Source: Dehalococcoidia bacterium
GTDB lineage: Bacteria > Chloroflexota > Dehalococcoidia > Bin125
Assembly (NCBI GenBank): GCA_963663235.2
Contig: CAXXNO010000008.1
Location: 1 to 64,000, forward strand
Reading direction: 5' to 3'
Length of the DNA: 64,000 nucleotides
Positions 1-64,000 of the stretch are shown here, piece by piece. The notes under the pieces were generated by a model that saw nothing but the letters and a program-made list of their open reading frames with translations, was not told the origin of the DNA and did not search any database. How positions within the stretch are numbered: position 1 is the first letter of the stretch; every line of letters starts with the position of its first letter. The position numbers and the translations under genes are program-made.

Positions 1-470
1 AATCCGCCGGGCTCCTGCTGGAAGGCGCTGATCCCCTGGTCGTAGATCCGCGCCGCCGACTCGTTCAGCAACAGTTCGCGTAGCTCCTCCCGCGATAGGA
101 GCGCCAGTTCCCGCGTAGGGATCTCGATCTCCAGCGGATAGCCCGAGATCACGAGCACCGTCTCGCTGTCCACGCTCTCGCTCGCTGCTGCGACGATCGC
201 GGCGTACTCGGCCTCCAGCAACTCGTCGACCTCGGTCAGCGGCACCAGGCTGCGCTTGATGATCCGCTCGGCGGTCTCCTCACCCGTGACCTGGATGACC
301 GACCAGGCGCCGATGGTGAGCATGGCGAAGAACGCCAGCGCGATGATCGCCCCCCAGCGCACGACGGTCCGCCAGAACTCCGCTCCCACCTCCTCCAGAG
401 GCCCGCGCGGCGGGCCACCGCGCCTGAAGCGCTCAACCACCACCGGGCCCGATGGCGGACCCGCTTCCAT
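1..470 (-). CDS. Hypothetical membrane-anchored protein, 3' end runs off the window; true start may be near 673 if upstream indels are errors
   Basis: Manual translation: MEAGPPSGPVVVERF...WRTVVRWGAIIALAFFAMLTIGAWSVIQVTGEETAERII...; hydrophobic helix; open to position 1. Confidence 0.6.
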   Translation of the reverse strand, partial: MEAGPPSGPVVVERFRRGGPPRGPLEEVGAEFWRTVVRWGAIIALAFFAMLTIGAWSVIQVTGEETAERIIKRSLVPLTEVDELLEAEYAAIVAAASESVDSETVLVISGYPLEIEIPTRELALLSREELRELLLNESAARIYDQGISAFQQEPGG

Positions 471-669
471 GGGCTCCGGCGGCGCGGCCTCGCGCTCCTC
501 CGCTGCCGCTACGGCTCCCTCCTCGCCGGGCGCGTCCGGGCCTCTCCCCCTCCTCGGCGGCCACACCCGGCAGCCGCGGCGGGTCGTCGCCCTCCGATGG
601 GCGGTCACCGCCCTCGGGCGGCGCTGCCGGCGCCTGGAGAGGCTGATCGTCTTTCGGGCGGGCGCTCGC

Positions 670-1146
670 TCATTCGCCTGGCTCCCGCGTCTCAAAGACC
701 TGCGCCCCCGCCAGCCGGTCGTGCAGTGGCCGGCCTTGCGCGTCGAACAGGCTGGCCAGCAACCCGCCGCCCAGCAGCAGCGTCGACGCATAGAGGAACG
801 CCCCTCGCAACGCTGCCCGCCGGACGCCCAGCGCCCCGCCGTCCGCCCGCCTGATCGCGAGTCCCAGCCACCGCGCCCCGACTGTCCCGCCGGACACGGT
901 GCCCAGCGTGACATAGATCAGCGGCGCCACCAGCCAGCTCAGCGCGATGCCGTACCCTACGGCCCATTCCCCGCCGCTGGGGTCCACGGCCAGCCAATCG
1001 CTCTGCAGGAGCACGGCCAAGCCGGCCACCGCGAGAAACGGGACCGCCAGCGCCGCCAGCGTCAGCCCGTCGATGGCGAACGCTACCAGGCGCGCTTCGC
1101 GTCGCGCCGCTACGTACCGAAGCGACACGTCATCACGACGGCTCAT
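670..1146 (-). CDS. RDD family membrane protein
   Basis: RLVAFAIDGL N-terminal motif, GGTVGARWLGLAIR, GRPLHDRLAGAQV C-terminal motif. Confidence 0.85.
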   Translation of the reverse strand: MSRRDDVSLRYVAARREARLVAFAIDGLTLAALAVPFLAVAGLAVLLQSDWLAVDPSGGEWAVGYGIALSWLVAPLIYVTLGTVSGGTVGARWLGLAIRRADGGALGVRRAALRGAFLYASTLLLGGGLLASLFDAQGRPLHDRLAGAQVFETREPGE

Positions 1147-1220
1147 GCCCGTCCAATATACCGTCGGACCGTCGCCATCGCCGCCGCCGTCACTCGCGTA
1201 TGATCCGGTGTGAGCCGCAC

Positions 1221-2408
1221 ATGATTCGCTTGCTGCCCTTGGCTGCCCTCGTCGCCGCCTCCGCGCTCGCGCTGACGGTCGTCACCGTCGCTGCGACGCA
1301 ACGCCCGCCCTCGTCCCTCGATGACAACATCGACGACGCCACCAGCGGCGAGCGCTTCAGCCTCCTCAGCTTCGAGCTCCAGAACCTCTTCGCCAACGCG
1401 CTGGGCCAGGTCGGCGCCTTCTTCGACGGCCGGGACCGCGCTGGCGCCGCGGCCGACGAGGTCGTCGAGCGTTACTTCGGTCTCCGCGCCGAGATCGCGG
1501 CCCTGTCCTCCGGCGACCCCCGGCTCCATCTCCTGGGCAACGAGCGCGCCCGGATCGAGAACCAGGTCGAGGAGATCCTGGAGATGCGCATCGCGGACGC
1601 CTTCCGCCGGGCGGGGCTTTCCCGCTCCCTCCCTCTCTTCGGGGACCGGCAGATCCTCTGGCCGCCCGTCGATGTGGAGCTCACGCCCCCGCCCCGCGTC
1701 CTCGCCGTCTCCCCCCGCGACGAGATCCGCTTGCTGCGCACCGTGCTGCTCTCCCCCAATCTCACCCGCGAGCAGGTCGCGGCCATGGAGGCCGTGATCG
1801 AGCGCGACGACCGCTTCTCCGCCCTCGTCGACCGCGTCGGCGGCCTGGCCGCGTATCCCTCGATCGTGATCGATACCCGCTCCTACGCCTCCACCGTCCA
1901 GACCGTTGCGCACGAGTGGGTGCATCACTATCTCTTCTTCTACCCGCTCGGGTTCGCATTCTGGGACAGCAACGACCTCCGCACCATCAACGAGACCGTC
2001 GCCGACCTCGTGGCGCAGGAGATCGCCCCCCTCGTCTTCGCCGCCAATCCGGACGTCCGGCTGCCGACGCCGCCTCCTCGCGACCGCAGCGAGAGCGACG
2101 CCATCCTCAACCGGCTCCGCCTGGATGTGGACGCGCTCCTGGCCGAAGGCAACGTCGCGGAGGCTGAGGCGCTCATGGAGGAGACCCGTCTGCGCTTGAT
2201 CGATCTCAACCGCCCCTTCCGCCGCATCAATCAGGCCTTTTTCGCCTTCAACGGCGTTTACGGCACCCGCCCCACCAGCAGCAGCCCCTTGGGACCATTG
2301 CTCACGGGCCTGCGGGCGCAGTCGGACTCGCTGAGGGCGTTCGTCGCTGCCGTGCGCGATGTCGATTCAGTCGCCGAGCTCACGGCGCTGGCCGGCGCGC
2401 CCGACTAG
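1221..2408 (+). CDS. Secreted/membrane-anchored putative zinc metallopeptidase (HExxH)
   Basis: Signal-like N-terminus, AHEWVHHY followed by INETVAD (gluzincin-like third ligand). Confidence 0.6.
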   Translation: MIRLLPLAALVAASALALTVVTVAATQRPPSSLDDNIDDATSGERFSLLSFELQNLFANALGQVGAFFDGRDRAGAAADEVVERYFGLRAEIAALSSGDPRLHLLGNERARIENQVEEILEMRIADAFRRAGLSRSLPLFGDRQILWPPVDVELTPPPRVLAVSPRDEIRLLRTVLLSPNLTREQVAAMEAVIERDDRFSALVDRVGGLAAYPSIVIDTRSYASTVQTVAHEWVHHYLFFYPLGFAFWDSNDLRTINETVADLVAQEIAPLVFAANPDVRLPTPPPRDRSESDAILNRLRLDVDALLAEGNVAEAEALMEETRLRLIDLNRPFRRINQAFFAFNGVYGTRPTSSSPLGPLLTGLRAQSDSLRAFVAAVRDVDSVAELTALAGAPD

Positions 2409-5265
2409 CCGCCATCGTCCACGGGCGCCTCGGGCTCTGTCGCCTGGGGCTCCGCCTCGCCGTCGATCGGCCCGCCGTCGATCGGCCCATCGGCCCAATG
2501 ACGCCTTCCTTGCCTCCAATGATCACCGTGATCTCGGTGATGACCTCCCCCAGGAAGTCGTCTTCGACCACCAGCCGCAGCCGGTACGGCCCTGGCGCAA
2601 GGTCGGCGGTGTTCCAGCGCGTCAGTTGGCCCGTGATCCCGCCGCTGCCGCGGATCAGCTCGATGAACTCTTCGTCCGCTGGCTCCAGCCCCGGCGCGTA
2701 CGCCACGCTCCATCCGCTGATGTCCTCGCCCGCGACCAGTCCTCGCACCACGATGGCTCCGGGCTGCAGCAGCGCGCCGTCGGGCGGGCTGCTCAGCTCG
2801 ACGGTGACGCCCGCCGCGCCCTCCGACTCGTGCCGCACGTAGATCACCTTGTTGCCCCGCAGCCACTTGATGATCTCCTCGTCGGGCTCTTCTTGGCCCT
2901 CCACGATGGGCGGGATCAGGTAGCGGCCCTCCTTGATCGCGTCCGCCGGCGTCTCTTCCGTCGCCAGGAGCAGCGTCCCGCCGTCGATCTCGACTTCAGG
3001 GCAGATGCCGTTCGCTTTGTCGGGCACGCCGTCGGCCGCGACAAACAGTTCGATCTGCGTGTTCGCGCAGGGATCCTGCGCTGCGGCGCTCTGGCGCTCC
3101 TCCGCCTTCAGGTTGCGCAACTGCGGCACGTGCACCTGCGCGGTGGTGAGACCGTCGGGCACGATGAAGGCGGTCGGCTCGACTCCCTCCAGCGCGGCGA
3201 GCATGAAATCGTGCCAGATCAGCCCCGCCGTCCGTGACGACGTTCCTCCGGTCATGGGACTGTTGTCCGCGTTGCCCACCCACACCCCGGTCACCAGGTC
3301 CGGCGTGTAGCCGACCGTCCAGAAGTCGCGCCGCACGTCGTTGCGGTTGGGGTCGCCCGCTGTGCCCGTCTTGGCGGCGGCCGGGCGGTCCAGAACCAGC
3401 GTGCTCTGCAGGCCGTAGAGGATCGAGCGCGCTTGGTTGTCGGAGAGGATGTCCGTGATCTGGTACGCCTGGGGGGCCGGGATGACCTGCCGCGCCTCCA
3501 CCCCGTCTTGCCGGAACAGCAGGCGCCCCTTCGAGTCGCGGATCTCCAGGATGGAGATCGGGTCGAGCTCGCGGTAGCCGAGCGGCAGGTCTAGAATCGT
3601 GCGCTTCCCGTGCATCACGCCGTTGTTGGCGAACACGCTGTAGGCGTACGCCAGGTCCAGCAGCGCGACCTCGCCGCCGCCCAGCGTGAGCGACGGGCCG
3701 TACTGGCTCGGGTCCCGCAGCGACGTGATCCCCATCCGGTGCGCCACATCCAGCACCTGCCCCACGCCGATCGTGTCCGCCGCGCGGAAGGCGACGATGT
3801 TGATCGAGTTCGCCAGCGCGCTGCGGATCGTCACCGGCCCCCGGTGCACGCCGTCAAAGTTCTCCGGGGAGAACGTCGTGCCGTCCGAGTCCAGGAAGTC
3901 CAGCTTCACGTCCCACAGGAGGGTGGCGGGGTTCCACTGCTCCGGGTCCTGCACGAACCCCGCGATGTACGTGATCGGCTTGAACGATGAGCCGGGCGAG
4001 TTCAGGGCTGTGACCAGGTTCACCTGCCCGTCGATGTCCTCCCGGAAAAAGTCGCGGCTCCCCACCATCGCCAGGATCTCGCCCGTCCGCGGGTCGATCG
4101 CCACCAGCGCTGCGTTGTGGGCCCCCGTCTGCTCCTCGAACGACGCCAGATCCGCGCGCAGGATCTCTTCCGCCTTGCCTTGCAGATCCAGGTCCACTGT
4201 GGTTGTGATGCGCAGCCCGCCTGCGGTCAGCAAGTCCCCACACTCTTGCCCCTCATCCCGCAGCTCGATCCGCCCTCGCTCGCACAGCGCCTCTACTTCG
4301 TCCCGCACGTGCAGGACGAAGTGCGGCGCTATGATGTCGAACTGCTGGTTGGCGAAGTTCAGCGGTTCGGATTTCGCTGCCTCCGCCTGGGCCCGGCTGA
4401 TGTATCCGTGCGTCACCATCAGGTTCAGCACGCCGCCCTGACGGTCCTTGGCCAGGCTCAGGTTGGTGAACGGGTCGAACACCGCCGGCGCTTGCGGCAG
4501 CCCCGCCAGCAGCGCCGACTCCGGCAGCGTCAGTTCGGACGGCGGCTTCCCGAAGTAGCGCTGGCTCGCTGCCCCGATCCCGTACGCCAGGTTCCCGTAG
4601 AAGATCGTGTTCAGGTACCACTCCAGGATCTGCTCTTTCGGGTACTGGCTCGTCAGCTCCACCGCCAGGATGACCTCTTTGATCTTCCGGTCCACGCTCC
4701 GCTCGCCCCGCTCTTCCGGCGCGATCAGCACGTTCTTCACCAGTTGTTGGGTGATGGAGGAGCCCCCCGACCCGCTCAGAAACTCCGCTTCGCCCAGGCC
4801 CACGTTCTCGACTGCCGCCCGCAGCAGCCCGCGCAAGTTGAAGCCGCGGTTGTCGAAGAACGTCGCGTCCTCTGTGCTCACGGTGGCGTTGACCATGTGC
4901 TGGGAAATCTCGTCGAAGCGCACGGGGGCGCGCAGTCCGGAGAAGGGGTCGGCGAACTCGAACAGCACCGTCCCGCCGTCCGGCCCCACGCGATCGAACA
5001 CCTTGCTGGTGCCCAGCACGCGCTCCGCTACCAGAATCGCGTCCGGCTCCACCAGGTCGTCCGCGTAAGACCGGTACACTCCGTAGGCCGCGCCCGCGCC
5101 GGCCCCGATCAGGATCACGCCGAGTACCAGCAGCCCGATCGGGCCCCAGATCCACGTCGGCATCCCGCGATGCCGCTGCCGCTCCCGCCGCCGCTTCTGG
5201 GCCAGCGCTCGCCTGCGCGCCAGCTTGCCGTTGCCGTTGCGCCTCGCGCGCGCGTCGCGCCTCAC
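2380..5265 (-). CDS. Class A penicillin-binding protein (transglycosylase-transpeptidase, PBP1A-like); true stop probably 2405
   Basis: EDATFF, GGSSITQQLVKN, RKIKE, GSSFKP (SxxK), SIN (SxN), KTGT motifs; N-terminal TM helix. Confidence 0.93.
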   Translation of the reverse strand: MRRDARARRNGNGKLARRRALAQKRRRERQRHRGMPTWIWGPIGLLVLGVILIGAGAGAAYGVYRSYADDLVEPDAILVAERVLGTSKVFDRVGPDGGTVLFEFADPFSGLRAPVRFDEISQHMVNATVSTEDATFFDNRGFNLRGLLRAAVENVGLGEAEFLSGSGGSSITQQLVKNVLIAPEERGERSVDRKIKEVILAVELTSQYPKEQILEWYLNTIFYGNLAYGIGAASQRYFGKPPSELTLPESALLAGLPQAPAVFDPFTNLSLAKDRQGGVLNLMVTHGYISRAQAEAAKSEPLNFANQQFDIIAPHFVLHVRDEVEALCERGRIELRDEGQECGDLLTAGGLRITTTVDLDLQGKAEEILRADLASFEEQTGAHNAALVAIDPRTGEILAMVGSRDFFREDIDGQVNLVTALNSPGSSFKPITYIAGFVQDPEQWNPATLLWDVKLDFLDSDGTTFSPENFDGVHRGPVTIRSALANSINIVAFRAADTIGVGQVLDVAHRMGITSLRDPSQYGPSLTLGGGEVALLDLAYAYSVFANNGVMHGKRTILDLPLGYRELDPISILEIRDSKGRLLFRQDGVEARQVIPAPQAYQITDILSDNQARSILYGLQSTLVLDRPAAAKTGTAGDPNRNDVRRDFWTVGYTPDLVTGVWVGNADNSPMTGGTSSRTAGLIWHDFMLAALEGVEPTAFIVPDGLTTAQVHVPQLRNLKAEERQSAAAQDPCANTQIELFVAADGVPDKANGICPEVEIDGGTLLLATEETPADAIKEGRYLIPPIVEGQEEPDEEIIKWLRGNKVIYVRHESEGAAGVTVELSSPPDGALLQPGAIVVRGLVAGEDISGWSVAYAPGLEPADEEFIELIRGSGGITGQLTRWNTADLAPGPYRLRLVVEDDFLGEVITEITVIIGGKEGVIGPMGRSTAGRSTARRSPRRQSPRRPWTMAASRARRPAP

Positions 5266-6137
5266 GGTCGCGATCCCTTGGCGGCGGCCCCGGTGCGCTT
5301 CTCCAGGATCAGGAAGTGGCTCAGCCCCAGCCAGCGCAGAGGCGTCCGCTCGGCTCTATGCAGGGTCACCTGCAGGGCCTGCCCCAGCCGCTCATGGCGC
5401 GCGCGAACGCCGTCGAAGCCCGGGTAGACCGCGCTCCGCACCAGCACGCGCGCGGGCAGGCCCCGAAGCAGGCGAGTCACGTCGCTGCGGCTGTAGACGC
5501 GGGCGTGCGGCACCAGCCGATCACGCAGTCGGTCGGGCAGGTAGTTCACCAGCGGGTAGTTGCCGAAGCGGTAGCGCCCCCGCCAGTAGATCCCGTGCGT
5601 CTCGAAGGGGAACAGCCGGTTGGGCACGTACACTACTACGTGGCCGCCCGGCGCCAGGATGCGTAGCGCTTCGTGCAGGGCCTGTCGGTCGTCGGCGACG
5701 TGCTCCAGCACTTCGTTCAGCAGCACGACGTCGAACGACTCCGCCGCGAACGGCAGCGACTCCGCCGCCCCCACCACCAGCCCCGCCACCTCGGCGCTGC
5801 CGCGCTGCACCCGCGCCCGCTCCACGTCGATGCCCATCACGGTGGCGGGCAACTCGCGCAACTGACGCACGTACTGCCCCACGCCGCACCCCACGTCCAG
5901 GATGCGCCGCTCGGCCAGCGGGATGTGCTCGGCGATGAGGGCCACGCGGCGAGCCTGCCCGCGCCCCCAGACCAGGCTGGGGACGCCCAGGCTCACGGCT
6001 TCGCTGTGCTCGTCGGCGAAGCGCCGGGCGTCGTGGTGCGGTGCCGGGGGTGCGCCCGTTTCGCTGGTCCCAGTCTCCCTGGACTCAGTCTCGCTGGACT
6101 GAGTGTCGCTGGGCCGCCTCGCGCTCACTGCTCTCAT
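5262..6137 (-). CDS. Class I SAM-dependent methyltransferase (start uncertain)
   Basis: ILDVGCGVG, LPFAAESFDVV, LEHV, LAPGG motifs. Confidence 0.88.
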   Translation of the reverse strand: MRAVSARRPSDTQSSETESRETGTSETGAPPAPHHDARRFADEHSEAVSLGVPSLVWGRGQARRVALIAEHIPLAERRILDVGCGVGQYVRQLRELPATVMGIDVERARVQRGSAEVAGLVVGAAESLPFAAESFDVVLLNEVLEHVADDRQALHEALRILAPGGHVVVYVPNRLFPFETHGIYWRGRYRFGNYPLVNYLPDRLRDRLVPHARVYSRSDVTRLLRGLPARVLVRSAVYPGFDGVRARHERLGQALQVTLHRAERTPLRWLGLSHFLILEKRTGAAAKGSRP

Positions 6138-6318
6138 GCCGTTTGCTTGGCCCTGCGCCACCTGTGCTTTAGCCTACCATCCCCGTCGTTAGGCGACCGC
6201 TACGGCGTTTCCCTGCTGGAGGGCCTCCACCACCCTCGATATACTCGGGGCTCGCGTCCTCGGGTGGGCTTGCCTCTCCCGCCGGCGCCCGTCGGCCGCT
6301 TGAAGATTGGATTCCGTC

Positions 6319-6606
6319 GTGGACCTCACCCTCCAGGAAGTGCGCCACATCGCCATCCTTACCCGTATTGGTATGACGGACGAGGACGCGCGCCGGTTCC
6401 AGCGAGACCTCTCCAGCATCCTCGACCACATCCGCGTGCTCCAGGAGGTCGACACTGAAGGCGTCCCCCCCACCGCCAACGGCGCCGACCTCCTCAACGT
6501 CACCGACGCCGACAGCCCCCGGCCCTCCCGCAGCCGCGATGAGGTGCTCGCCAACGCCCCCGTTCGGGAAGACGACTTCTTCCGCGTCCGGGCGGTGATC
6601 GAGTAA
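6319..6606 (+). CDS. gatC: Asp/Glu-tRNA amidotransferase subunit C
   Basis: [11 protein letters not shown]...[19 protein letters not shown]; stop overlaps gatA start. Confidence 0.92.
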
Positions 6607-8081
6607 TGCCCCCACCCGCCGCCGGCTCGCTCCTCAGCCTCGCGGATGCGGCCGCCGGCCTGCGCGACGGTCGACACTCCTCGCAACAACTGGTCCGCGC
6701 TGCCCTCGACCGCATCGCCGCCGTCGATGAGCGCGTCCGCGCCTTCGTCACGGTCACGGAAGAGCAAGCCCTCGCCGCGGCGGCGGATGCCGATGCCGCC
6801 ATCGCCGACGGTCGTGCCGGCCCGCTCACTGGTGTGCCCGTTGCCGTCAAGGACGTGATCACGACTCAGGGCGTTCGCACCACCTGCGGGTCGCGCATGC
6901 TGGAGCGCTACATCCCCGTCGACGACGCTTTCGTCACCGCCCGCCTCAAGGAGGCGGGCGCGGTGATCGTTGGCAAGACCAACATGGATGAGTTCGCGAT
7001 GGGCTCGTCCACGGAGCACTCTGCTTTCTTCCCCACCCACAACCCCTGGGCGCTCGACCGCGTCCCCGGCGGTTCGTCGGGTGGCTCGGCTGCGGCGGTG
7101 GCGGCGGGGGAGGCGGTGCTCTCGATCGGCTCGGATACCGGCGGCTCCATTCGCCAGCCCGCCGCCTTCTGCGGCGTGGTGGGCATGAAGCCCACCTACG
7201 GCCGGGTCAGTCGCTACGGCCTGGTCGCGTTCGCCAGCTCCCTCGACCAGATCGGCCCCTTCGCCCACTCTGTGCAGGATGCCGCTGCCTTGCTCCAGGT
7301 GATCGCCGGCCACGACCCCTGCGACTCCACCTCCGCCGACCTGCCCCTCCCGGACTTCGCCGCCGAGCTCAACCGCGGGCTCAAGGGCCTCCGCATCGCC
7401 GCGCCCCGCGAGTACTTCGCGGAGGCGGAGCGGATGGAGCCGGAGGTCGCCGCCGCCGTCGACGAAGCCATCGGCGTGCTCGAAAGCCTCGGCGCAACCG
7501 TCGACCGTTCCGTCTCGCTCCCGCTCTCCAAGAAGGCCCTGCCCGTGTACTACATCATCGCCCCCTCGGAGGCGTCGGCGAATCTCGCCCGCTACGACGG
7601 CGTCAAGTACGGCTACTCCTACACCGACGGCGCATCGATGTGGGACAACATGGAGAAGACCCGCCAGTTCGGCTTCGGCGATGAGGTCAAGCGCCGCATC
7701 ATGCTCGGCGCCTACGCTCTTTCCGCCGGCTACTACGACGCCTACTACCTCCAGGCCCAGAAGGTCCGCACGCTCATCCGCCGCGAGTTCGCCGATCTCT
7801 TCAGCCGCTACCACTTGATCGTTACGCCCACCGCTCCCACGGTCGCCTTCCCCATCGGCGCCGTGAGCGACCCCTACGAGATGTACCTCAACGACATCTT
7901 CACGCTGCCCGTGAACATCGCAGGCCTCCCCGCCATCTCCCTCCCCTGCGGCTTCGGCCGCGCCGGCCTCCCCGTCGGCCTCCAGCTCATCGCCGACTCT
8001 TGGGACGAAGTCACCCTCTTCCGCGGCGCCCACGCCTACGAAGCCGCCACCGATTGGCACACCCGCCACCCCCACCTCTAG
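6606..8081 (+). CDS. gatA: Asp/Glu-tRNA amidotransferase subunit A
   Basis: Amidase signature [48 protein letters not shown]. Confidence 0.97.
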
Positions 8082-8165
8082 CCTCCCGTTCGCCCCGTCC
8101 CCTAGCCCCCCGTTCGCTTCGCCCTTCAACGTTTCGTTTGCGCACAGCCGGGCGCACGATCTCTC

Positions 8166-8214
8166 TCCCCCCGCTCCATCGCTTGCCGATGGAGCGGCGG
8201 CCAGGGGGTGAGGT
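8166..8214. repeat. REP-like palindrome (CC(T/G)CTCCATCG-CTTG(C)-CGATGGAG...GGCCAGGGGGTGAGG family)
   Basis: Near-identical copies at ~25109, 30408, 30606, 37099, 37205. Confidence 0.85.
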
Positions 8215-8340
8215 CCGCCTCCTTCCCCGCTAGGCCCTACGGGCTTTCCCGCCTATGCTTTTTCGGACGCGCTCGCTGCTCCTCGGGGCCCGCGGCGCAC
8301 CTTCAGAAACGAGGAGCTCATCTCGATAGCGCTTCCGCGC

Positions 8341-8686
8341 ATGCTCGGCCGCCCCGGCCTCCTGGCGCTGGTCGTGGCGGCCTTGGCAACCTTGGTCGCT
8401 GTCGGCCACGATCGTCGGCGTCATTCGCGCCGAGGCCGGCTCCGCTGAGCGCACCAGCGTGCAGCCCGGCTCCGTCACCGCCGCCGATCCCGATACCGTC
8501 CCCACCCTCGCCGCCGCCGCCGCGCGCGTCACCCGGCCCAACGCGTTTCCCAGCACCGGCAGCGGCGGCCTTGCCGCCGACTCCGACGCCTCCAACGGCG
8601 CCGGCTCCTGGCTGGCCCTGCTGGTCGGAGCGCTGGCCCTTACAGCGATCGCCGGCGGGGCCGTGCTAATCAAGCGACGCGGCTGA
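8341..8686 (+). CDS. Small exported protein with C-terminal sortase-like signal; apparent 1-bp frameshift near 8395
   Basis: MLGRPGLLALVVAALATL signal in one frame; next frame continues ...PNAFPSTG...WLALLVGALALTAIAGGAVLIKRRG*. Confidence 0.5.
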
Positions 8687-8824
8687 ACGCACCCGCGTTC
8701 CGGCCGCCTCGTCGCCCCGCACGTCGCACGCCGGCCGTTGCCACGACCGTGGACGCGCTCGACCCCGCCGCCTACGATGACGATCGATTGGCGCATCGCC
8801 GCACGCACCGGAGCGGAGGCCGCG

Positions 8825-9304
8825 ATGGAAGAGATCTTGCGTGCGATCGAGCGGGATGCGCGCCTCACCCCCGCACAGATCGCCGCCGAGACCGGCCGCA
8901 GCGAGGACGAGGTGCGCGCCCTGATCGCCGAGGCCGAGGCGCGCCACTTCATCATCGGCTACGGCGCGCGGGTGAACTGGGAGCTCGCGGGACGGCCTCA
9001 GGTCCACGCGCTGGTGGAGGTCAAGGTGCAGCCGGAGGAGAACGTCGGCTACGCCGCCATCGCCGGCCGCATCGCCCGCTTCGACAACGTGATCTCCTGC
9101 TACCTCACTTCCGGCACCTATGACCTCGCCGTCATCGTCCGCGGCGCCTCCATCCACGAGATCTCCGACTTCGTCGGCGAGAAGCTCGCCACCATGCACG
9201 GCGTCCAGGGCACGGTGACCCACGTGATCATGCGCCGCTACAAGGAAAACGACACGCTGCTCCACGGCCTGGAGAGTGCCGCCCGTCAGCCGGTGATGCT
9301 GTAG
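8825..9304 (+). CDS. Lrp/AsnC family transcriptional regulator
   Basis: ILRAIERDARLTPAQIA HTH; SCYLTSGTYDL RAM domain; paired with an aminotransferase. Confidence 0.92.
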   Translation: MEEILRAIERDARLTPAQIAAETGRSEDEVRALIAEAEARHFIIGYGARVNWELAGRPQVHALVEVKVQPEENVGYAAIAGRIARFDNVISCYLTSGTYDLAVIVRGASIHEISDFVGEKLATMHGVQGTVTHVIMRRYKENDTLLHGLESAARQPVML

Positions 9305-9343
9305 GCGTGGTCGCTCCAGCGTCGCTCCGGCGGAGATTCGGGC

Positions 9344-10528
9344 ATGAGTGATGCGGTGGATCCCCGCCTGGCTCGCCGCGTCCAGCAGGTCCCCGCCTCC
9401 GGGATCCGCCGCTTCTTCGACATCCTCGCCTCCATGGACGATGTCATCTCCCTCAGCGTCGGCGAGCCCGATTTCGTCACCCCCTGGACCATCCGCGACG
9501 CCGCCATCCGCTCCATCGAGAGCGGCCATACCCACTACACCTCGAACTACGGCCTGATCGAGCTGCGGGAGCGCTTGGCCGCGCATCTCCACCGGCTCTA
9601 CGGCTTGGACTACGACGCCGCCGGCGAGATCCTCGTCACCTCCGGCGTCTCCGAGGGCCTCGATGTCACCATGCGCGCCATCGTCGATCCCGGTGATCAG
9701 GTCATCCTGCCCGATCCCTCCTACGTCGCCTATGCCCCCACGGTCATCCTCGCCGGCGGCGAGCCCGTCTTCGCCCGCACGGTCGCCGCCGACGGCTTTG
9801 CCCTGGACCCCGACCTCGTCGACCGCTTGGTGACGGACCGCACCAAGGCGCTGCTGCTCGGCTTCCCCGCGAACCCCACCGGCGCCGTCCTCTCAACCGA
9901 AACGTTGACGGCGCTCGCCGAAATCGCCGTCCGCAACGATCTGCTGGTCATCTCCGATGAGATCTATGACCGGCTCGTCTACGGCGTTTCCCACACGCCC
10001 ATCGCCACGCTGCCGGGCATGCGGGAGCGCACGGTCACGCTGGGCGGCTTCTCCAAGGACTACGCCATGACCGGCTGGCGCGTCGGCTACGTCGCCGCCC
10101 CTTTCCCTATCCTGGAGGCCATCGTCAAGGTGCATCAGTACGTGATGATGTCCGCGCCCACTCCGGCGCAGTACGCCGCCGTCGAGGCCCTTACGAGCGG
10201 CGAGGAGCACGTCCTCGGCATGGTGAACGAATACGACCGCCGCCGTCGGCTGATGTGGCAGGGCTTCTGCCGCATCGGCCTCCCCTGCGTCGAGCCGCTC
10301 GGCGCCTTCTACGCCTTCCCCGATGTCACTCCCACCGGCCTCGACGACGAAACCTTCGCCGAGCGCCTCCTCATCGAGGAAAAGGTCGCCGTCGTTCCCG
10401 GCTCCGCCTTCGGCCCCGGCGGCGCGGGCCATGTCCGCGCTTGCTACGCCACCTCCTACGCGGAGATCGAAGAAGCGCTGGAGCGGATCCAGCGCTTCAT
10501 GGCCGGCTGCGCCGGCGCGCCCAAGTAG
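9344..10528 (+). CDS. PLP-dependent aminotransferase class I/II
   Basis: VGEPDF, ANPTG, DEIY, GFSKDYAMTGWRVGY. Confidence 0.95.
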   Translation: MSDAVDPRLARRVQQVPASGIRRFFDILASMDDVISLSVGEPDFVTPWTIRDAAIRSIESGHTHYTSNYGLIELRERLAAHLHRLYGLDYDAAGEILVTSGVSEGLDVTMRAIVDPGDQVILPDPSYVAYAPTVILAGGEPVFARTVAADGFALDPDLVDRLVTDRTKALLLGFPANPTGAVLSTETLTALAEIAVRNDLLVISDEIYDRLVYGVSHTPIATLPGMRERTVTLGGFSKDYAMTGWRVGYVAAPFPILEAIVKVHQYVMMSAPTPAQYAAVEALTSGEEHVLGMVNEYDRRRRLMWQGFCRIGLPCVEPLGAFYAFPDVTPTGLDDETFAERLLIEEKVAVVPGSAFGPGGAGHVRACYATSYAEIEEALERIQRFMAGCAGAPK

Positions 10529-10554
10529 CCCCCTCCGGTACCCCGCGCGACTCC

Positions 10555-11421
10555 CTAGCCCGACTCCCCTTCTGACCCGCCGTCGCCCGAAACCTGCCCC
10601 AGTCGCGCCTCGATCGCGCTCCCCAGGCGGGTGAAGTCCAGCGGCACAATCCACTTGCTGCTCTCGCTGTCGGCCAGGGTGCGCATCATGTCCAGGTACT
10701 GCAAGCTCATCGTGTTGGCGTCCACGCCGCGCGCCGTCTCGTAGATCCGTTGCAGCGCCGTGCCGAACCCTTCCGCCTCCAGGACCTGCGCCTGCCGGTG
10801 GCCGTCCGCATCCAGGATCGCCGCCTCTTTCTGCCCTTCCGCACGCAGGATGGCCGCCTGCTTGTCCCCATCCGCGACGTTGATCTGCGCGTCCCGCTGC
10901 CCCTCCGACTCCGTGATCTGCGCCCGACGCGACCGCTCCGCCGACATCTGCCGCGTCATCGCCTCCTGGATCGTCGGCGGCGGCTGGATCTCCCGGATCT
11001 CCACCGCGGTCACCTTCACCCCCCAGCGGTTCGTGACGTCGTCCAGCTTGGCCTGCATCCCCGCGTTGATCTCCTCGCGACGCGAGAGCACGTCGTCCAG
11101 GTTCATATCGCCGATCACGGCGCGCAGGGTGGTCATCGCCAGCTGCCGCGCGGCGCCTATGAAGTTCACCACCTCCAGCACCGTCTTCTCCGGGTCCTGC
11201 ACCCGCATGTAGACCACGAAGTCCACGTCCACGTTGGCGTTATCTTTCGTGATGTTCGACTGCGGCGGCACGTCGAAGAAAATTTCGCGCATGTCCACTT
11301 TCTTCATCTGGTGCAGGATCGGGATCACGATCACCAGTCCCGGCCCCTTGATGCCGACGTACTTGCCCAGCTTGAACTTGGCCAGCCGCTCGTACTCGCG
11401 GACGATGTTGATGATGGCCAT
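10555..11421 (-). CDS. SPFH/band 7 (stomatin-like) protein
   Basis: ITKDNANVDVD, TTLRAVIG, WGVKVTAVEIREI, AERSRRAQI coiled coil. Confidence 0.92.
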   Translation of the reverse strand: MAIINIVREYERLAKFKLGKYVGIKGPGLVIVIPILHQMKKVDMREIFFDVPPQSNITKDNANVDVDFVVYMRVQDPEKTVLEVVNFIGAARQLAMTTLRAVIGDMNLDDVLSRREEINAGMQAKLDDVTNRWGVKVTAVEIREIQPPPTIQEAMTRQMSAERSRRAQITESEGQRDAQINVADGDKQAAILRAEGQKEAAILDADGHRQAQVLEAEGFGTALQRIYETARGVDANTMSLQYLDMMRTLADSESSKWIVPLDFTRLGSAIEARLGQVSGDGGSEGESG

Positions 11422-11539
11422 GCGCTCCTCCTTCGGTGGTGACGGACGCCTGCGCTGACTGTCGATACGGCCTCACGCCGGTTCGGGCAACCGGCCCCGT
11501 CTACAATGGAGGCCCGTCCCGCGGAAGGGTACACGATTC

Positions 11540-12418
11540 ATGGCCGCCACGCCTGAGCCGCGCTCGCCCTTGCGACGCCGTCCCGCCTGGGCCTGGCTCC
11601 GCCTCGTGCGGCCGCTCGCGCTCGCAGCCGGGGTCGCCACTGCGGTCGGCTTCGCCTTCATCGCCGCCGGCGGCGAGCCCAACTGGCACCAAACGCTGCG
11701 CATCGGCCTCGCCTTCGCCGCTCTGCTGGCCTCGGCCGCCGCCCTCAACGACGCCGCCGACGCCCCCCACGACAAGACCGCCCACCTCTGGCGGCCCATC
11801 CCCTCCGGCTTCATCTCCGCAGACCAAGCTCTCCGGCTCGCCCTGGTCCTCGGTGCCCTCGCCTTCGCCCTCGCCGGTTCACTCGGCTGGCGCCCCTTAC
11901 TCATCTTCGCCGTCGGCCTGCTGGCCGCCTTGCTCTACACCACCGCCCTCAAGCGCACCGTCCTCTCCTGGCTCCCCTTCTCCCTCGCCTTCGCCCTCCT
12001 CCCCATCTGGGTCTACGACGCCCTCGACCGCTTCGACGACGTCCTCTGGTGGTCCTTCCCCGTGGGCTTCGCCGGCGGCCTCGCCTTCTACCTCGCCTAC
12101 AAGCTCCCCGACTTCGAGCGCGACGACCAAGACGGCGAGCGCAACGTCCTCCACTGGCTCACCATAGACTTCGCCGTCCCCGCCGCTTGGGGCGCCATGG
12201 CCGCCTACCTCGTCGTCGCCGTCGCCTCCGCCAACGTGCAAGACATCCGCGCCGAGTGGCTCGTCCCCCCCGCCGCCATCGCCCTCACCCTCGCCCTCGG
12301 CGTCATCACCGCCCTCACCATCCGCGTCACCGAGCGCCGCCTCTTGGTCCAGCGCTGGCTCACCGCCTTCGCCGTCCTCGCCCTCGCCCTCGGCTGGCTC
12401 GGCTCCATCACCCCCTGA
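11540..12418 (+). CDS. UbiA family prenyltransferase
   Basis: LVRP, NDAADAPHD, RPIPSG, PDFERDDQDG aspartate motifs; multiple TM helices. Confidence 0.88.
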   Translation: MAATPEPRSPLRRRPAWAWLRLVRPLALAAGVATAVGFAFIAAGGEPNWHQTLRIGLAFAALLASAAALNDAADAPHDKTAHLWRPIPSGFISADQALRLALVLGALAFALAGSLGWRPLLIFAVGLLAALLYTTALKRTVLSWLPFSLAFALLPIWVYDALDRFDDVLWWSFPVGFAGGLAFYLAYKLPDFERDDQDGERNVLHWLTIDFAVPAAWGAMAAYLVVAVASANVQDIRAEWLVPPAAIALTLALGVITALTIRVTERRLLVQRWLTAFAVLALALGWLGSITP

Positions 12419-12419
12419 C
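12334..12419 (+). repeat. Direct repeat copy 1 (3' end of ubiA-family gene)
   Basis: Matches 15190-15281 except one substitution and one extra GCCCTC unit. Confidence 0.95.
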
Positions 12420-12801
12420 GACGACCGCTTTGACCAACGGCGAAGCCCGCTAGACGCTCCGGCCTGTGATGTGACACAGTCCCGGCTTCACAAACGTCCT
12501 CGATAAACTGCCGCCGTACCGGCGAACGAGCAGCGCCCGACCCGGCACCCTCAGCCCCGCCCCGATTGGTCGGTCAACTACCGCCGTATCGACGCGCCCG
12601 CGGAAGAAACCGCCGTGGCAGCGGTGTGAGGAAACTCCTTGCGGGAACCCCTGGCGCGCCTTCCGGCCAGACGCTTGTGAAAACGCACGCAACGTTGCAC
12701 AAAACTCTTGTCTGTTAGGCTCTGCGCCCTCTGAAAGACGCGTGATGCAAAGCCAGACATGCGCCTCCCCCGATTGCGTTTCCGCTGGATATGAGGACCT
12801 G

Positions 12802-15096
12802 ATGATGCTCAACCGCGTCCCGACTGTCTCGTCCCTCGTTCGCGTGCTGATCATCGCGCTCTTCGCCGCTGCTGCCTTCCTCTTGTCCCCGGCCGCCGCC
12901 CAGGACGGCCCCTCGCAGATCACCGTCCCCATGTCCACGGGCTTCAACTTCGTCGCCGTGACCGAAGACACGAACATCGCCGACGCCACCGCCGATATCG
13001 CCGGCGCCTTCGATATCGTCTTCGCATTCCAAAACCGCGCCGGAAACTTCCTTTCCTACGTCGGCCCCGGCCACCCCATCCTCAACGACCCCTTCCCCCT
13101 CGCCCCCGGCGACGGGCTGATGTTCCAGATGAACACCTCGGCCACTTGGGTGCAGCCACTCCCCGAGGACGACATCGTCCTCAACCTCGTCCAGGGCCCC
13201 AACTTCATCGGCTGGAGCGGGCCCGACGCCGTCGGCGGCGTCCCCGCCATCAAAAGCGTGCAGACGCTCAATCGCGCCACCGGCGGATTCGACAGCAACA
13301 TCCTCGCCCTCGACGACCAGTTCAACTCTCTTCTTACTATGGAGCTGGGCGCCGCCTACTGGGTCCTCACCGACGCGCCCACCACGCTCACCATCCCCGC
13401 GGGCGGCGGACCCGGCCCCGAGACGGGGCCGCGAGCGGCGCTCCCCCTGGCTACCAGTTTTCAAGAGGCCGAAGCGGCGGTGGTTTACATCCAGGCCGGG
13501 AACGGCTCCGGCTCAGGGTTCATCGTGAGCAACGCGCAGATCGTCACGAACGCCCACGTCGTGCAGGCGTTCCGGACGGTCACCGTTCAATTCCCGGGCG
13601 GCGAGGAGGTGACGGGGACCGTGGCATCCCTCGACAGCGAGTTGGACGTCGCCGTCGTCGAAGTGGCGGAAACCCTGGTGAGCGGGCTCGCGAACGCTGG
13701 CGCATCGCCGGAGACGATTGCGGGCCTGCGCCGTCTTGATTGGGAATCAGTCGGCACCCCGGCCGTCGGCACGGAAGTCTTCGCCTGGGGCTACCCCTTC
13801 GGCCGATTCGTCGGGACCGACACCTCGGCGACCCTCTCCGCTGGCATCGTCTCGGCGATTCAGACGGACGGAATGTTCTCCTTCATCCAAACCGACGCCG
13901 CAGTGAACCCTGGGAATAGTGGCGGTCCGCTCGTCGACGCGGCCGGGAACGCGCTCGGCATCAACAGCTTCATCCTTGCGCCGTCCGGTCAGGACGTCGA
14001 GGGCTTGAACTTCGCCATCGATATCGCGGAGCACCGCGACCGAATCGCGGACGTGCTCGCGGGCATGGCGCCCCCGCTTCCGCCCGGCCTGGCACGGCAC
14101 GAGTTCTTCGGCAGCCAGGCCACAGGATCAGGCCCGCTGCTGGGCGGCGCACCTGCCCCGGACGGCTCGGTCGTTGGAGCATTCAATGAGTTTTTCGATC
14201 TAGTTGGCCAGTCCGCCATCGCCGACGGAACGTGGCAGATGCTCATCGACCCAGCCGCGGCCACGACAGTCACATTTACCATTACCTCTAGCGGCACGGA
14301 ATCCGGTAGCACGGAACCCTTCGTGGTCGAAAGCGACGCGGTCACGGAGGTGACGCTCGACCTCCCATCGGATTTCAACGCAGGCAATATCGTCGTCGGC
14401 GTCGACTTTTGGCTGGCCTTTGCGGGGACGGGCACCTTCACGCCGGTGCTCCCAGCCTCCCCACTCATTACCTTGCAGCTCCGGTGGTTCAACGTCACAC
14501 CGGACACCTCGTTCTCGTACCGCTGGGAGCGGGACGGCGCGACCTTCTGCGCTGACAGCGGCGACAGCTGGCCTGCTGCCTTAGAAACCCCCAATGGCGG
14601 GGGCTTCTTCCCCATCTGTGAGAGTGCCGACGTCGGCGGTTCGTTCGAGGGGACGTGGACCTTCCACTTCTTTGCCAACGATCAGCTCAAGTTCATCTCG
14701 ACGTTCACGGTCCCGAGGACCGTCGTGAGCGGTATCGAGAACGTCGAATTCCACCCCATCATCCTCGAGGAGGATGGGAGCTTCTGTTTGCCTGACCAGA
14801 ACCCGAGTCACTTCTCGGGCCTATTCGGTCTCTGCGTGATCGCCACTGGATTCATTTCGAGCGGTGGCTCAGCCACGACGATTACCTGGACTCTTGATGG
14901 CGCTCTCTTCTTCGAGGAGTCTTTCGTCTGGCGTCCACTTGACAACGTGCGACTCCAAAACCGCAGGTTCATACTCTTTGTCCAAGAGACCTCGACGGCG
15001 CAAGGGCTTGAGTTCAGGTCGGGAACGTATACCGTCACCGTTCAGCGGGCCGGGCAGATCCTGATGTCGGAGTCGATTAGCATCGTTGTCCCGTAG
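12802..15096 (+). CDS. Secreted multidomain trypsin-like (S1C/HtrA-type) serine protease
   Basis: Signal peptide; GSGF, TNAHVV, DVAVV, IQTDAAVNPGNSGGPL triad; extra N- and C-terminal domains. Confidence 0.88.
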   Translation: MMLNRVPTVSSLVRVLIIALFAAAAFLLSPAAAQDGPSQITVPMSTGFNFVAVTEDTNIADATADIAGAFDIVFAFQNRAGNFLSYVGPGHPILNDPFPLAPGDGLMFQMNTSATWVQPLPEDDIVLNLVQGPNFIGWSGPDAVGGVPAIKSVQTLNRATGGFDSNILALDDQFNSLLTMELGAAYWVLTDAPTTLTIPAGGGPGPETGPRAALPLATSFQEAEAAVVYIQAGNGSGSGFIVSNAQIVTNAHVVQAFRTVTVQFPGGEEVTGTVASLDSELDVAVVEVAETLVSGLANAGASPETIAGLRRLDWESVGTPAVGTEVFAWGYPFGRFVGTDTSATLSAGIVSAIQTDGMFSFIQTDAAVNPGNSGGPLVDAAGNALGINSFILAPSGQDVEGLNFAIDIAEHRDRIADVLAGMAPPLPPGLARHEFFGSQATGSGPLLGGAPAPDGSVVGAFNEFFDLVGQSAIADGTWQMLIDPAAATTVTFTITSSGTESGSTEPFVVESDAVTEVTLDLPSDFNAGNIVVGVDFWLAFAGTGTFTPVLPASPLITLQLRWFNVTPDTSFSYRWERDGATFCADSGDSWPAALETPNGGGFFPICESADVGGSFEGTWTFHFFANDQLKFISTFTVPRTVVSGIENVEFHPIILEEDGSFCLPDQNPSHFSGLFGLCVIATGFISSGGSATTITWTLDGALFFEESFVWRPLDNVRLQNRRFILFVQETSTAQGLEFRSGTYTVTVQRAGQILMSESISIVVP

Positions 15097-15150
15097 GGGC
15101 TGGCGAGGCAGGGAGTCTCACGCGGCTCGGGCTGTAGGAGTTGCGGAGGC

Positions 15151-15183
15151 GGGAAGAGGCGGCCATGCGAGCCGCCTCTTCCC
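15151..15183. terminator. 13-bp perfect hairpin after protease gene (no U-tract)
   Basis: GGGAAGAGGCGGC-catgcga-GCCGCCTCTTCCC. Confidence 0.45.
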
Positions 15184-15189
15184 ACGTCG

Positions 15190-15281
15190 GCGCCGCCTCT
15201 TAGTCCAGCGCTGGCTCACCGCCTTCGCCGTCCTCGCCCTCGCCCTCGCCCTCGGCTGGCTCGGCTCCATCACCCCCTGAC
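15190..15281 (+). repeat. Direct repeat copy 2 (orphan duplicate of ubiA 3' end, incl. stop)
   Basis: Encodes RRLLVQRWLTAFAVLALALALGWLGSITP*, same as ubiA C-terminus apart from one extra AL. Confidence 0.95.
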
Positions 15282-15488
15282 CACCCGGGGTCGATGAGTC
15301 ACCTGCCCCCGTGCGCATGGGACATCCGCACCTCCTCGCGCCCTAACACGGCGGCTACTCTTGCATGAGCGCCTCCGCGGATTCGGACGCGCGGGAGGAT
15401 GAGGGTCATGTTCCTTCGGGCCATCCACGCCGTCCGCCGCATCGGCCTCCCCCTGGCGACGGTCCCGCAGAACCGCGGGACTCCGGGC

Positions 15489-16073
15489 ATGCTCGGGCGC
15501 TCACCGGCCTTCTGGCTCGATGCCGCGGTCAAGGTCGCGCTGGTCGCCGTCCTCGCCTTCGGCGCCTTCTCGGGGCTGCAGCAGTTCGAAGGCAAGGCCT
15601 TCGGCTGGCGCCTCGGGACCTACCCCATCGCCGCGCTCATCATCCCCATCGCCTGGAAACTTCGCGGCCGCGGCCGCCCCTACCCCTACGCGGCCGATAT
15701 CCTCATCGTCCTGCCCTTCCTCATCGACGTCCTCGACAACGCCGCCGACTTCTACGACACGATCACCTGGTGGGACGACGCCAACCACTTCGCCAACTGG
15801 GCGCTCCTCTCCGGGGGCGCCGGCGCGCTCGCTTGGCGGACCCGTCTCGGGGGTTGGGAGATCTTCACGCTGATCGTTGGCTTCGGTGCCGTCACCGCGA
15901 TCCTGTGGGAGATCGGCGAGTACTACGCCTTCATCCGCAACTCGCCCGAGTTCGTCACCGCCTACCGCGACACGCTCGGCGACCTGGGGCTAGGGCTCAT
16001 CGGCTCGTTGCTCGCGGGCGTGCTGTTTTTCGTCGCCTACCGGCGACAGGGCGTCCCCAGAGTCCGGGAGTGA
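15489..16073 (+). CDS. Hypothetical integral membrane protein (DUF2238/VanZ-like)
   Basis: WWDDANHF, LWEIGEY, DTLGDL motifs; about 5 TM helices. Confidence 0.7.
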   Translation: MLGRSPAFWLDAAVKVALVAVLAFGAFSGLQQFEGKAFGWRLGTYPIAALIIPIAWKLRGRGRPYPYAADILIVLPFLIDVLDNAADFYDTITWWDDANHFANWALLSGGAGALAWRTRLGGWEIFTLIVGFGAVTAILWEIGEYYAFIRNSPEFVTAYRDTLGDLGLGLIGSLLAGVLFFVAYRRQGVPRVRE

Positions 16074-16110
16074 TGGCTCCCGCACCGCCGGACGCCCCGC
16101 CTCCCCCCGC

Positions 16111-16947
16111 CTACCTCCCCCTCGACAAATAATCCCCGTGGATCCCCCGGCCCCCCGCTACCACGCTGCGCTCCGTGATCCGCGTAGGCCCGCCCGCGCC
16201 GTCCGTGATCGCCCCGCCCGCCTCTTGCACCAGCACGATTCCCGCCGCCACGTCCCACGGATGCACGTCGCAATGCACGAGGAGGTCGAACCGCCCCGCC
16301 GCCGCGTAGGCCAGGTCCAGCGCCGCGCTCCCCGCCAGCCGCAACGTCTGTATCCCCGGCAGCAGACGCAGCAGCCGCTCCAGCAGTTCCGTCCCCGCCT
16401 CCATGTCGTACCCCAGCCCCGCCGCCACCATCCCCTCCGCCAGCGACGCCGCCTCGCTCGCCCGCAGCGCCTCCCCGTTCACCCATGCCCCCCGCCCCCG
16501 CACCGCCAGGAACTCCTCCCGCAGGATCGGGTCCAGCGTCAGCCCCAACAGCGGTGCGCCGTCGCGACACAACGCCAGATTGAAGGCGAAGTGCGGGACC
16601 CCGGCCACGAAGTTGCGCGTGCCGTCCAGCGGGTCCACCACCCACTGCCAGCCCTCCGCGACGACCTCCCCGGCGGCCTCTTCCGACAGGATGTGGTGTT
16701 CGGGGAACTCTTGCCGCAGGTGCGAAAGGACCGCCTCCTGCGCCTCGTAGTCCGTTTGCGTGACCGGGTCGCGCGGGCCCTTCCACTCCACCGCCACCGG
16801 GCCCGCGCGCTCGAAACTCGACCGCAAGATCTCCCCCGCGATCGCCGAGCACCCCCGCGCTACCTCCAGGGCACTCCGTCCCGATCGCCCCACCGGCAAC
16901 GCGATCTCGCGCCCCTCGACCAGCGCCGACACGATCGCCGCGTCCAT
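16111..16947 (-). CDS. suhB: Inositol monophosphatase family protein
   Basis: SEE, WVVDPLDGTRNF, GSAALDLAYAAAG, WDVAAG. Confidence 0.9.
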   Translation of the reverse strand: MDAAIVSALVEGREIALPVGRSGRSALEVARGCSAIAGEILRSSFERAGPVAVEWKGPRDPVTQTDYEAQEAVLSHLRQEFPEHHILSEEAAGEVVAEGWQWVVDPLDGTRNFVAGVPHFAFNLALCRDGAPLLGLTLDPILREEFLAVRGRGAWVNGEALRASEAASLAEGMVAAGLGYDMEAGTELLERLLRLLPGIQTLRLAGSAALDLAYAAAGRFDLLVHCDVHPWDVAAGIVLVQEAGGAITDGAGGPTRITERSVVAGGRGIHGDYLSRGR

Positions 16948-17960
16948 CAGCGCGCGGAGGCCGTTTCTTCCACCGGCCGGTCCGGCGGGAGCCCCATCCG
17001 CTCCTTCACCTCCGCGATGACCTCCCGCGCAATGCGACGCGCCCGCTCCGCCCCGTCCCACAGGATCGCGGTCACGTCGTCGGGCCGCGCGGCCAGCTCG
17101 GCCCGACGCTCCCGGATCGGCCGCAGCGTCTCGTTGATCGACTCGGCCAGCAGCAGCTTGCAGTCCACGCACCCGATCTCGGCCGTGGTGCAGCGACGGT
17201 GGATGTCCGGCCGGTTTTGTGGGTCGAAGTACTGGTGCAGGTCGTAGACGTTGCAGACCTCCGGCCGGCCCGGGTCCTTGCGCGTCCGCCGTTGCGGGTC
17301 GGTGATGAACTGCCGCACCTGCTCGATCGTCTCCTCTTCGCTCGCCGAGATCGCGATGTGGTTGTTGAGCGACTTGCTCATCTTTCGGCGGTCCGCTCCC
17401 AGGATGAGCGGCGCGTCGGTCAGCTCTGCCTCCGGCTCGGGGAACGTCTCTCCGAAGTGGTGGTTGAACCGCCGCACGATCTCCCGCGCCAGCTCCAGGT
17501 GCGGCAACTGATCCTTGCCCACCGGGATCCGCGTAGCCTTGTACAGGATGATGTCGGCGGTCTGTAGCACTGGGTAGCCCACCAGCCCGTAGTTGACGTT
17601 GTCCGGCTGCTCGCGGACCTTCTCTTTGAACGTCGGTACCCGCAGCAGCCAGCCGTTGGGCACCACCATGCTCAGCAGCAAGTGCAGTTCCGCTACTTCA
17701 TGCACGTGGCTTTGCACGTAGAGGATGCAGCGCTCCGGGTCCAGTCCGGACGCCAGCAGGTCCAGCGCCGTTTCGTGCACGTTCCGCGATAGCTCTGCGG
17801 TCTCGCTGAGCGTGGTCAGCGAGTGCAGGTCGACGATGGAGTAGATGCATTCGTACCGATCCTGCAGCGCGACGAAGTTCTGTATCGCCCCCAGGTAGTT
17901 GCCGATGTGCTGGCTCCCCGTTGCCCGGATCCCCGCGAACACCCGCTCCGATGCCGCCAT
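16947..17960 (-). CDS. trpS: Tryptophan--tRNA ligase
   Basis: HIGN, YPVLQTADI, PVGKDQ, KMSKS. Confidence 0.97.
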   Translation of the reverse strand: MAASERVFAGIRATGSQHIGNYLGAIQNFVALQDRYECIYSIVDLHSLTTLSETAELSRNVHETALDLLASGLDPERCILYVQSHVHEVAELHLLLSMVVPNGWLLRVPTFKEKVREQPDNVNYGLVGYPVLQTADIILYKATRIPVGKDQLPHLELAREIVRRFNHHFGETFPEPEAELTDAPLILGADRRKMSKSLNNHIAISASEEETIEQVRQFITDPQRRTRKDPGRPEVCNVYDLHQYFDPQNRPDIHRRCTTAEIGCVDCKLLLAESINETLRPIRERRAELAARPDDVTAILWDGAERARRIAREVIAEVKERMGLPPDRPVEETASAR

Positions 17961-17979
17961 GCCGCTCCTCTGCCTCCGC

Positions 17980-19668
17980 CTACATCCGCTCCGGCGCGTC
18001 GGCGCCGATCAGCCCCAGCGTCCGCGCCAGCACCCCCTGCGCCGCCACTGTCAGTTTCAGCCGCGCCCGCGAAAGCGCCGGGCTCTCCGGGTCCACCACG
18101 CGGCACGCGCCATAGTACTGCGTGAAGCTCTGCGCCAGTTCGATGGCGTACGTGGTCAGGTGGTGCGGTTCCAGCGACTCCGCCATCAGCTCCACCAGCT
18201 CCGGCAGCCGCAGCATCTCGTCGATAAGCGCTAGCTCTTCGGGCTGCCCCAGCAGGGAGACGTCGCCCCCTTCCGCGCCCAGCCCTGCTTCCGCCGCTGT
18301 GCGCAGGATGCTGGCGCAGCGGGCGTGCGCGTACTGTACGTAGTACACGGGGTTTTGCTTGGGGTCGTGGCTCGTCGCCTGGTCCAGATCGAAGTCCATC
18401 TGCGCATCGGCCGACCGTTGCAGCAGGAAGAACCGCGTCACGTCTCTGCCCACGTCTTCGATCAGTTCGCGCAGCGCGACGATCTCCCCCGTCCGCTTCG
18501 ACATCCGCACCCGCTCTTCGCCCCGCTTCAGGTGCACCAGCTGGTACAGCGCGATCTCCAGTCCGCCCCGCGGCCCGCCCACGGCCTCCGCCGCTGCCTT
18601 GACCCGCGAGACGTGTCCTTGGTGGTCCGCTCCCCAGACGTTGATCACACGGTCGAACTTCCGCCGCACAAACTTGTCGAAGTGGTAGGCCACGTCCGAG
18701 GCGAAGTACGTCGGCTCCCCGCTGCGACGCACCAGCACGTTGTCTTTGTCTTCCCCCAGCTTCTTCGACGCGAACCAGATCGCCCCCTCGTTCTCGACGA
18801 TGAAGCTGCCTTCGCGCAGCCGCTGCATCGCCGCCTCGTAGGCCGGCTCCAATCCGTCCGCCCCTTCGTACAGCGTGCGCTCCCGGAACCACCGGTCGAA
18901 CCGCACGCCCAGCAGTTCGAGGTCCGCCTGGATCTGCTCCACCATCAACTCCAGGCCCCGTTCGGTCAGCTCCTCCGGCGTGGGTTCGCCGGCCGGCCGC
19001 AGGAACCGCTCACCGGCCTCGTCCACAATCCGCCGCGCGAGATCCTCCATGTAGGCGCCGGGATAGCCGTCCTCCGGGATCGCCGCGTCGCGCCCCAACT
19101 GCTGTTGGTAACGCGCGGAGAGCGTGTCGCCGAAGACCCGGATCTGCGCGCCGGTGTCGTTAATGTAGTACTCCCGCTCCAGGTCGTAGCCCGCTGCGAT
19201 CAGCACCGACGCCAGCACGTCGCCGATCACCGCTCCGCGCCCGTTCCCCACCTGCAGCGGCCCAGTGGGGTTGGCGGAGACGAACTCCACCTGGATCCGC
19301 CGCCCCCGCCCTACGTCGATGTTCCCCCATCGCTCTCCGGCGTCCAGGATGGCGTCCACTTGCTGCGCCTTCCAGGCGGGGGCCAGACGCAGGTTGATGA
19401 ACCCCGGCGCCGCCACGTCGACCGTCGCGATCATCGCCCCCTGCTCGACGCGGCTGGCGATCGCCTCGGCCACCTCCAGCGGCTTCCGCCCTACCGCCCC
19501 GGCCAGCCGCAGCGCGATGTTGCTCGCGTAGTCGCCGTGCTCCGGTCGCGACGGCCGCTCCACCGTGATCTCCGCCGTGGGGATGCGTGGCAGCGCCCCG
19601 GCTGCTTGCGCCGATTCCAGCGCGGCGGCCAGGGCGCTTCGGATCTGATCGCGAACGAGCGCTGCCAT
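17980..19668 (-). CDS. argS: Arginine--tRNA ligase
   Basis: VEFVSANPTGPL, WGADHQG, RMSKRTG, NPVYYVQYAHAR. Confidence 0.97.
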   Translation of the reverse strand: MAALVRDQIRSALAAALESAQAAGALPRIPTAEITVERPSRPEHGDYASNIALRLAGAVGRKPLEVAEAIASRVEQGAMIATVDVAAPGFINLRLAPAWKAQQVDAILDAGERWGNIDVGRGRRIQVEFVSANPTGPLQVGNGRGAVIGDVLASVLIAAGYDLEREYYINDTGAQIRVFGDTLSARYQQQLGRDAAIPEDGYPGAYMEDLARRIVDEAGERFLRPAGEPTPEELTERGLELMVEQIQADLELLGVRFDRWFRERTLYEGADGLEPAYEAAMQRLREGSFIVENEGAIWFASKKLGEDKDNVLVRRSGEPTYFASDVAYHFDKFVRRKFDRVINVWGADHQGHVSRVKAAAEAVGGPRGGLEIALYQLVHLKRGEERVRMSKRTGEIVALRELIEDVGRDVTRFFLLQRSADAQMDFDLDQATSHDPKQNPVYYVQYAHARCASILRTAAEAGLGAEGGDVSLLGQPEELALIDEMLRLPELVELMAESLEPHHLTTYAIELAQSFTQYYGACRVVDPESPALSRARLKLTVAAQGVLARTLGLIGADAPERM

Positions 19669-19737
19669 AGGCTGGTCCAGTATAGGTTCGCGCGCTTGCT
19701 GGGGCAGCGTCTCCCCGCCCCGAGAGGCTACGGGCCG

Positions 19738-22245
19738 CTAGTGCACGGCCTCCGCGCCCTCGATGTCCAGCCGCCCCGCCCGCTTCGCCAGCACTCGATG
19801 CTCCGGCGCTCGCAGGTTCGGGTCGCGGTCCAACATCCGCTCGGCGTGGTTCCGCGCTTTGAGCAGCAAGGCCTGGTCCGTCAACTTGGCCACCCGCAGG
19901 TCCGGCAGTCCCGACTGGCGCGTCCCGAAGTACTCGCCCGGTCCCCGCATCGCCAGGTCCGCCTCCGCTAGCTCGAAGCCGTCCGTCGTCCGCTCCATCA
20001 GGCTCAGCCGCTTCCGCCCGCTCTCGCTTTCGCTCTCGCTCAGCAGATAGCAGTACGACTGATGCGCGCTCCGCCCCACCCGCCCGCGCAACTGGTGCAG
20101 CTGCGATAGGCCGAACCGCTCCGCCCCCTCCACGACGATCACGGTCGCGTTCGGCACGTCCATCCCCACCTCCACCACCGATGTCGAGACCAGCATGTCC
20201 GCCCGCCTCGCCAGCAGGTCGGCCATCACGGTTTCCTTCTCGGCCCCCGACATCCTCCCGTGCAACAGCCGCATGCGATCCGCCAACGCTGGGAAGACCG
20301 CCGTCCGCAGCCGCTCGAACTCCTGCACCGCGGCCTTGGCCTCCACTGCATCGGACTCTTCCACCAGCGGGCAGATCACGAAGACCTGATGCCCCCGCGT
20401 GATCTCCTCCCGCACGCGCGCGTACACTTCGTCCCGCTCGTCGGGTCCTGCATACCGCGTCTCCACCGGCCGTCGCCCGGGCGGCATCTCGTCCAGCCGG
20501 GACACGTCCAGGTCGCCGTAGATCGTCAGCGCCAGCGTGCGCGGGATCGGCGTTGCTGTCATGACCAGGAGGTGCGGACTCTGCCCTTTGCCCCGCAGCG
20601 CGTCTCGTTGCAGCACCCCGAACCGATGCTGCTCGTCCACTACCGCCAACCCCAGCCGCTCGAACGCCACCCGCTCCTGGATCAGTGTGTGCGTCCCGAT
20701 GACCAGGTCCAGCTCACCGCCTTCCAGCGCCCGTTGCAATTCGCGCTTGCGGCTGGCGCTCACGCTGCCGGTGAGCAACGCGAGGCGCACCGGCCGCCCC
20801 AACGCGGGCGCCACGCTGTAGTCGTGGAAGATCGACCCTTCCGTGTCGCCGCCGAACAGCCGCTTGAAGGTGCGATGGTGCTGCTCGGCCAGGATCTCCG
20901 TGGGCGCCATCACCACCGTTTGGTAGCCCGCCGCGATTGCGCCCAGCACCGCCGCGGCTGCCACCACGGTTTTGCCGGAGCCCACGTCGCCTTGCAGCAG
21001 GCGCGCCATCGGCTCCTGCTGCGCGATGTCGCCGCGGATCTCGGTGATCGTGCGGATCTGCGCGTTGGTCAGTTGAAACGGCAGCGCATCCACGAACTGC
21101 TGCAGGAACTCTCCCCCCAGTTCGATGACCGGCGCGTCGCGCCGCTCCCGCGCCTCGCGCTTGCGCTGCAACACGGCCAGCTGGATCGCCAGCAACTCCT
21201 CGAACGCCAGCCGCTCCCGGCACGCCTCGCGCTGCTCCAGGCTCTCCGGGAAGTGCAGCCCCCGGATCGCTTCTTGGGCGCCCGGGTAGCCGGTCTCTTC
21301 GAGGATCTCCGGCGGCAGCGACTCCGGCGCAAGCGACAGGTACCGATCGACGGCGGCGCGCGCCAGCCGCCGCACCGTCCGCCCCGGCAGTCCCTGCGTG
21401 AGCGGGTAGATCGGCACGTACCGGCCGACGTGCGTCCCTCCTTCGTCGCCCCCTTCGTCCAGCAACTCCCACTCGGGGTTGTCGAACTGCAGCCGCTTTC
21501 GATACGCGCTGACCTTGCCCGCCAGCCCGATCCGCGCTCCGATCTGGAACTGCTTGGCCAGGAACGTTTGGTTGAACCAGAGGGCGCGGATGCGCCCGCT
21601 CGCGTCTTCGATCACCGCCTCCGTGCCCCGCATCCGGCGCCCCAGGAACGCTACCCGCGCGCTCTGCACCGTCCCCACGACGGTCGCCTCCTCGCCCACC
21701 ACGAGCGCGGCGATCGCCTTGACGTTCGTGAAGTCGGCGTGGCGGTGGGGGAAGTACCACAGCATGTCGCCGGCCGTTCGCAGCCCTACCCGCTCTAGCT
21801 TCTGGATGGTCGTTGCGCGCACCCGCCCCAGCGTGCCGATCGGGCTCTCCAGCCCGCCGCCCGTTGCCGGCGGGGGACGGGCGGCGCGACGGGTCGGCGC
21901 GGCCTTGGGCCGAGGCCGGCTGCGGCTCCCCGTCGGCCGCGACGCGGGATCCAACTGGCTGCGAACGTGCCGCTCCCACGCCGACCGTTCGCGCGGACTG
22001 AGCGACCCGTAGCCGCTCTTGGGCAGCGCCGCCACGGCCTGGAACAGCGCGCTGCCCGGCGCCGCCCGCCCGATCGCGCTTCGCAGGAAGGCGTCCAGTC
22101 CCCCGGCAGCGGCGCTGTCGTTGAAGCGCCGCTGCCGCTCCAGGTCCAGCACCTTCAGCAGGACGATGGTCGCGTCCTCGCCTCCCGGCCCGGCCGCTGA
22201 TTTCGTCGCTTTGGCTCGGCCCGTGGTCGTTCGGTCTGCGCTCAT
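19738..22245 (-). CDS. recG: ATP-dependent DNA helicase RecG
   Basis: QGDVGSGKT, DEQHRFGV, TATPIPRTL, QLRGRVGR, TDGFELAEADL. Confidence 0.97.
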   Translation of the reverse strand: MSADRTTTGRAKATKSAAGPGGEDATIVLLKVLDLERQRRFNDSAAAGGLDAFLRSAIGRAAPGSALFQAVAALPKSGYGSLSPRERSAWERHVRSQLDPASRPTGSRSRPRPKAAPTRRAARPPPATGGGLESPIGTLGRVRATTIQKLERVGLRTAGDMLWYFPHRHADFTNVKAIAALVVGEEATVVGTVQSARVAFLGRRMRGTEAVIEDASGRIRALWFNQTFLAKQFQIGARIGLAGKVSAYRKRLQFDNPEWELLDEGGDEGGTHVGRYVPIYPLTQGLPGRTVRRLARAAVDRYLSLAPESLPPEILEETGYPGAQEAIRGLHFPESLEQREACRERLAFEELLAIQLAVLQRKREARERRDAPVIELGGEFLQQFVDALPFQLTNAQIRTITEIRGDIAQQEPMARLLQGDVGSGKTVVAAAAVLGAIAAGYQTVVMAPTEILAEQHHRTFKRLFGGDTEGSIFHDYSVAPALGRPVRLALLTGSVSASRKRELQRALEGGELDLVIGTHTLIQERVAFERLGLAVVDEQHRFGVLQRDALRGKGQSPHLLVMTATPIPRTLALTIYGDLDVSRLDEMPPGRRPVETRYAGPDERDEVYARVREEITRGHQVFVICPLVEESDAVEAKAAVQEFERLRTAVFPALADRMRLLHGRMSGAEKETVMADLLARRADMLVSTSVVEVGMDVPNATVIVVEGAERFGLSQLHQLRGRVGRSAHQSYCYLLSESESESGRKRLSLMERTTDGFELAEADLAMRGPGEYFGTRQSGLPDLRVAKLTDQALLLKARNHAERMLDRDPNLRAPEHRVLAKRAGRLDIEGAEAVH

Positions 22246-23084
22246 CACGCGCGCCGCAAGATCACGGCCCCCATTGCCCCCGGCCCCGTGTGCACGCCGA
22301 TCACCGGGTTGCACTGCCGCACCACCACCTCGACACCTGGCAACGCGTCGCGGCACCGCGCCGCCAGGTCCGCCGCCTCGTTTGGGGTTGTGCCGTGGAG
22401 AATCGCGACCCGCTCGGGCTCCGGCGTGTGCGTGGTGAGCTCAAAGAGCCGCTCCGTCGCCAGCCGCCGCGTGCGCGGCCGCTCCAACGGGCCCACTTCG
22501 CCGTCCCGAACCTCCAACACTGGCTTCGTTTTCAGCAGCGTCCCCAGAAACGCGCGCGCCCGGCCGATGCGTCCGCCTTTTTGCAGGTATTCCAGCGTGT
22601 CGACGAAGAGCAGCAGCCGGGAGCGCGCCGCCGCCCCCCGCGCGGCCTCCGCCACCGCCGCCATGTCCCCCCCGGCCTCCGCCTCCTCCGCTGCGGCCAG
22701 CGCCGCGAAGCCCAGCGCCATCGACGCTGTCTGCGAATCGACCACCTCCACCGGCGCCGACCCCTCCGCCAGCAGCGACGCCGCCTGCCGCGCCGCGTTC
22801 GCCGTCCCCGACATCTTGCTGCCGATGTGGACCGACACGATCCCCTCCGCCTCCCCCAGCCCCTCGTACGCTTCCTTGAACGCCGCCGGCGACGGCTGCG
22901 ATGTCCCTGGCAGCACCTTGCTGCCAGGGAGCCGCTCGTAGAACTCGTCCTTGCTGATGTCCACCCCGGAGCGGTAGCTCTCGCTCCCGAAATGGATCGT
23001 CAGCGGCACCACGGTGATGCCGTGCCGCTCTACCTCGGCCGCTTCGAGATCGGCTGTGGAATCGGTGACGATGCGAATCGTCAT
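22245..23084 (-). CDS. DegV family fatty acid-binding protein (FakB)
   Basis: IVTDSTAD, TSQPSP, LEYLQKGGRIG, HTGPGA. Confidence 0.94.
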   Translation of the reverse strand: MTIRIVTDSTADLEAAEVERHGITVVPLTIHFGSESYRSGVDISKDEFYERLPGSKVLPGTSQPSPAAFKEAYEGLGEAEGIVSVHIGSKMSGTANAARQAASLLAEGSAPVEVVDSQTASMALGFAALAAAEEAEAGGDMAAVAEAARGAAARSRLLLFVDTLEYLQKGGRIGRARAFLGTLLKTKPVLEVRDGEVGPLERPRTRRLATERLFELTTHTPEPERVAILHGTTPNEAADLAARCRDALPGVEVVVRQCNPVIGVHTGPGAMGAVILRRA

Positions 23085-23137
23085 CGGCCCTGCAATTGTT
23101 TGACTGCTTACGCCGTTGAGTCGCCTGCCGCCTCAGC

Positions 23138-24775
23138 CTACTCCAGTGACGCCAGGTACGGGTAGTGCGGTTGTCCCCCGATCACGATCTCCACCTCCAG
23201 GCCCTCGGCCGCGCCTTCGGCCAGGCGCGACGCCGCGGCCTCGGCCTCGGCTTCGTCCACCCGCTCCCCCGCGTACACGGTGAGGAGGGTGCCCTCCGGC
23301 TTCCGCTTTCGCATGGTGGCGACCAGCTCCGCCAGCGCTCCCTCCACCGTTTCCGCTGCGCAGACGATCTCTCTCTCCACGAGGGCGAACGGTTGGCCTG
23401 GGCGCAGCGGGACCGGCGCGCTGACGGCGCGCGCGGCCCACGTCACCGCTCCTGTGAGGACGCTGTCGGCGGCTTCGCCCATGCGTCGCGCGGCCTCTTC
23501 GGCCGGGGCCGTCCGGTCCAGCGCCAGCAGCGCGGCGACGCCCTGCGGCATGCTCGTGGTCGGCGTCACGTGGATGCGCACTCCCTCGCTGAGCGCGGCC
23601 GCCTGCTCGGCCGCCGGCACGACGTTGACGTGGTCCGGCAGCAGAATCACGTCGCGCGCGTGCGTCCCGCGCGCGGCCTCCAGCAGACTCTCGGCGCTGG
23701 GGTTGAACGTCTCCCTTCCGTCGACGATCGTCGCTGCCCCTAGCTCCCGCAGCAGCCGCGTGAACCCCTCGCCCGACGCCACTGCGACCACTGCCGGCCC
23801 TGCCGCCTCGGCCGTTCGCGACACCAGCGCCCCGTGCTGCGCGTGCATGTCCTCCGCCTTGCGACTCTCCACCTGCCCTTGCCGCTCGCCGGCCCGATAC
23901 GCTGCTTCCGGTTCGGTGGTGTGGACGTGGGCGTGTGCGGTGCCCGTGTCCCCCACCACGATGACCGAGTCGCCGATGGCCCCCAGCTCGACGCGCAATC
24001 CCTCTACGTCGATCTCCGCTCCCACCACGTTGAACTCTGTGCAGAAGCCGTAACGTCCCTCCGCCGCGCTCGTCTCGGCCCGGACGAGCCAGCTCGGGTC
24101 GATCCGCCCCGCGTCGGTCGACGCCTGCGGCAGCGCCTCGCCCCGCAGGCTGTACACCAACCCTTCCAGCAGGAGCGCCAGACCCCGGCCTCCGGCGTCC
24201 ACCACGCCGGCCTCCGCCAGCAGGGGCATCTGCTCCGGCGTCTTGGCCACCGCTTCGTTCGCCAGCGCGAGCGCGTGCTCGATCACGTCGACGGGTGTGG
24301 CGCTCGGGTCCAGCTCCGGGTCCAGTTCGGCGCTTGCCCGCGCGACCGTGATCATCGTCCCTTCCCGCGGCTCGGCCATCGCGCCGCTGGCCGCCTGCGC
24401 CGCCGATCCCAGCGCCACTCCGATAGCGCGGCCGTCGGCCTCCGCGACCCCGTCTAGGCTGGCCGCCAGCCCTCGGAACCACTGCGACAGGATCACGCCG
24501 GAGTTGCCACGCGCCCCCAGCAGCGCCCCTCGCGCTGCTGCTGCGGCGGACTCGCTCAGCGCCGGGTTCGGGCCCAGCCCCTCCATCTCCGCCACGGTTG
24601 TCCGCAACGTCAGCGTCATGTTCGTGCCCGTGTCGCCGTCCGGCACGGGGAAGACGTTGATCGCGTCTACGGCCGCCGCGTTCTGCTCCAGCCAGCGCGC
24701 GGCCGTTGCGATGGCCGCGGCCAGGCTCGCCCCGGAGAGGCGCGCCTCCGCGCTGGCTTTCGGTTCCCTAGGCAT
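23138..24775 (-). CDS. DAK2-domain fatty acid kinase (FakA/YloV-like)
   Basis: NVFPVPDGDTGTNM, GARGNSGVILSQ, VVDAGG, GGQPHYPY. Confidence 0.94.
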   Translation of the reverse strand: MPREPKASAEARLSGASLAAAIATAARWLEQNAAAVDAINVFPVPDGDTGTNMTLTLRTTVAEMEGLGPNPALSESAAAAARGALLGARGNSGVILSQWFRGLAASLDGVAEADGRAIGVALGSAAQAASGAMAEPREGTMITVARASAELDPELDPSATPVDVIEHALALANEAVAKTPEQMPLLAEAGVVDAGGRGLALLLEGLVYSLRGEALPQASTDAGRIDPSWLVRAETSAAEGRYGFCTEFNVVGAEIDVEGLRVELGAIGDSVIVVGDTGTAHAHVHTTEPEAAYRAGERQGQVESRKAEDMHAQHGALVSRTAEAAGPAVVAVASGEGFTRLLRELGAATIVDGRETFNPSAESLLEAARGTHARDVILLPDHVNVVPAAEQAAALSEGVRIHVTPTTSMPQGVAALLALDRTAPAEEAARRMGEAADSVLTGAVTWAARAVSAPVPLRPGQPFALVEREIVCAAETVEGALAELVATMRKRKPEGTLLTVYAGERVDEAEAEAAASRLAEGAAEGLEVEIVIGGQPHYPYLASLE

Positions 24776-24857
24776 GCTGGTACGATGCTACAGCGCGCCA
24801 CCGGCGCGTTTCGTCTTGATCGGCTCGCGCTGCGGCCGATCGCGGGAGGGAGCGACG

Positions 24858-25073
24858 GTGCCCGCCATCTGCGAGCTCTGCAACAAACGTCCCTCGTTCG
24901 GCCGCAACATTCGCCACAAGCATTCCGGGCGCTGGCAGCGCAAGGCCCCGCGGACGTCCCGCATGTTCAAGCCCAACATCAAACGACGTCACTTTGTCGT
25001 CGACGGCAAGTCCGTCTCCGTGAACGTCTGCACCGGCTGCCTGCGCACGATGCTCAAGCACCAGAGCAAGTAG
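24858..25073 (+). CDS. rpmB: 50S ribosomal protein L28 (Zn-binding CxxC...CxxC type)
   Basis: GTG start after GGAGGG; CELCNKRPSFGRNIRH...FKPNI...VCTGCLR; divergent from DAK2 as usual. Confidence 0.92.
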   Translation: MPAICELCNKRPSFGRNIRHKHSGRWQRKAPRTSRMFKPNIKRRHFVVDGKSVSVNVCTGCLRTMLKHQSK

Positions 25074-25108
25074 CGGTTTCCTTCCCCCCGCCGAACGACG
25101 TCCCGTTT

Positions 25109-25190
25109 CCTCCCCCTCTCCATCGCTTGCGATGGAGAGGGCCTGTCCTGAGCTTGTCGAAGGGTCGAAGGAGGGCCAGGGGGTGAGGTT
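25109..25190. repeat. Composite REP-like element (CCCTCTCCATCG hairpin with nested CCTGAGCTTGTCGAAGG)
   Basis: Sequence identity to other copies in window. Confidence 0.85.
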
Positions 25191-25199
25191 CCACGCCCC

Positions 25200-25871
25200 T
25201 CACCCCGCCTCGATCGCGGCCCGCAGCCTGGCAATCGCCGCGCCCACCGACTCGCGACCGTTGAACACCGCCGATCCGGCCACCAGCATGTCCGCCCCCG
25301 CCGACACCACGGCGCCCGCCGTCTTCTCGTTGATGCCCCCGTCTACCTCCAGCGTGGCCTCGCTGTCGATGCCGTCCAGCATCTCCCGCACGACCCGCAG
25401 CCGCTCCAGCGAACGATGGATGAACTCCTGCCCGCCCCAGCCTGGGTTGACGCTCATGATCAGCACGTGGTCTACGTCGGGCAGGATGTCGTGCAGCGTC
25501 CCCACGCTCGTCCCCGGGTTGAGCGACACCCCCGCCCGCACGCCCAGCGCCTTGATCTCTTGCACTGCTCGGTGCAGGTGCGGGCTCGCTTCTACGTGCA
25601 CGATCACCGTAGCCGCCCCCGCTTCCACGAACGCCTCCACCTGTCGCTCCGGCCGCTCGATCATCAGGTGCGCGTTGATCGGCAGCCGCGTGACCCGCCC
25701 CAGCGCTTCGACGATCAGCGGCCCCATCGTGATCTGCGGCACGAAGCGACCGTCCATCACGTCTACGTGGATCACGTCCGCCCCCGCCGCCTCCGCCTCC
25801 TGCACCTGCTCGCCCAGCCGCGCGAAGTCCGCCGCAAGGATCGACGGCGCGATCCGTACCGCGCGCGTCAT
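25200..25871 (-). CDS. rpe: Ribulose-phosphate 3-epimerase
   Basis: IAPSILAADF, HVDVMDGRFVP, MSVNPGWGGQ, EVDGGI. Confidence 0.96.
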   Translation of the reverse strand: MTRAVRIAPSILAADFARLGEQVQEAEAAGADVIHVDVMDGRFVPQITMGPLIVEALGRVTRLPINAHLMIERPERQVEAFVEAGAATVIVHVEASPHLHRAVQEIKALGVRAGVSLNPGTSVGTLHDILPDVDHVLIMSVNPGWGGQEFIHRSLERLRVVREMLDGIDSEATLEVDGGINEKTAGAVVSAGADMLVAGSAVFNGRESVGAAIARLRAAIEAG

Positions 25872-27313
25872 GCGCTCCCTCCTCGCTGCTCCGCCGCCTT
25901 CAGTCGGGATCGGGCCTCGCGCAGCGCCTGCTTGACCCGCGCCGGGGCCGTGCCCCCGGGGACGTCCCGCGCCGCCAGGGCTTGCTCCACGGTCATCCCT
26001 GCCGCGTCCGCTTCGAATAGCGGCTGCGCTTCCTGCAGCTCCGCCGGCGAGAGATCCGGCAACGCGCGCCCCTTCGCTTCGCACGCGCGCACCAGCTCGC
26101 CCACCACTCGGTGCGCTTCGCGAAACGGCAGCCCTTTGCGGCTCAGGTAGTCGGCGTAATCGGTGGCCAGGATGAACGGGTCGCCGTCCACTGCCGCCCG
26201 CGCCCGCTCTCCGTCGATGCAGGCGCTCGCCACTGCCCCCGCCAGCGCCTCCAGTGTCCCGTTCAGCGTCTCGACTGTGTCGAACAGCCCCGGCTTGTCT
26301 TCTTGCAGGTCGCGGTTGTAGGCCAACGGCAGCCCTTTCAAGGTGGTCAGCAGCCCCATCAGATGGCCCACGACACGCCCCGTCCTCCCGCGCGCCAGTT
26401 CGGCCACGTCGGGGTTCTTCTTCTGCGGCATGATCGAAGAGCCCGTGGCGTAGGCGTCGTCGAACCGCAGGAACCCGAACTCCGCGCTGCTCCACAGGAT
26501 CAGCTCTTCGCTCAGCCGCGACGTATGCACCAGCGTGATCGCGGCCGCGGCCAGGTATTCCAGGATGGTGTCGCGGTCGCTCACCGCGTCGATGCTGTTG
26601 CGCGAGATCGCCGTGAAGCCCAGCTCCCGCGCTACTGCTTCGCGGTCCAGCGCGTAGCCGGCGCCGGCCAGCGCTGCGCTGCCTAGCGGCATGACGTCGG
26701 CGCGCCGCCGCGCGTCGCGGAAGCGATCCGCGTCTCGATCGAGCATCTCGAAATACGCCAGCAGATGATGCGCCAGCAGCACGGGTTGCGCTCGCTGCAG
26801 GTGGGTGTAGCCGGGCATGTAGACGTCGCGATGCCGCTCCGCCTGCTCCAGCAGCGACCCCTGCAACCCGCGCACCGCCGCGATCGTTTGGTCAATCGCC
26901 TCGCGCAGGTAGAGCTGCACGTCCAGCGCGACCTGGTCGTTGCGGGAGCGCCCGGTGTGCAGCCGCCCCGCCGCCTCTTCACCGATGATCTCGGCCAGCC
27001 GCGCTTCCACGTGCGTATGGATGTCTTCTTGCTCGGCGCGCAGCTCCAACGCCCCCGCCGAAATTTCGCCCTCCACTTGATCGAGCCCGCGCAGGATCGC
27101 CGCCGCGTCGCTCTCGCCGATGATCCCCTGCTGCCCCAGCATCCGCGCGTGCGCCCGTGACCCGGCGATGTCGTGCCGGTACAGCGCTACGTCGATCTCG
27201 ATCGACGCCGTATACGCCTGCACTGCCGCGGCGGGCTCCCGCTCGAAGCGGCCGCCCCACGTCCGTTGCTGCTTTTTGTCTTTGCTGGACTCGTTCGCTG
27301 CCATCATGTCCAT
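25868..27313 (-). CDS. argH: Argininosuccinate lyase (start uncertain among several ATGs)
   Basis: WGGRF, HTGRSRNDQ, PGYTHLQRAQP, GSSIMPQKKNPD. Confidence 0.96.
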   Translation of the reverse strand: MDMMAANESSKDKKQQRTWGGRFEREPAAAVQAYTASIEIDVALYRHDIAGSRAHARMLGQQGIIGESDAAAILRGLDQVEGEISAGALELRAEQEDIHTHVEARLAEIIGEEAAGRLHTGRSRNDQVALDVQLYLREAIDQTIAAVRGLQGSLLEQAERHRDVYMPGYTHLQRAQPVLLAHHLLAYFEMLDRDADRFRDARRRADVMPLGSAALAGAGYALDREAVARELGFTAISRNSIDAVSDRDTILEYLAAAAITLVHTSRLSEELILWSSAEFGFLRFDDAYATGSSIMPQKKNPDVAELARGRTGRVVGHLMGLLTTLKGLPLAYNRDLQEDKPGLFDTVETLNGTLEALAGAVASACIDGERARAAVDGDPFILATDYADYLSRKGLPFREAHRVVGELVRACEAKGRALPDLSPAELQEAQPLFEADAAGMTVEQALAARDVPGGTAPARVKQALREARSRLKAAEQRGGSA

Positions 27314-27410
27314 TCGCGCGCCCCCCACGCTGACACGACGCTTCACTCATCGACGCACCGCCCCCGCGGCGCTGGCGCCGCGCGCGGCCGCGTGCCGGGT
27401 TGCAAGTACT

Positions 27411-27758
27411 TTAGCGGAGCCCGGCTTCGGCGAGGATGTCGTCGATAACAGCCGGGTCGATGTGGCTGGCGCGCACGGTCAGGATCGCCGGGATCTCCTG
27501 GCCCTCCGCTAGGCGCTCCCGATAGAGGTGGCTCGCCAGCGCACGCAGCAGCGCCTGCACCGACTCGTCGCTCAGGGCGCTCGCCTTCGCTTCGAACAGC
27601 TCACGGGCGTCCAGCGCCAGCCGCAGGTCCAACTCCAGCGCTGGCTGGCGGGGCCGGCTGAGCAAGAAGGTCGCGGCGTCGTAGCCCCCGAACGTAATCG
27701 ACGGCCCCTCGTACGCGATCTCGATCTCTTCGGTGTCGCTATCCGCGGAGGTGGTCAT
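27411..27758 (-). CDS. Hypothetical protein within arg operon
   Basis: 115-aa acidic ORF, typical codon usage, 6 bp downstream of argG. Confidence 0.6.
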   Translation of the reverse strand: MTTSADSDTEEIEIAYEGPSITFGGYDAATFLLSRPRQPALELDLRLALDARELFEAKASALSDESVQALLRALASHLYRERLAEGQEIPAILTVRASHIDPAVIDDILAEAGLR

Positions 27759-27764
27759 GGCGCG

Positions 27765-29012
27765 CTAGTCGCTGCTCTCCTCGGCCGCCATCTGCAACAG
27801 CCCGCCCGGCTGCTCCAACAACTGGCTCTGCGCTTGCACCCGCACGGGCAGGCCCCAGATGTAGATGAACCCCCGCGCGGCGCTCTGCTCGTACTGATCG
27901 CCTTCATCATAAGTAGCCAGCCTGCGCTGATACAAACTGCGCGGGCTGCTCCGCCCCACGGCGGTGGCGCTGCCTTTGTGCAGGCGCAGCCGCACGATCC
28001 CGCTGACGTGCCGTTCCGTCGATCGCACGTACGCTGCCAGGTCCTGGTGGTGCGCGGTGAACCACAGGCCGTTGTAGATGAGGTCCGCGTAATCCTGCGC
28101 CACCCGCTGATTGAACCGCTGTTGCTCTTTGGACAGCGTCAGCGCTTCCAGCGCTTGGTGCGCCTCCAGCAGCGCCACGGCCGCCGGCGCTTCGTAGATC
28201 TCGCGCGATTTGATCCCCACCAGGCGGTTCTCCACCATGTCGATCCGGCCCACCCCGTGCCGCCCGGCGATTGCGTGCACGCGCTCGATCAGGCGCACCG
28301 GCTCCTCTTCCTGCCCGTCCAGCGACACGGGCAGCCCCCGCTCGAACTCCACCTCCACGTATTCCGGCTCCTCCGGCGCTTCGGAGACGGGCCGCGTCCA
28401 GTGGTAGATCGCTTCCGGTGGCTCCAGCCAAGGATCCTCCAGCGCCCCCGCCTCGATCGACCGGCCCCACAGGTTCTCGTCCACGGAGTACGGGCTCTCG
28501 TGCGTTTCCCGGATTGGGATCTTGTGCTCCTGCGCGTACGCGATCTCGGCCGTGCGGGTGGTCAGCTCCCACTCCCGCACCGGCGCGACGATCTCCAGGT
28601 CGGGCGCCAGCGCGGCCACCGACACGTCGAAGCGCACTTGGTCGTTGCCCTTGCCCGTGCATCCGTGCGCCACCGCGCTCGCCCCCTCCTCGCGCGCCAC
28701 GTCCACCAGCAGCTTGGCGATGAGCGGGCGCGCCAGCGCGGTGGCCAGCGGGTAGCGCCCTTCATATAGCGCGCCCGCTGCCAGGGCCGGGTAGATGAAC
28801 GAGCGCGCGAAGACCTCCTTGGCGTCCGCGACCACCAGGCGGCTGGCGCCGGCCGCGAGGGCGCGCCGCTCCCGCTCCGGGTCCTCGCCCAGGAAGCCCA
28901 CGTCCACCGTCAGGCAGACGACCTCCCACCCCTGCTCGACGAGCCAGCGCGTCGCTACCGACGTGTCCAGGCCGCCGCTGTACGCGAGGACGACCTTCTT
29001 GCTGCGGCTCAT
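27765..29012 (-). CDS. argG: Argininosuccinate synthase
   Basis: LAYSGGLDTS, HGCTGKGNDQVRF, ENRLVGIKSREIYE. Confidence 0.97.
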   Translation of the reverse strand: MSRSKKVVLAYSGGLDTSVATRWLVEQGWEVVCLTVDVGFLGEDPERERRALAAGASRLVVADAKEVFARSFIYPALAAGALYEGRYPLATALARPLIAKLLVDVAREEGASAVAHGCTGKGNDQVRFDVSVAALAPDLEIVAPVREWELTTRTAEIAYAQEHKIPIRETHESPYSVDENLWGRSIEAGALEDPWLEPPEAIYHWTRPVSEAPEEPEYVEVEFERGLPVSLDGQEEEPVRLIERVHAIAGRHGVGRIDMVENRLVGIKSREIYEAPAAVALLEAHQALEALTLSKEQQRFNQRVAQDYADLIYNGLWFTAHHQDLAAYVRSTERHVSGIVRLRLHKGSATAVGRSSPRSLYQRRLATYDEGDQYEQSAARGFIYIWGLPVRVQAQSQLLEQPGGLLQMAAEESSD

Positions 29013-29043
29013 CGGCAGCTCCGCCTCTCCTCCGCTGCGGCGC

Positions 29044-30237
29044 CTAGGACCCCTCCGCCACGGCGGTCAGCGCGGCGTCCAGGATCTCCGCGACGTGGTC
29101 CAGATCCTCTTCGGCGATCGTCAGCGGTGGCGCCAGTCGGATCACGTTCGCCTTCAGGTTGCTGCACAGCAGCCCCCGCTCGCGGCAGGCGCTCACCACC
29201 TCCGCGGCGATCTCCTCGCCGAACTCGATGCCGATGAGCAGCCCTTGCCCCCGCACCTCCGCGATCGCCGGATGCCGGTCTTCCAGCGATCGCAGCTTGG
29301 CGCTCAGGTGCTCGCCCTTGGCCGCTGCTTGCGCCGGGATCTCCTGCTCAATCAACGTCCGCACCACGGCCAGCGCCACCGCCGTCATCAGCGGCTGCCC
29401 CCCGAATGTCGTGCCGTGGTCCCCTGGCTCGAAAACGGCCAGCTCCTCGCTGGCCATGAACGCCCCGATCGGTACCCCGCTCCCCAGCCCCTTCGCCAGC
29501 GCCAGCAGGTCCGGCTTGATCTCCCCGTGCTCGTAGCCGAACATCCGCCCCGTCCGGCCGAATCCGGTCTGCACTTCGTCGATGATCAACGCAATCCGCT
29601 GGTCGTCGCACAGCCGCCGCACGGCGGGCAGGTACGCCGGATCGGGCACGTTGACCCCGCCCTCTCCTTGCACCGTCTCCAGCATGATCGCGCACGTGCG
29701 ATCGTTGACCGCCCGCCGCAACGCTCCGATGTCGTTGTAGCGGACGTGGATGAACCCGGGCGGGAGCGGCTGGAACGGCTCACTGTACTTGGGCGTCCCC
29801 GTCGCGGTCACCGTCGCCAGCGTGCGGCCGTGGAAGGACTGCTCCATCGAGATGATCTCGTAGGCTCCGTTCTTCTGCTGCCGTCCCCATTTCCGCGCCA
29901 GCTTGATACAGCCTTCGTTCGCCTCCGCCCCGCTGTTGCAGAAGAACACCCGCTGCAGCCCGGTCTGCTCCACCAGCAGCTCCGCCAGCTCCAGCTGCGG
30001 CAGCGAGTAGAAGTAGTTCGACACCTGGATCAGCTGCGCCGCCTGCGTCGTCAGCGCCTCCACGACGGCCGGGTGGCTGTGACCCAGCGACAGCGAGGCG
30101 ATCCCCGCCACGCAGTCCAGGTACTCCTTGCCGCTGTCGTCCCACACCCGCGATCCCTGCCCGCGCACCAGCGTGACCGGCTGGCGCTTGGCGGTGTGGA
30201 AAAAGACGGCGGCCTCGCGCTCGGCGATGGTGGCCAT
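29044..30237 (-). CDS. argD: Acetylornithine aminotransferase
   Basis: NSGAEANE, FHGRT, VQGEGG, DEVQTG, AKGLGSG, HGTTFGG. Confidence 0.94.
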   Translation of the reverse strand: MATIAEREAAVFFHTAKRQPVTLVRGQGSRVWDDSGKEYLDCVAGIASLSLGHSHPAVVEALTTQAAQLIQVSNYFYSLPQLELAELLVEQTGLQRVFFCNSGAEANEGCIKLARKWGRQQKNGAYEIISMEQSFHGRTLATVTATGTPKYSEPFQPLPPGFIHVRYNDIGALRRAVNDRTCAIMLETVQGEGGVNVPDPAYLPAVRRLCDDQRIALIIDEVQTGFGRTGRMFGYEHGEIKPDLLALAKGLGSGVPIGAFMASEELAVFEPGDHGTTFGGQPLMTAVALAVVRTLIEQEIPAQAAAKGEHLSAKLRSLEDRHPAIAEVRGQGLLIGIEFGEEIAAEVVSACRERGLLCSNLKANVIRLAPPLTIAEEDLDHVAEILDAALTAVAEGS

Positions 30238-30337
30238 GAAAGGTGCTCCCTCTCTCGACGGCGCCGTCGCCGCTGCCAAACATATCCAGCCGCTCATCCG
30301 GCAGCAAGGCGCCACTCCGTTCGCCCTCAGCCTACCC

Positions 30338-30682
30338 TGAACCTGTCCCGAACCATGTCCTGAGCTCGCCGAAGGGCCAGTCGAACGGCCGAACGGCGTC
30401 TGATCCACCCCCGCTCCATCGCTTGCGATGGAGCGGGCCTGTCCTGAGCCTGTCGAAGGAGGGCCAGGGGGCGCTTGCGCCCTTCGCACAGCGGAAGGGT
30501 GAGGTTCCCGCTGCTGCCCCGTTCGTCCTGAGCGAAGTCGAAGGAGAACGGGGCAGCTCCACCGTTCGTCCTCGCCCCGTCGAACGCCAAACGGCGTCTG
30601 ATCCACCCCCCTCTCCATCGCTTGCGATGGAGAGGGGGCCAGGGGGCGCTTGCGCCCTTCGCACAGCGGAAGGGTGAGGTTC
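30338..30682. repeat. Cluster of REP-like hairpins between argB and argD
   Basis: Two CTCCATCGCTTGCGATGGAG units, several CCTGAG...CGAAGG units, two GGGCGCTTGCGCCCTTCGCACAGCGGAAGGG units. Confidence 0.88.
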
Positions 30683-30711
30683 CTCCCCCCCGCCCGTCGA
30701 CGATCCGCGCC

Positions 30712-31497
30712 CTACCTCACCAGCGTCCCCGCCTCACCTGCCAGCGCCGATCGCAGCGCTCCCGCCGCCCGCCCGTCGACGATCCGCGCCATCGCCCCCG
30801 CCGCCGCCGCGCTCTGGCAGGCCGCGATCTTCGGCAACATGCCCCCCTCGATGGTCCCGGCCTTTCGCAGGACGCTGCTCTGCTCCGCGTCCAGCTCCTC
30901 CAGCGGTCGGCCCGAGCCGTCCAGGACGCCGGGCACGTCCGACAGCACGATCAGCGCCGCCGCCTCAGCCGCGACGGCGATCGCCCCCGCCACGGCATCG
31001 GCGTTGATGTTGATCAACTCGCGCCCCTCCGGCGTCAGCCCGATCGGCGCGATGACCGGGAGCAGCCCCGCTCCCAGCAGTGCCCGCAGCGGCTCGGGGT
31101 CGCAGGTGGGCGCTTCCCCCACCAGGCCCAGCCCGCGATCGTTCATCGGCGACCGCACCAGCCCCGCGTCGGCTCCCGCCACCCCGATGGCCTGCACCCC
31201 CAGGGCGGCGAAATCCCGCACCAGCCGCTTGTTCACCAGCCCCGCCAGCACGGCGACCACAATGTCCAGCGACTCCGCCGGCGTCTTCCGCAGCCCCTCG
31301 ATGAACTCGCTCGGCGCGCCCAGCCGCTCCAGCCATTCGCTGGTCACCGCCCTGCCTCCGTGCACCACCACCACCGCCGACCCCTCCCGGTGCAGCGCCG
31401 CGCAGTCGCCGATCGACGTGTCGTGCCCGCCCAGCGTGCTGCCCCCGATCTTCACCACGAACGGGCGCGTCCGCTCCTGCGCCGTTGCGCGGTTCAT
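30712..31497 (-). CDS. argB: Acetylglutamate kinase
   Basis: VVKIGGS, VVHGG, ININAD, GGMLPK. Confidence 0.94.
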   Translation of the reverse strand: MNRATAQERTRPFVVKIGGSTLGGHDTSIGDCAALHREGSAVVVVHGGRAVTSEWLERLGAPSEFIEGLRKTPAESLDIVVAVLAGLVNKRLVRDFAALGVQAIGVAGADAGLVRSPMNDRGLGLVGEAPTCDPEPLRALLGAGLLPVIAPIGLTPEGRELININADAVAGAIAVAAEAAALIVLSDVPGVLDGSGRPLEELDAEQSSVLRKAGTIEGGMLPKIAACQSAAAAGAMARIVDGRAAGALRSALAGEAGTLVR

Positions 31498-31526
31498 GTC
31501 GCGCCGATCACTGTTCGAGGCACCCC

Positions 31527-32732
31527 TCAAGTCACATAGTCCGCGTTGAACCGCACGTACTCCTCTGTCAGGTCGCAGCCCCAGGCCACGGCCGATTCCC
31601 CGCCCCGCCCCAGGTCCAGCCGGATGCGCACCGTGTCCCCGGAGATCGCCTTGGCTGCCTCCGACTCCGGCACGCCCGTGGTCGTGTCCTTCGCGAAGAG
31701 CAGCGTCTCCCCGATCCACAGCCGCAGCCCCCCGGGATCGAACGGCACCCCGGCGTTGCCCGCCGCCATCAGCACCCGCCCCCAGTTCGGGTCTCCTTTG
31801 CTGAGCGCGGCCTTGAGCAGCGGCGACCGCACCACGCTGCGCGCGACCCGCCGCGCTTCGTCCCAACTCGCTCCGCCCGTCACGGTGACCTCGATGAGCC
31901 GGGTGGCCCCCTCGCCGTCCCGCGCAATCGCCGTGGCCAGCTCCGTGCACACGCCCCGCAGCGCCTCGCCCAGCGCGCCCGCTGCCCTCGTGTCGCCCGC
32001 GTCGATCGCCCGCCCGCCCGCGGCGCCGTTCGCCAGCAGCACGACGGTGTCGTTGGTGGAGGTGTCCCCGTCCACTGTCACCATGTTCAGGCTGCGGTCG
32101 ACGGCGTACCGCAGTTGCTGGTCCAGCGCTTCGGCTGTCACTGGCGCGTCGGTGGTGAGGAACGCCAGCATGGTGGCCATGTCGGGGTGGATCATCCCCG
32201 CCCCTTTGGCGCAGCCCCCCACGACGTACGACACGCCGTTCGCTTCGAACCGCTCGATGGCCTCCTTGACGAAGGTGTCGGTCGTCATGATCGCCCGTGC
32301 GAAGTCGCCGCCGCCGCCGCGGCTCGGCTCGACCTTCCCGATGCCGGCCGCCACCTGCTCCATTGGCATGTAGTGCCCGATGATCCCCGTGCTGAGCACG
32401 AACACGTCCGTTTCCCCGCACCCGACCCGCGCGGCCGTCATCGCGGCCATCTGCCGGGCGTCGGCCAGCCCGCGCGCCCCGGTGGCCGCGTTGGCGTTGC
32501 CGGAGTTCACCACCACTGCTCGCAGGCGGTGGTCCGTCATGTGCTCTCGGTCCAGCACGAGCGGCGGGGCCTTGACCACATTGCTGGTGAACAGCGCGGC
32601 GGCGCTGGCCGTCTCGTCGGAGACGAGCAGCGCTAGGTCGGGCCGCCCCGATTCCTTGATCCCGGCGGTCGTGGCCCCGGCCCGATAGCCCTGCGGGGCG
32701 GTGATCGCCCCCCCGTCGGGAACGCTGCTCAC
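31527..32732 (-). CDS. argJ: Glutamate N-acetyltransferase ArgJ
   Basis: NSGNANA, KGAGMIHPDMATML, DGDTSTND, DGEGAT, DPNWGR. Confidence 0.96.
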   Translation of the reverse strand: MSSVPDGGAITAPQGYRAGATTAGIKESGRPDLALLVSDETASAAALFTSNVVKAPPLVLDREHMTDHRLRAVVVNSGNANAATGARGLADARQMAAMTAARVGCGETDVFVLSTGIIGHYMPMEQVAAGIGKVEPSRGGGGDFARAIMTTDTFVKEAIERFEANGVSYVVGGCAKGAGMIHPDMATMLAFLTTDAPVTAEALDQQLRYAVDRSLNMVTVDGDTSTNDTVVLLANGAAGGRAIDAGDTRAAGALGEALRGVCTELATAIARDGEGATRLIEVTVTGGASWDEARRVARSVVRSPLLKAALSKGDPNWGRVLMAAGNAGVPFDPGGLRLWIGETLLFAKDTTTGVPESEAAKAISGDTVRIRLDLGRGGESAVAWGCDLTEEYVRFNADYVT

Positions 32733-33766
32733 GGGTACAGGCCGATCGATGGCAGCCCCGCCGTCTCTTCGATGCCGAACATCAGGTTGAGGCACTGCAC
32801 CGCTGCGCCGGCGGCCCCTTTGACCAGGTTGTCCAGACAGCCGATCGCCACGCACCGCCCTGTGATGGCGTCGATGCTCGGGTAGACAAGGCAGGCGTTG
32901 CTGCCCACGGTTTCCTTGGTGCTGGGCGCTGCGGCGGCTACGTGCACAAACGGATGGGCCGCGTAGAACTCCTGGTACCGATCCGCCAGCGCCGCCTGTG
33001 CCGCTTCCCGCCCCTCGGGCAGCGCACCCGCACGGAACCGCGCGTGTGCGGTGGCGAGCAGTCCGCGGGTCATGGGGATCAGGTGCGGCACGAAGGTCAC
33101 GCTGGGCGCTTCGCCCTCCGCCGCCAGCGCGCTCAGCTCCTGCACGATCTCCGGCTGGTGGCGGTGCCCCTCCAGGCCGTACGCGCTCAGGTTGCCGTCC
33201 ACTTCCGAGAAGTGGCTGCTCAGTTTCACCGTCCGGCCCGCGCCGGACACGCCCGACTTCGCGTCCACCACGATATCTGGCTCGATCAGCCCGCCTGCCA
33301 CCAGCGGCGCAAGCGTCAGGATTGCGGCCGTTGGGTAGCACCCCGGCACGGCCACCAGCCGCGATTCCCGGATCGCCTCTCGATGCAGCTCCGGCAGCCC
33401 GTACGTCGCGCGATCCAGGTACTGCGGCTGGGGATGCTGGCCGTACCACTGCGCGTAGGTATCCGCGTCGTGCAGGCGGAAGTCGGCGCTGCAGTCGATC
33501 ACCGGCAGGCCGCTCGCGATATACGGGGCCAGCGTCTCCGCCGCGGCGGCGTGCGGGAGCGCCGAGACCACTACGTCCACGTCGCCGGGCTCCTCCGTGA
33601 TCGGAAGGTCCAGGGGCCACAGGTGCGGGAATACCTCCGGCAGCCGCTTCCCCGCCTCCGACCGCCCGGTCACGGACGCGACCGTTACCTCCGGATGCTC
33701 GGCCAGCAGCCGCGCCAGCTCAGCCCCCACGTACCCCGTCACGTTGAGTATGCCCGTCCGGATCAC
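32729..33766 (-). CDS. argC: N-acetyl-gamma-glutamyl-phosphate reductase
   Basis: TGYVGAEL, PGCYPTA, SGVSGAG, DNLVKGAAG. Confidence 0.96.
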   Translation of the reverse strand: MIRTGILNVTGYVGAELARLLAEHPEVTVASVTGRSEAGKRLPEVFPHLWPLDLPITEEPGDVDVVVSALPHAAAAETLAPYIASGLPVIDCSADFRLHDADTYAQWYGQHPQPQYLDRATYGLPELHREAIRESRLVAVPGCYPTAAILTLAPLVAGGLIEPDIVVDAKSGVSGAGRTVKLSSHFSEVDGNLSAYGLEGHRHQPEIVQELSALAAEGEAPSVTFVPHLIPMTRGLLATAHARFRAGALPEGREAAQAALADRYQEFYAAHPFVHVAAAAPSTKETVGSNACLVYPSIDAITGRCVAIGCLDNLVKGAAGAAVQCLNLMFGIEETAGLPSIGLYP

Positions 33767-33774
33767 GGCATGCT

Positions 33775-33807
33775 CCGTTCGTCCTGAGCCTGTCGAAGGA
33801 CGAACGG
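33775..33807. repeat. REP-like hairpin directly upstream of argC
   Basis: CCGTTCGTCCT-GAGCCTGTCGA-AGGACGAACGG. Confidence 0.85.
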
Positions 33808-33868
33808 CCTCACGTCTTGGAGGATTTCAGCCCCTCGAAGCACGCCCGCCGATGCCCTTTCGCCTACC

Positions 33869-34696
33869 CTACCCGCCCGCGCCCAACTCCGCACTCGGAC
33901 ATCGGTCCGCCAGGACACACTCCCCGCCCAGCGGCCGCTCCGCGTTGCACACCCCGCGCCCGAGGCGGCAAGCGTGACCGCACCGATCAGCGCCGTCCGC
34001 TCACGACCCCTGCCCACCACTCCCATCGAACATGAAAACACTCCGACAGCCGTCGGCCAGGACACACTCCCCGCACAGCGGCCGCCCGCCTTGCACACCC
34101 CGCGCCCGAGGCGGCAAGCGTGACCGCACCGATCAGCGCCGTCCGCTCGCGACCCTTGCCCACCACTCCCATCAAACATGAAAACACTCGGGCAGCCGTC
34201 CGCCGGGACACACTTCCCGCACAGCGGCCGCTCCGCGTTGCACACCCAGCGCCCGAGGCGGCAAGCGTGACCGCACCGATCAGCGCCGTCCGCTCACGAC
34301 CCCTGCCCGCCGCTCCCATCAAACATGAAAACACTCCGACAGCCGTCGGCCAGGACACACTCCCCGCACAGCGGCCGCTCCGCGTTGCACACCCCGCGTC
34401 CGAGGCGGCAAGCGTGACCGCACCGATCAGCGCTACCCGCTCACGACCCTTGCCCGCCGCTCCCATCAAACATGAAAACACTCGGGCAGCCGTCGGCCGG
34501 GACACACTCCCCGCACAGCGGCCGCTCCGCGTTGCACACCCCGCGCCCGAGGCGGCAAGCGTGACCGCACCGATCAGCGCCGTCCGCTTACGACCCTTGC
34601 CCGCCGCTCCCATCAAACATGAAGGCACTCGGACATTGGTCCGCCAGGACACACTCCCCGCACAGCGGCCGCCCCGCCTTGCACACTCGACGCCCG
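33869..34696 (-). repeat. Tandem array of 147-bp units containing the nth 3' end ([4Fe-4S] motif)
   Basis: Marker GAGGCGGCAAGCGTGACCGCACCGATCAGCGC at 33962, 34108, 34255, 34402, 34549. Confidence 0.95.
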
Positions 34697-35262
34697 TGCC
34701 GGATCACGGACACGTGGAACCGGTAGTACTGCCGCGACGTCATCTGCGCCTCCAACGCTTCGTGCGCCGCCGCTGCTCCCGTCTTGGCGTCGATCAGCCC
34801 CAGCCGCTGCGCCACTCGATGCACGTGCGTATCCACCGGCAGCGCCGGCCGCCCCAGCGCGAACAGCAGCACGCACGCCGCCGTCTTCGGCCCCACCCCT
34901 GGCAGCGACGTCAGCCACTCCTTCGCCTTCTTCAGCCGCATCCCCTTGAGCTGCCGCGCATCCCACTCGGGCCCCAGTCGCTCCCGCAACTCGGCCAGCA
35001 GCGCCTGCATCCGCGGCGCTTTCGTCTTGGCCAGCCCCCCGATCCGGATCGTCTCTTCCACTTCGCGCGTCGGCGCCGCCAGGACCGCGTCCCACGTGGG
35101 GTAGCGAGCGATCAGCGCTTGGTACGCGCGTCCCGAGTTGGTGTCCGAAGTGTTCTGCGACAGCAGCGTCAGCACTAGCTCCGCCACCGCGTCGCCGTGC
35201 GCCCGCCACGGCGGGATCGGTGCTTCGGCGTCCAGCCGCTCGATGATCTCCGCCGGCGTCAA
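34588..35262 (-). CDS. nth: Endonuclease III family DNA glycosylase (start uncertain)
   Basis: LLSQNTSD, HhH LPGVGPKTA, VDTHVHRV, CKAGRPLCGECVLADQC (CX6CX2CX5C). Confidence 0.9.
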   Translation of the reverse strand: MTPAEIIERLDAEAPIPPWRAHGDAVAELVLTLLSQNTSDTNSGRAYQALIARYPTWDAVLAAPTREVEETIRIGGLAKTKAPRMQALLAELRERLGPEWDARQLKGMRLKKAKEWLTSLPGVGPKTAACVLLFALGRPALPVDTHVHRVAQRLGLIDAKTGAAAAHEALEAQMTSRQYYRFHVSVIRHGRRVCKAGRPLCGECVLADQCPSAFMFDGSGGQGS

Positions 35263-35354
35263 CCGGGCCCTGCTCGCCGCGCGACGCTTGCGGCTCCGCC
35301 TCGGCTTCGTGGCCCCTTGCTTCGCTTTGGACCGCCTCGACGATTGGACGGCGG

Positions 35355-35768
35355 TCAGGGCGTCAGCCCCGCTTCCGCGCAGCCGATCGGCGTCTCGCTC
35401 GCGTGCCAGAGGATCGTCCCGTCCATCTCCTGCCCCCCGGCTCCGTAGATCCGGCAGAAGGCGTCGCCGTTGACCACGACGCGAGCGTCGTAGACTCCCT
35501 CCTGCGGGAAGCGCCAGAATTCCCGCGCCGTGAGAGCGCCGCTCGCTCCGGACCCTTCTCGCGCCGCGGCGATCGTCGCCGCTTCCGGCGTCGCGTGGAT
35601 GAACGCGGGCGGCTCTTCGGCGGCCGTTGCCGTCGCGCTCCTCGACACCACCACTTCGCTGATACGGGGTTCCGCGGCGGCGTCGCCGGTTCCGCCGCAC
35701 GCGGCAATCAACGGGACAACGAAGGGCAACAGGCCGCCGGCCACTGCAAGAACGGCGCCGCGTCTCAC
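35355..35768 (-). CDS. Hypothetical lipoprotein
   Basis: MRRGAVLAVAGGLLPFVVPLIAAC lipobox; start overlaps upstream stop. Confidence 0.6.
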   Translation of the reverse strand: MRRGAVLAVAGGLLPFVVPLIAACGGTGDAAAEPRISEVVVSRSATATAAEEPPAFIHATPEAATIAAAREGSGASGALTAREFWRFPQEGVYDARVVVNGDAFCRIYGAGGQEMDGTILWHASETPIGCAEAGLTP

Positions 35769-36925
35769 AACAATCTCGTCGCCTGCGCCAGGCCGGGCCA
35801 CCGGCGCAACTCCTCCGCGTACGTCGACCGGCCCTGCATCACCCGGAAGAACGCCCGCCAGAAATAGTCGATGCGGCGGCTGGCCGCCAGCGCCAGCGCT
35901 GGCCACGTGCCGACGCACCAGTAGTACATCCGGGAGATCGCGCGCGCCGCGTCCAGCTCCGGCTGGATCTCGCGGTTCACGGCCGCTTCGTAGCGTCCCG
36001 CGGCGTCCCCGTCGCTGCCCAGCGCCGTCACCACCGCCGACGCCGCCAGCCGCCCCGACTGCACGGCGTACGCGATCCCTTCGGCGGTGAATTCGTCAGC
36101 CAGCCCGGCGGCGTCGCCTAGCAGCAGCGTCGGCCCGGCGGCGATCCGTTCCCGGCCCCGGCGGTAGCGGATCGGGTGCCCCCGCGCCTCCGTGATGGTG
36201 GCATCGGCCAGCCCCAGCCGCTGGAGGTAGTCGCGGCCCCGCGCGCGGATCCCCCGGCCGTCGCCCGGTGCCAGCACCAGCCCCACCGACAGCCGACCGG
36301 CCTTGGGAAAGACCCACCCGTAGCCCCACGGCCGGTACCCCACGTCCACGTTGGCCTGCCCCTGCCAGCGCCGCAGCGCCGCCGCGGGCGCGGCGACCTC
36401 CAGCTCCCAGGCCGCGCTCGTGGCCAGCTCTTGGCCCACGCCGGCCGCCCGCGCCACCCGGCCCGTGGCGCCGTCGGCGCCCAGCACCATCGACGCGTGG
36501 TACGACCCGCCATCGCTGATCACCCGCGCGCCGCCGTCGCACGGCTCCACGGTCTGGACCGTCTCGCCCTGGTGCACCTCCGCGCCGGCTTCCCCGGCCC
36601 AATCCAGCAGCAGGTTGTCGAACCGGTCCCGCATCACCATGTAGGCCAGCGGCTGCTTCGATCGCTTGCGGAAGCCGCGACGGCCGAGGTGGCTCACCTC
36701 GATCCCCTCCACGACGTCTTCCACCACCGTCTCCACCGGCCGTTCCAGCAAGGCGGCGGCGCGTAGGGGGATGCCGCCGCCGCAGACCTTGTACCGCGGG
36801 TGCGTCGCCTTCTCGATCACCAGGGTGCGCACGCCGGCGCTCGCCAGGCGCCGCGCGGCGGTGCTGCCCGCCGGCCCGCCGCCCACGACGATCGCCTCCC
36901 ACTGCTCCGACTCGGGTGCCTTCAC
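35765..36925 (-). CDS. Geranylgeranyl reductase family FAD oxidoreductase
   Basis: VGGGPAG, PRYKVCGGG, GYGWVFPK, GDAAGLADEFTAEGI. Confidence 0.9.
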   Translation of the reverse strand: MKAPESEQWEAIVVGGGPAGSTAARRLASAGVRTLVIEKATHPRYKVCGGGIPLRAAALLERPVETVVEDVVEGIEVSHLGRRGFRKRSKQPLAYMVMRDRFDNLLLDWAGEAGAEVHQGETVQTVEPCDGGARVISDGGSYHASMVLGADGATGRVARAAGVGQELATSAAWELEVAAPAAALRRWQGQANVDVGYRPWGYGWVFPKAGRLSVGLVLAPGDGRGIRARGRDYLQRLGLADATITEARGHPIRYRRGRERIAAGPTLLLGDAAGLADEFTAEGIAYAVQSGRLAASAVVTALGSDGDAAGRYEAAVNREIQPELDAARAISRMYYWCVGTWPALALAASRRIDYFWRAFFRVMQGRSTYAEELRRWPGLAQATRLL

Positions 36926-36973
36926 GCCCCAAGCCTAGCGAACGCGACACGATCCCGTCCCTGGCGTGGTCGG

Positions 36974-37100
36974 CTAGGCGGAGAAGCGCCGCTCACGCGC
37001 GACGAACAACTGGTGCTCCGCTTCGAGCCGCAGCCACATCAACGCCGGCAGTGCCAGGGCCTCTTCCAGTTGCAGCGCCGTTTCGGCGGTGATCGCCTTC
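36974..37100 (-). pseudogene. C-terminal fragment of HigA-family antitoxin
   Basis: RKAITAETALQLEEALALPALMWLRLEAEHQL; N-terminal HTH replaced by REP sequence. Confidence 0.65.
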
Positions 37101-37322
37101 CTCCCCCTCTCCATCGCTTGCCGATGGAGAGAGGGCCAGGGGGTGAGGTTCCCCCCCATCCCTCGCGACGGCGGGAGCTGGGGTGTGGCCCGTTCCCCGC
37201 CCCTTCCCCCTCTCCATCGCTTGCCGATGGAGAGGGGGCCAGGGGGTGAGGTTTCCCCTCTCGTTCGTGTCCAAGGAGGGCCAGGGGGCGCTTGCGCCCT
37301 TCGCACAGCGGAAGGGTGAGGC
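37099..37322. repeat. REP-like cluster (two CCCTCTCCATCG hairpins plus variant)
   Basis: Identity to other copies. Confidence 0.88.
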
Positions 37323-37371
37323 TCCCCCGCCCTTGTCCCCCGACCCTCCCCGTGCCACGATGCCTACCGTT

Positions 37372-38286
37372 ATGCTCCACTCAGCATATCGCCGCCCCGC
37401 TTGGGTGCCTCTCTGCGCCGCTCTGCTGGCGCTCGCCCTCGCCACTGCCGCCTGCGGCGACGACGATGACTCCCCGCTCGGCGGCGACCTCATCCTCGCC
37501 ACGACCACCAGCGTCCGCGACAGCGGCCTCCTCGATGACCTCGTGCCCCTCTTCGAGCGCCGCAGCGGCGTCAACGTCAAGGTGATCGCCGTCGGCACCG
37601 GCGCCGCCCTGCGCTTGGCGGAGGACGGCAACGCCGATGCCCTCTTCGTCCACGCCCCTGACGCGGAGCGCGCCCTCGTCGATGCCGGACACGCCGTCAA
37701 CCGCCGGCTCGTGATGTACAACGACTTCCTCCTCCTCGGCCCCGACGACGACCCCGCCGTCGTCGCGGGCAGCCACGACGCGGCGGCGGCCTTGGCCCGG
37801 ATCGCGGCGGCCGAGTCCCGCTTCGTCTCCCGCGGCGACGGCAGCGGCACGCATCAGAAGGAGCTCGCGCTGTGGGCGGCGGCCGGCGTCGAGCCCCGCG
37901 GCTCCTGGTACCAGGAGGCTGGACAGGGCATGGGCGCCACTCTCACCATCGCCGATCAAAAACGCGCCTACGTCCTCACGGACCGCGCCACCTTCTTGGC
38001 CCTGAGCGATGACCTGGAGCTCCGCTCCGCCGTCGAGGGCGATCCCGCCCTGCTCAACCTCTACAGCGTCATGCAGGTTGCTCCTGGCAAAGGCGGCGTC
38101 AACGCCCCTGCCGCCGCGGCCTGGGTCGACTTCACCCAGTCGCGCGAGGTGCAGGACCTGATCCGCGATTTCCGCCGCGACGAATTCGGCCGGCCGCTCT
38201 TTGTCCCCGCGGCCGGCAAGAGCGAACAACAGGCGGCCGAGGACTTCTCGCGCTCCGCGGTGCTTCCCGCGTTCGTGGTCGGCTGA
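37372..38286 (+). CDS. tupA: Tungstate ABC transporter substrate-binding lipoprotein
   Basis: Lipobox LATAAC, ATTTSVRDSGL, FVSRGDGSGTH, LTDRATF. Confidence 0.9.
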   Translation: MLHSAYRRPAWVPLCAALLALALATAACGDDDDSPLGGDLILATTTSVRDSGLLDDLVPLFERRSGVNVKVIAVGTGAALRLAEDGNADALFVHAPDAERALVDAGHAVNRRLVMYNDFLLLGPDDDPAVVAGSHDAAAALARIAAAESRFVSRGDGSGTHQKELALWAAAGVEPRGSWYQEAGQGMGATLTIADQKRAYVLTDRATFLALSDDLELRSAVEGDPALLNLYSVMQVAPGKGGVNAPAAAAWVDFTQSREVQDLIRDFRRDEFGRPLFVPAAGKSEQQAAEDFSRSAVLPAFVVG

Positions 38287-38345
38287 GCCGCCCGCGCGCC
38301 TTCGCGCCGTGGAAGGCTGTCGCAGGCGGTGGAAGGGAACGATCA

Positions 38346-39044
38346 GTGGATTTCTTGTGGGACGGTATCCGTGAAGCCGTAAAGCTCTGGGCCCGCGGCG
38401 ATAGCGAGATCATCGAGATCACGCTGCGCACGCTGGTCATCGCCGGCATCTCGACGCTGATCGCCCTCGCCATCGGCGTCCCCCTCGGTGCGGCGCTGGC
38501 GTTGAAGCGCTTCCGCGGCCGCAGCCCCATCGTGGCGCTAGTGCACACGGGCATGGGTGTGCCCCCGGTGGTGGTCGGGCTGGTGGTGGCGGTGCTGCTC
38601 TGGCGCAGCGGCCCTTTGGGCGGGCTGAACCTGATCTATTCCCCCAGCGCCATGGTCGTGGCCCAGTTCATCATCGCCGTGCCGCTCGTGACCGGGGTCT
38701 CCTTGGTCGCTGTCCAGTCGCTGAACCCCCGCCTGCTCGATCAGGTGGTTGCTCTCGGCGCCAACCGCGCACAACTCCTCTGGGTCATCGTCCGCGAGGC
38801 GCGACTCGGGTTGCTGGCCGCGCTGATGGCGGGCTTCGGCGCCGTGATCTCGGAGGTCGGCGCGTCGATGATGGTCGGCGGCAATATCGCCGGCGAGACC
38901 CGCGTCCTCACGACCGCTACGGTGCTTGAGACTAGTCGCGGCAACATCGAGGTGGCGCTGGCGCTCGGTTTGATGTTGTTGATCATGGCCTACGTCGTGA
39001 ACTTGATCTTCACCTCGGTCCAGCAGGAGCGTCGCTTCGCCTGA
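38346..39044 (+). CDS. tupB: Tungstate ABC transporter permease
   Basis: MGVPPVVVGL, ISEVGASMMVGGNI, TRVLTTA. Confidence 0.9.
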   Translation: MDFLWDGIREAVKLWARGDSEIIEITLRTLVIAGISTLIALAIGVPLGAALALKRFRGRSPIVALVHTGMGVPPVVVGLVVAVLLWRSGPLGGLNLIYSPSAMVVAQFIIAVPLVTGVSLVAVQSLNPRLLDQVVALGANRAQLLWVIVREARLGLLAALMAGFGAVISEVGASMMVGGNIAGETRVLTTATVLETSRGNIEVALALGLMLLIMAYVVNLIFTSVQQERRFA

Positions 39045-40218
39045 CACGACGACCCCCGCCAAGATCGCCATCCGCGACTGCACGGTCGCGCGCGACGGCC
39101 GCACCGTCCTCCACGTCGATGCGCTGGATCTCCCCGCCGGCCGCGTCACCGCCCTCATCGGCCCCAACGGCGCGGGCAAGAGCACGCTCCTCGGCGTCTT
39201 GCAGCTCCTCGTCGAGCCCCTGCGCGGCGAGCTCCTCCTCGACGGCGCCCCCATGCGCCGCGATGTCCTGGCCACCCGCCGCCGCTTGGCCGCCGCCTTT
39301 CAGGACCCCTTGCTGCTCACGGGCAGCGTGCTTCACAACGTGGAGGTCGGGCAGGGGTTCCGCCGCGTTCCCCGCGGCCTGCGACGCGAACGCGCCCTCC
39401 GCTGGCTCAATCGCTTCGGCGTCGGGCATCTGGCCCAGCGACACGCCCGCGGGCTGTCCGGCGGCGAGGCGCGCCGCGTCAGCCTGGCCCGCGCATTCGC
39501 TCTGGAGCCGGAGGTGCTCTTGCTGGATGAGCCCTTCTCGGCGCTCGATGCTCCCACCCGGACCGCCCTCATCGATGATTTCGCCGCCATCGTCCGCGGC
39601 CTTGGCGTGACCACCGTCCTTGTCACTCACGACCGCGATGAGGCGCTGCGCCTTGGCGACCAGATCGTCGTCCTGATCGACGGCACCGTCCGCCAGGTCG
39701 CCCCCCCCGCCGAGGTCTTCGGCGCCCCCGTGGACGAGGCCGTCGCCGCCGTTGTGGGCGTCGAGAACGTCTGGCCGGCTCGCCTCGCCGCTGTCCACGC
39801 CGCTGTCCACGACGCTGCCCACGACGACGGTGTCGCCGTCTACGACGTCGCCGGCCACCACGTCCAGGTGGCGGCGGAGCGCCCCCCGCCCGCCGCGCTC
39901 CTCTGCCTCCGCCCCGAGGAGATCACCCTCCTGGCCCCGGATGACCATCCGGCTGGCAGCGCCCGCAACCGTCTCCCGGTCACGGTCCGGGAGATCACAC
40001 CCGCGGGAGGCGTCGTGCGCTTGCGTCTGGCTCTGGAGCGCGCTCCCGGCGCCCCCCAGGCTGCCGGCGCCACTGGCGCAACCGCCCCCACCATGGTCGC
40101 CACCATCACCCGGCCCTCGCTGGAGGCCCTGGGCATCGACGTCGGCAGCCCCGTCGTGGCGATGTTCAAGGCCACCGCCGCCCATCTGATCCCGCAGGCG
40201 GCGGGGAGCGACGCCTGA
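39040..40218 (+). CDS. tupC: Tungstate ABC transporter ATPase with C-terminal TOBE domains (no canonical start codon found before Walker A)
   Basis: GPNGAGKST, LSGGE, LLLDEPFSALD, VTHD. Confidence 0.85.
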   Translation, partial: PDTTTPAKIAIRDCTVARDGRTVLHVDALDLPAGRVTALIGPNGAGKSTLLGVLQLLVEPLRGELLLDGAPMRRDVLATRRRLAAAFQDPLLLTGSVLHNVEVGQGFRRVPRGLRRERALRWLNRFGVGHLAQRHARGLSGGEARRVSLARAFALEPEVLLLDEPFSALDAPTRTALIDDFAAIVRGLGVTTVLVTHDRDEALRLGDQIVVLIDGTVRQVAPPAEVFGAPVDEAVAAVVGVENVWPARLAAVHAAVHDAAHDDGVAVYDVAGHHVQVAAERPPPAALLCLRPEEITLLAPDDHPAGSARNRLPVTVREITPAGGVVRLRLALERAPGAPQAAGATGATAPTMVATITRPSLEALGIDVGSPVVAMFKATAAHLIPQAAGSDA

Positions 40219-40286
40219 CTCAGCCGCCGAATACTTCCGGCAACGGCCATCCCCGCCGCACCGCCCCGCCGCTGTAGCCTGGTGCC

Positions 40287-40808
40287 GTGGCCACCTTGCA
40301 GCGGCTGCCCGTGCGCGAGTTCCTCTTCCGCGTCCGCGACCAGGCGCAGGCGTCGCTCGATGGCCGCGCCGACCGCGCCTCCGCCCGCGTCGTCTTCTCC
40401 AGCCTCCAGTTCCACTTCGGCGACCCGCGCCTCCACTACGAGGTCTGGCCCGTGCGCAAGACCGGCCGCATCGAGGTCGGACTCCACATCGAAGGCCCTC
40501 GCGATTGGAGCCGCGCCGTCGCTACGCGCTTGGCCGCCCGCGCTGACGATATCCGCCGCGCCCTGGGGCCTGCCTACGAGCTGGAAGAGTGGACCGCGGC
40601 TTGGTGCCGCCTGCACGAGACCGTGCCCTACGACAGATTGACCGACGATCTCGTCTCCGATGTCGCCGCCCGCTTGGTCGCGCTCGTCGATGCCGTCCAG
40701 CCCATCCTCGGCTCGCTCTCCCTCACCGATCTGGACGGCCTCGGCGCTCCCGCCTCGGGACCGCGAAAGCGCGGCGGCCGCCGCTGGCGCCGCCGCCGCT
40801 CTGCCTGA
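40287..40808 (+). CDS. Hypothetical protein
   Basis: 173-aa ORF with typical codon usage, TAGCCT -10 six nt before GTG. Confidence 0.65.
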   Translation: MATLQRLPVREFLFRVRDQAQASLDGRADRASARVVFSSLQFHFGDPRLHYEVWPVRKTGRIEVGLHIEGPRDWSRAVATRLAARADDIRRALGPAYELEEWTAAWCRLHETVPYDRLTDDLVSDVAARLVALVDAVQPILGSLSLTDLDGLGAPASGPRKRGGRRWRRRRSA

Positions 40809-40860
40809 CGTCCTGCCAGCAAACGAACAAAGCAAACGAACGAAGCAAACCAACAAAGTG

Positions 40861-40888
40861 AACGGGCCTCCCTGGGGGGAGGCCCGTT
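40861..40888. terminator. Intrinsic terminator between convergent genes (probably bidirectional)
   Basis: AACGGGCCTCC-ctgggg-GGAGGCCCGTT; T-rich tract follows on the minus strand. Confidence 0.75.
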
Positions 40889-40957
40889 TCGTGCATCTCG
40901 GCTCGCGCTCGGCCGCTGATCGGCCCGCTTAGGATATCCCGTCTAGGACATCCCCCC

Positions 40958-42805
<1,848 letters not shown>

Positions 42806-43798
42806 CTATCGGGCCGGCTCGGACGCCGCTTCCCTTTCCTCCGCCGCGGTCGGCGGCTCCTCCTCCTGCGCGGGCGCGCTGTACCAGCGGGGATCTTGCT
42901 CCCGCGCGCTGCGCAGGAAGGTGCCGACCCGCTCCCGGATGCCGGCCGGGCCGCCAATCTGGCTCCGCACCACCTGATAGAGCTCTTCACGGTCCGGCGG
43001 CAGCGAGATGCCCGTGCCGCGGTGGATCCGGGCGCCGTCGTCGGTGTCCAGCCCGCACCACAGTCCCAACTGGTGGCAGAAGGCGTTCGCCAGAGCGACA
43101 ACGAAACTGAGTCCGTTCTGCTCATCCAGCCGGTCGAGGTCTTCGTGCTCGCCGATGGCCAGGCACAACTCCTCTGGGAAGTTCCAGCGCTCAGCCAGGA
43201 GCGCGCCCACCTCCGCGTGGTCGTAGCCCAACCGCTCTTGCTCGGCCTGCCGCAGCGGGATCCGCTCGCCCAGGGCGTGCCAGACCGCCTCGCCGAAAAG
43301 ATCGGTCCGGTACTGCGTCAACACCAACCGTCCGATGTCGTGCAGGACCCCGGCGGTGAACGCCTCTTCGGGTTTGGCGTACCCCGTCTCTTTGGCCAGC
43401 ACCTCGGCCATGACCCCGGCGGCCACGCTGTGCCCCCAGAACAGGTCGACGCTGAACGGGCCTGTCTCCACGCCGGGAAAGAGGTCCATGATCGAGGTGG
43501 CGATCGCAGTGGCCCGCACCTCGCGAAAGCCGAGCAGGATCACCGCGTCCCGCACCGTGGTGATCCTGCGGGCGTAGCCGTAGAACGCCGAGTTCCCCAG
43601 CCGCCGCAGCTTGGCCGTCAGGGCGGCGTCGGTCGCCAGCACGCCGGCGAGGTCGTTGGCCGAGAAGCGGTCGCCGTCGGTGACCTGGATCACCCGCCGG
43701 GCGACGCCGGGCAGCGGTGCCAGGGCGTCCACTTCCTCGATGAGCTCGTGATCGCCTCCTGCGTTGGCGGGGCCATGGGGTCGCGTGCCTCCTTGCAC
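42806..43798 (-). CDS. HDOD domain protein (start uncertain)
   Basis: DAALTAKL, NSAFYG, FWGHS, AGVLHDIG, HAEVGALLAERWNFP. Confidence 0.88.
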   Translation of the reverse strand: MQGGTRPHGPANAGGDHELIEEVDALAPLPGVARRVIQVTDGDRFSANDLAGVLATDAALTAKLRRLGNSAFYGYARRITTVRDAVILLGFREVRATAIATSIMDLFPGVETGPFSVDLFWGHSVAAGVMAEVLAKETGYAKPEEAFTAGVLHDIGRLVLTQYRTDLFGEAVWHALGERIPLRQAEQERLGYDHAEVGALLAERWNFPEELCLAIGEHEDLDRLDEQNGLSFVVALANAFCHQLGLWCGLDTDDGARIHRGTGISLPPDREELYQVVRSQIGGPAGIRERVGTFLRSAREQDPRWYSAPAQEEEPPTAAEEREAASEPAR

Positions 43799-43866
43799 AG
43801 GACGGTGCCGCCGGCGGGCGCGATATCGCTAGTCCTGTCAGATCATCGACACCCCGGCCTGGCCCC

Positions 43867-44328
43867 TCACCCCGTCCCCCCCATCCCGCTGCCTCGCTGC
43901 GCCCTTCCCAGGAGCAGCCCGGCCCGCCATGGCGGCCAGTAGCGCAGCCAGGCCACCCCCAGCAGGTGCCGCCGCGCCAGCGACCCAAATTCCCGGCTAT
44001 CGCTGCTCCCCTCCGGGTTGTCGCCCAGCAGGATCAGCCCCCCGCCACCGTGATCGACGGCGGCCACCCGCTTGATCACCGTTAGCCCGGGCCGGTCCGG
44101 CCGTCGCGCTACCACGATCCAGCCCGGTCGCGGGCGGCAGAGGCGCTGGGGGAGGGCGGTCGCCAGCACGTAGTCACCGGGCTCCAGCGTCGGCGTCATG
44201 CTCTGCCCCTGGACCTCGAACCGGGTGGATCGACGCAGGATCAGCACCGCCACCACCCCCAGGCCCGCGACGGCCGCCCAGCGCGGCGCCGTCAAGCAGT
44301 TTGCGGACATGTTCTGGGAATCCAACAA
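43867..44328 (-). CDS. sodX: S26 peptidase, Ni-SOD maturation protease-like; 5' end possibly rearranged
   Basis: VQGQSMTPTL, VIKRV, LGDNPEGSSDSREFG, RYWP. Confidence 0.7.
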   Translation of the reverse strand: MLDSQNMSANCLTAPRWAAVAGLGVVAVLILRRSTRFEVQGQSMTPTLEPGDYVLATALPQRLCRPRPGWIVVARRPDRPGLTVIKRVAAVDHGGGGLILLGDNPEGSSDSREFGSLARRHLLGVAWLRYWPPWRAGLLLGRAQRGSGMGGTG

Positions 44329-44332
44329 GTAG
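44270..44332 (+). pseudogene. Possible 3' remnant of nickel superoxide dismutase (sodN)
   Basis: AVKQFADMFWESNK* resembles the SodN C-terminus; adjacent to sodX-like gene. Confidence 0.5.
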
Positions 44333-44391
44333 CCGACGCGGTGCCATGCGCCCGCCGACTGGCCACCGGCGGCGGGCGCATGGCCTCGACG

Positions 44392-44700
44392 CTAGTGCGG
44401 GTGGTCGTGACCGTGTTCGCCGCCGCCCCAGCCGCCCCCCATGTCGTCCTCGCCCATGCCGCCGCCGTCCCAGCCGCCCCCCATGTCGTCCTCGCCCATG
44501 CCGCCGCCCATGTCGCCGAACGAAAAATCGTCCCCGCTGCTGCCTCCGCCGCCCGGCGCTCGGATCGCGCTGGCGGAGAACAGCCGCTTCGCGGGCGCGC
44601 TGTCTTTGGGGCAGGTGGCGGGCTCGCCGGCCCCATCGCGGCTTCGGATGAGGTCAAAGACCTCTTTACACTGCGTGCAGCGAAACTCGTATACGGGCAT
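44392..44700 (-). CDS. FmdB family zinc-ribbon protein with repeated GGGMGEDDMGGGW tail
   Basis: MPVYEFRCTQC...CPKD. Confidence 0.85.
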   Translation of the reverse strand: MPVYEFRCTQCKEVFDLIRSRDGAGEPATCPKDSAPAKRLFSASAIRAPGGGGSSGDDFSFGDMGGGMGEDDMGGGWDGGGMGEDDMGGGWGGGEHGHDHPH

Positions 44701-44767
44701 TCGTCCCTCTCCGGCATTCCCGCTGTCTCGAGCCCCCGATGTCTCGAGTCGTCCTCGCGGTCGTTGC

Positions 44768-45433
44768 CTAGGATAGCCGCTCTTGTCGGAAGTGGTGCAT
44801 GGCGTACGCCACCCCCGCCGCGATGTCGAAGCCGCCCTCCTCCTGCTCCAGCTCGTTGGACACGCCCTGGCTCTCGCCCAGCCGCAGCGTGTGGCCGCGC
44901 AGCCGGTAGCGCAGGCCGTGCGTGGTGACCCCCGTTACCGTCTCGCTGATCGGGATCAGCGAGACGTAGTCCCCCACGGCCCCGCGAAACCGCACCGAGC
45001 GCAACCCCTCGCTCTGCAGCGCTACGGCCTCGCTCCAGTCGCTGATCGCGGTGACGCGCAGGTCTCGGAACGCCGGCGCCAGCGGATACAGCAAGTTCGC
45101 CAGTCCGTGGTCCAGGCGGCCGCTTCCGCGCACCCCGGCCAGGATCACCTCGCGGGCGCCCCGCTGCTGCGCCAGCAGCAGCGCGACGTGCCCGTCGGTC
45201 TTTTGCTCCCGCTCGGGGTGCGCTTCCACCTCGACGCCTGCCGCCCGCAGCCGCTCCACCGTTTCGACGCCCAGCGAGTCGAAGTCCCCGATCACCACCT
45301 GCGGGCTCACGCCCAGCGCCGCGAGCCGCTCCGCCCCCCCGTCCGCCGCGATGACCAGATCTGCCTCGCGCAGGTGCCGGCGCAACAGCGCCGTGTCCTC
45401 TACCTCACCCGCCAGCACCACGACGGCCTTCAT
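44768..45433 (-). CDS. thiN: Thiamine diphosphokinase
   Basis: IAADGGA, IGDFDS, KTDG, GRLDH, GVSNE. Confidence 0.92.
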   Translation of the reverse strand: MKAVVVLAGEVEDTALLRRHLREADLVIAADGGAERLAALGVSPQVVIGDFDSLGVETVERLRAAGVEVEAHPEREQKTDGHVALLLAQQRGAREVILAGVRGSGRLDHGLANLLYPLAPAFRDLRVTAISDWSEAVALQSEGLRSVRFRGAVGDYVSLIPISETVTGVTTHGLRYRLRGHTLRLGESQGVSNELEQEEGGFDIAAGVAYAMHHFRQERLS

Positions 45434-45487
45434 CGCTCCTGCTGTCCCGCGCTGACCTCCCAGCCCCTTAGCGCCGCCCTTAACGCC

Positions 45488-45522
45488 AAACGGGGCGCCT
45501 CGGCCGAGACGCCCCGTTCGTT
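45488..45522 (-). terminator. Hairpin terminator after thiolase
   Basis: AACGGGGCG...CGCCCCGTT inverted repeat. Confidence 0.6.
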
Positions 45523-45539
45523 GGCTCTGTTCTCAAACC

Positions 45540-46691
45540 CTACTTGGTCAGGATGTGGACCGCGCAGGCGCTGCCCAGTCCGATGGTGTGCGCCATCCCC
45601 ACCTTGTGGTTTGGCACCTGCCGCCCACCCGCCTGCCCGCGCAGCTGCCAGGTGATCTCGCAGATGTTGGCCACCCCGGTCGCGCCGATCGGGTGCCCCT
45701 TGGAGAGCAGGCCGCCGCTGGTGTTCACGGGCGTCCAGCGCGGGTCGCCCTGGGGGCCGTTGAGGTCGGTCAGCTTCTCGTCCACCCAGCGGCCGGCTTC
45801 CCCTTCGGGCGCCAGCTGCAGGTTCTCGTAGTGCAGGACCTCCGCTGTGGCGAAGCAGTCGTGCAGCTCCACGCTGCTCACGTCCTCCGGCCCCAGCCCC
45901 GCCTGCTCGTAGGCCTCTTTGGCCGCGTTCACTGTCATCGTGTTCACGTCCGGGAAGGTCAGCACGCGGTCCGTGTACGGGTCCGTCGTCAGCGCCGACG
46001 CCGCGATCCGGATCGGCATCGTTGTGTACTTCGCCGCCTTCTCCTTCGACATGATGATCGCCGCTGCGGCCCCGTCGCCTGTCGGGCAGCACATGTAGAG
46101 CGTGTTCGGGTAGGCCACCATGCGGCCGTTGAGCACGTCCTCCAGGCTCACTTGCACTTGATACTGGCTCAACGGGTTCGCCATCGCGTGCTCGTGGTTC
46201 TTCACCGACACCTGCGCGAACTGCTCGATCGTTGTGCCGTACTTGCGCGAGTGCTCCAGCCCCGCCATGCCGAACACCCCCGGCATCGTCCCTGTGCCCA
46301 TCACCCCCTCGGGCGAGTAGGCCGGGTCGCCGGCGATCCCGCCCAGCAGCCCCTGCTTCCCCATCTGCTCCACTCCCACCGCCAGCGCGATGTCGTACGC
46401 GCCGGACCCCACCGCAAAGTACGCTTCGCGGAACGCCGTCGATCCCGTGGCGCAGGCGTTCGCGACGTTGTAGACCGGGATCCCGGTCATCCCCACTTCT
46501 TTGAGGATCTTCTGCCCGATCATGTTCGTCTGGTACAGGCTGCCGGCCGCCATCATCTGGATGTCCGGCATCTGCACGCTGGCGTCTTGCAGCGCGAGCT
46601 GCACCGCCTGCGCCCCCAGCGTGGCCACGTTCTCCTCTGGGTAGCGCCCGAACTTGATCATGCCTACGCCCACTACGTATGCGTCTTGCAT
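45540..46691 (-). CDS. Thiolase family protein (SCP-x/lipid-transfer type)
   Basis: NACATGS, ELHDCF, SGGLLSKGHPIGATG. Confidence 0.92.
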   Translation of the reverse strand: MQDAYVVGVGMIKFGRYPEENVATLGAQAVQLALQDASVQMPDIQMMAAGSLYQTNMIGQKILKEVGMTGIPVYNVANACATGSTAFREAYFAVGSGAYDIALAVGVEQMGKQGLLGGIAGDPAYSPEGVMGTGTMPGVFGMAGLEHSRKYGTTIEQFAQVSVKNHEHAMANPLSQYQVQVSLEDVLNGRMVAYPNTLYMCCPTGDGAAAAIIMSKEKAAKYTTMPIRIAASALTTDPYTDRVLTFPDVNTMTVNAAKEAYEQAGLGPEDVSSVELHDCFATAEVLHYENLQLAPEGEAGRWVDEKLTDLNGPQGDPRWTPVNTSGGLLSKGHPIGATGVANICEITWQLRGQAGGRQVPNHKVGMAHTIGLGSACAVHILTK

Positions 46692-46792
46692 CTCGCCTGC
46701 TCCTTTGCTCTCCGCGGGCCAACTGCCGCCGGCCCGGCTCTCCGGTGGCCGGACGCGCCCGGTCTCCCGGACCCGCCCAGTCTAGCACCCGC

Positions 46793-47269
46793 CTACGCGG
46801 GCTCGTACTCGAAGACCACCACCTCGTTGCCCTCGCCGTCTTTATGCGCGATGGCCGCCTTGGCCCGCACTTTCATCCCCATCTTGACGTGCTTCGGGTC
46901 CGGCTCCACCCCCACCACGTTGGCCCGAACCGCCACCTTGCGATCCGCCTGCCCTTCCACGGGCACGTCGATGATCGCGCCCACGAACGGCGTCGTGATC
47001 CCCGGCCACGACTGGTGCACGATCGTGTAGATCCAGATCTCGCCCTCGGGGCTCAGCCGCACCGGCGTGAACTGCTCTGCGTCGTGCCCCTGGCACGCCG
47101 GACACGCCCGGCGCGTGCGCACGTAGAGCTGCACGATCTTGCAACTCTTGCACTGCATCCCCTCCAGGTACGCCCCCTCTAGGCTGTCCGCGTTCGGCAG
47201 CTTGATGTACTCCGTCATGGGCCGCAGCCCCGGCTTCGTTTCCGCCGCCTCTTTGGTCTTGGTCGCCAT
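46793..47269 (-). CDS. Zn-ribbon OB-fold (DUF35) protein, thiolase partner
   Basis: CKSC...CPAC, GEIWIYTIVH, GMKVRA. Confidence 0.88.
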   Translation of the reverse strand: MATKTKEAAETKPGLRPMTEYIKLPNADSLEGAYLEGMQCKSCKIVQLYVRTRRACPACQGHDAEQFTPVRLSPEGEIWIYTIVHQSWPGITTPFVGAIIDVPVEGQADRKVAVRANVVGVEPDPKHVKMGMKVRAKAAIAHKDGEGNEVVVFEYEPA

Positions 47270-47307
47270 AATCCCCCTCCACGGCCGGGTGGCCCCAGCG
47301 CCCGCCC

Positions 47308-47335
47308 ATTATCGTGACCCAGCGATCCCCGTCAA
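47308..47335 (-). promoter_or_regulatory. Possible sigma70 promoter for DUF35-thiolase operon
   Basis: TTGACG-N16-GATAAT. Confidence 0.4.
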
Positions 47336-47467
47336 GCGCCTGCCTCGACCGCGCTGCCGTCGATCCCAGTGTATCGGCCCCAGTGTATCGATCTTGGCCC
47401 GGCCGCTGTGGCGGCACGCCGTTCGGCCCCGCCTTCCCCCCCTACCCCGACCGGTACTTCGCGCTGC

Positions 47468-47616
47468 CCCGTTCGTCCTGACCTGTGGTGAGCCTGTCGA
47501 ACCAGCCTGTCGAAGGATGAACGGGGCGCCGTTCCGCCCGCCTTCCCCTGACCTGTGGTGAGCCTGTCGAACCAGCCTGTCGAAGGATGAACGGGGCGCC
47601 GTTCCGCCCGCCTTCC
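47468..47616. repeat. 70-bp tandem duplication of nested REP-like unit
   Basis: 47477-47546 equals 47547-47616. Confidence 0.92.
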
Positions 47617-47617
47617 C

Positions 47618-48145
47618 CTACCCCGACCGATACCGCGCCTTCTGCGACGGCTGCAGCGCCTCCACGTCCTCGAACGCCCGATCGTAGATCTGCGGCGGCT
47701 CCCACCTGTTCAGCCCCGCGTACGTGTCGATCTGGCTGCGGTGGTGTACGTCGTGCTCCACCATCATCATCAGCAGCCGCCAGGCCGTGACCGTGCCCTC
47801 CGTGTCGATCAAGTCGATCTTGCGACGCAGCCATTCATCGGGGCTGCCCTCCAGCGCCGCCACCACCAGGTCCCCGCTCTCCTCCAGCGCCGGCAGCCAC
47901 CGCTCCTGGCTGCTCACGTCCGGCGCCTCCGGGAAGATCCACCCCTCACCCCGGTACGCGCTCACGAAGTACCCCCGCGACTGCGCCATGTGCGCCACGA
48001 TGCGGTTCACGCTCCACCCCTGCTCCCCCTCCCCCACCGCCGGCGCCCACCCCTCCGCCTCCGGCGGCAGCGCCCCCACGTCCCGCATCGCCCGACGGTT
48101 GATCGACCCGAAGTACCGCAGAAAATCCCCCATGCTCGTCAGCAT
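47618..48145 (-). CDS. DinB family protein
   Basis: WSVNRIVAHMA, EHDVHHRSQI metal-binding histidines. Confidence 0.85.
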   Translation of the reverse strand: MLTSMGDFLRYFGSINRRAMRDVGALPPEAEGWAPAVGEGEQGWSVNRIVAHMAQSRGYFVSAYRGEGWIFPEAPDVSSQERWLPALEESGDLVVAALEGSPDEWLRRKIDLIDTEGTVTAWRLLMMMVEHDVHHRSQIDTYAGLNRWEPPQIYDRAFEDVEALQPSQKARYRSG

Positions 48146-48247
48146 CTCCGGCTCCCTCCCGCGCCGCAGCGCTGCGGGCAGTCTACCCGCTCCCGTCCGG
48201 CCGCTGGCCTGGGCAGCATCCCTCGTTCCACCGCCCGCACCCGCCCC

Positions 48248-50072
48248 CTAAGCTTCCTCCCCGTCGTCGCTGCCTTCCTCGTCGATCCACCGGATCGCGT
48301 CGTATCCATCGACACCCCGCAGCGCCTCCTCCCACTTGCGCTCTACCCGCGCACCACCAAATCTCGTCGACGCATTCGACTGCACGTCGAAGAGGTTCGC
48401 GCCGCGCAGGTCCGCGCCCGACAAGTTCGCGCCGCGCAGGTCCGCGCCCGACAAGTTCGCGCCGCGCAGGTCTGCGCCCGACAAGTTCGCGCCGCGCAGG
48501 TCCGCGCCCGACAAGTCCGCGCCCACCAGGTCCGCGCTCGACAGGTCCGCGACCACCGGGCCCGCGCTCGACAGGTCCGCGCCCGCCAGGCCCGCGCTTG
48601 ACAGGTCCGTGCCCCCCAGGGCCGCGCCCGACAAGTCCGCTCCCCCCAGAAGCGCGGCCGACAAGTTCGCGTGCTCCAGGTGCGCGTGCGACAAGTCCGC
48701 GCCCTCTAGGTGCGAGTGCGACAAGTTCGCGCGCTCCAGACCCGCGTCCGACAAGTCCGCGTTCTCCAGGCGCGCGCCTGACAAGTCCGCCTCTCCCAGG
48801 GCCGCGCCCGACAAGTCCACCTCCCCCCGCGCCCGACAAGTCCACCTCCCCCAGGTGCGCGCCCGACAAGTTCGCGCCCTCCAGGTTCGCGCCCGACAAG
48901 TCCGCGGCCCCCAGGCGCGCGCCCGACAAGTCCGCGCCCCCCAGGTGCGCGCCCGACAAGTCCGCGCCCCCCAGGTGCGCGCCCGACAAGTTCGCGTCCA
49001 CCAGGCGCGCGCGCGACAAGTTCGCGTCGGCCAGATCCGCGTCCGACAAGTCCGCGCCCATCAGGCGCGCATCCGACAAGTCCGCGCCCATCAGGCGCGC
49101 GCCCGACAAGTCCGCGTTCCACAGGCGCGCGCCCGACAAGTTCGCGTCGGCCAGATCCGCGTCCGACAAGTCCGCGCCCCGCAGGAACGCGCCCGACAAG
49201 TCCGCCTCCGTCAGGTCGACACCGCGCAGGTTCGTGCCGTGGAGATCGAGCGCACCAGCGTCGGCAACCTCCTTCTTCGGCCGGTTCCGCTTCAATACGC
49301 CCACTACTGCCAGAAGATCGTGGCGCGTAACAGGCTCGTCTTCTTTCTCCTCCTCGGGCTCGGCCGCCTCCTCCTCGGAAGTGACTCTGTCCTCTTCGCC
49401 CTCTTCCTGCTCGGGATCAGTCTCCCTTTCTCGCTTCTCGCGCACGCGCGGCGAGTGCAGCCGCAGGTACGCCGCCAGGATGTCCATCACCGGCCGGTAG
49501 TCCTCGTCCGACTCCTGCGCGATCCGCTCCAGCGTCCGGATCGCCCCCAGCCGGATCTCGATGCGCGGCTTCCCCTCGCCGTCTTCTGCCCCCAGCTGCT
49601 CCATCGCTCGGATGAAACGGTCGGTGATCTGCCCCTGCTGCTCCACCATGATCCGGCGCCACGCGAAATACGCCCCCGCGATGCCCACTGAGAACACCAG
49701 CCCACCGGCGATGACCGCGACCAGCGTCCGCCGCGCCGAGTCCTCCCGCTCCAGACGCTCCCGCACGCTTAGGCTCGGCGTGTCGCCCACCTGCCGCTCC
49801 GGCACCTTCCACAGAACCACGAAGACAATGGCGATCAGCGCGATCGCCAGCGCAATCCGTATTTCTCCCCTACGCAGCGCCCTCTCCACCAGACCCCGCC
49901 CCGCGGTGTAGCGCCTGCTCAGCCACAGACCCAGCCGCAGCAACCTGCGGACGGCGCGGGTCTTGCGGCGGCCGATCCTGCGTCGCAGGCGGGCGAGCCT
50001 GGATCGCGTTTCCCACGCCCCCCGCCGCGCGCGGCGCCACGCCCACCCCGCCGGGCCCAAGAACTTCGCCAT
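48248..50072 (-). pseudogene. Membrane-anchored pentapeptide-repeat protein, frameshifted at ~48827
   Basis: Two TM helices, QITDRFIRAMEQLG/IRLGAIRTLERIA domain, >50 A(D/N)LSG-type repeats; one 30-bp unit shortened to 25 bp. Confidence 0.8.
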
Positions 50073-50298
50073 GGCCCGGATGTTAGTCGCTTCCCCAGCC
50101 ACGCAATGCCTGCGCGACTCGCGCTTGTCGGGAAGCAGTCTCGCCTTCGGACGGCCTCAGCTACCCCGCGCCCACGCCGCCGCTCAGACCGTTCCGCCCA
50201 TTGATACCTCTAACCCTGGTCTCGTCCACACACCATCGGGTCGGCACCCGAAAACGCGTTCCATTCTCCAAGTCTGTCTCGCTCTATGCAGTCATCGT

Positions 50299-50327
50299 TT
50301 GAGACCCCGCCACCCCCGTGCCATAAT
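50299..50327 (+). promoter_or_regulatory. Sigma70-like promoter without obvious downstream gene
   Basis: TTGAGA-N17-CATAAT with TGn extension. Confidence 0.5.
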
Positions 50328-50368
50328 GCACAAGTGAACTACTCGCGCCCCTCCCCTCGATGTGATCG

Positions 50369-50459
50369 CTGTCCGGCTCCCGTCCGCCCCCTGTCCCCGC
50401 CCGTCCCTCGCCTGTCCAACCCCCGTCCGACGCTGACTGCCGCCCGTCCCTTTCTGTCG
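50369..50459. repeat. Helically phased C(T/C)GTCC array
   Basis: Nine hexamers (seven exact) spaced 10-11 bp. Confidence 0.85.
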
Positions 50460-50621
50460 CCCCGGACGGCCCTCGGCCCCGCTCCCTATCTGGAGCGCCC
50501 CGCCCGGCGGGTGACAGAAAACCCCCATCACGACGCGCGCACGCCCAGCCGCCGCCCGCCTCGCGGCCCTCGCATCGACCCATTCCGCCTTCGTAGATCA
50601 GCGTTGAATTAAAGCGCCCGC

Positions 50622-51632
50622 CTAGGCCCGGACAAGTCCCTCAGACGTGAAGTAGTCCACGGCGTCCTGGAACGCCTCGTCTACGTCCGTCTGCGGCAGC
50701 CTCAGTTCGCGCACCGCTTTGTCACAGTTAAACCACATCTTGTGCCGCGCCAGCCGCACCCCCGCGATCGGCGCCCGCGGCGGCCGCCCCCGCACCCGGC
50801 TCACGATCCGCTCGTCCACCTGCGCGTACCCCAGCGCGACGAAGTACGGCAGCGCCCGCCGCGGCGCCTCCCGGCCCGCCACCGCCGCCGCCCGCTGCAA
50901 CACCTCGTGCAACGTCAGGTTCCCCTGCTTCTGCCCCAGGATGTACCGTTCCCCCACCTGCCCCCGCTGCCAGGCCAGCACGTGCCCCCGCGCTACGTCC
51001 CGCACGTGCACGATGTTCAGCCCTGCGCTTCGCACGTAAGCCGGCAGCGACCCGTTCGCCGCATCGACGATCAGCCGTCCGGTCGGCGTCGGTTTGACGT
51101 CCAGCGGCCCGATCGGCGCGGTCGGGTTCACCACCACGGCCGGCAGCCCCTCGCGACGTACCAGCTCCTGCACCAGCCGCTCGCTGAGGTACTTGCTCTC
51201 TTCGTAGGGGCCGGCCAGCTTGCGCGAGTCCGCCCACTGCTTTTCGTCGGCCGGCTTGCCGCGCCACCCCGCGTGCCCGATCGCCGCCACCGACGACGTA
51301 TGCACTACCCGTTGCACGCCCGCCTGTAGCGCCGCCAGCATCAGATCGCGTGTCCCCTGCACGTTGATCGTGTGCAACTCTCGTCGCGCGCGGGCGACGA
51401 GTTCGTACAGCCCCGCGACGTGGAACAGCACCTCCACCCCCTCCAGCGCCCGATCCAGCGACGCCCGATCGCGCAGGTCGCCCTCGGCCCGTTGCACCGC
51501 CAGGCCGCCCAGGTTCCGCGCGGCGCTTTCCGGCCGCACCAGCGCGCGCACCTCTACACCCTCCTCCAGCAGCGCCCGCACCACGTGCGCGCCGATGAAG
51601 CCGCTGCCCCCCGTCACCAGTGCCAGCGTCAT
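50622..51632 (-). CDS. hpnA: Hopanoid-associated NAD-dependent epimerase/dehydratase
   Basis: TGGSGFIG, YEESK, PIGPLDVKPTPTGRLI; linked to hpnH. Confidence 0.82.
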   Translation of the reverse strand: MTLALVTGGSGFIGAHVVRALLEEGVEVRALVRPESAARNLGGLAVQRAEGDLRDRASLDRALEGVEVLFHVAGLYELVARARRELHTINVQGTRDLMLAALQAGVQRVVHTSSVAAIGHAGWRGKPADEKQWADSRKLAGPYEESKYLSERLVQELVRREGLPAVVVNPTAPIGPLDVKPTPTGRLIVDAANGSLPAYVRSAGLNIVHVRDVARGHVLAWQRGQVGERYILGQKQGNLTLHEVLQRAAAVAGREAPRRALPYFVALGYAQVDERIVSRVRGRPPRAPIAGVRLARHKMWFNCDKAVRELRLPQTDVDEAFQDAVDYFTSEGLVRA

Positions 51633-52423
51633 CCGCGATCACTCCCCTTCCCTGCGACGACCAACGCCTCCAGCGCTCGGTCGATCGCCGCCACCGCCGC
51701 GCGCCGTTGCCACGCTAGGCGCGCCAGCGCGACCGGCAGCGACGGTTGTCGCATCACGGCCCTCGCGATCGCGTCGGCCCGCGGCCCGCGCCAGTCCCAC
51801 GCCGCTACGGCCGCGGGGAGGTTCGACCCAACCGGGTCCAGCACCACCCGCAGCGGCACGCTAGGGATGGAGAGGCGCGCCGCTCCCTCTGCCCAGTGAT
51901 AGTCCTCCATCTGCACGACCGCGGCCCCGCTGGAGCGGCCGTGGTCGGCCTTGGCCTGCGTGCTGAGCAGCGGCGCGTCCACTGTCAGGCTGTCGCCGAC
52001 CTGCCGCGCGACGCGCGACTGCTCCAGGGCCTGCTCCACGAATCGCAGGAACCCGCCGTCGGCGCGGATCGGGTGCCGCTCGCGGCGGCCCGCGCTGTTC
52101 CAGTAGTGGAGCCGCGGCGAAATGACCACCGCGCCGGGCCGCAGGCTCTGCTCCAGCCCGCCCGCGACGCCCACTGTGAGCAGTCCGGTCGCCGGGGGGT
52201 CCAGCGCGCCGAGGTCGTCCAGGGCTCTCTCCACGCGCTTGCGGCCGGGTCCGGAGACGGCCACGCGCAGACTCACGCCCTCGCGCTCTCCCCACACCGC
52301 CCACCCTTCGCCGAAGTCGACGCGCCGCGCGCCGCGCAGCCGCGCGGCGAAGCGGGCGGCCTCCCACGGCAGCGCGGTGACGATCGTCAACACGCCGTCA
52401 GTCTCCCACGCCGGCGCGCCCAA
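51629..52423 (-). CDS. hpnG: Nucleoside phosphorylase-like protein (HpnG-like)
   Basis: TALPWEA, GVAGGL, VQME, LRVVLDP; next to hpnH. Confidence 0.65.
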   Translation of the reverse strand: MGAPAWETDGVLTIVTALPWEAARFAARLRGARRVDFGEGWAVWGEREGVSLRVAVSGPGRKRVERALDDLGALDPPATGLLTVGVAGGLEQSLRPGAVVISPRLHYWNSAGRRERHPIRADGGFLRFVEQALEQSRVARQVGDSLTVDAPLLSTQAKADHGRSSGAAVVQMEDYHWAEGAARLSIPSVPLRVVLDPVGSNLPAAVAAWDWRGPRADAIARAVMRQPSLPVALARLAWQRRAAVAAIDRALEALVVAGKGSDRG

Positions 52424-52490
52424 TGCAGAACCCGCCCCCCGGCCTCAGTGTCGGAGGCTGGGCTTCGAAGAAGGACCGCGTGGGGTGTGG

Positions 52491-53498
52491 CTAGCTCAGC
52501 GCGCCTTTGAGCGCGCGCAGGCCGCGCAGCGGGTTGGTGCTCGCGTCGACCACGGCCGTCGCCTCAAAGCCCGAGTGCACCATGCAGTTCTGGCATTTCG
52601 GGTTGCCGCTGGCGTGACCGTACTGGCTCCAGTCGGTTTCGTTGATCAACTCGTCGAACGTGTCCACGTAGCCTTCGTCCATGAGGTAGCACGGACGCTG
52701 CCACCCCAGGACCGAGCGCGTGGGCATGCCCCACGGCGTGCAGTCGTATTCGATCTCGCCCTTGAGGAACGCCAGGAACAGCTCGCTCTGGTTGAACGAC
52801 CACGTCGACGGCGGCTCCTTCAGGATCTCCCGGAACAGCGACCGCGTCTGGTCGCGCGTGAGGAAGTGCTCCTGGTCCGGCGCTTTCTCGTAGGCGTAGC
52901 CCGGCGAGATCATCATCCCGTCCACGCCGATCTCCATCAGGTGGTCGAACATTGCGCGTACCCGCTCGGGGTCGGCGCCCAAGAAGATCGTGCTGTTGGT
53001 GGTGACCCGGAACCCTTTCGCCTTGGCTGCCTTGATCGCCGAGATGGCGACGTCGAACACTCCATCGCGGCAGACCGACGCGTCGTGCTCCTCGCGCATC
53101 CCGTCCATGTGCACCGAGAACGTGAGGTACGGGCTCGGGCTGAACCGGTCCAGCTTCTTCTCCAGCAGGATGGCGTTGGTGCAGAGGTAGACGAACCGCT
53201 TCCGCTCGATCAGCCCCTCCACGATCCGGCCGATCTCCGGATGCATCATCGGCTCACCGCCCGGGATCGAGACCACCGGTGCGCCGCACTCGTCCGCTGC
53301 TGCCCAGCACTCTTCGGGGCTCAGGTGCTGGCGCAGGATCTCCATCGGATGTTGGATCTTGCCGCACCCGGCGCACGCCAGGTTGCAGGCGTAGAGCGGC
53401 TCCAGCATGAGCACTAGCGGGTAGCGCTTCACCTGCTGCAGGCGCTGCGACGCCAGGTACTTCCCGACCTGGACGGCCTCGCGAAGGGGAACGGCCAT
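52491..53498 (-). CDS. hpnH: Adenosyl-hopene transferase radical SAM protein
   Basis: [44 protein letters not shown]. Confidence 0.92.
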
Positions 53499-53622
53499 GG
53501 CGCTTTCCGCCCTCACCAGAGTTTCAGTGCCGACGACTTTGCAAACGATTCCGCTCACAAAATCCCTGGAAATATAACACGATCGGCCCGGCGCTACATC
53601 AGGCCCCCCCAATGCAAGGCCC

Positions 53623-54213
53623 CTATGCGAGACCCCGCGCGCGGGCGTAATCCTCTGGCCGGTTCAGGTCCAGCCCAACCAAGGGGTCCTCGACGTCCAG
53701 AAAGAGCGTCTCCGCCGCGTGCGCCGCCCGCACCGCCTTGAGACCCTGGTGGCGCTCCTCCACTCCGCGCATCTCGGCCAGCAGCGACCCCGCGAACACG
53801 GCCGGATGGCCGTTCCGCCCGCGATGCCGCGGCACAACGATGAGCGCTCCCCGCTCTCGGCGCGCCGCCATCAGCCGCCGCACCGTTTCGACCGTGCACG
53901 GCTGGTCGACGTTCGCGACCACCACCGCCTCAATCTTCGCTGGCGCCGCCCCTGCGCCCGCCCGCACCGACGAGGCGCGGCCGCTCGCGTAGTCCGCGTT
54001 GATGACGATTCGGCACGGCTCGTCGCAGCGCACTCGGGCGCGCACCTCTGCTGCGCCGTGTCCCAGCACCACGATCACCGGGCGGCAGCCCGCGGCGAGC
54101 AACGTGTCGATCTGATGTTGCAGCAGCGGCCGCTCGCCCCAGGCCAGCAGCGCTTTCGCTTCGCCCATTCGGGTCGAGGCCCCCGCCGCGAGGATGAGCC
54201 CCGCCGTTTCCAT
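53623..54213 (-). CDS. Nucleotidyltransferase (MocA-like molybdenum cofactor cytidylyltransferase)
   Basis: [28 protein letters not shown]. Confidence 0.85.
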
Positions 54214-54224
54214 GCCGTCGCCGT

Positions 54225-55079
54225 CTACTCCTGGGTGGCGGCGAACGCCGCGGCGACGGCCTCGCGCGTCAGCCGCTCGACCGCGTCCAGCCGCTCGTCT
54301 CGCGACGCGACGTTGTCGTCCGCAGGATCAATCTCCTCCCGCGCCGTCTGCCCCGCCAGCGCGAACACCGCCTCGTCCCCGGCCCGGCCCACAAGCGTGC
54401 TCTCCACTTGCCGCGCTCGCACGGCGCCTGGGTGGTTGCCGCCCACGGCTACGTTCGCCGTGCGGATTCGATCCCCCTCCACGGTCAGCACTGCCACGGC
54501 GGCTCCCTTGGGGGCCCCGTCCGTGATCTCTTCACGATAGTCTGCCCCGAGCCGCTGCCCCGCCTCGGCGCGCGGCGCGCGGATCTGGACGCCCAACAGG
54601 ATGCAGTGGCGCGGGAGCGCGGGCTTGCGTGGCCAGCCCAGGATCTTCTCCAGCGGTACCCGCTCGCGTCCCTCGGGCGTGATCAGCTCCGCTTCGCCGT
54701 CCAGGGCCACCAGAACCGCTGCCAGCGACGACGATCCCCCGTCCGCTAGCAATCGTCCTCCAATGGTCGCGCGACGCACCACGGGGGTCCCGCCTCGCAC
54801 GCGGTGAAGGTCCACCGCCACGCGCAAGAGGTCTGGCCAGTCCTCGGCCTGGCGCGCCGCGTCCAGGCGCACCCCCGCCCCAATCCAGCCGCTCGCGGCG
54901 TCCAGCCGGGTGATCTCCTCGATCCGATCGACCCCCACGAGCAACGCTGGAGGCCGCAGCTTGCCCAAGAATTGGTCGTAGATAACGGACGTTCCCCCGC
55001 CGACGACTTGGACGTCGTTCGTTTGCGTCAGCAGCGCCACCGCCTCTTCCGCCGTCTTGGGATTGACCTTGCGTGTCAT
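54225..55079 (-). CDS. FAD-binding subunit of xanthine/CO dehydrogenase family (CoxM-like, divergent)
   Basis: VGGGTS, RRATIGG, LVALDGE, C-terminal DPADD. Confidence 0.75.
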   Translation of the reverse strand: MTRKVNPKTAEEAVALLTQTNDVQVVGGGTSVIYDQFLGKLRPPALLVGVDRIEEITRLDAASGWIGAGVRLDAARQAEDWPDLLRVAVDLHRVRGGTPVVRRATIGGRLLADGGSSSLAAVLVALDGEAELITPEGRERVPLEKILGWPRKPALPRHCILLGVQIRAPRAEAGQRLGADYREEITDGAPKGAAVAVLTVEGDRIRTANVAVGGNHPGAVRARQVESTLVGRAGDEAVFALAGQTAREEIDPADDNVASRDERLDAVERLTREAVAAAFAATQE

Positions 55080-55101
55080 CGCGCTACCACTATCGTCACG
55101 C

Positions 55102-55491
55102 TCAGCCGCCTTCGGTGAACGCCGTGAGCGCTTTCGCCAGCGCCCCGGCGGCCAGCACCGAACAGTGGATCTTGCTGGCGGGCAGGCCGCCCACCGCATC
55201 GACGAAATCTTGCCTCGTCAACTGTCGCGCCTCCTCCACGGACCGGCCCTTGAGCAGCTCCGTGGCCGCGGAGCTTGTCGCGATCGCGGCCCCGCACCCT
55301 TTGGTGAGAAAGCGCGCCTCTTCGATCACGCCCTCGCGGATGCGCAGCATCAGCCGCATGTGGTCGCCGCATACGGGGTTTCGCTCCTCGCCCACCGCGT
55401 TGGCGTCCGCCAGCTCGCCGGCGTTGCGCGGATGGCGGAAATGGTCCAACACCGTCGCGTTGTAGGATGCGCCGTCCTGCGTCACGCTCAC
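55102..55491 (-). CDS. Fe-S cluster scaffold IscU/NifU
   Basis: LDHFRHPRNAG, NPVCGD, GCGAAIA, KIHCSVLA. Confidence 0.92.
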   Translation of the reverse strand: MSVTQDGASYNATVLDHFRHPRNAGELADANAVGEERNPVCGDHMRLMLRIREGVIEEARFLTKGCGAAIATSSAATELLKGRSVEEARQLTRQDFVDAVGGLPASKIHCSVLAAGALAKALTAFTEGG

Positions 55492-55511
55492 AGTGTACCG
55501 GCGCACGTGGA

Positions 55512-56762
55512 CTATGCGCGGGTGGCTGGCCCGGAGAGCTCCAGCAGCAGCCGCAGCAGTGCTGCCAGCGTCCGCTCGCGCCCCGCCGGAGCGAAGTATT
55601 CGCGCCGGCTGTGCAGTTCGCCGCTGCGACCGCCCCAGCCCAGCGCGATCGCCGGGATCCCGGCGGCCATCGCCGCGTTGGCGTCCGTCGACGACGCTGT
55701 GAACCGGGGCGCGAATCCCTCCGCTTTGAGCGCCTGGGCGGCCGCGAGCACCAGGGGGTGGTTGGCCGCCGTGGCGCCGCCGGGCCGCTTCCCCATGCTC
55801 TCGATGCTGACGGCGATGCCGTGCGCCTGATCCGTGTCGATGCCGCGGCGCGCCAGCTCTTCCGCCTGCGCTTCTTCCACGGCCCGGCGTAGCGACGCCT
55901 CCAGCCGCTCGAGGTGTTCGTCCGATTCGCTACGCACCTCGACCTCCATGCGCGCCTCTTCCGGGATCGCGTTAACCGAGCGCCCTGCTTCAATCACCCC
56001 CACGTTCGTCGTGGCGCGCGGTCGACGCGGCAGCCGCGTGTCGGCGAAGCGCTGGACGGCCCCGGCCATCGCCTGCGCCGGGTTGTAGCGTCCAAAGTCG
56101 GCCCAGGCGTGCCCGCCCGGCCCCTGCATCTCCACGACGAAGCGTCGACTGCCCACCCCGCGATGCACGATCGCCTCCGGCTCCGGATGGTCGATGGTGA
56201 TGAACGCGTCGATCGGCCCGCTGGCGGCGTCGGCGAAGAAGTGCCGCGCGCCCCGCAAATTGCCGCGCCCCTCCTCGCCTACCGTCGCCAGGAAGATCAG
56301 GTCGCCCGCGGTGCCGGTCTCGGCCGCAGCCAGCGCCTGCGCCAGGCCGATGAGCCCCGCCAGACCCGCGGCGTCGTCCGCAATGCCCGGGCCGTGCAGT
56401 TCACCCGCCGGCACGGCTGCCGCGCCGCAGTACGGGCAGGCCTCGCCCGGACGGGCCACGGACAGCGCCTGCTCGACGGGGAACACGGTGTCGAGATGCG
56501 CGGACAGCGCTACGCGCGGCCCCCCGCCCCGCCCCGGCCGCTCGGCGATCACGTTGCCGGCCTCGTCGCGCCGCACGAGGCATCCGGCGGCGTGCAGCCA
56601 GCGCGATACCACCTCCGCGCGGTCCGGTTCCGCCCCGGTCGGGGCCGCGATCTCGCTCAACTCGATTTGAACCGCGGTGATCCCTTCGCGGTTCGCGCGC
56701 AGGTGCGCGAACGCTGCGGCGGCGGGCCCACCCGCGTCGATCGGCCCCTGTGCGTCCGTCAT
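55512..56762 (-). CDS. M20 family metallopeptidase
   Basis: SAHLDTVFP, PGIADD, GEEGRGNL, GPGGH, SSTDAN, HSRRE. Confidence 0.88.
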   Translation of the reverse strand: MTDAQGPIDAGGPAAAAFAHLRANREGITAVQIELSEIAAPTGAEPDRAEVVSRWLHAAGCLVRRDEAGNVIAERPGRGGGPRVALSAHLDTVFPVEQALSVARPGEACPYCGAAAVPAGELHGPGIADDAAGLAGLIGLAQALAAAETGTAGDLIFLATVGEEGRGNLRGARHFFADAASGPIDAFITIDHPEPEAIVHRGVGSRRFVVEMQGPGGHAWADFGRYNPAQAMAGAVQRFADTRLPRRPRATTNVGVIEAGRSVNAIPEEARMEVEVRSESDEHLERLEASLRRAVEEAQAEELARRGIDTDQAHGIAVSIESMGKRPGGATAANHPLVLAAAQALKAEGFAPRFTASSTDANAAMAAGIPAIALGWGGRSGELHSRREYFAPAGRERTLAALLRLLLELSGPATRA

Positions 56763-56781
56763 GCGCACGAGGGTAGCGCGA

Positions 56782-57240
56782 CTAAGGGATCTCCATCCCC
56801 AGCGCGGCGAAGATCGCTTGGTATTGGCTGAGGCTCGCTGGGTTGTAGTGCGGCATCGCCTCGACGATCGTGCCCGCGCCATCGCTGACGAAGACCGCCC
56901 GTCGGCTGCGCTTGCCCGTATCGTCTTGCACGCCAAAGGTGCGTGTGGCCTCCAGCTTCCAGTCCGAGAGCAAGGGAAACGGGAACCCGGTGCTCGCGCT
57001 GAACGCGCGCTGACTCTCCACGCTGTCGACGCTGATGGCCACCAGCGCGCCGCCCAGCTCTTCGATCAGCGGAAAGTCCGCGCCTAGGGCGCTCAGCTGT
57101 GCCGAGCAGCTGGGGGTCCCGTCCTCCACGTAAAACGCCACGACCAGCGGCCGCCCGCCGCGCAGCCGCTCCAGCGACACGGGCCCCTCGGGTCCGTCCA
57201 GCGTTACCTTCGGCAGCGGCTCGCCCTTGCCGACCGCCAT
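56782..57240 (-). CDS. Peroxiredoxin (BCP-like)
   Basis: FYVEDGTPSC, ISVDS, FPLLSD, RAVFV. Confidence 0.88.
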   Translation of the reverse strand: MAVGKGEPLPKVTLDGPEGPVSLERLRGGRPLVVAFYVEDGTPSCSAQLSALGADFPLIEELGGALVAISVDSVESQRAFSASTGFPFPLLSDWKLEATRTFGVQDDTGKRSRRAVFVSDGAGTIVEAMPHYNPASLSQYQAIFAALGMEIP

Positions 57241-58400
57241 CAGCTGAGCCCGCGCAGCGTCCCGGCGAACCCCCGCGCAAACGCAAGCGCCCGGATCCGC
57301 CCCAGCCCCCCGGGATCGCTCAGGACCTCCACTGCCCGCCGTCGCGCGAGATAGCCGTCCAATTCCGCCCCCCGCCCTCCGCTCGCGGCGGCCGGCATCT
57401 GCGTCGCGCCGATCTCCGCCAGCAGCGCTGCCTGCGATCGCGCTGGCAGCGCGCGCATCCCTGTCGCGACCGCCGTCGCCTGGACTGCGTCGATGTCCAC
57501 GTGGCAGGTCAGGTCCTGCTCCCCCACGCGGACGTACGGGTCCTCGCCGGGCGCGTGGCGGTGATACGTCATCAGCGTCCCGCTTCGTCGCCACGGCGCG
57601 TACAACTGTGCGCGCGGGTACCCGTAATCGAACAGCAGCAGCAGCCCGGCCTCCACCGCCCGCCCTAGCCGGTCCACGAGCTCCGGCACGGCCGGGCTGA
57701 CCTCAACTACTTGCCCCTCCGCGGGCGTGAGCCCCCCCAGCGGCTCCAGCAGCCCCGCCTCGCTCGGCTCCCCGGCGACGTCCTCGAAGCGACCCGCCCC
57801 GTCGACGCCGACGTACAGCTCCTGCCACCGCGCGCCGTCGTACCGCAAACGATGCACCGGCTGCGCGTCCAGCAGTTCGTTCGCGAACAGGAGACCCCGC
57901 ATCGGCGTCGTCCCCTCGGCGCTCCAGGAGGCTCGTTCGCCCAGCGCGCCCAGCTGTCGTCGCTGCCGCTCTTCCTGTAGCGGTGCCGGCTCGATCAGCT
58001 CGCAGCGCAGCGCTTCCCAGACATCGGGCCGTTGCGAGCGGATCCAGACGCACAGGCTCTCCATGCAGGCCCCGCTCCCGGGTCCCACCTCGCGCACGAT
58101 CCAGGGTGTGGGACGCCCGAGCTGATCCCATAGCTCGGCGGCCAACGCTCCGATGACGTAGCCGAAGAGCGGGTGCACTTCGGGGCTGGTGAGGTAGTCG
58201 CCCTCCCGGCCCACCGTCGCCCCCCCGCGACGGTAGTAGCCCTGTGTCTCGTCATAGAGCGCCGCGTCCATGAAGGCGGCGAAGGTGATCGGCCCCTCTG
58301 CACGGATGCGCTCCGCCATCGCGGCGGCGAGAGGTGTGGCGCCCGCGGGCGGGAGCGTGAATCGATCCGGCGTCGGCTGTTGCCCTGCCGCGGCGGCCAC
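57240..58400 (-). CDS. MidA/NDUFAF7-type SAM-dependent methyltransferase
   Basis: FMDAALY, GDYLTSPE, EVGPGSG, NELLDA, FDYG, DLTCHVD; TATAAT six nt before GTG. Confidence 0.88.
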   Translation of the reverse strand: MAAAAGQQPTPDRFTLPPAGATPLAAAMAERIRAEGPITFAAFMDAALYDETQGYYRRGGATVGREGDYLTSPEVHPLFGYVIGALAAELWDQLGRPTPWIVREVGPGSGACMESLCVWIRSQRPDVWEALRCELIEPAPLQEERQRRQLGALGERASWSAEGTTPMRGLLFANELLDAQPVHRLRYDGARWQELYVGVDGAGRFEDVAGEPSEAGLLEPLGGLTPAEGQVVEVSPAVPELVDRLGRAVEAGLLLLFDYGYPRAQLYAPWRRSGTLMTYHRHAPGEDPYVRVGEQDLTCHVDIDAVQATAVATGMRALPARSQAALLAEIGATQMPAAASGGRGAELDGYLARRRAVEVLSDPGGLGRIRALAFARGFAGTLRGLS

Positions 58401-58563
58401 CAGCCGATTATACGGACCCCCATGGACGGATTTCCCCCGTGCGTGGCCCCCTGTGCACGCCCCCTGGATACGGCCCTCGTGCGGCGCCGCTGCTACCATG
58501 GCGCCGATCCGGCTGGCTGCCGTCGCCGGCTCGATCCTCTGACGAAGCCATGGAGACCAAGCC

Positions 58564-58929
58564 ATGGAGCCGCGCTGCAAACTCTGGTTGGAACGCGACG
58601 GCGTACTGGCGCTGAGCGACTACCGGCTCCGGCTCCTCCTCTTGATCGAGGAAACCGGATCGCTGGCCGCCGCCGCCGAGCGGATGAACCTGAGCTATCG
58701 GCGCGCCTGGGGGAAGATCCGCGAGATCGAAGATCACCTCGGCTTCCGCTTAGTGGAGAGCGAGAGCGGCGGCTCCAGCGGGGGACGCTCGCGGCTGACG
58801 CCGCAGGGCCGGGACATGGTCCGTCGCTACCAGCGCTTCGCGGACGCCGCGCACGACGCCGTCGCCGCTGCCTACGAGAACGCCTTTAATCCCGAGCCGG
58901 CTCCAGGCACTCCCGCCACGCCGCGATGA
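58564..58929 (+). CDS. Stand-alone ModE N-terminal winged-helix regulator
   Basis: IEETGSLAAAAERMNLSYRRAW, GGSSGGRSRLT. Confidence 0.88.
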   Translation: MEPRCKLWLERDGVLALSDYRLRLLLLIEETGSLAAAAERMNLSYRRAWGKIREIEDHLGFRLVESESGGSSGGRSRLTPQGRDMVRRYQRFADAAHDAVAAAYENAFNPEPAPGTPATPR

Positions 58930-59587
58930 GCGCGCCGCGGTCGCTGACCAGGCCTCCTGCCCCATCGTCGAGCAGGCGCAGCCCGCGGTCGAACCCGTTG
59001 ACCCCGTAGACGACGCCGCGCAGCCCGCTCTCCCGCAGCCGCTGCAGCCGTTCACGGGTCGCCACGCTCCGATGCAGCGAGGCGCCTTGACCGGCTCGGC
59101 CCTCGGCGATCCGCCGCTCGTACGCTCCCCAGACGTCGTGCCGCCCCCGCCCCACGGAATAGAATCGGCCGATTCGGAGGGCGCGCTCGGCCAGCCGGTC
59201 CAGGTGCGCCCAGTGCGGCGTGCTGATCACCGTGCGCCCCACCAAGCCGCTCGATTCCAAGGCGCTGAGCGTCTGATCCAGGATCGCGGGATCGCGGTCC
59301 TTCAAGTCCAGGAAAAGCGCGGCGGACACACGCAGACTTTCTGCTCCCAGATCCGCCAGCCACAGCCGCCGCAGGCGCAGCCGCGGAAGGTAATGGCGCT
59401 GCGTCAGAAAGGGCAGGCCCAGGAGCAGCGCGTCATGGCGGCACTCGGCCCGTGCTCCCCGCCGCACATCGATCTCTAGATAATCGGCGGCCGTGCACCG
59501 CAGCGCGGTGGCCAGCCGGCGCCGAGGTTCCGCCGCCCGATGCAAGACCAGCCACGGATCGGGCCACGGCTCGTCGGCTCGGCTCAT
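58886..59587 (-). CDS. Glycerophosphodiester phosphodiesterase-like protein
   Basis: HR, YLEIDVR, LFLDLK, YGVN, GLVSD. Confidence 0.7.
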   Translation of the reverse strand: MSRADEPWPDPWLVLHRAAEPRRRLATALRCTAADYLEIDVRRGARAECRHDALLLGLPFLTQRHYLPRLRLRRLWLADLGAESLRVSAALFLDLKDRDPAILDQTLSALESSGLVGRTVISTPHWAHLDRLAERALRIGRFYSVGRGRHDVWGAYERRIAEGRAGQGASLHRSVATRERLQRLRESGLRGVVYGVNGFDRGLRLLDDGAGGLVSDRGALIAAWRECLEPARD

Positions 59588-59677
59588 CCGCTCGCCCCCA
59601 TCCCGGATCGCGCCCGGACGCCGACAAGCCGCCCCGGACGAGGCGGCCTGTGCCTTCTCCAGTCGCTTGCCCTCGGG

Positions 59678-60208
59678 CTAGTGAGGGTGGGGGATCCCCA
59701 GGATGTTCAAGGTCACCCGCCGGTCGCGGGGCTGGTCCAGCTCCACCAGGAAAATGCTCTGCCATTCCCCCAGCTGCAGCCGACCGTCCACGAGTGGCAC
59801 GGTCTCGCTGCTGCTCAGCATCAAGTGCTGGCAGTGACTGTGGCCGTTCGGCGTCTCGTCCGGGTGCATGTTGACGGTGCGGATCGCGAAGTTGTTGTGG
59901 TGGTAGCGGGCCTCTTGCGGCGCCAGCCGCTTGAGCATCTCGCACATGTCCTCCAGCAGAAGCGGTTCGTGCTCCTGGAGGCGGATGGCCGCGGTCGTGT
60001 GGTTGGAGAAGATGGTGACCTGCCCCCAGTGGACGCCCGAATCCTCCACCGCCCGGCTCACGTCGTCGGTGATGTCCAGGAAGCACGGCCCCTCGCGGGT
60101 GTGGTACTCCAGGTCCTGCTGCCAGAAGGTGAAAGGCTGGCCGTTGGGAATTTGGCGCACGATTGGCCGGATCGCCGCCGCCGCGCTGGACGCCGGGGTT
60201 GCTGCCAT
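59678..60208 (-). CDS. yjbQ: YjbQ (UPF0047) family protein
   Basis: HTTAAI, NGHSH, LQLGEWQSIFLVELD. Confidence 0.9.
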   Translation of the reverse strand: MAATPASSAAAAIRPIVRQIPNGQPFTFWQQDLEYHTREGPCFLDITDDVSRAVEDSGVHWGQVTIFSNHTTAAIRLQEHEPLLLEDMCEMLKRLAPQEARYHHNNFAIRTVNMHPDETPNGHSHCQHLMLSSSETVPLVDGRLQLGEWQSIFLVELDQPRDRRVTLNILGIPHPH

Positions 60209-60628
60209 GGCTGCCTCGACAAACGACTGACGCGATACCGCGTCGGATAATTTTGATCCCGAGAATAATTCCCCGAAATCTCGCGAAACATACCACATTG
60301 ACGGCCATGGCGCGCCACCGACATAACGGTTACCATCGATGCTGGCCCTCGGCGGCCCGGGTTGCCGACTCGTTGGCCTCGTAGGCTCAGTCGTGACGCC
60401 CCGGCCTATGTAGCGCTGATAATCGTGGTGTGCACGGCCCGCGTGTATCCTGGAAGTGGAGCAGGCCACCGCGCTCGATGTCTCTCGTCGGCGTGCGCTC
60501 GATTGCGGGGGCTCCCCCTATCGAGGGCCACCGCGGGCGGGTCGATGATCGACGCGACAGTGCGCTGCGGCGACCGGCGCGCCGATGTGAGGATCTCCTT
60601 GGCCAACGAGGAAAGAACTCGGCGTCTC

Positions 60629-62056
60629 ATGGCCACCGACCGCAAGGCGCGCCTGCGGATTCCTCCACACCACGTCACCAAGCAGACCCCGTACGAGCGC
60701 GTGCACAATTGGGACGAGGTCTTCAACGGCTATACGCCCGAGCCCGCCATGTTCGAGGCGCAGCGCTGCATCCAGTGCCCGGCCGCCCCCTGCGTCAAGG
60801 CCTGTCCCGTAGACAACGACATCCCCGGCGCCCTCTGGCTCCTTGAAAGCGGCAAGATCGCGGAGGCGGCGGCCACCTTCCGCCTGACCAGCAACCTCCC
60901 GGAGCTCTGCGGCCGGCTCTGCCCGCAGGAAAGCCTCTGTGAAGGGTCCTGCGTGGTCGCCAAGCACAACAAGCCCGTCGCCATCGGCAAGATTGAGGCG
61001 TTCGTGTCCGATTGGGACCGCGCCCGCCGGGGCGGTTTCCCCGTGCGCCGTCCGGAGCGGGAGAGCGGCGCCCGCGTGGCCATCGTGGGCAGCGGCCCGG
61101 CGGGGCTGGCCGTGGCCGAGGAGCTGCGCGCGTCCAGCCACGCCGTCACGGTGTTCGAAGCCTGGCCCGTGCCCGGGGGGCTGCTCCGCTACGGCATCCC
61201 CAGCTTCAAGACGGAATACTCCATCGTCGATGACAAGATCGACGCCCTAGTGCAGGCTGGCGTGGAGTTCCGCTGCAACACCCACGTCGGTCGGGACGTC
61301 ACCTGGGACGACCTGGCCCGCTACGATGCCGTCTTCTTGGCCCAGGGCGCGGGACTGGGCAAGCGACTGCGCCTGCAAGGCGCCCGTCTGAAGCATGTCT
61401 ACACCGCGACCGACTTTCTCGTCCGCGCGAACCTCCCGGACGATATGCTCCCGCCGCGCTTGAGCGGCCAGCCCCATGTGGGACGCAGCGCCGTCGTGGT
61501 GGGCGGGGGAGATACCTCGATGGATTGCGTGCGCTCGGCCATTCGCATGGGCGTGGAGCAGGTGACGCTGCTCTACCGCCGCACGGAGGCCGAGATGCTC
61601 GGGCGTGAGGAGGAACGCCGCCACGCCAAGGAAGAGGGCGTGAAGTTCGAGTACCTGGCCACGCCGGTCGCGTTCCTCGCCGAAGATGGGGCCGTTTCCG
61701 GCGTCGAGTGTGTCCGCATGAAACTGGGCGAGCCCGATGAGAGCGGCCGTCGCCGTCCCCAGCCCATTCCGGGATCGGAGTTCGTGCTCACGGCGGACAC
61801 GGTCGTCGTCGCGGTGGGCTACGACGTCGCCCAGGACTTCCTCACGCCGGATGCAGGCGTTGACGTCGATGACTGGGGCCGCATAGTCACCGACGAACAT
61901 GGGCAAACCTCCCGGCCGGGCGTCTTCGCCGCGGGCGACAACGTCCGTGGTGCCGACTTGGTCGTCACGGCCCTGGCCGACGCCCGCCGGACGCTGCCAG
62001 CCATCGAGGCCCATCTCGCCGGCGCCCTCTCAAAACGGGCGGCCCTGGCCGGCTAG
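60629..62056 (+). CDS. GltD/SudA/NfnB-like Fe-S flavoprotein oxidoreductase
   Basis: RCIQCPAAPC...CP, CGRLCPQESLCEGSC, GSGPAGL, GGGDTSMD, FAAGD. Confidence 0.92.
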   Translation: MATDRKARLRIPPHHVTKQTPYERVHNWDEVFNGYTPEPAMFEAQRCIQCPAAPCVKACPVDNDIPGALWLLESGKIAEAAATFRLTSNLPELCGRLCPQESLCEGSCVVAKHNKPVAIGKIEAFVSDWDRARRGGFPVRRPERESGARVAIVGSGPAGLAVAEELRASSHAVTVFEAWPVPGGLLRYGIPSFKTEYSIVDDKIDALVQAGVEFRCNTHVGRDVTWDDLARYDAVFLAQGAGLGKRLRLQGARLKHVYTATDFLVRANLPDDMLPPRLSGQPHVGRSAVVVGGGDTSMDCVRSAIRMGVEQVTLLYRRTEAEMLGREEERRHAKEEGVKFEYLATPVAFLAEDGAVSGVECVRMKLGEPDESGRRRPQPIPGSEFVLTADTVVVAVGYDVAQDFLTPDAGVDVDDWGRIVTDEHGQTSRPGVFAAGDNVRGADLVVTALADARRTLPAIEAHLAGALSKRAALAG

Positions 62057-62092
62057 TCACAGTGGGTAGTCACAGTCGGCTGCTCAGGGCGG

Positions 62093-62866
62093 TCATTGCC
62101 CCACCGCCGGGATGAGGATCGCGGAGAGCTGCTCTACCAGCGCGAACAGCGCGCCCGAGAGCCCGACGTCATCCGACTCCAACACCACCACGCCGCCGCT
62201 GCGATCGCTGATGGTGATGGAGTAACGGAAGCAGTTCCCGCAGCCGCTGACGCTATTCGCCGGCTCCTCGCGAAAGAAATCGTTGTCGGTGAGCATCTGG
62301 TCGATCGCGGCCACGGCCGCGCGGCTCACGCTGATCGGCTGCGGCGAGCCGCCGTTCCGGCTGCCCGTGCCCTGTCCGCTCTCGTCGAACTGGATCGTCT
62401 GCACCAATCCGAATACCGCCGTCGAGCGGGTGAACGTCACGGCCCACGGGACCGGATCCGGTTCAGGCTCGGGCTCGGCGGGAGGCGGCAGCGCCTCCGG
62501 GGGGCTCAGCGGCTGCGTCCAGACGCGCGCGCTGCGGGAGAAAACGAAATAGACCCCGGCAGGTTCGAGTCCATCCAGCGACGCCACGCTGGCCGGCAGC
62601 CCGTCTTGCCAGACTTGCCACGCCTGCGTCTGGGCCACAAAGCGCCAGACCGTGGTGATCTCGCTGCGGGCGTCGTTGAGCGCGTCCGGCAGCGTCAAGG
62701 CGATGCCCTGGTAGAGCACATTGTTCCAGCCTGCGTAAAGCTGGACCTGCGGCTCCGGAGGCTCCTGCGCCGCGACGGGATCGCTAACGCCGCCGGCGAT
62801 GCTCAACGCGATCGTCGCGGCCGCAAGACTGAGGAACGCTGCGAGAAGGTACCGGATGGGCGGCAT
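62093..62866 (-). CDS. Secreted hypothetical protein with LxxGWN-type surface domain
   Basis: Signal peptide, QLYAGWNNV..., Pro-rich linker, CGNCFRY. Confidence 0.65.
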   Translation of the reverse strand: MPPIRYLLAAFLSLAAATIALSIAGGVSDPVAAQEPPEPQVQLYAGWNNVLYQGIALTLPDALNDARSEITTVWRFVAQTQAWQVWQDGLPASVASLDGLEPAGVYFVFSRSARVWTQPLSPPEALPPPAEPEPEPDPVPWAVTFTRSTAVFGLVQTIQFDESGQGTGSRNGGSPQPISVSRAAVAAIDQMLTDNDFFREEPANSVSGCGNCFRYSITISDRSGGVVVLESDDVGLSGALFALVEQLSAILIPAVGQ

Positions 62867-62933
62867 GGGCCGAACCAATCGGCCCCGCTCCAAATCCTTC
62901 GCTGGCAGCGTAGCGGCTCCTGCCGCTCTCGCG

Positions 62934-63742
62934 CTACGCGCGGCTTGACTCGGCCGGCTCGTGGTGGTGCCCCACGGAGAGCGGCGCCGTCCTCGCCTGG
63001 TCGGGAAACTCGCAGCATTGAATCGCTTCGTGCACGGCCGCCGTCTCCGGCTGCAGCGTGACGTGGCGGAGCCCGAAGCGCTCTTGCAGCCGTTGCGCGG
63101 CCGGGACAATCACCCGTTCCGCATCCGACGCTTCCGCGATCTCCACGTGGCACGAGACAGCGGGGAAGCCCGAGGTGACCGTCCAGATATGCAGGTCGTG
63201 CACTCCCAGCACGCCGGGAATGCCACAGAGATCGGCGGCGATCGCGTTCACGTCGATGCCCGGTGGGGCGGCCTCCAGCAGCACATTCAAGCTCGCCCGA
63301 ATCAGGCGCGCGCCGCTCAGGATCAACAGCGCCGCGACCGCCAGGCTGGCGATCAGATCGATCGTCACCCATCCCGTCGCCAGGATCACGGCGCCGGCGA
63401 CCAGCGCACCCACGGACCCCAGCGCATCGCCCACCAGGTGGTAGTACGCGCCGCGGATGTTCAAGTCGTCGCGCTGGCGCGCGGACAAGAGGCGCACGCC
63501 GGCCAGGTTTCCCAGCAGACCAATGGCCGCGATCGCCAGCAGGGCGCCTCCGTTCACCTCGGGGTCGTCCCCCAGCCGTCCCGCGGCCCGCGCGCTGATC
63601 GCCCCGGCGATCAACAGCAGCGCGACGCCGTTGATCAGCGCCGCCAAGACCTCCGCCCGGTACCAGCCAAAGGTGCGGCGGCTGTCCGCCCGCCGCCCGG
63701 CCAGCCAGATCGCGCCGAGCGCCAGCAGAAGCGCGCCCGCAT
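62934..63742 (-). pseudogene. CDF family cation transporter (CzcD-like), 5' part cut off by IS insertion
   Basis: TFGWYRAEVLAALING, NIRGAYYHLVGD, HDLHIW, HVTLQPE; frame runs into IS end at 63743. Confidence 0.85.
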
Positions 63743-64000
63743 GGTTCTGTCAGATCTCAGGGCTCGTCGGCGTAGCGTCGCCTCGTTCATGACGCAACGA
63801 GGAGACGCCGATGCACTGTCCGCACTGCCGCTCGACTGCGACGACCAAGCGCAGGCATCGCACGACGCTAGGCTACCAGCGATTCAACTGTCGCGCGTGT
63901 GGACGGCGCTTCAACGAGCGGACCGGCACGCCCTTCAACGATCTCCAGTACCCGACGGACCTCGTGCTGCTCGCCGTGCTGTGGCGCCTGCGGTACAAGC
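63743..64000 (+). mobile_element. IS6-family insertion sequence, left end (partial)
   Basis: Terminal GGTTCTGTCAGAT resembles IS6 IR; transposase follows. Confidence 0.8.
63811..64000 (+). CDS. IS6-family transposase with N-terminal Zn ribbon (partial)
   Basis: GAGGAG RBS; MHCPHC...LGYQRFNCRACGRRFNERTGTPFN...LWRLRYK. Confidence 0.82.
   Translation, partial: MHCPHCRSTATTKRRHRTTLGYQRFNCRACGRRFNERTGTPFNDLQYPTDLVLLAVLWRLRYK

Follow-up and report, generated by a model that had tools for sequence, protein, structure and literature searches.

Tandem copies of a gene end between an endonuclease III-family glycosylase gene and argC, with a probable ancestral gene end at the distal side

Integrative elements leave duplicated gene ends behind, as e14 and phage 21 do in icd of E. 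coli. Arrays formed by C-terminal displacement at rhs-type loci are reportedly also known, and are said to have been described by Jackson et al. in 2009. For toxin loci, C-terminal displacement has been proposed to proceed by homology-facilitated illegitimate recombination, in which one of the two joins is homologous and the other illegitimate, at least as outlined by Kirchberger et al. (2017, PMC5361080). Here we describe a stack of gene-end copies behind the gene of a DNA repair enzyme. Literature searches for tandem repeats or pseudogenes of nth or endonuclease III in Chloroflexi, and for displaced gene ends at housekeeping genes, returned nothing relevant.

The gene, called nth here, lies on the minus strand of the window, by which we mean the whole stretch of 64,000 nucleotides that was analysed, and all positions below are those of the window unless another locus is named; the source genome comprises 2.75 Mb in 14 contigs, with about 68% GC. 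Its product matches the Pfam models HhH-GPD (PF00730, 5e-14), HHH (PF00633, 6.2e-06) and EndIII_4Fe-2S (PF10576, 1.3e-04), and has the HhH-GPD domain with helix-hairpin-helix of the Endonuclease III / Nth family. The C-terminal CX6CX2CX5C loop of that family is also present, scoring 22.6 bits against PF10576 in the whole protein and 27.5 bits when unit 0 of the array is taken alone, and the motif is invariant in 227 relatives. The protein contains GVGPKTA and VDTHVH, which we take to hold the putative counterparts of the E. coli catalytic Lys and Asp. The NCBIfam nth equivalog model TIGR01083 gives 112 bits against a cut-off of 211.7, and the best NCBIfam model, NF053634 'monofunctional DNA glycosylase', gives 171.9 bits against a cut-off of 400; because of these sub-cut-off scores we call the gene an endonuclease III-family glycosylase, and its product may not be a canonical bifunctional endonuclease III. 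The 224-aa form with a TTG start at 35262 agrees with the database cluster members P0001, P0122 and P0127. The open reading frame that holds nth stays open up to 35700 (370 aa), and in another cluster member, P0124 (404 aa), an upstream 148-aa signal-peptide-like protein is fused to nth, which suggests a frame difference or an assembly error in that other assembly. By Pfam, the neighbours are housekeeping genes, with an FAD oxidoreductase upstream and argC, argJ, argB, argD, argG and argH downstream, and a scan of 20 ORFs revealed neither an integrase nor any other mobile gene. The features of the locus, from the gene toward argC, are as follows.

34588..35262, minus strand: nth, endonuclease III-family (HhH-GPD, [4Fe-4S]) DNA glycosylase gene; 224 aa, with TTG start and TAA stop; the final 32 codons together with the stop fall in unit 0
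34540..34686, minus strand: unit 0, the working gene end (VCKAGRPLCGECVLADQCPSAFMFDGSGGQGS, TAA) plus 48 nt with a hairpin-capable stretch; Pfam Fe-S model 27.5 bits; all motif residues occur in relatives
34393..34539, minus strand: unit 1, silent; motif Cys residues intact; E4 and P13 (each in none of 170 relatives' motifs); TGA; no Pfam match
34246..34392, minus strand: unit 2, silent; motif Cys residues intact; E4 and R18 (R18 in none of 170 relatives' motifs); TGA; partial Pfam match, 21.5 bits
34099..34245, minus strand: unit 3, silent; E4, K10 and P13; stop changed to CGA, frame continues into unit 4; no Pfam match
33953..34098, minus strand: unit 4, silent; 146 nt; 1-base deletion in codon 5 breaks the nth frame
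33869..33952, minus strand: unit 5, 61 nt of repeat (second Cys to Gly), then the apparent displaced ancestral gene end (ADRCPSAELGAGG, TAG); no Pfam match
33775..33807, no strand assigned: REP-like 33-nt perfect palindrome with an 11-bp stem, located in the interval from the ancestral nth stop to argC, outside the array
32729..33766, minus strand: argC (by Pfam), first gene of the downstream argCJBD-GH cluster

TRF places the tandem array at 33892-34686 on the minus strand, with a period of 147 bp, 5.4 copies, 92% matches, 0% indels and a score of 1338, which ranks second among the 63 tandem repeats of period at least 30 in the genome. Read along the minus strand, units 0 to 5 start at 34686, 34539, 34392, 34245, 34098 and 33952; the first 99 nt of unit 0 are the last 32 codons of nth with its TAA. 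Pairwise identity among units 0–4 is 89.8–96.6%, with unit 4 one base short at 146 nt, whereas unit 5 keeps to the repeat over its first 61 nt, with 90% identity to the units, and then diverges abruptly. At the variable sites units 0–4 are mosaics of a few site patterns, and the two-unit block of units 3 and 4 is 95% identical to that of units 1 and 2. The stop is TAA in unit 0, TGA in units 1 and 2, lost to CGA in unit 3, and TGA but out of frame in unit 4. The CX6CX2CX5C motif is intact and in frame in units 0–3 only. The array sits 102 nt upstream of argC, and in the window 821 nt separate the nth stop from argC, against about 36–130 nt in relatives; the insertion between the gene body and unit 5 accounts for 5 x 147 = 735 nt. 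The unit has no second location in its own genome, and neither there nor in 64 family genomes did we see the many dispersed copies expected of a REP- or MITE-type element. Two long ORFs in other frames, 33987-34652 (minus) and 34120-35178 (plus), match no Pfam family. A first-pass annotation, made from the sequence alone, had reported a 147-bp array at 33869..34696 with one unit of 146 bp, had called its units mosaic, and had placed it directly upstream of the arg operon; all of this stands, as do the unit translations that it gave. It had also counted the Fe-S motif as re-encoded five more times after nth: the repeats are there, but since unit 4 is frameshifted and unit 5 has its second Cys changed to Gly, the extra intact motifs are three (units 1–3), not five.

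Comparison with relatives bears on which of these gene ends is the old one. We compared 29 relatives' loci (from 24 genomes of the same family and others of the class), each of which has a single nth end, and none of which carries a repeat comparable to the array; the gene order FAD oxidoreductase - nth - argC is conserved in several genera of the family. In the closest genus (g5, about 78% protein identity) the gene ends …CVLSDRCPSAGLGRAG-TAG-GGTAG, and in the window it is unit 5 that ends …CVLADRCPSAELGAGG-TAG-GGTAG; from GACCGATG to TAGGGTAG, unit 5 and the gene end of g5 agree in 37 of 45 aligned columns. This match, and the fact that unit 5 adjoins argC as the gene end does in relatives, identify the distal partial unit as the probable original gene end in its original place. 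The suggestion of the first-pass annotation that it may be the ancestral end is thus strongly supported, and the 735 nt between unit 5 and the gene body are an apparent insertion specific to this lineage.

The inserted material itself appears confined to this locus. The part of the unit outside the Fe-S loop was found in none of 64 other family genomes, which gave nothing at E <= 1 beyond short chance matches, and the sole significant match to the unit outside its own genome is in G020, to the loop part of that genome's own nth; among 400 class genomes the non-loop part gave nine matches at E <= 0.001, all short and inside unrelated genes. No extra Fe-S motifs were seen downstream of nth in 80 metagenome loci that encode relatives, the best of which is only 70% identical. 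When the last 150 nt of the gene were searched for on the same strand within 1.5 kb downstream, real copies of the gene end were found at one of 105 loci, the window itself. We note two other repeats behind nth genes. Just behind the nth of another lineage, the metagenome locus L121 has a 62-nt period array of 5.4 copies at about 3161-3494, which shares a 19–22-nt word with the unusually long tail of that nth gene. At L021 (G007, same family) a 111/222-nt period repeat with 68–79% match lies at 2329-2752, about 250 nt downstream of nth, and blast found no gene-end copies downstream of nth there.

The stretch is present, whole or in part, in 20 public runs of nine studies. We examined Logan contigs of four runs from four studies; these contigs break inside the repeat, so that copy number per strain rests on short pieces. 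Pieces specific to a unit or junction were recovered with 0–1 differences, for example at 33778-33958, 33986-34085, 34119-34195, 34251-34333, 34369-34472, 34454-34539, 34545-34619 and 34645-34882. Array pieces occur at flank-like depth (in run X1, 11.9–14 against 12.9–15.6 for the flanks), and none of the four runs has a contig joint that skips a multiple of 147. Two runs have single-base differences of their own both inside and outside the array, and thus represent other strains. A 90% protein cluster adds five nth variants from other assemblies (P0001, P0122, P0124, P0126 and P0127), and all five, the most divergent P0126 included, end in …VCKAGRPLCGECVLAD[Q/R]CPSAFMFDGSGGQGS.

The palindrome between the array and argC behaves differently in the same contigs, where its bin has a summed depth of about 12,000–37,000 against 5–15 in its flanks across the four metagenome runs, and where it borders, on either side, on dozens of unrelated sequences. 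High depth and many unrelated neighbours indicate that it is a short element common to a great many genomes in those metagenomes; in its own genome, 12 copies of its 21-nt core are present at up to two mismatches. Elsewhere in the window, a perfect 70-nt repeat in two copies at 47477-47619 contains the same GCCTGTCGAA-type words as the palindrome, and a 30-nt period repeat with 27 copies and 82% match occupies 48398-49205.

To judge the state of the silent units we set their motifs against 170 distinct motif strings from the 227 relatives. Every motif residue of unit 0 is seen in relatives' motifs. In the silent units, E4 is found in none of the 170, P13 in none (167 have Leu), R18 in none (154 have Pro), and N2 in one; N2 and E4 are common to units 1, 2, 3 and 5, and each silent unit either has residues seen in none of the 170 or is damaged by a frameshift or by loss of its stop or of a Cys. 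The Pfam Fe-S loop model passes unit 0 and, marginally, unit 2 (21.5 bits, with a cut-off of 20.5), and finds no match in units 1, 3 and 5, so that three of the four testable silent units fail. Units 0–4 vary at 23 sites, 16 of which lie in the coding part, and seven of these 16 are synonymous in the nth frame, which is not above chance (simulation mean 4.6, P=0.12). In the Fe-S loop part, three of 12 variable sites are synonymous, as expected by chance (P=0.74), and in the 11-codon tail all four are (P=0.005, by a post-hoc split in which the events are partly linked). The many synonymous differences reported by the first-pass annotation are thus an excess in the tail on that post-hoc view, and no excess over the coding part as a whole. 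Only unit 0 is translated as the end of the gene, and the other units gather damage and exchange patches by gene conversion. From their sequences, units 1–5 look like unused, decaying copies and not working spare parts.

Beyond the coding part, all five units agree at every one of the 34 nt that follow the stop (P=0.04), a stretch capable of folding into an imperfect hairpin of roughly 13 bp. Folding of four unit strands gave z scores from -0.8 to -2.5, ordinary for the GC content, with only unit 0 below -2. No Rfam match at E <= 1 was found on 33600-34900, and a promoter and terminator scan returned no promoter-like sites and three terminator-like sites that are weak and lie inside the coding-derived part. 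The synonymous-only tail and the invariant post-stop stretch could reflect some constraint on the silent units. Persistence across the strains of four studies, at 3–10% divergence among units, is also a long survival for a repeat that could be deleted without harm, and argues against a pure relic.

We think it probable that the array arose through one replacement of the gene end followed by amplification in situ by unequal crossing-over, and that it has no present function. In an ancestor of the lineage, the end of the endonuclease III-family gene would have been replaced by a piece consisting of the Fe-S loop, a new tail (AFMFDGSGGQGS) with its stop, and about 31 nt from beyond that stop, probably attached at one side through homologous recombination within the gene and at the other through an illegitimate join, and the old end (…ADRCPSAELGAGG-TAG) would have been pushed 147 nt downstream. 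This founding event must have created the order loop - new tail - loop - old tail. Judging from the anatomy of the array, the two direct repeats of the Fe-S loop region, each roughly 80 nt, would then have mis-paired, and unequal crossing-over would have expanded the segment into five units arranged head to tail. Unit and gene remain homologous as far as about 17 nt ahead of the first Cys codon (…CCGCCTCGGGCG… against …CCGGCACGGGCG…), which makes the repeated stretch about 80 nt long and thus sufficient for recombination. The array has the properties of repeats grown by unequal crossing-over, namely an exact period, identical junctions, copies that are closer to one another than to orthologues, and derived changes shared among silent copies; the N2 and E4 common to units 1, 2, 3 and 5 would be best explained by descent from one silent copy.

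The source of the new end is a separate matter. For the 84 nt that follow CPSA, the genome itself offers only chance words of 16 nt or less, and neither the 64 family genomes nor the 400 class genomes contain a donor, which counts against import; nor is there significant likeness to the ancestral downstream sequence, since 25 of 300 shuffles score as well, and an in-situ origin thus gains no support from it either. The new tail (AFMF…) resembles the AFxF tails found in other family genera, and its G-S-TGA end with the nine bases after it matches one AFxF-tail genus at the same position in 17 of 20; these likenesses are suggestive only. With the lack of a source in the genome itself and the abrupt break in unit 5, they lead us to infer the import of a foreign gene end, by one homologous and one illegitimate join.

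Several other explanations have to be set against one displacement with amplification. The first-pass annotation had itself allowed that the repeat might be an assembly artefact made from a single copy, and an assembler that collapsed or expanded one unit is conceivable in principle, as repeats the size of a read are hard to assemble and the array pieces come from contigs that do not span it. Yet the units differ from one another at 23 sites, and unit-specific pieces appear with 0–1 differences at single-copy depth in four runs of four studies, two of them other strains; it follows that the array is not an assembly artefact, and we regard that explanation as extremely improbable. We think just as little of the proposal that the units encode GTG-initiated, 32-aa Fe-S micro-proteins. 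Units 1, 2 and 3 do have GTG-start ORFs of 32–34 aa, but none of GGAG, GAGG and AGGA, the Shine-Dalgarno-like words sought, occurs in the 22 nt before any of the five unit GTGs (argC has both AGGA and GGAG), substitutions in the loop are neutral, unit 4 is frameshifted, unit 5 is without one Cys, and the motif match is lost in three of four testable units. A silent cassette pool that swaps the Fe-S loop and tail of the glycosylase by recombination, another option of the first-pass annotation, draws on the in-frame, 49-codon, mosaic character of the units, and mosaic units do indicate that gene conversion takes place among them. An expressed copy that varies by cassette-derived patches is not what the strains present: loop and tail are identical across the five variants, save for Q/R at a single site. 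In addition, each cassette is broken or carries residues found in none of the 170 relatives' motifs, an intracellular repair enzyme has no evident need for variation, and there are no unit-to-unit contig joints in the four runs. We consider such a pool very improbable.

Other readings accept the units as gene ends and differ on how they came to be stacked. Each unit could once have been the working end, imported by a small hairpin-bearing foreign DNA that pushed older ends downstream. Each is indeed a self-contained gene end, with homology arm, tail, stop and hairpin-capable stretch; the AFxF-type tail resembles the AFSFG, AFAFE and AFFAE of other family genera, one of which matches G S TGA and nine further bases in 17 of 20; and all tail changes are synonymous. 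We nevertheless find serial import unlikely, as it needs five imports from near-identical donors (the units are 90–97% alike), of the same length and joined at the same base, while the silent units share residues that are absent or nearly so from working genes (E4 in none of 170, N2 in one), the unit is absent elsewhere in its own genome, in 64 family genomes and in 400 class genomes, and there is no recombinase gene nearby. The exact 147-nt period, the identical junctions and the shared abnormal residues argue for one displacement followed by in-situ amplification and not for repeated insertions. The third option of the first-pass annotation, a scar of repeated insertion at the gene end, is accordingly the closest of its three to the evidence as regards the scar, and departs from it as regards the repetition. 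In a bolder form of this reading, the 147 nt may constitute a complete 'gene-end replacement module' (homology arm, new tail, stop, hairpin), one of a wider, recombinase-less class that overwrites the ends of housekeeping genes and stacks the old ones, with the 34-nt post-stop stretch recognised by the mechanism and the array a product of its repeated action at nth in place of passive amplification. We hold this to be improbable; if true, a dedicated mechanism of gene-end replacement would deserve study. A purely local origin, in which the native gene end was duplicated in tandem and its tail and downstream sequence were then heavily rearranged without foreign DNA, is also doubtful to our minds. 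The Fe-S loop of the units resembles the copy in the gene itself (about 87–90%) more than that of any relative (76% or less), and the unit tail has a weak GG-rich similarity to the ancestral tail in the corresponding place; but after nt 61 of unit 5 identity falls abruptly from 90% to chance level, which marks a breakpoint and not gradual divergence, and a plain duplication would give a full last unit followed by native flank. Lastly, the five stop-plus-hairpin modules might serve as a regulatory or insulating spacer between nth and the arg operon, such as a reinforced terminator, an RNA-stability element or a protein-binding array. This would agree with the invariance of the 34 nt (P=0.04) and their possible 13-bp hairpin, with the position of the array where relatives have just 36–130 nt between nth and argC, and with its persistence across strains. 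It sits poorly with the ordinary folding energies, the lack of an Rfam match, the weakness and coding-derived position of the terminator-like sites, and the fact that relatives do without the array, and we think it quite unlikely. The invariant 34 nt, the synonymous tail and the long survival are the reasons why we leave small probabilities for the spacer or terminator reading and for the replacement module.

If one displacement with in-situ amplification is the right account, the array is a clean natural record of a gene end being overwritten without harm to the gene, with the old end still in place, and of the duplicated homology from that overwriting then seeding a minisatellite. For annotation, unit 0 holds the true C-terminus of the nth product, the 32-aa ORFs downstream of it and the other-frame ORFs of 221 and 352 aa are by-products of an in-frame repeat, and the spacer between nth and argC is inflated by 735 nt.

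The array shares with ordinary bacterial minisatellites an exact head-to-tail period, mosaic units and a higher-order duplication of two units; unlike them, its unit straddles a gene end, with a complete cofactor-binding loop, a stop and downstream flank, and its distal copy ends in a different and apparently ancestral tail. Like e14 and phage 21 in icd, it would represent inserted DNA that brought its own in-frame copy of the 3' end, left the gene intact and displaced the original end. In those elements two copies flank kilobases of DNA, whereas here five tandem copies are spaced by 84 nt in which there is no ORF of a known family and no integrase is nearby; neither an integrase nor cargo separates the duplicated ends, and the neighbours are housekeeping genes. 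With the rhs, cdiA-CT and T6SS effector arrays, at least as these are outlined in PMC5361080, the locus has in common a conserved 5' gene body that receives a new 3' end, an old 3' end retained downstream as an orphan (unit 5, apparently the orthologue of the end of nth in the closest genus), and the proposed mechanism of one homologous and one illegitimate join. Those loci, in the same outline, encode polymorphic toxins with diverse, kilobase-size orphan ends and selected immunity genes, whereas the gene in the window encodes a housekeeping repair enzyme, its unit is 147 nt with no accompanying gene, and the extra copies are near-identical, decaying products that local amplification would explain; where diverse, independent orphan ends with partner genes would be expected, the units are 90–97% alike and the array holds no further gene of a known family. 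In sum, the array would combine two known kinds of change, the displacement of a gene end and the growth of a minisatellite.
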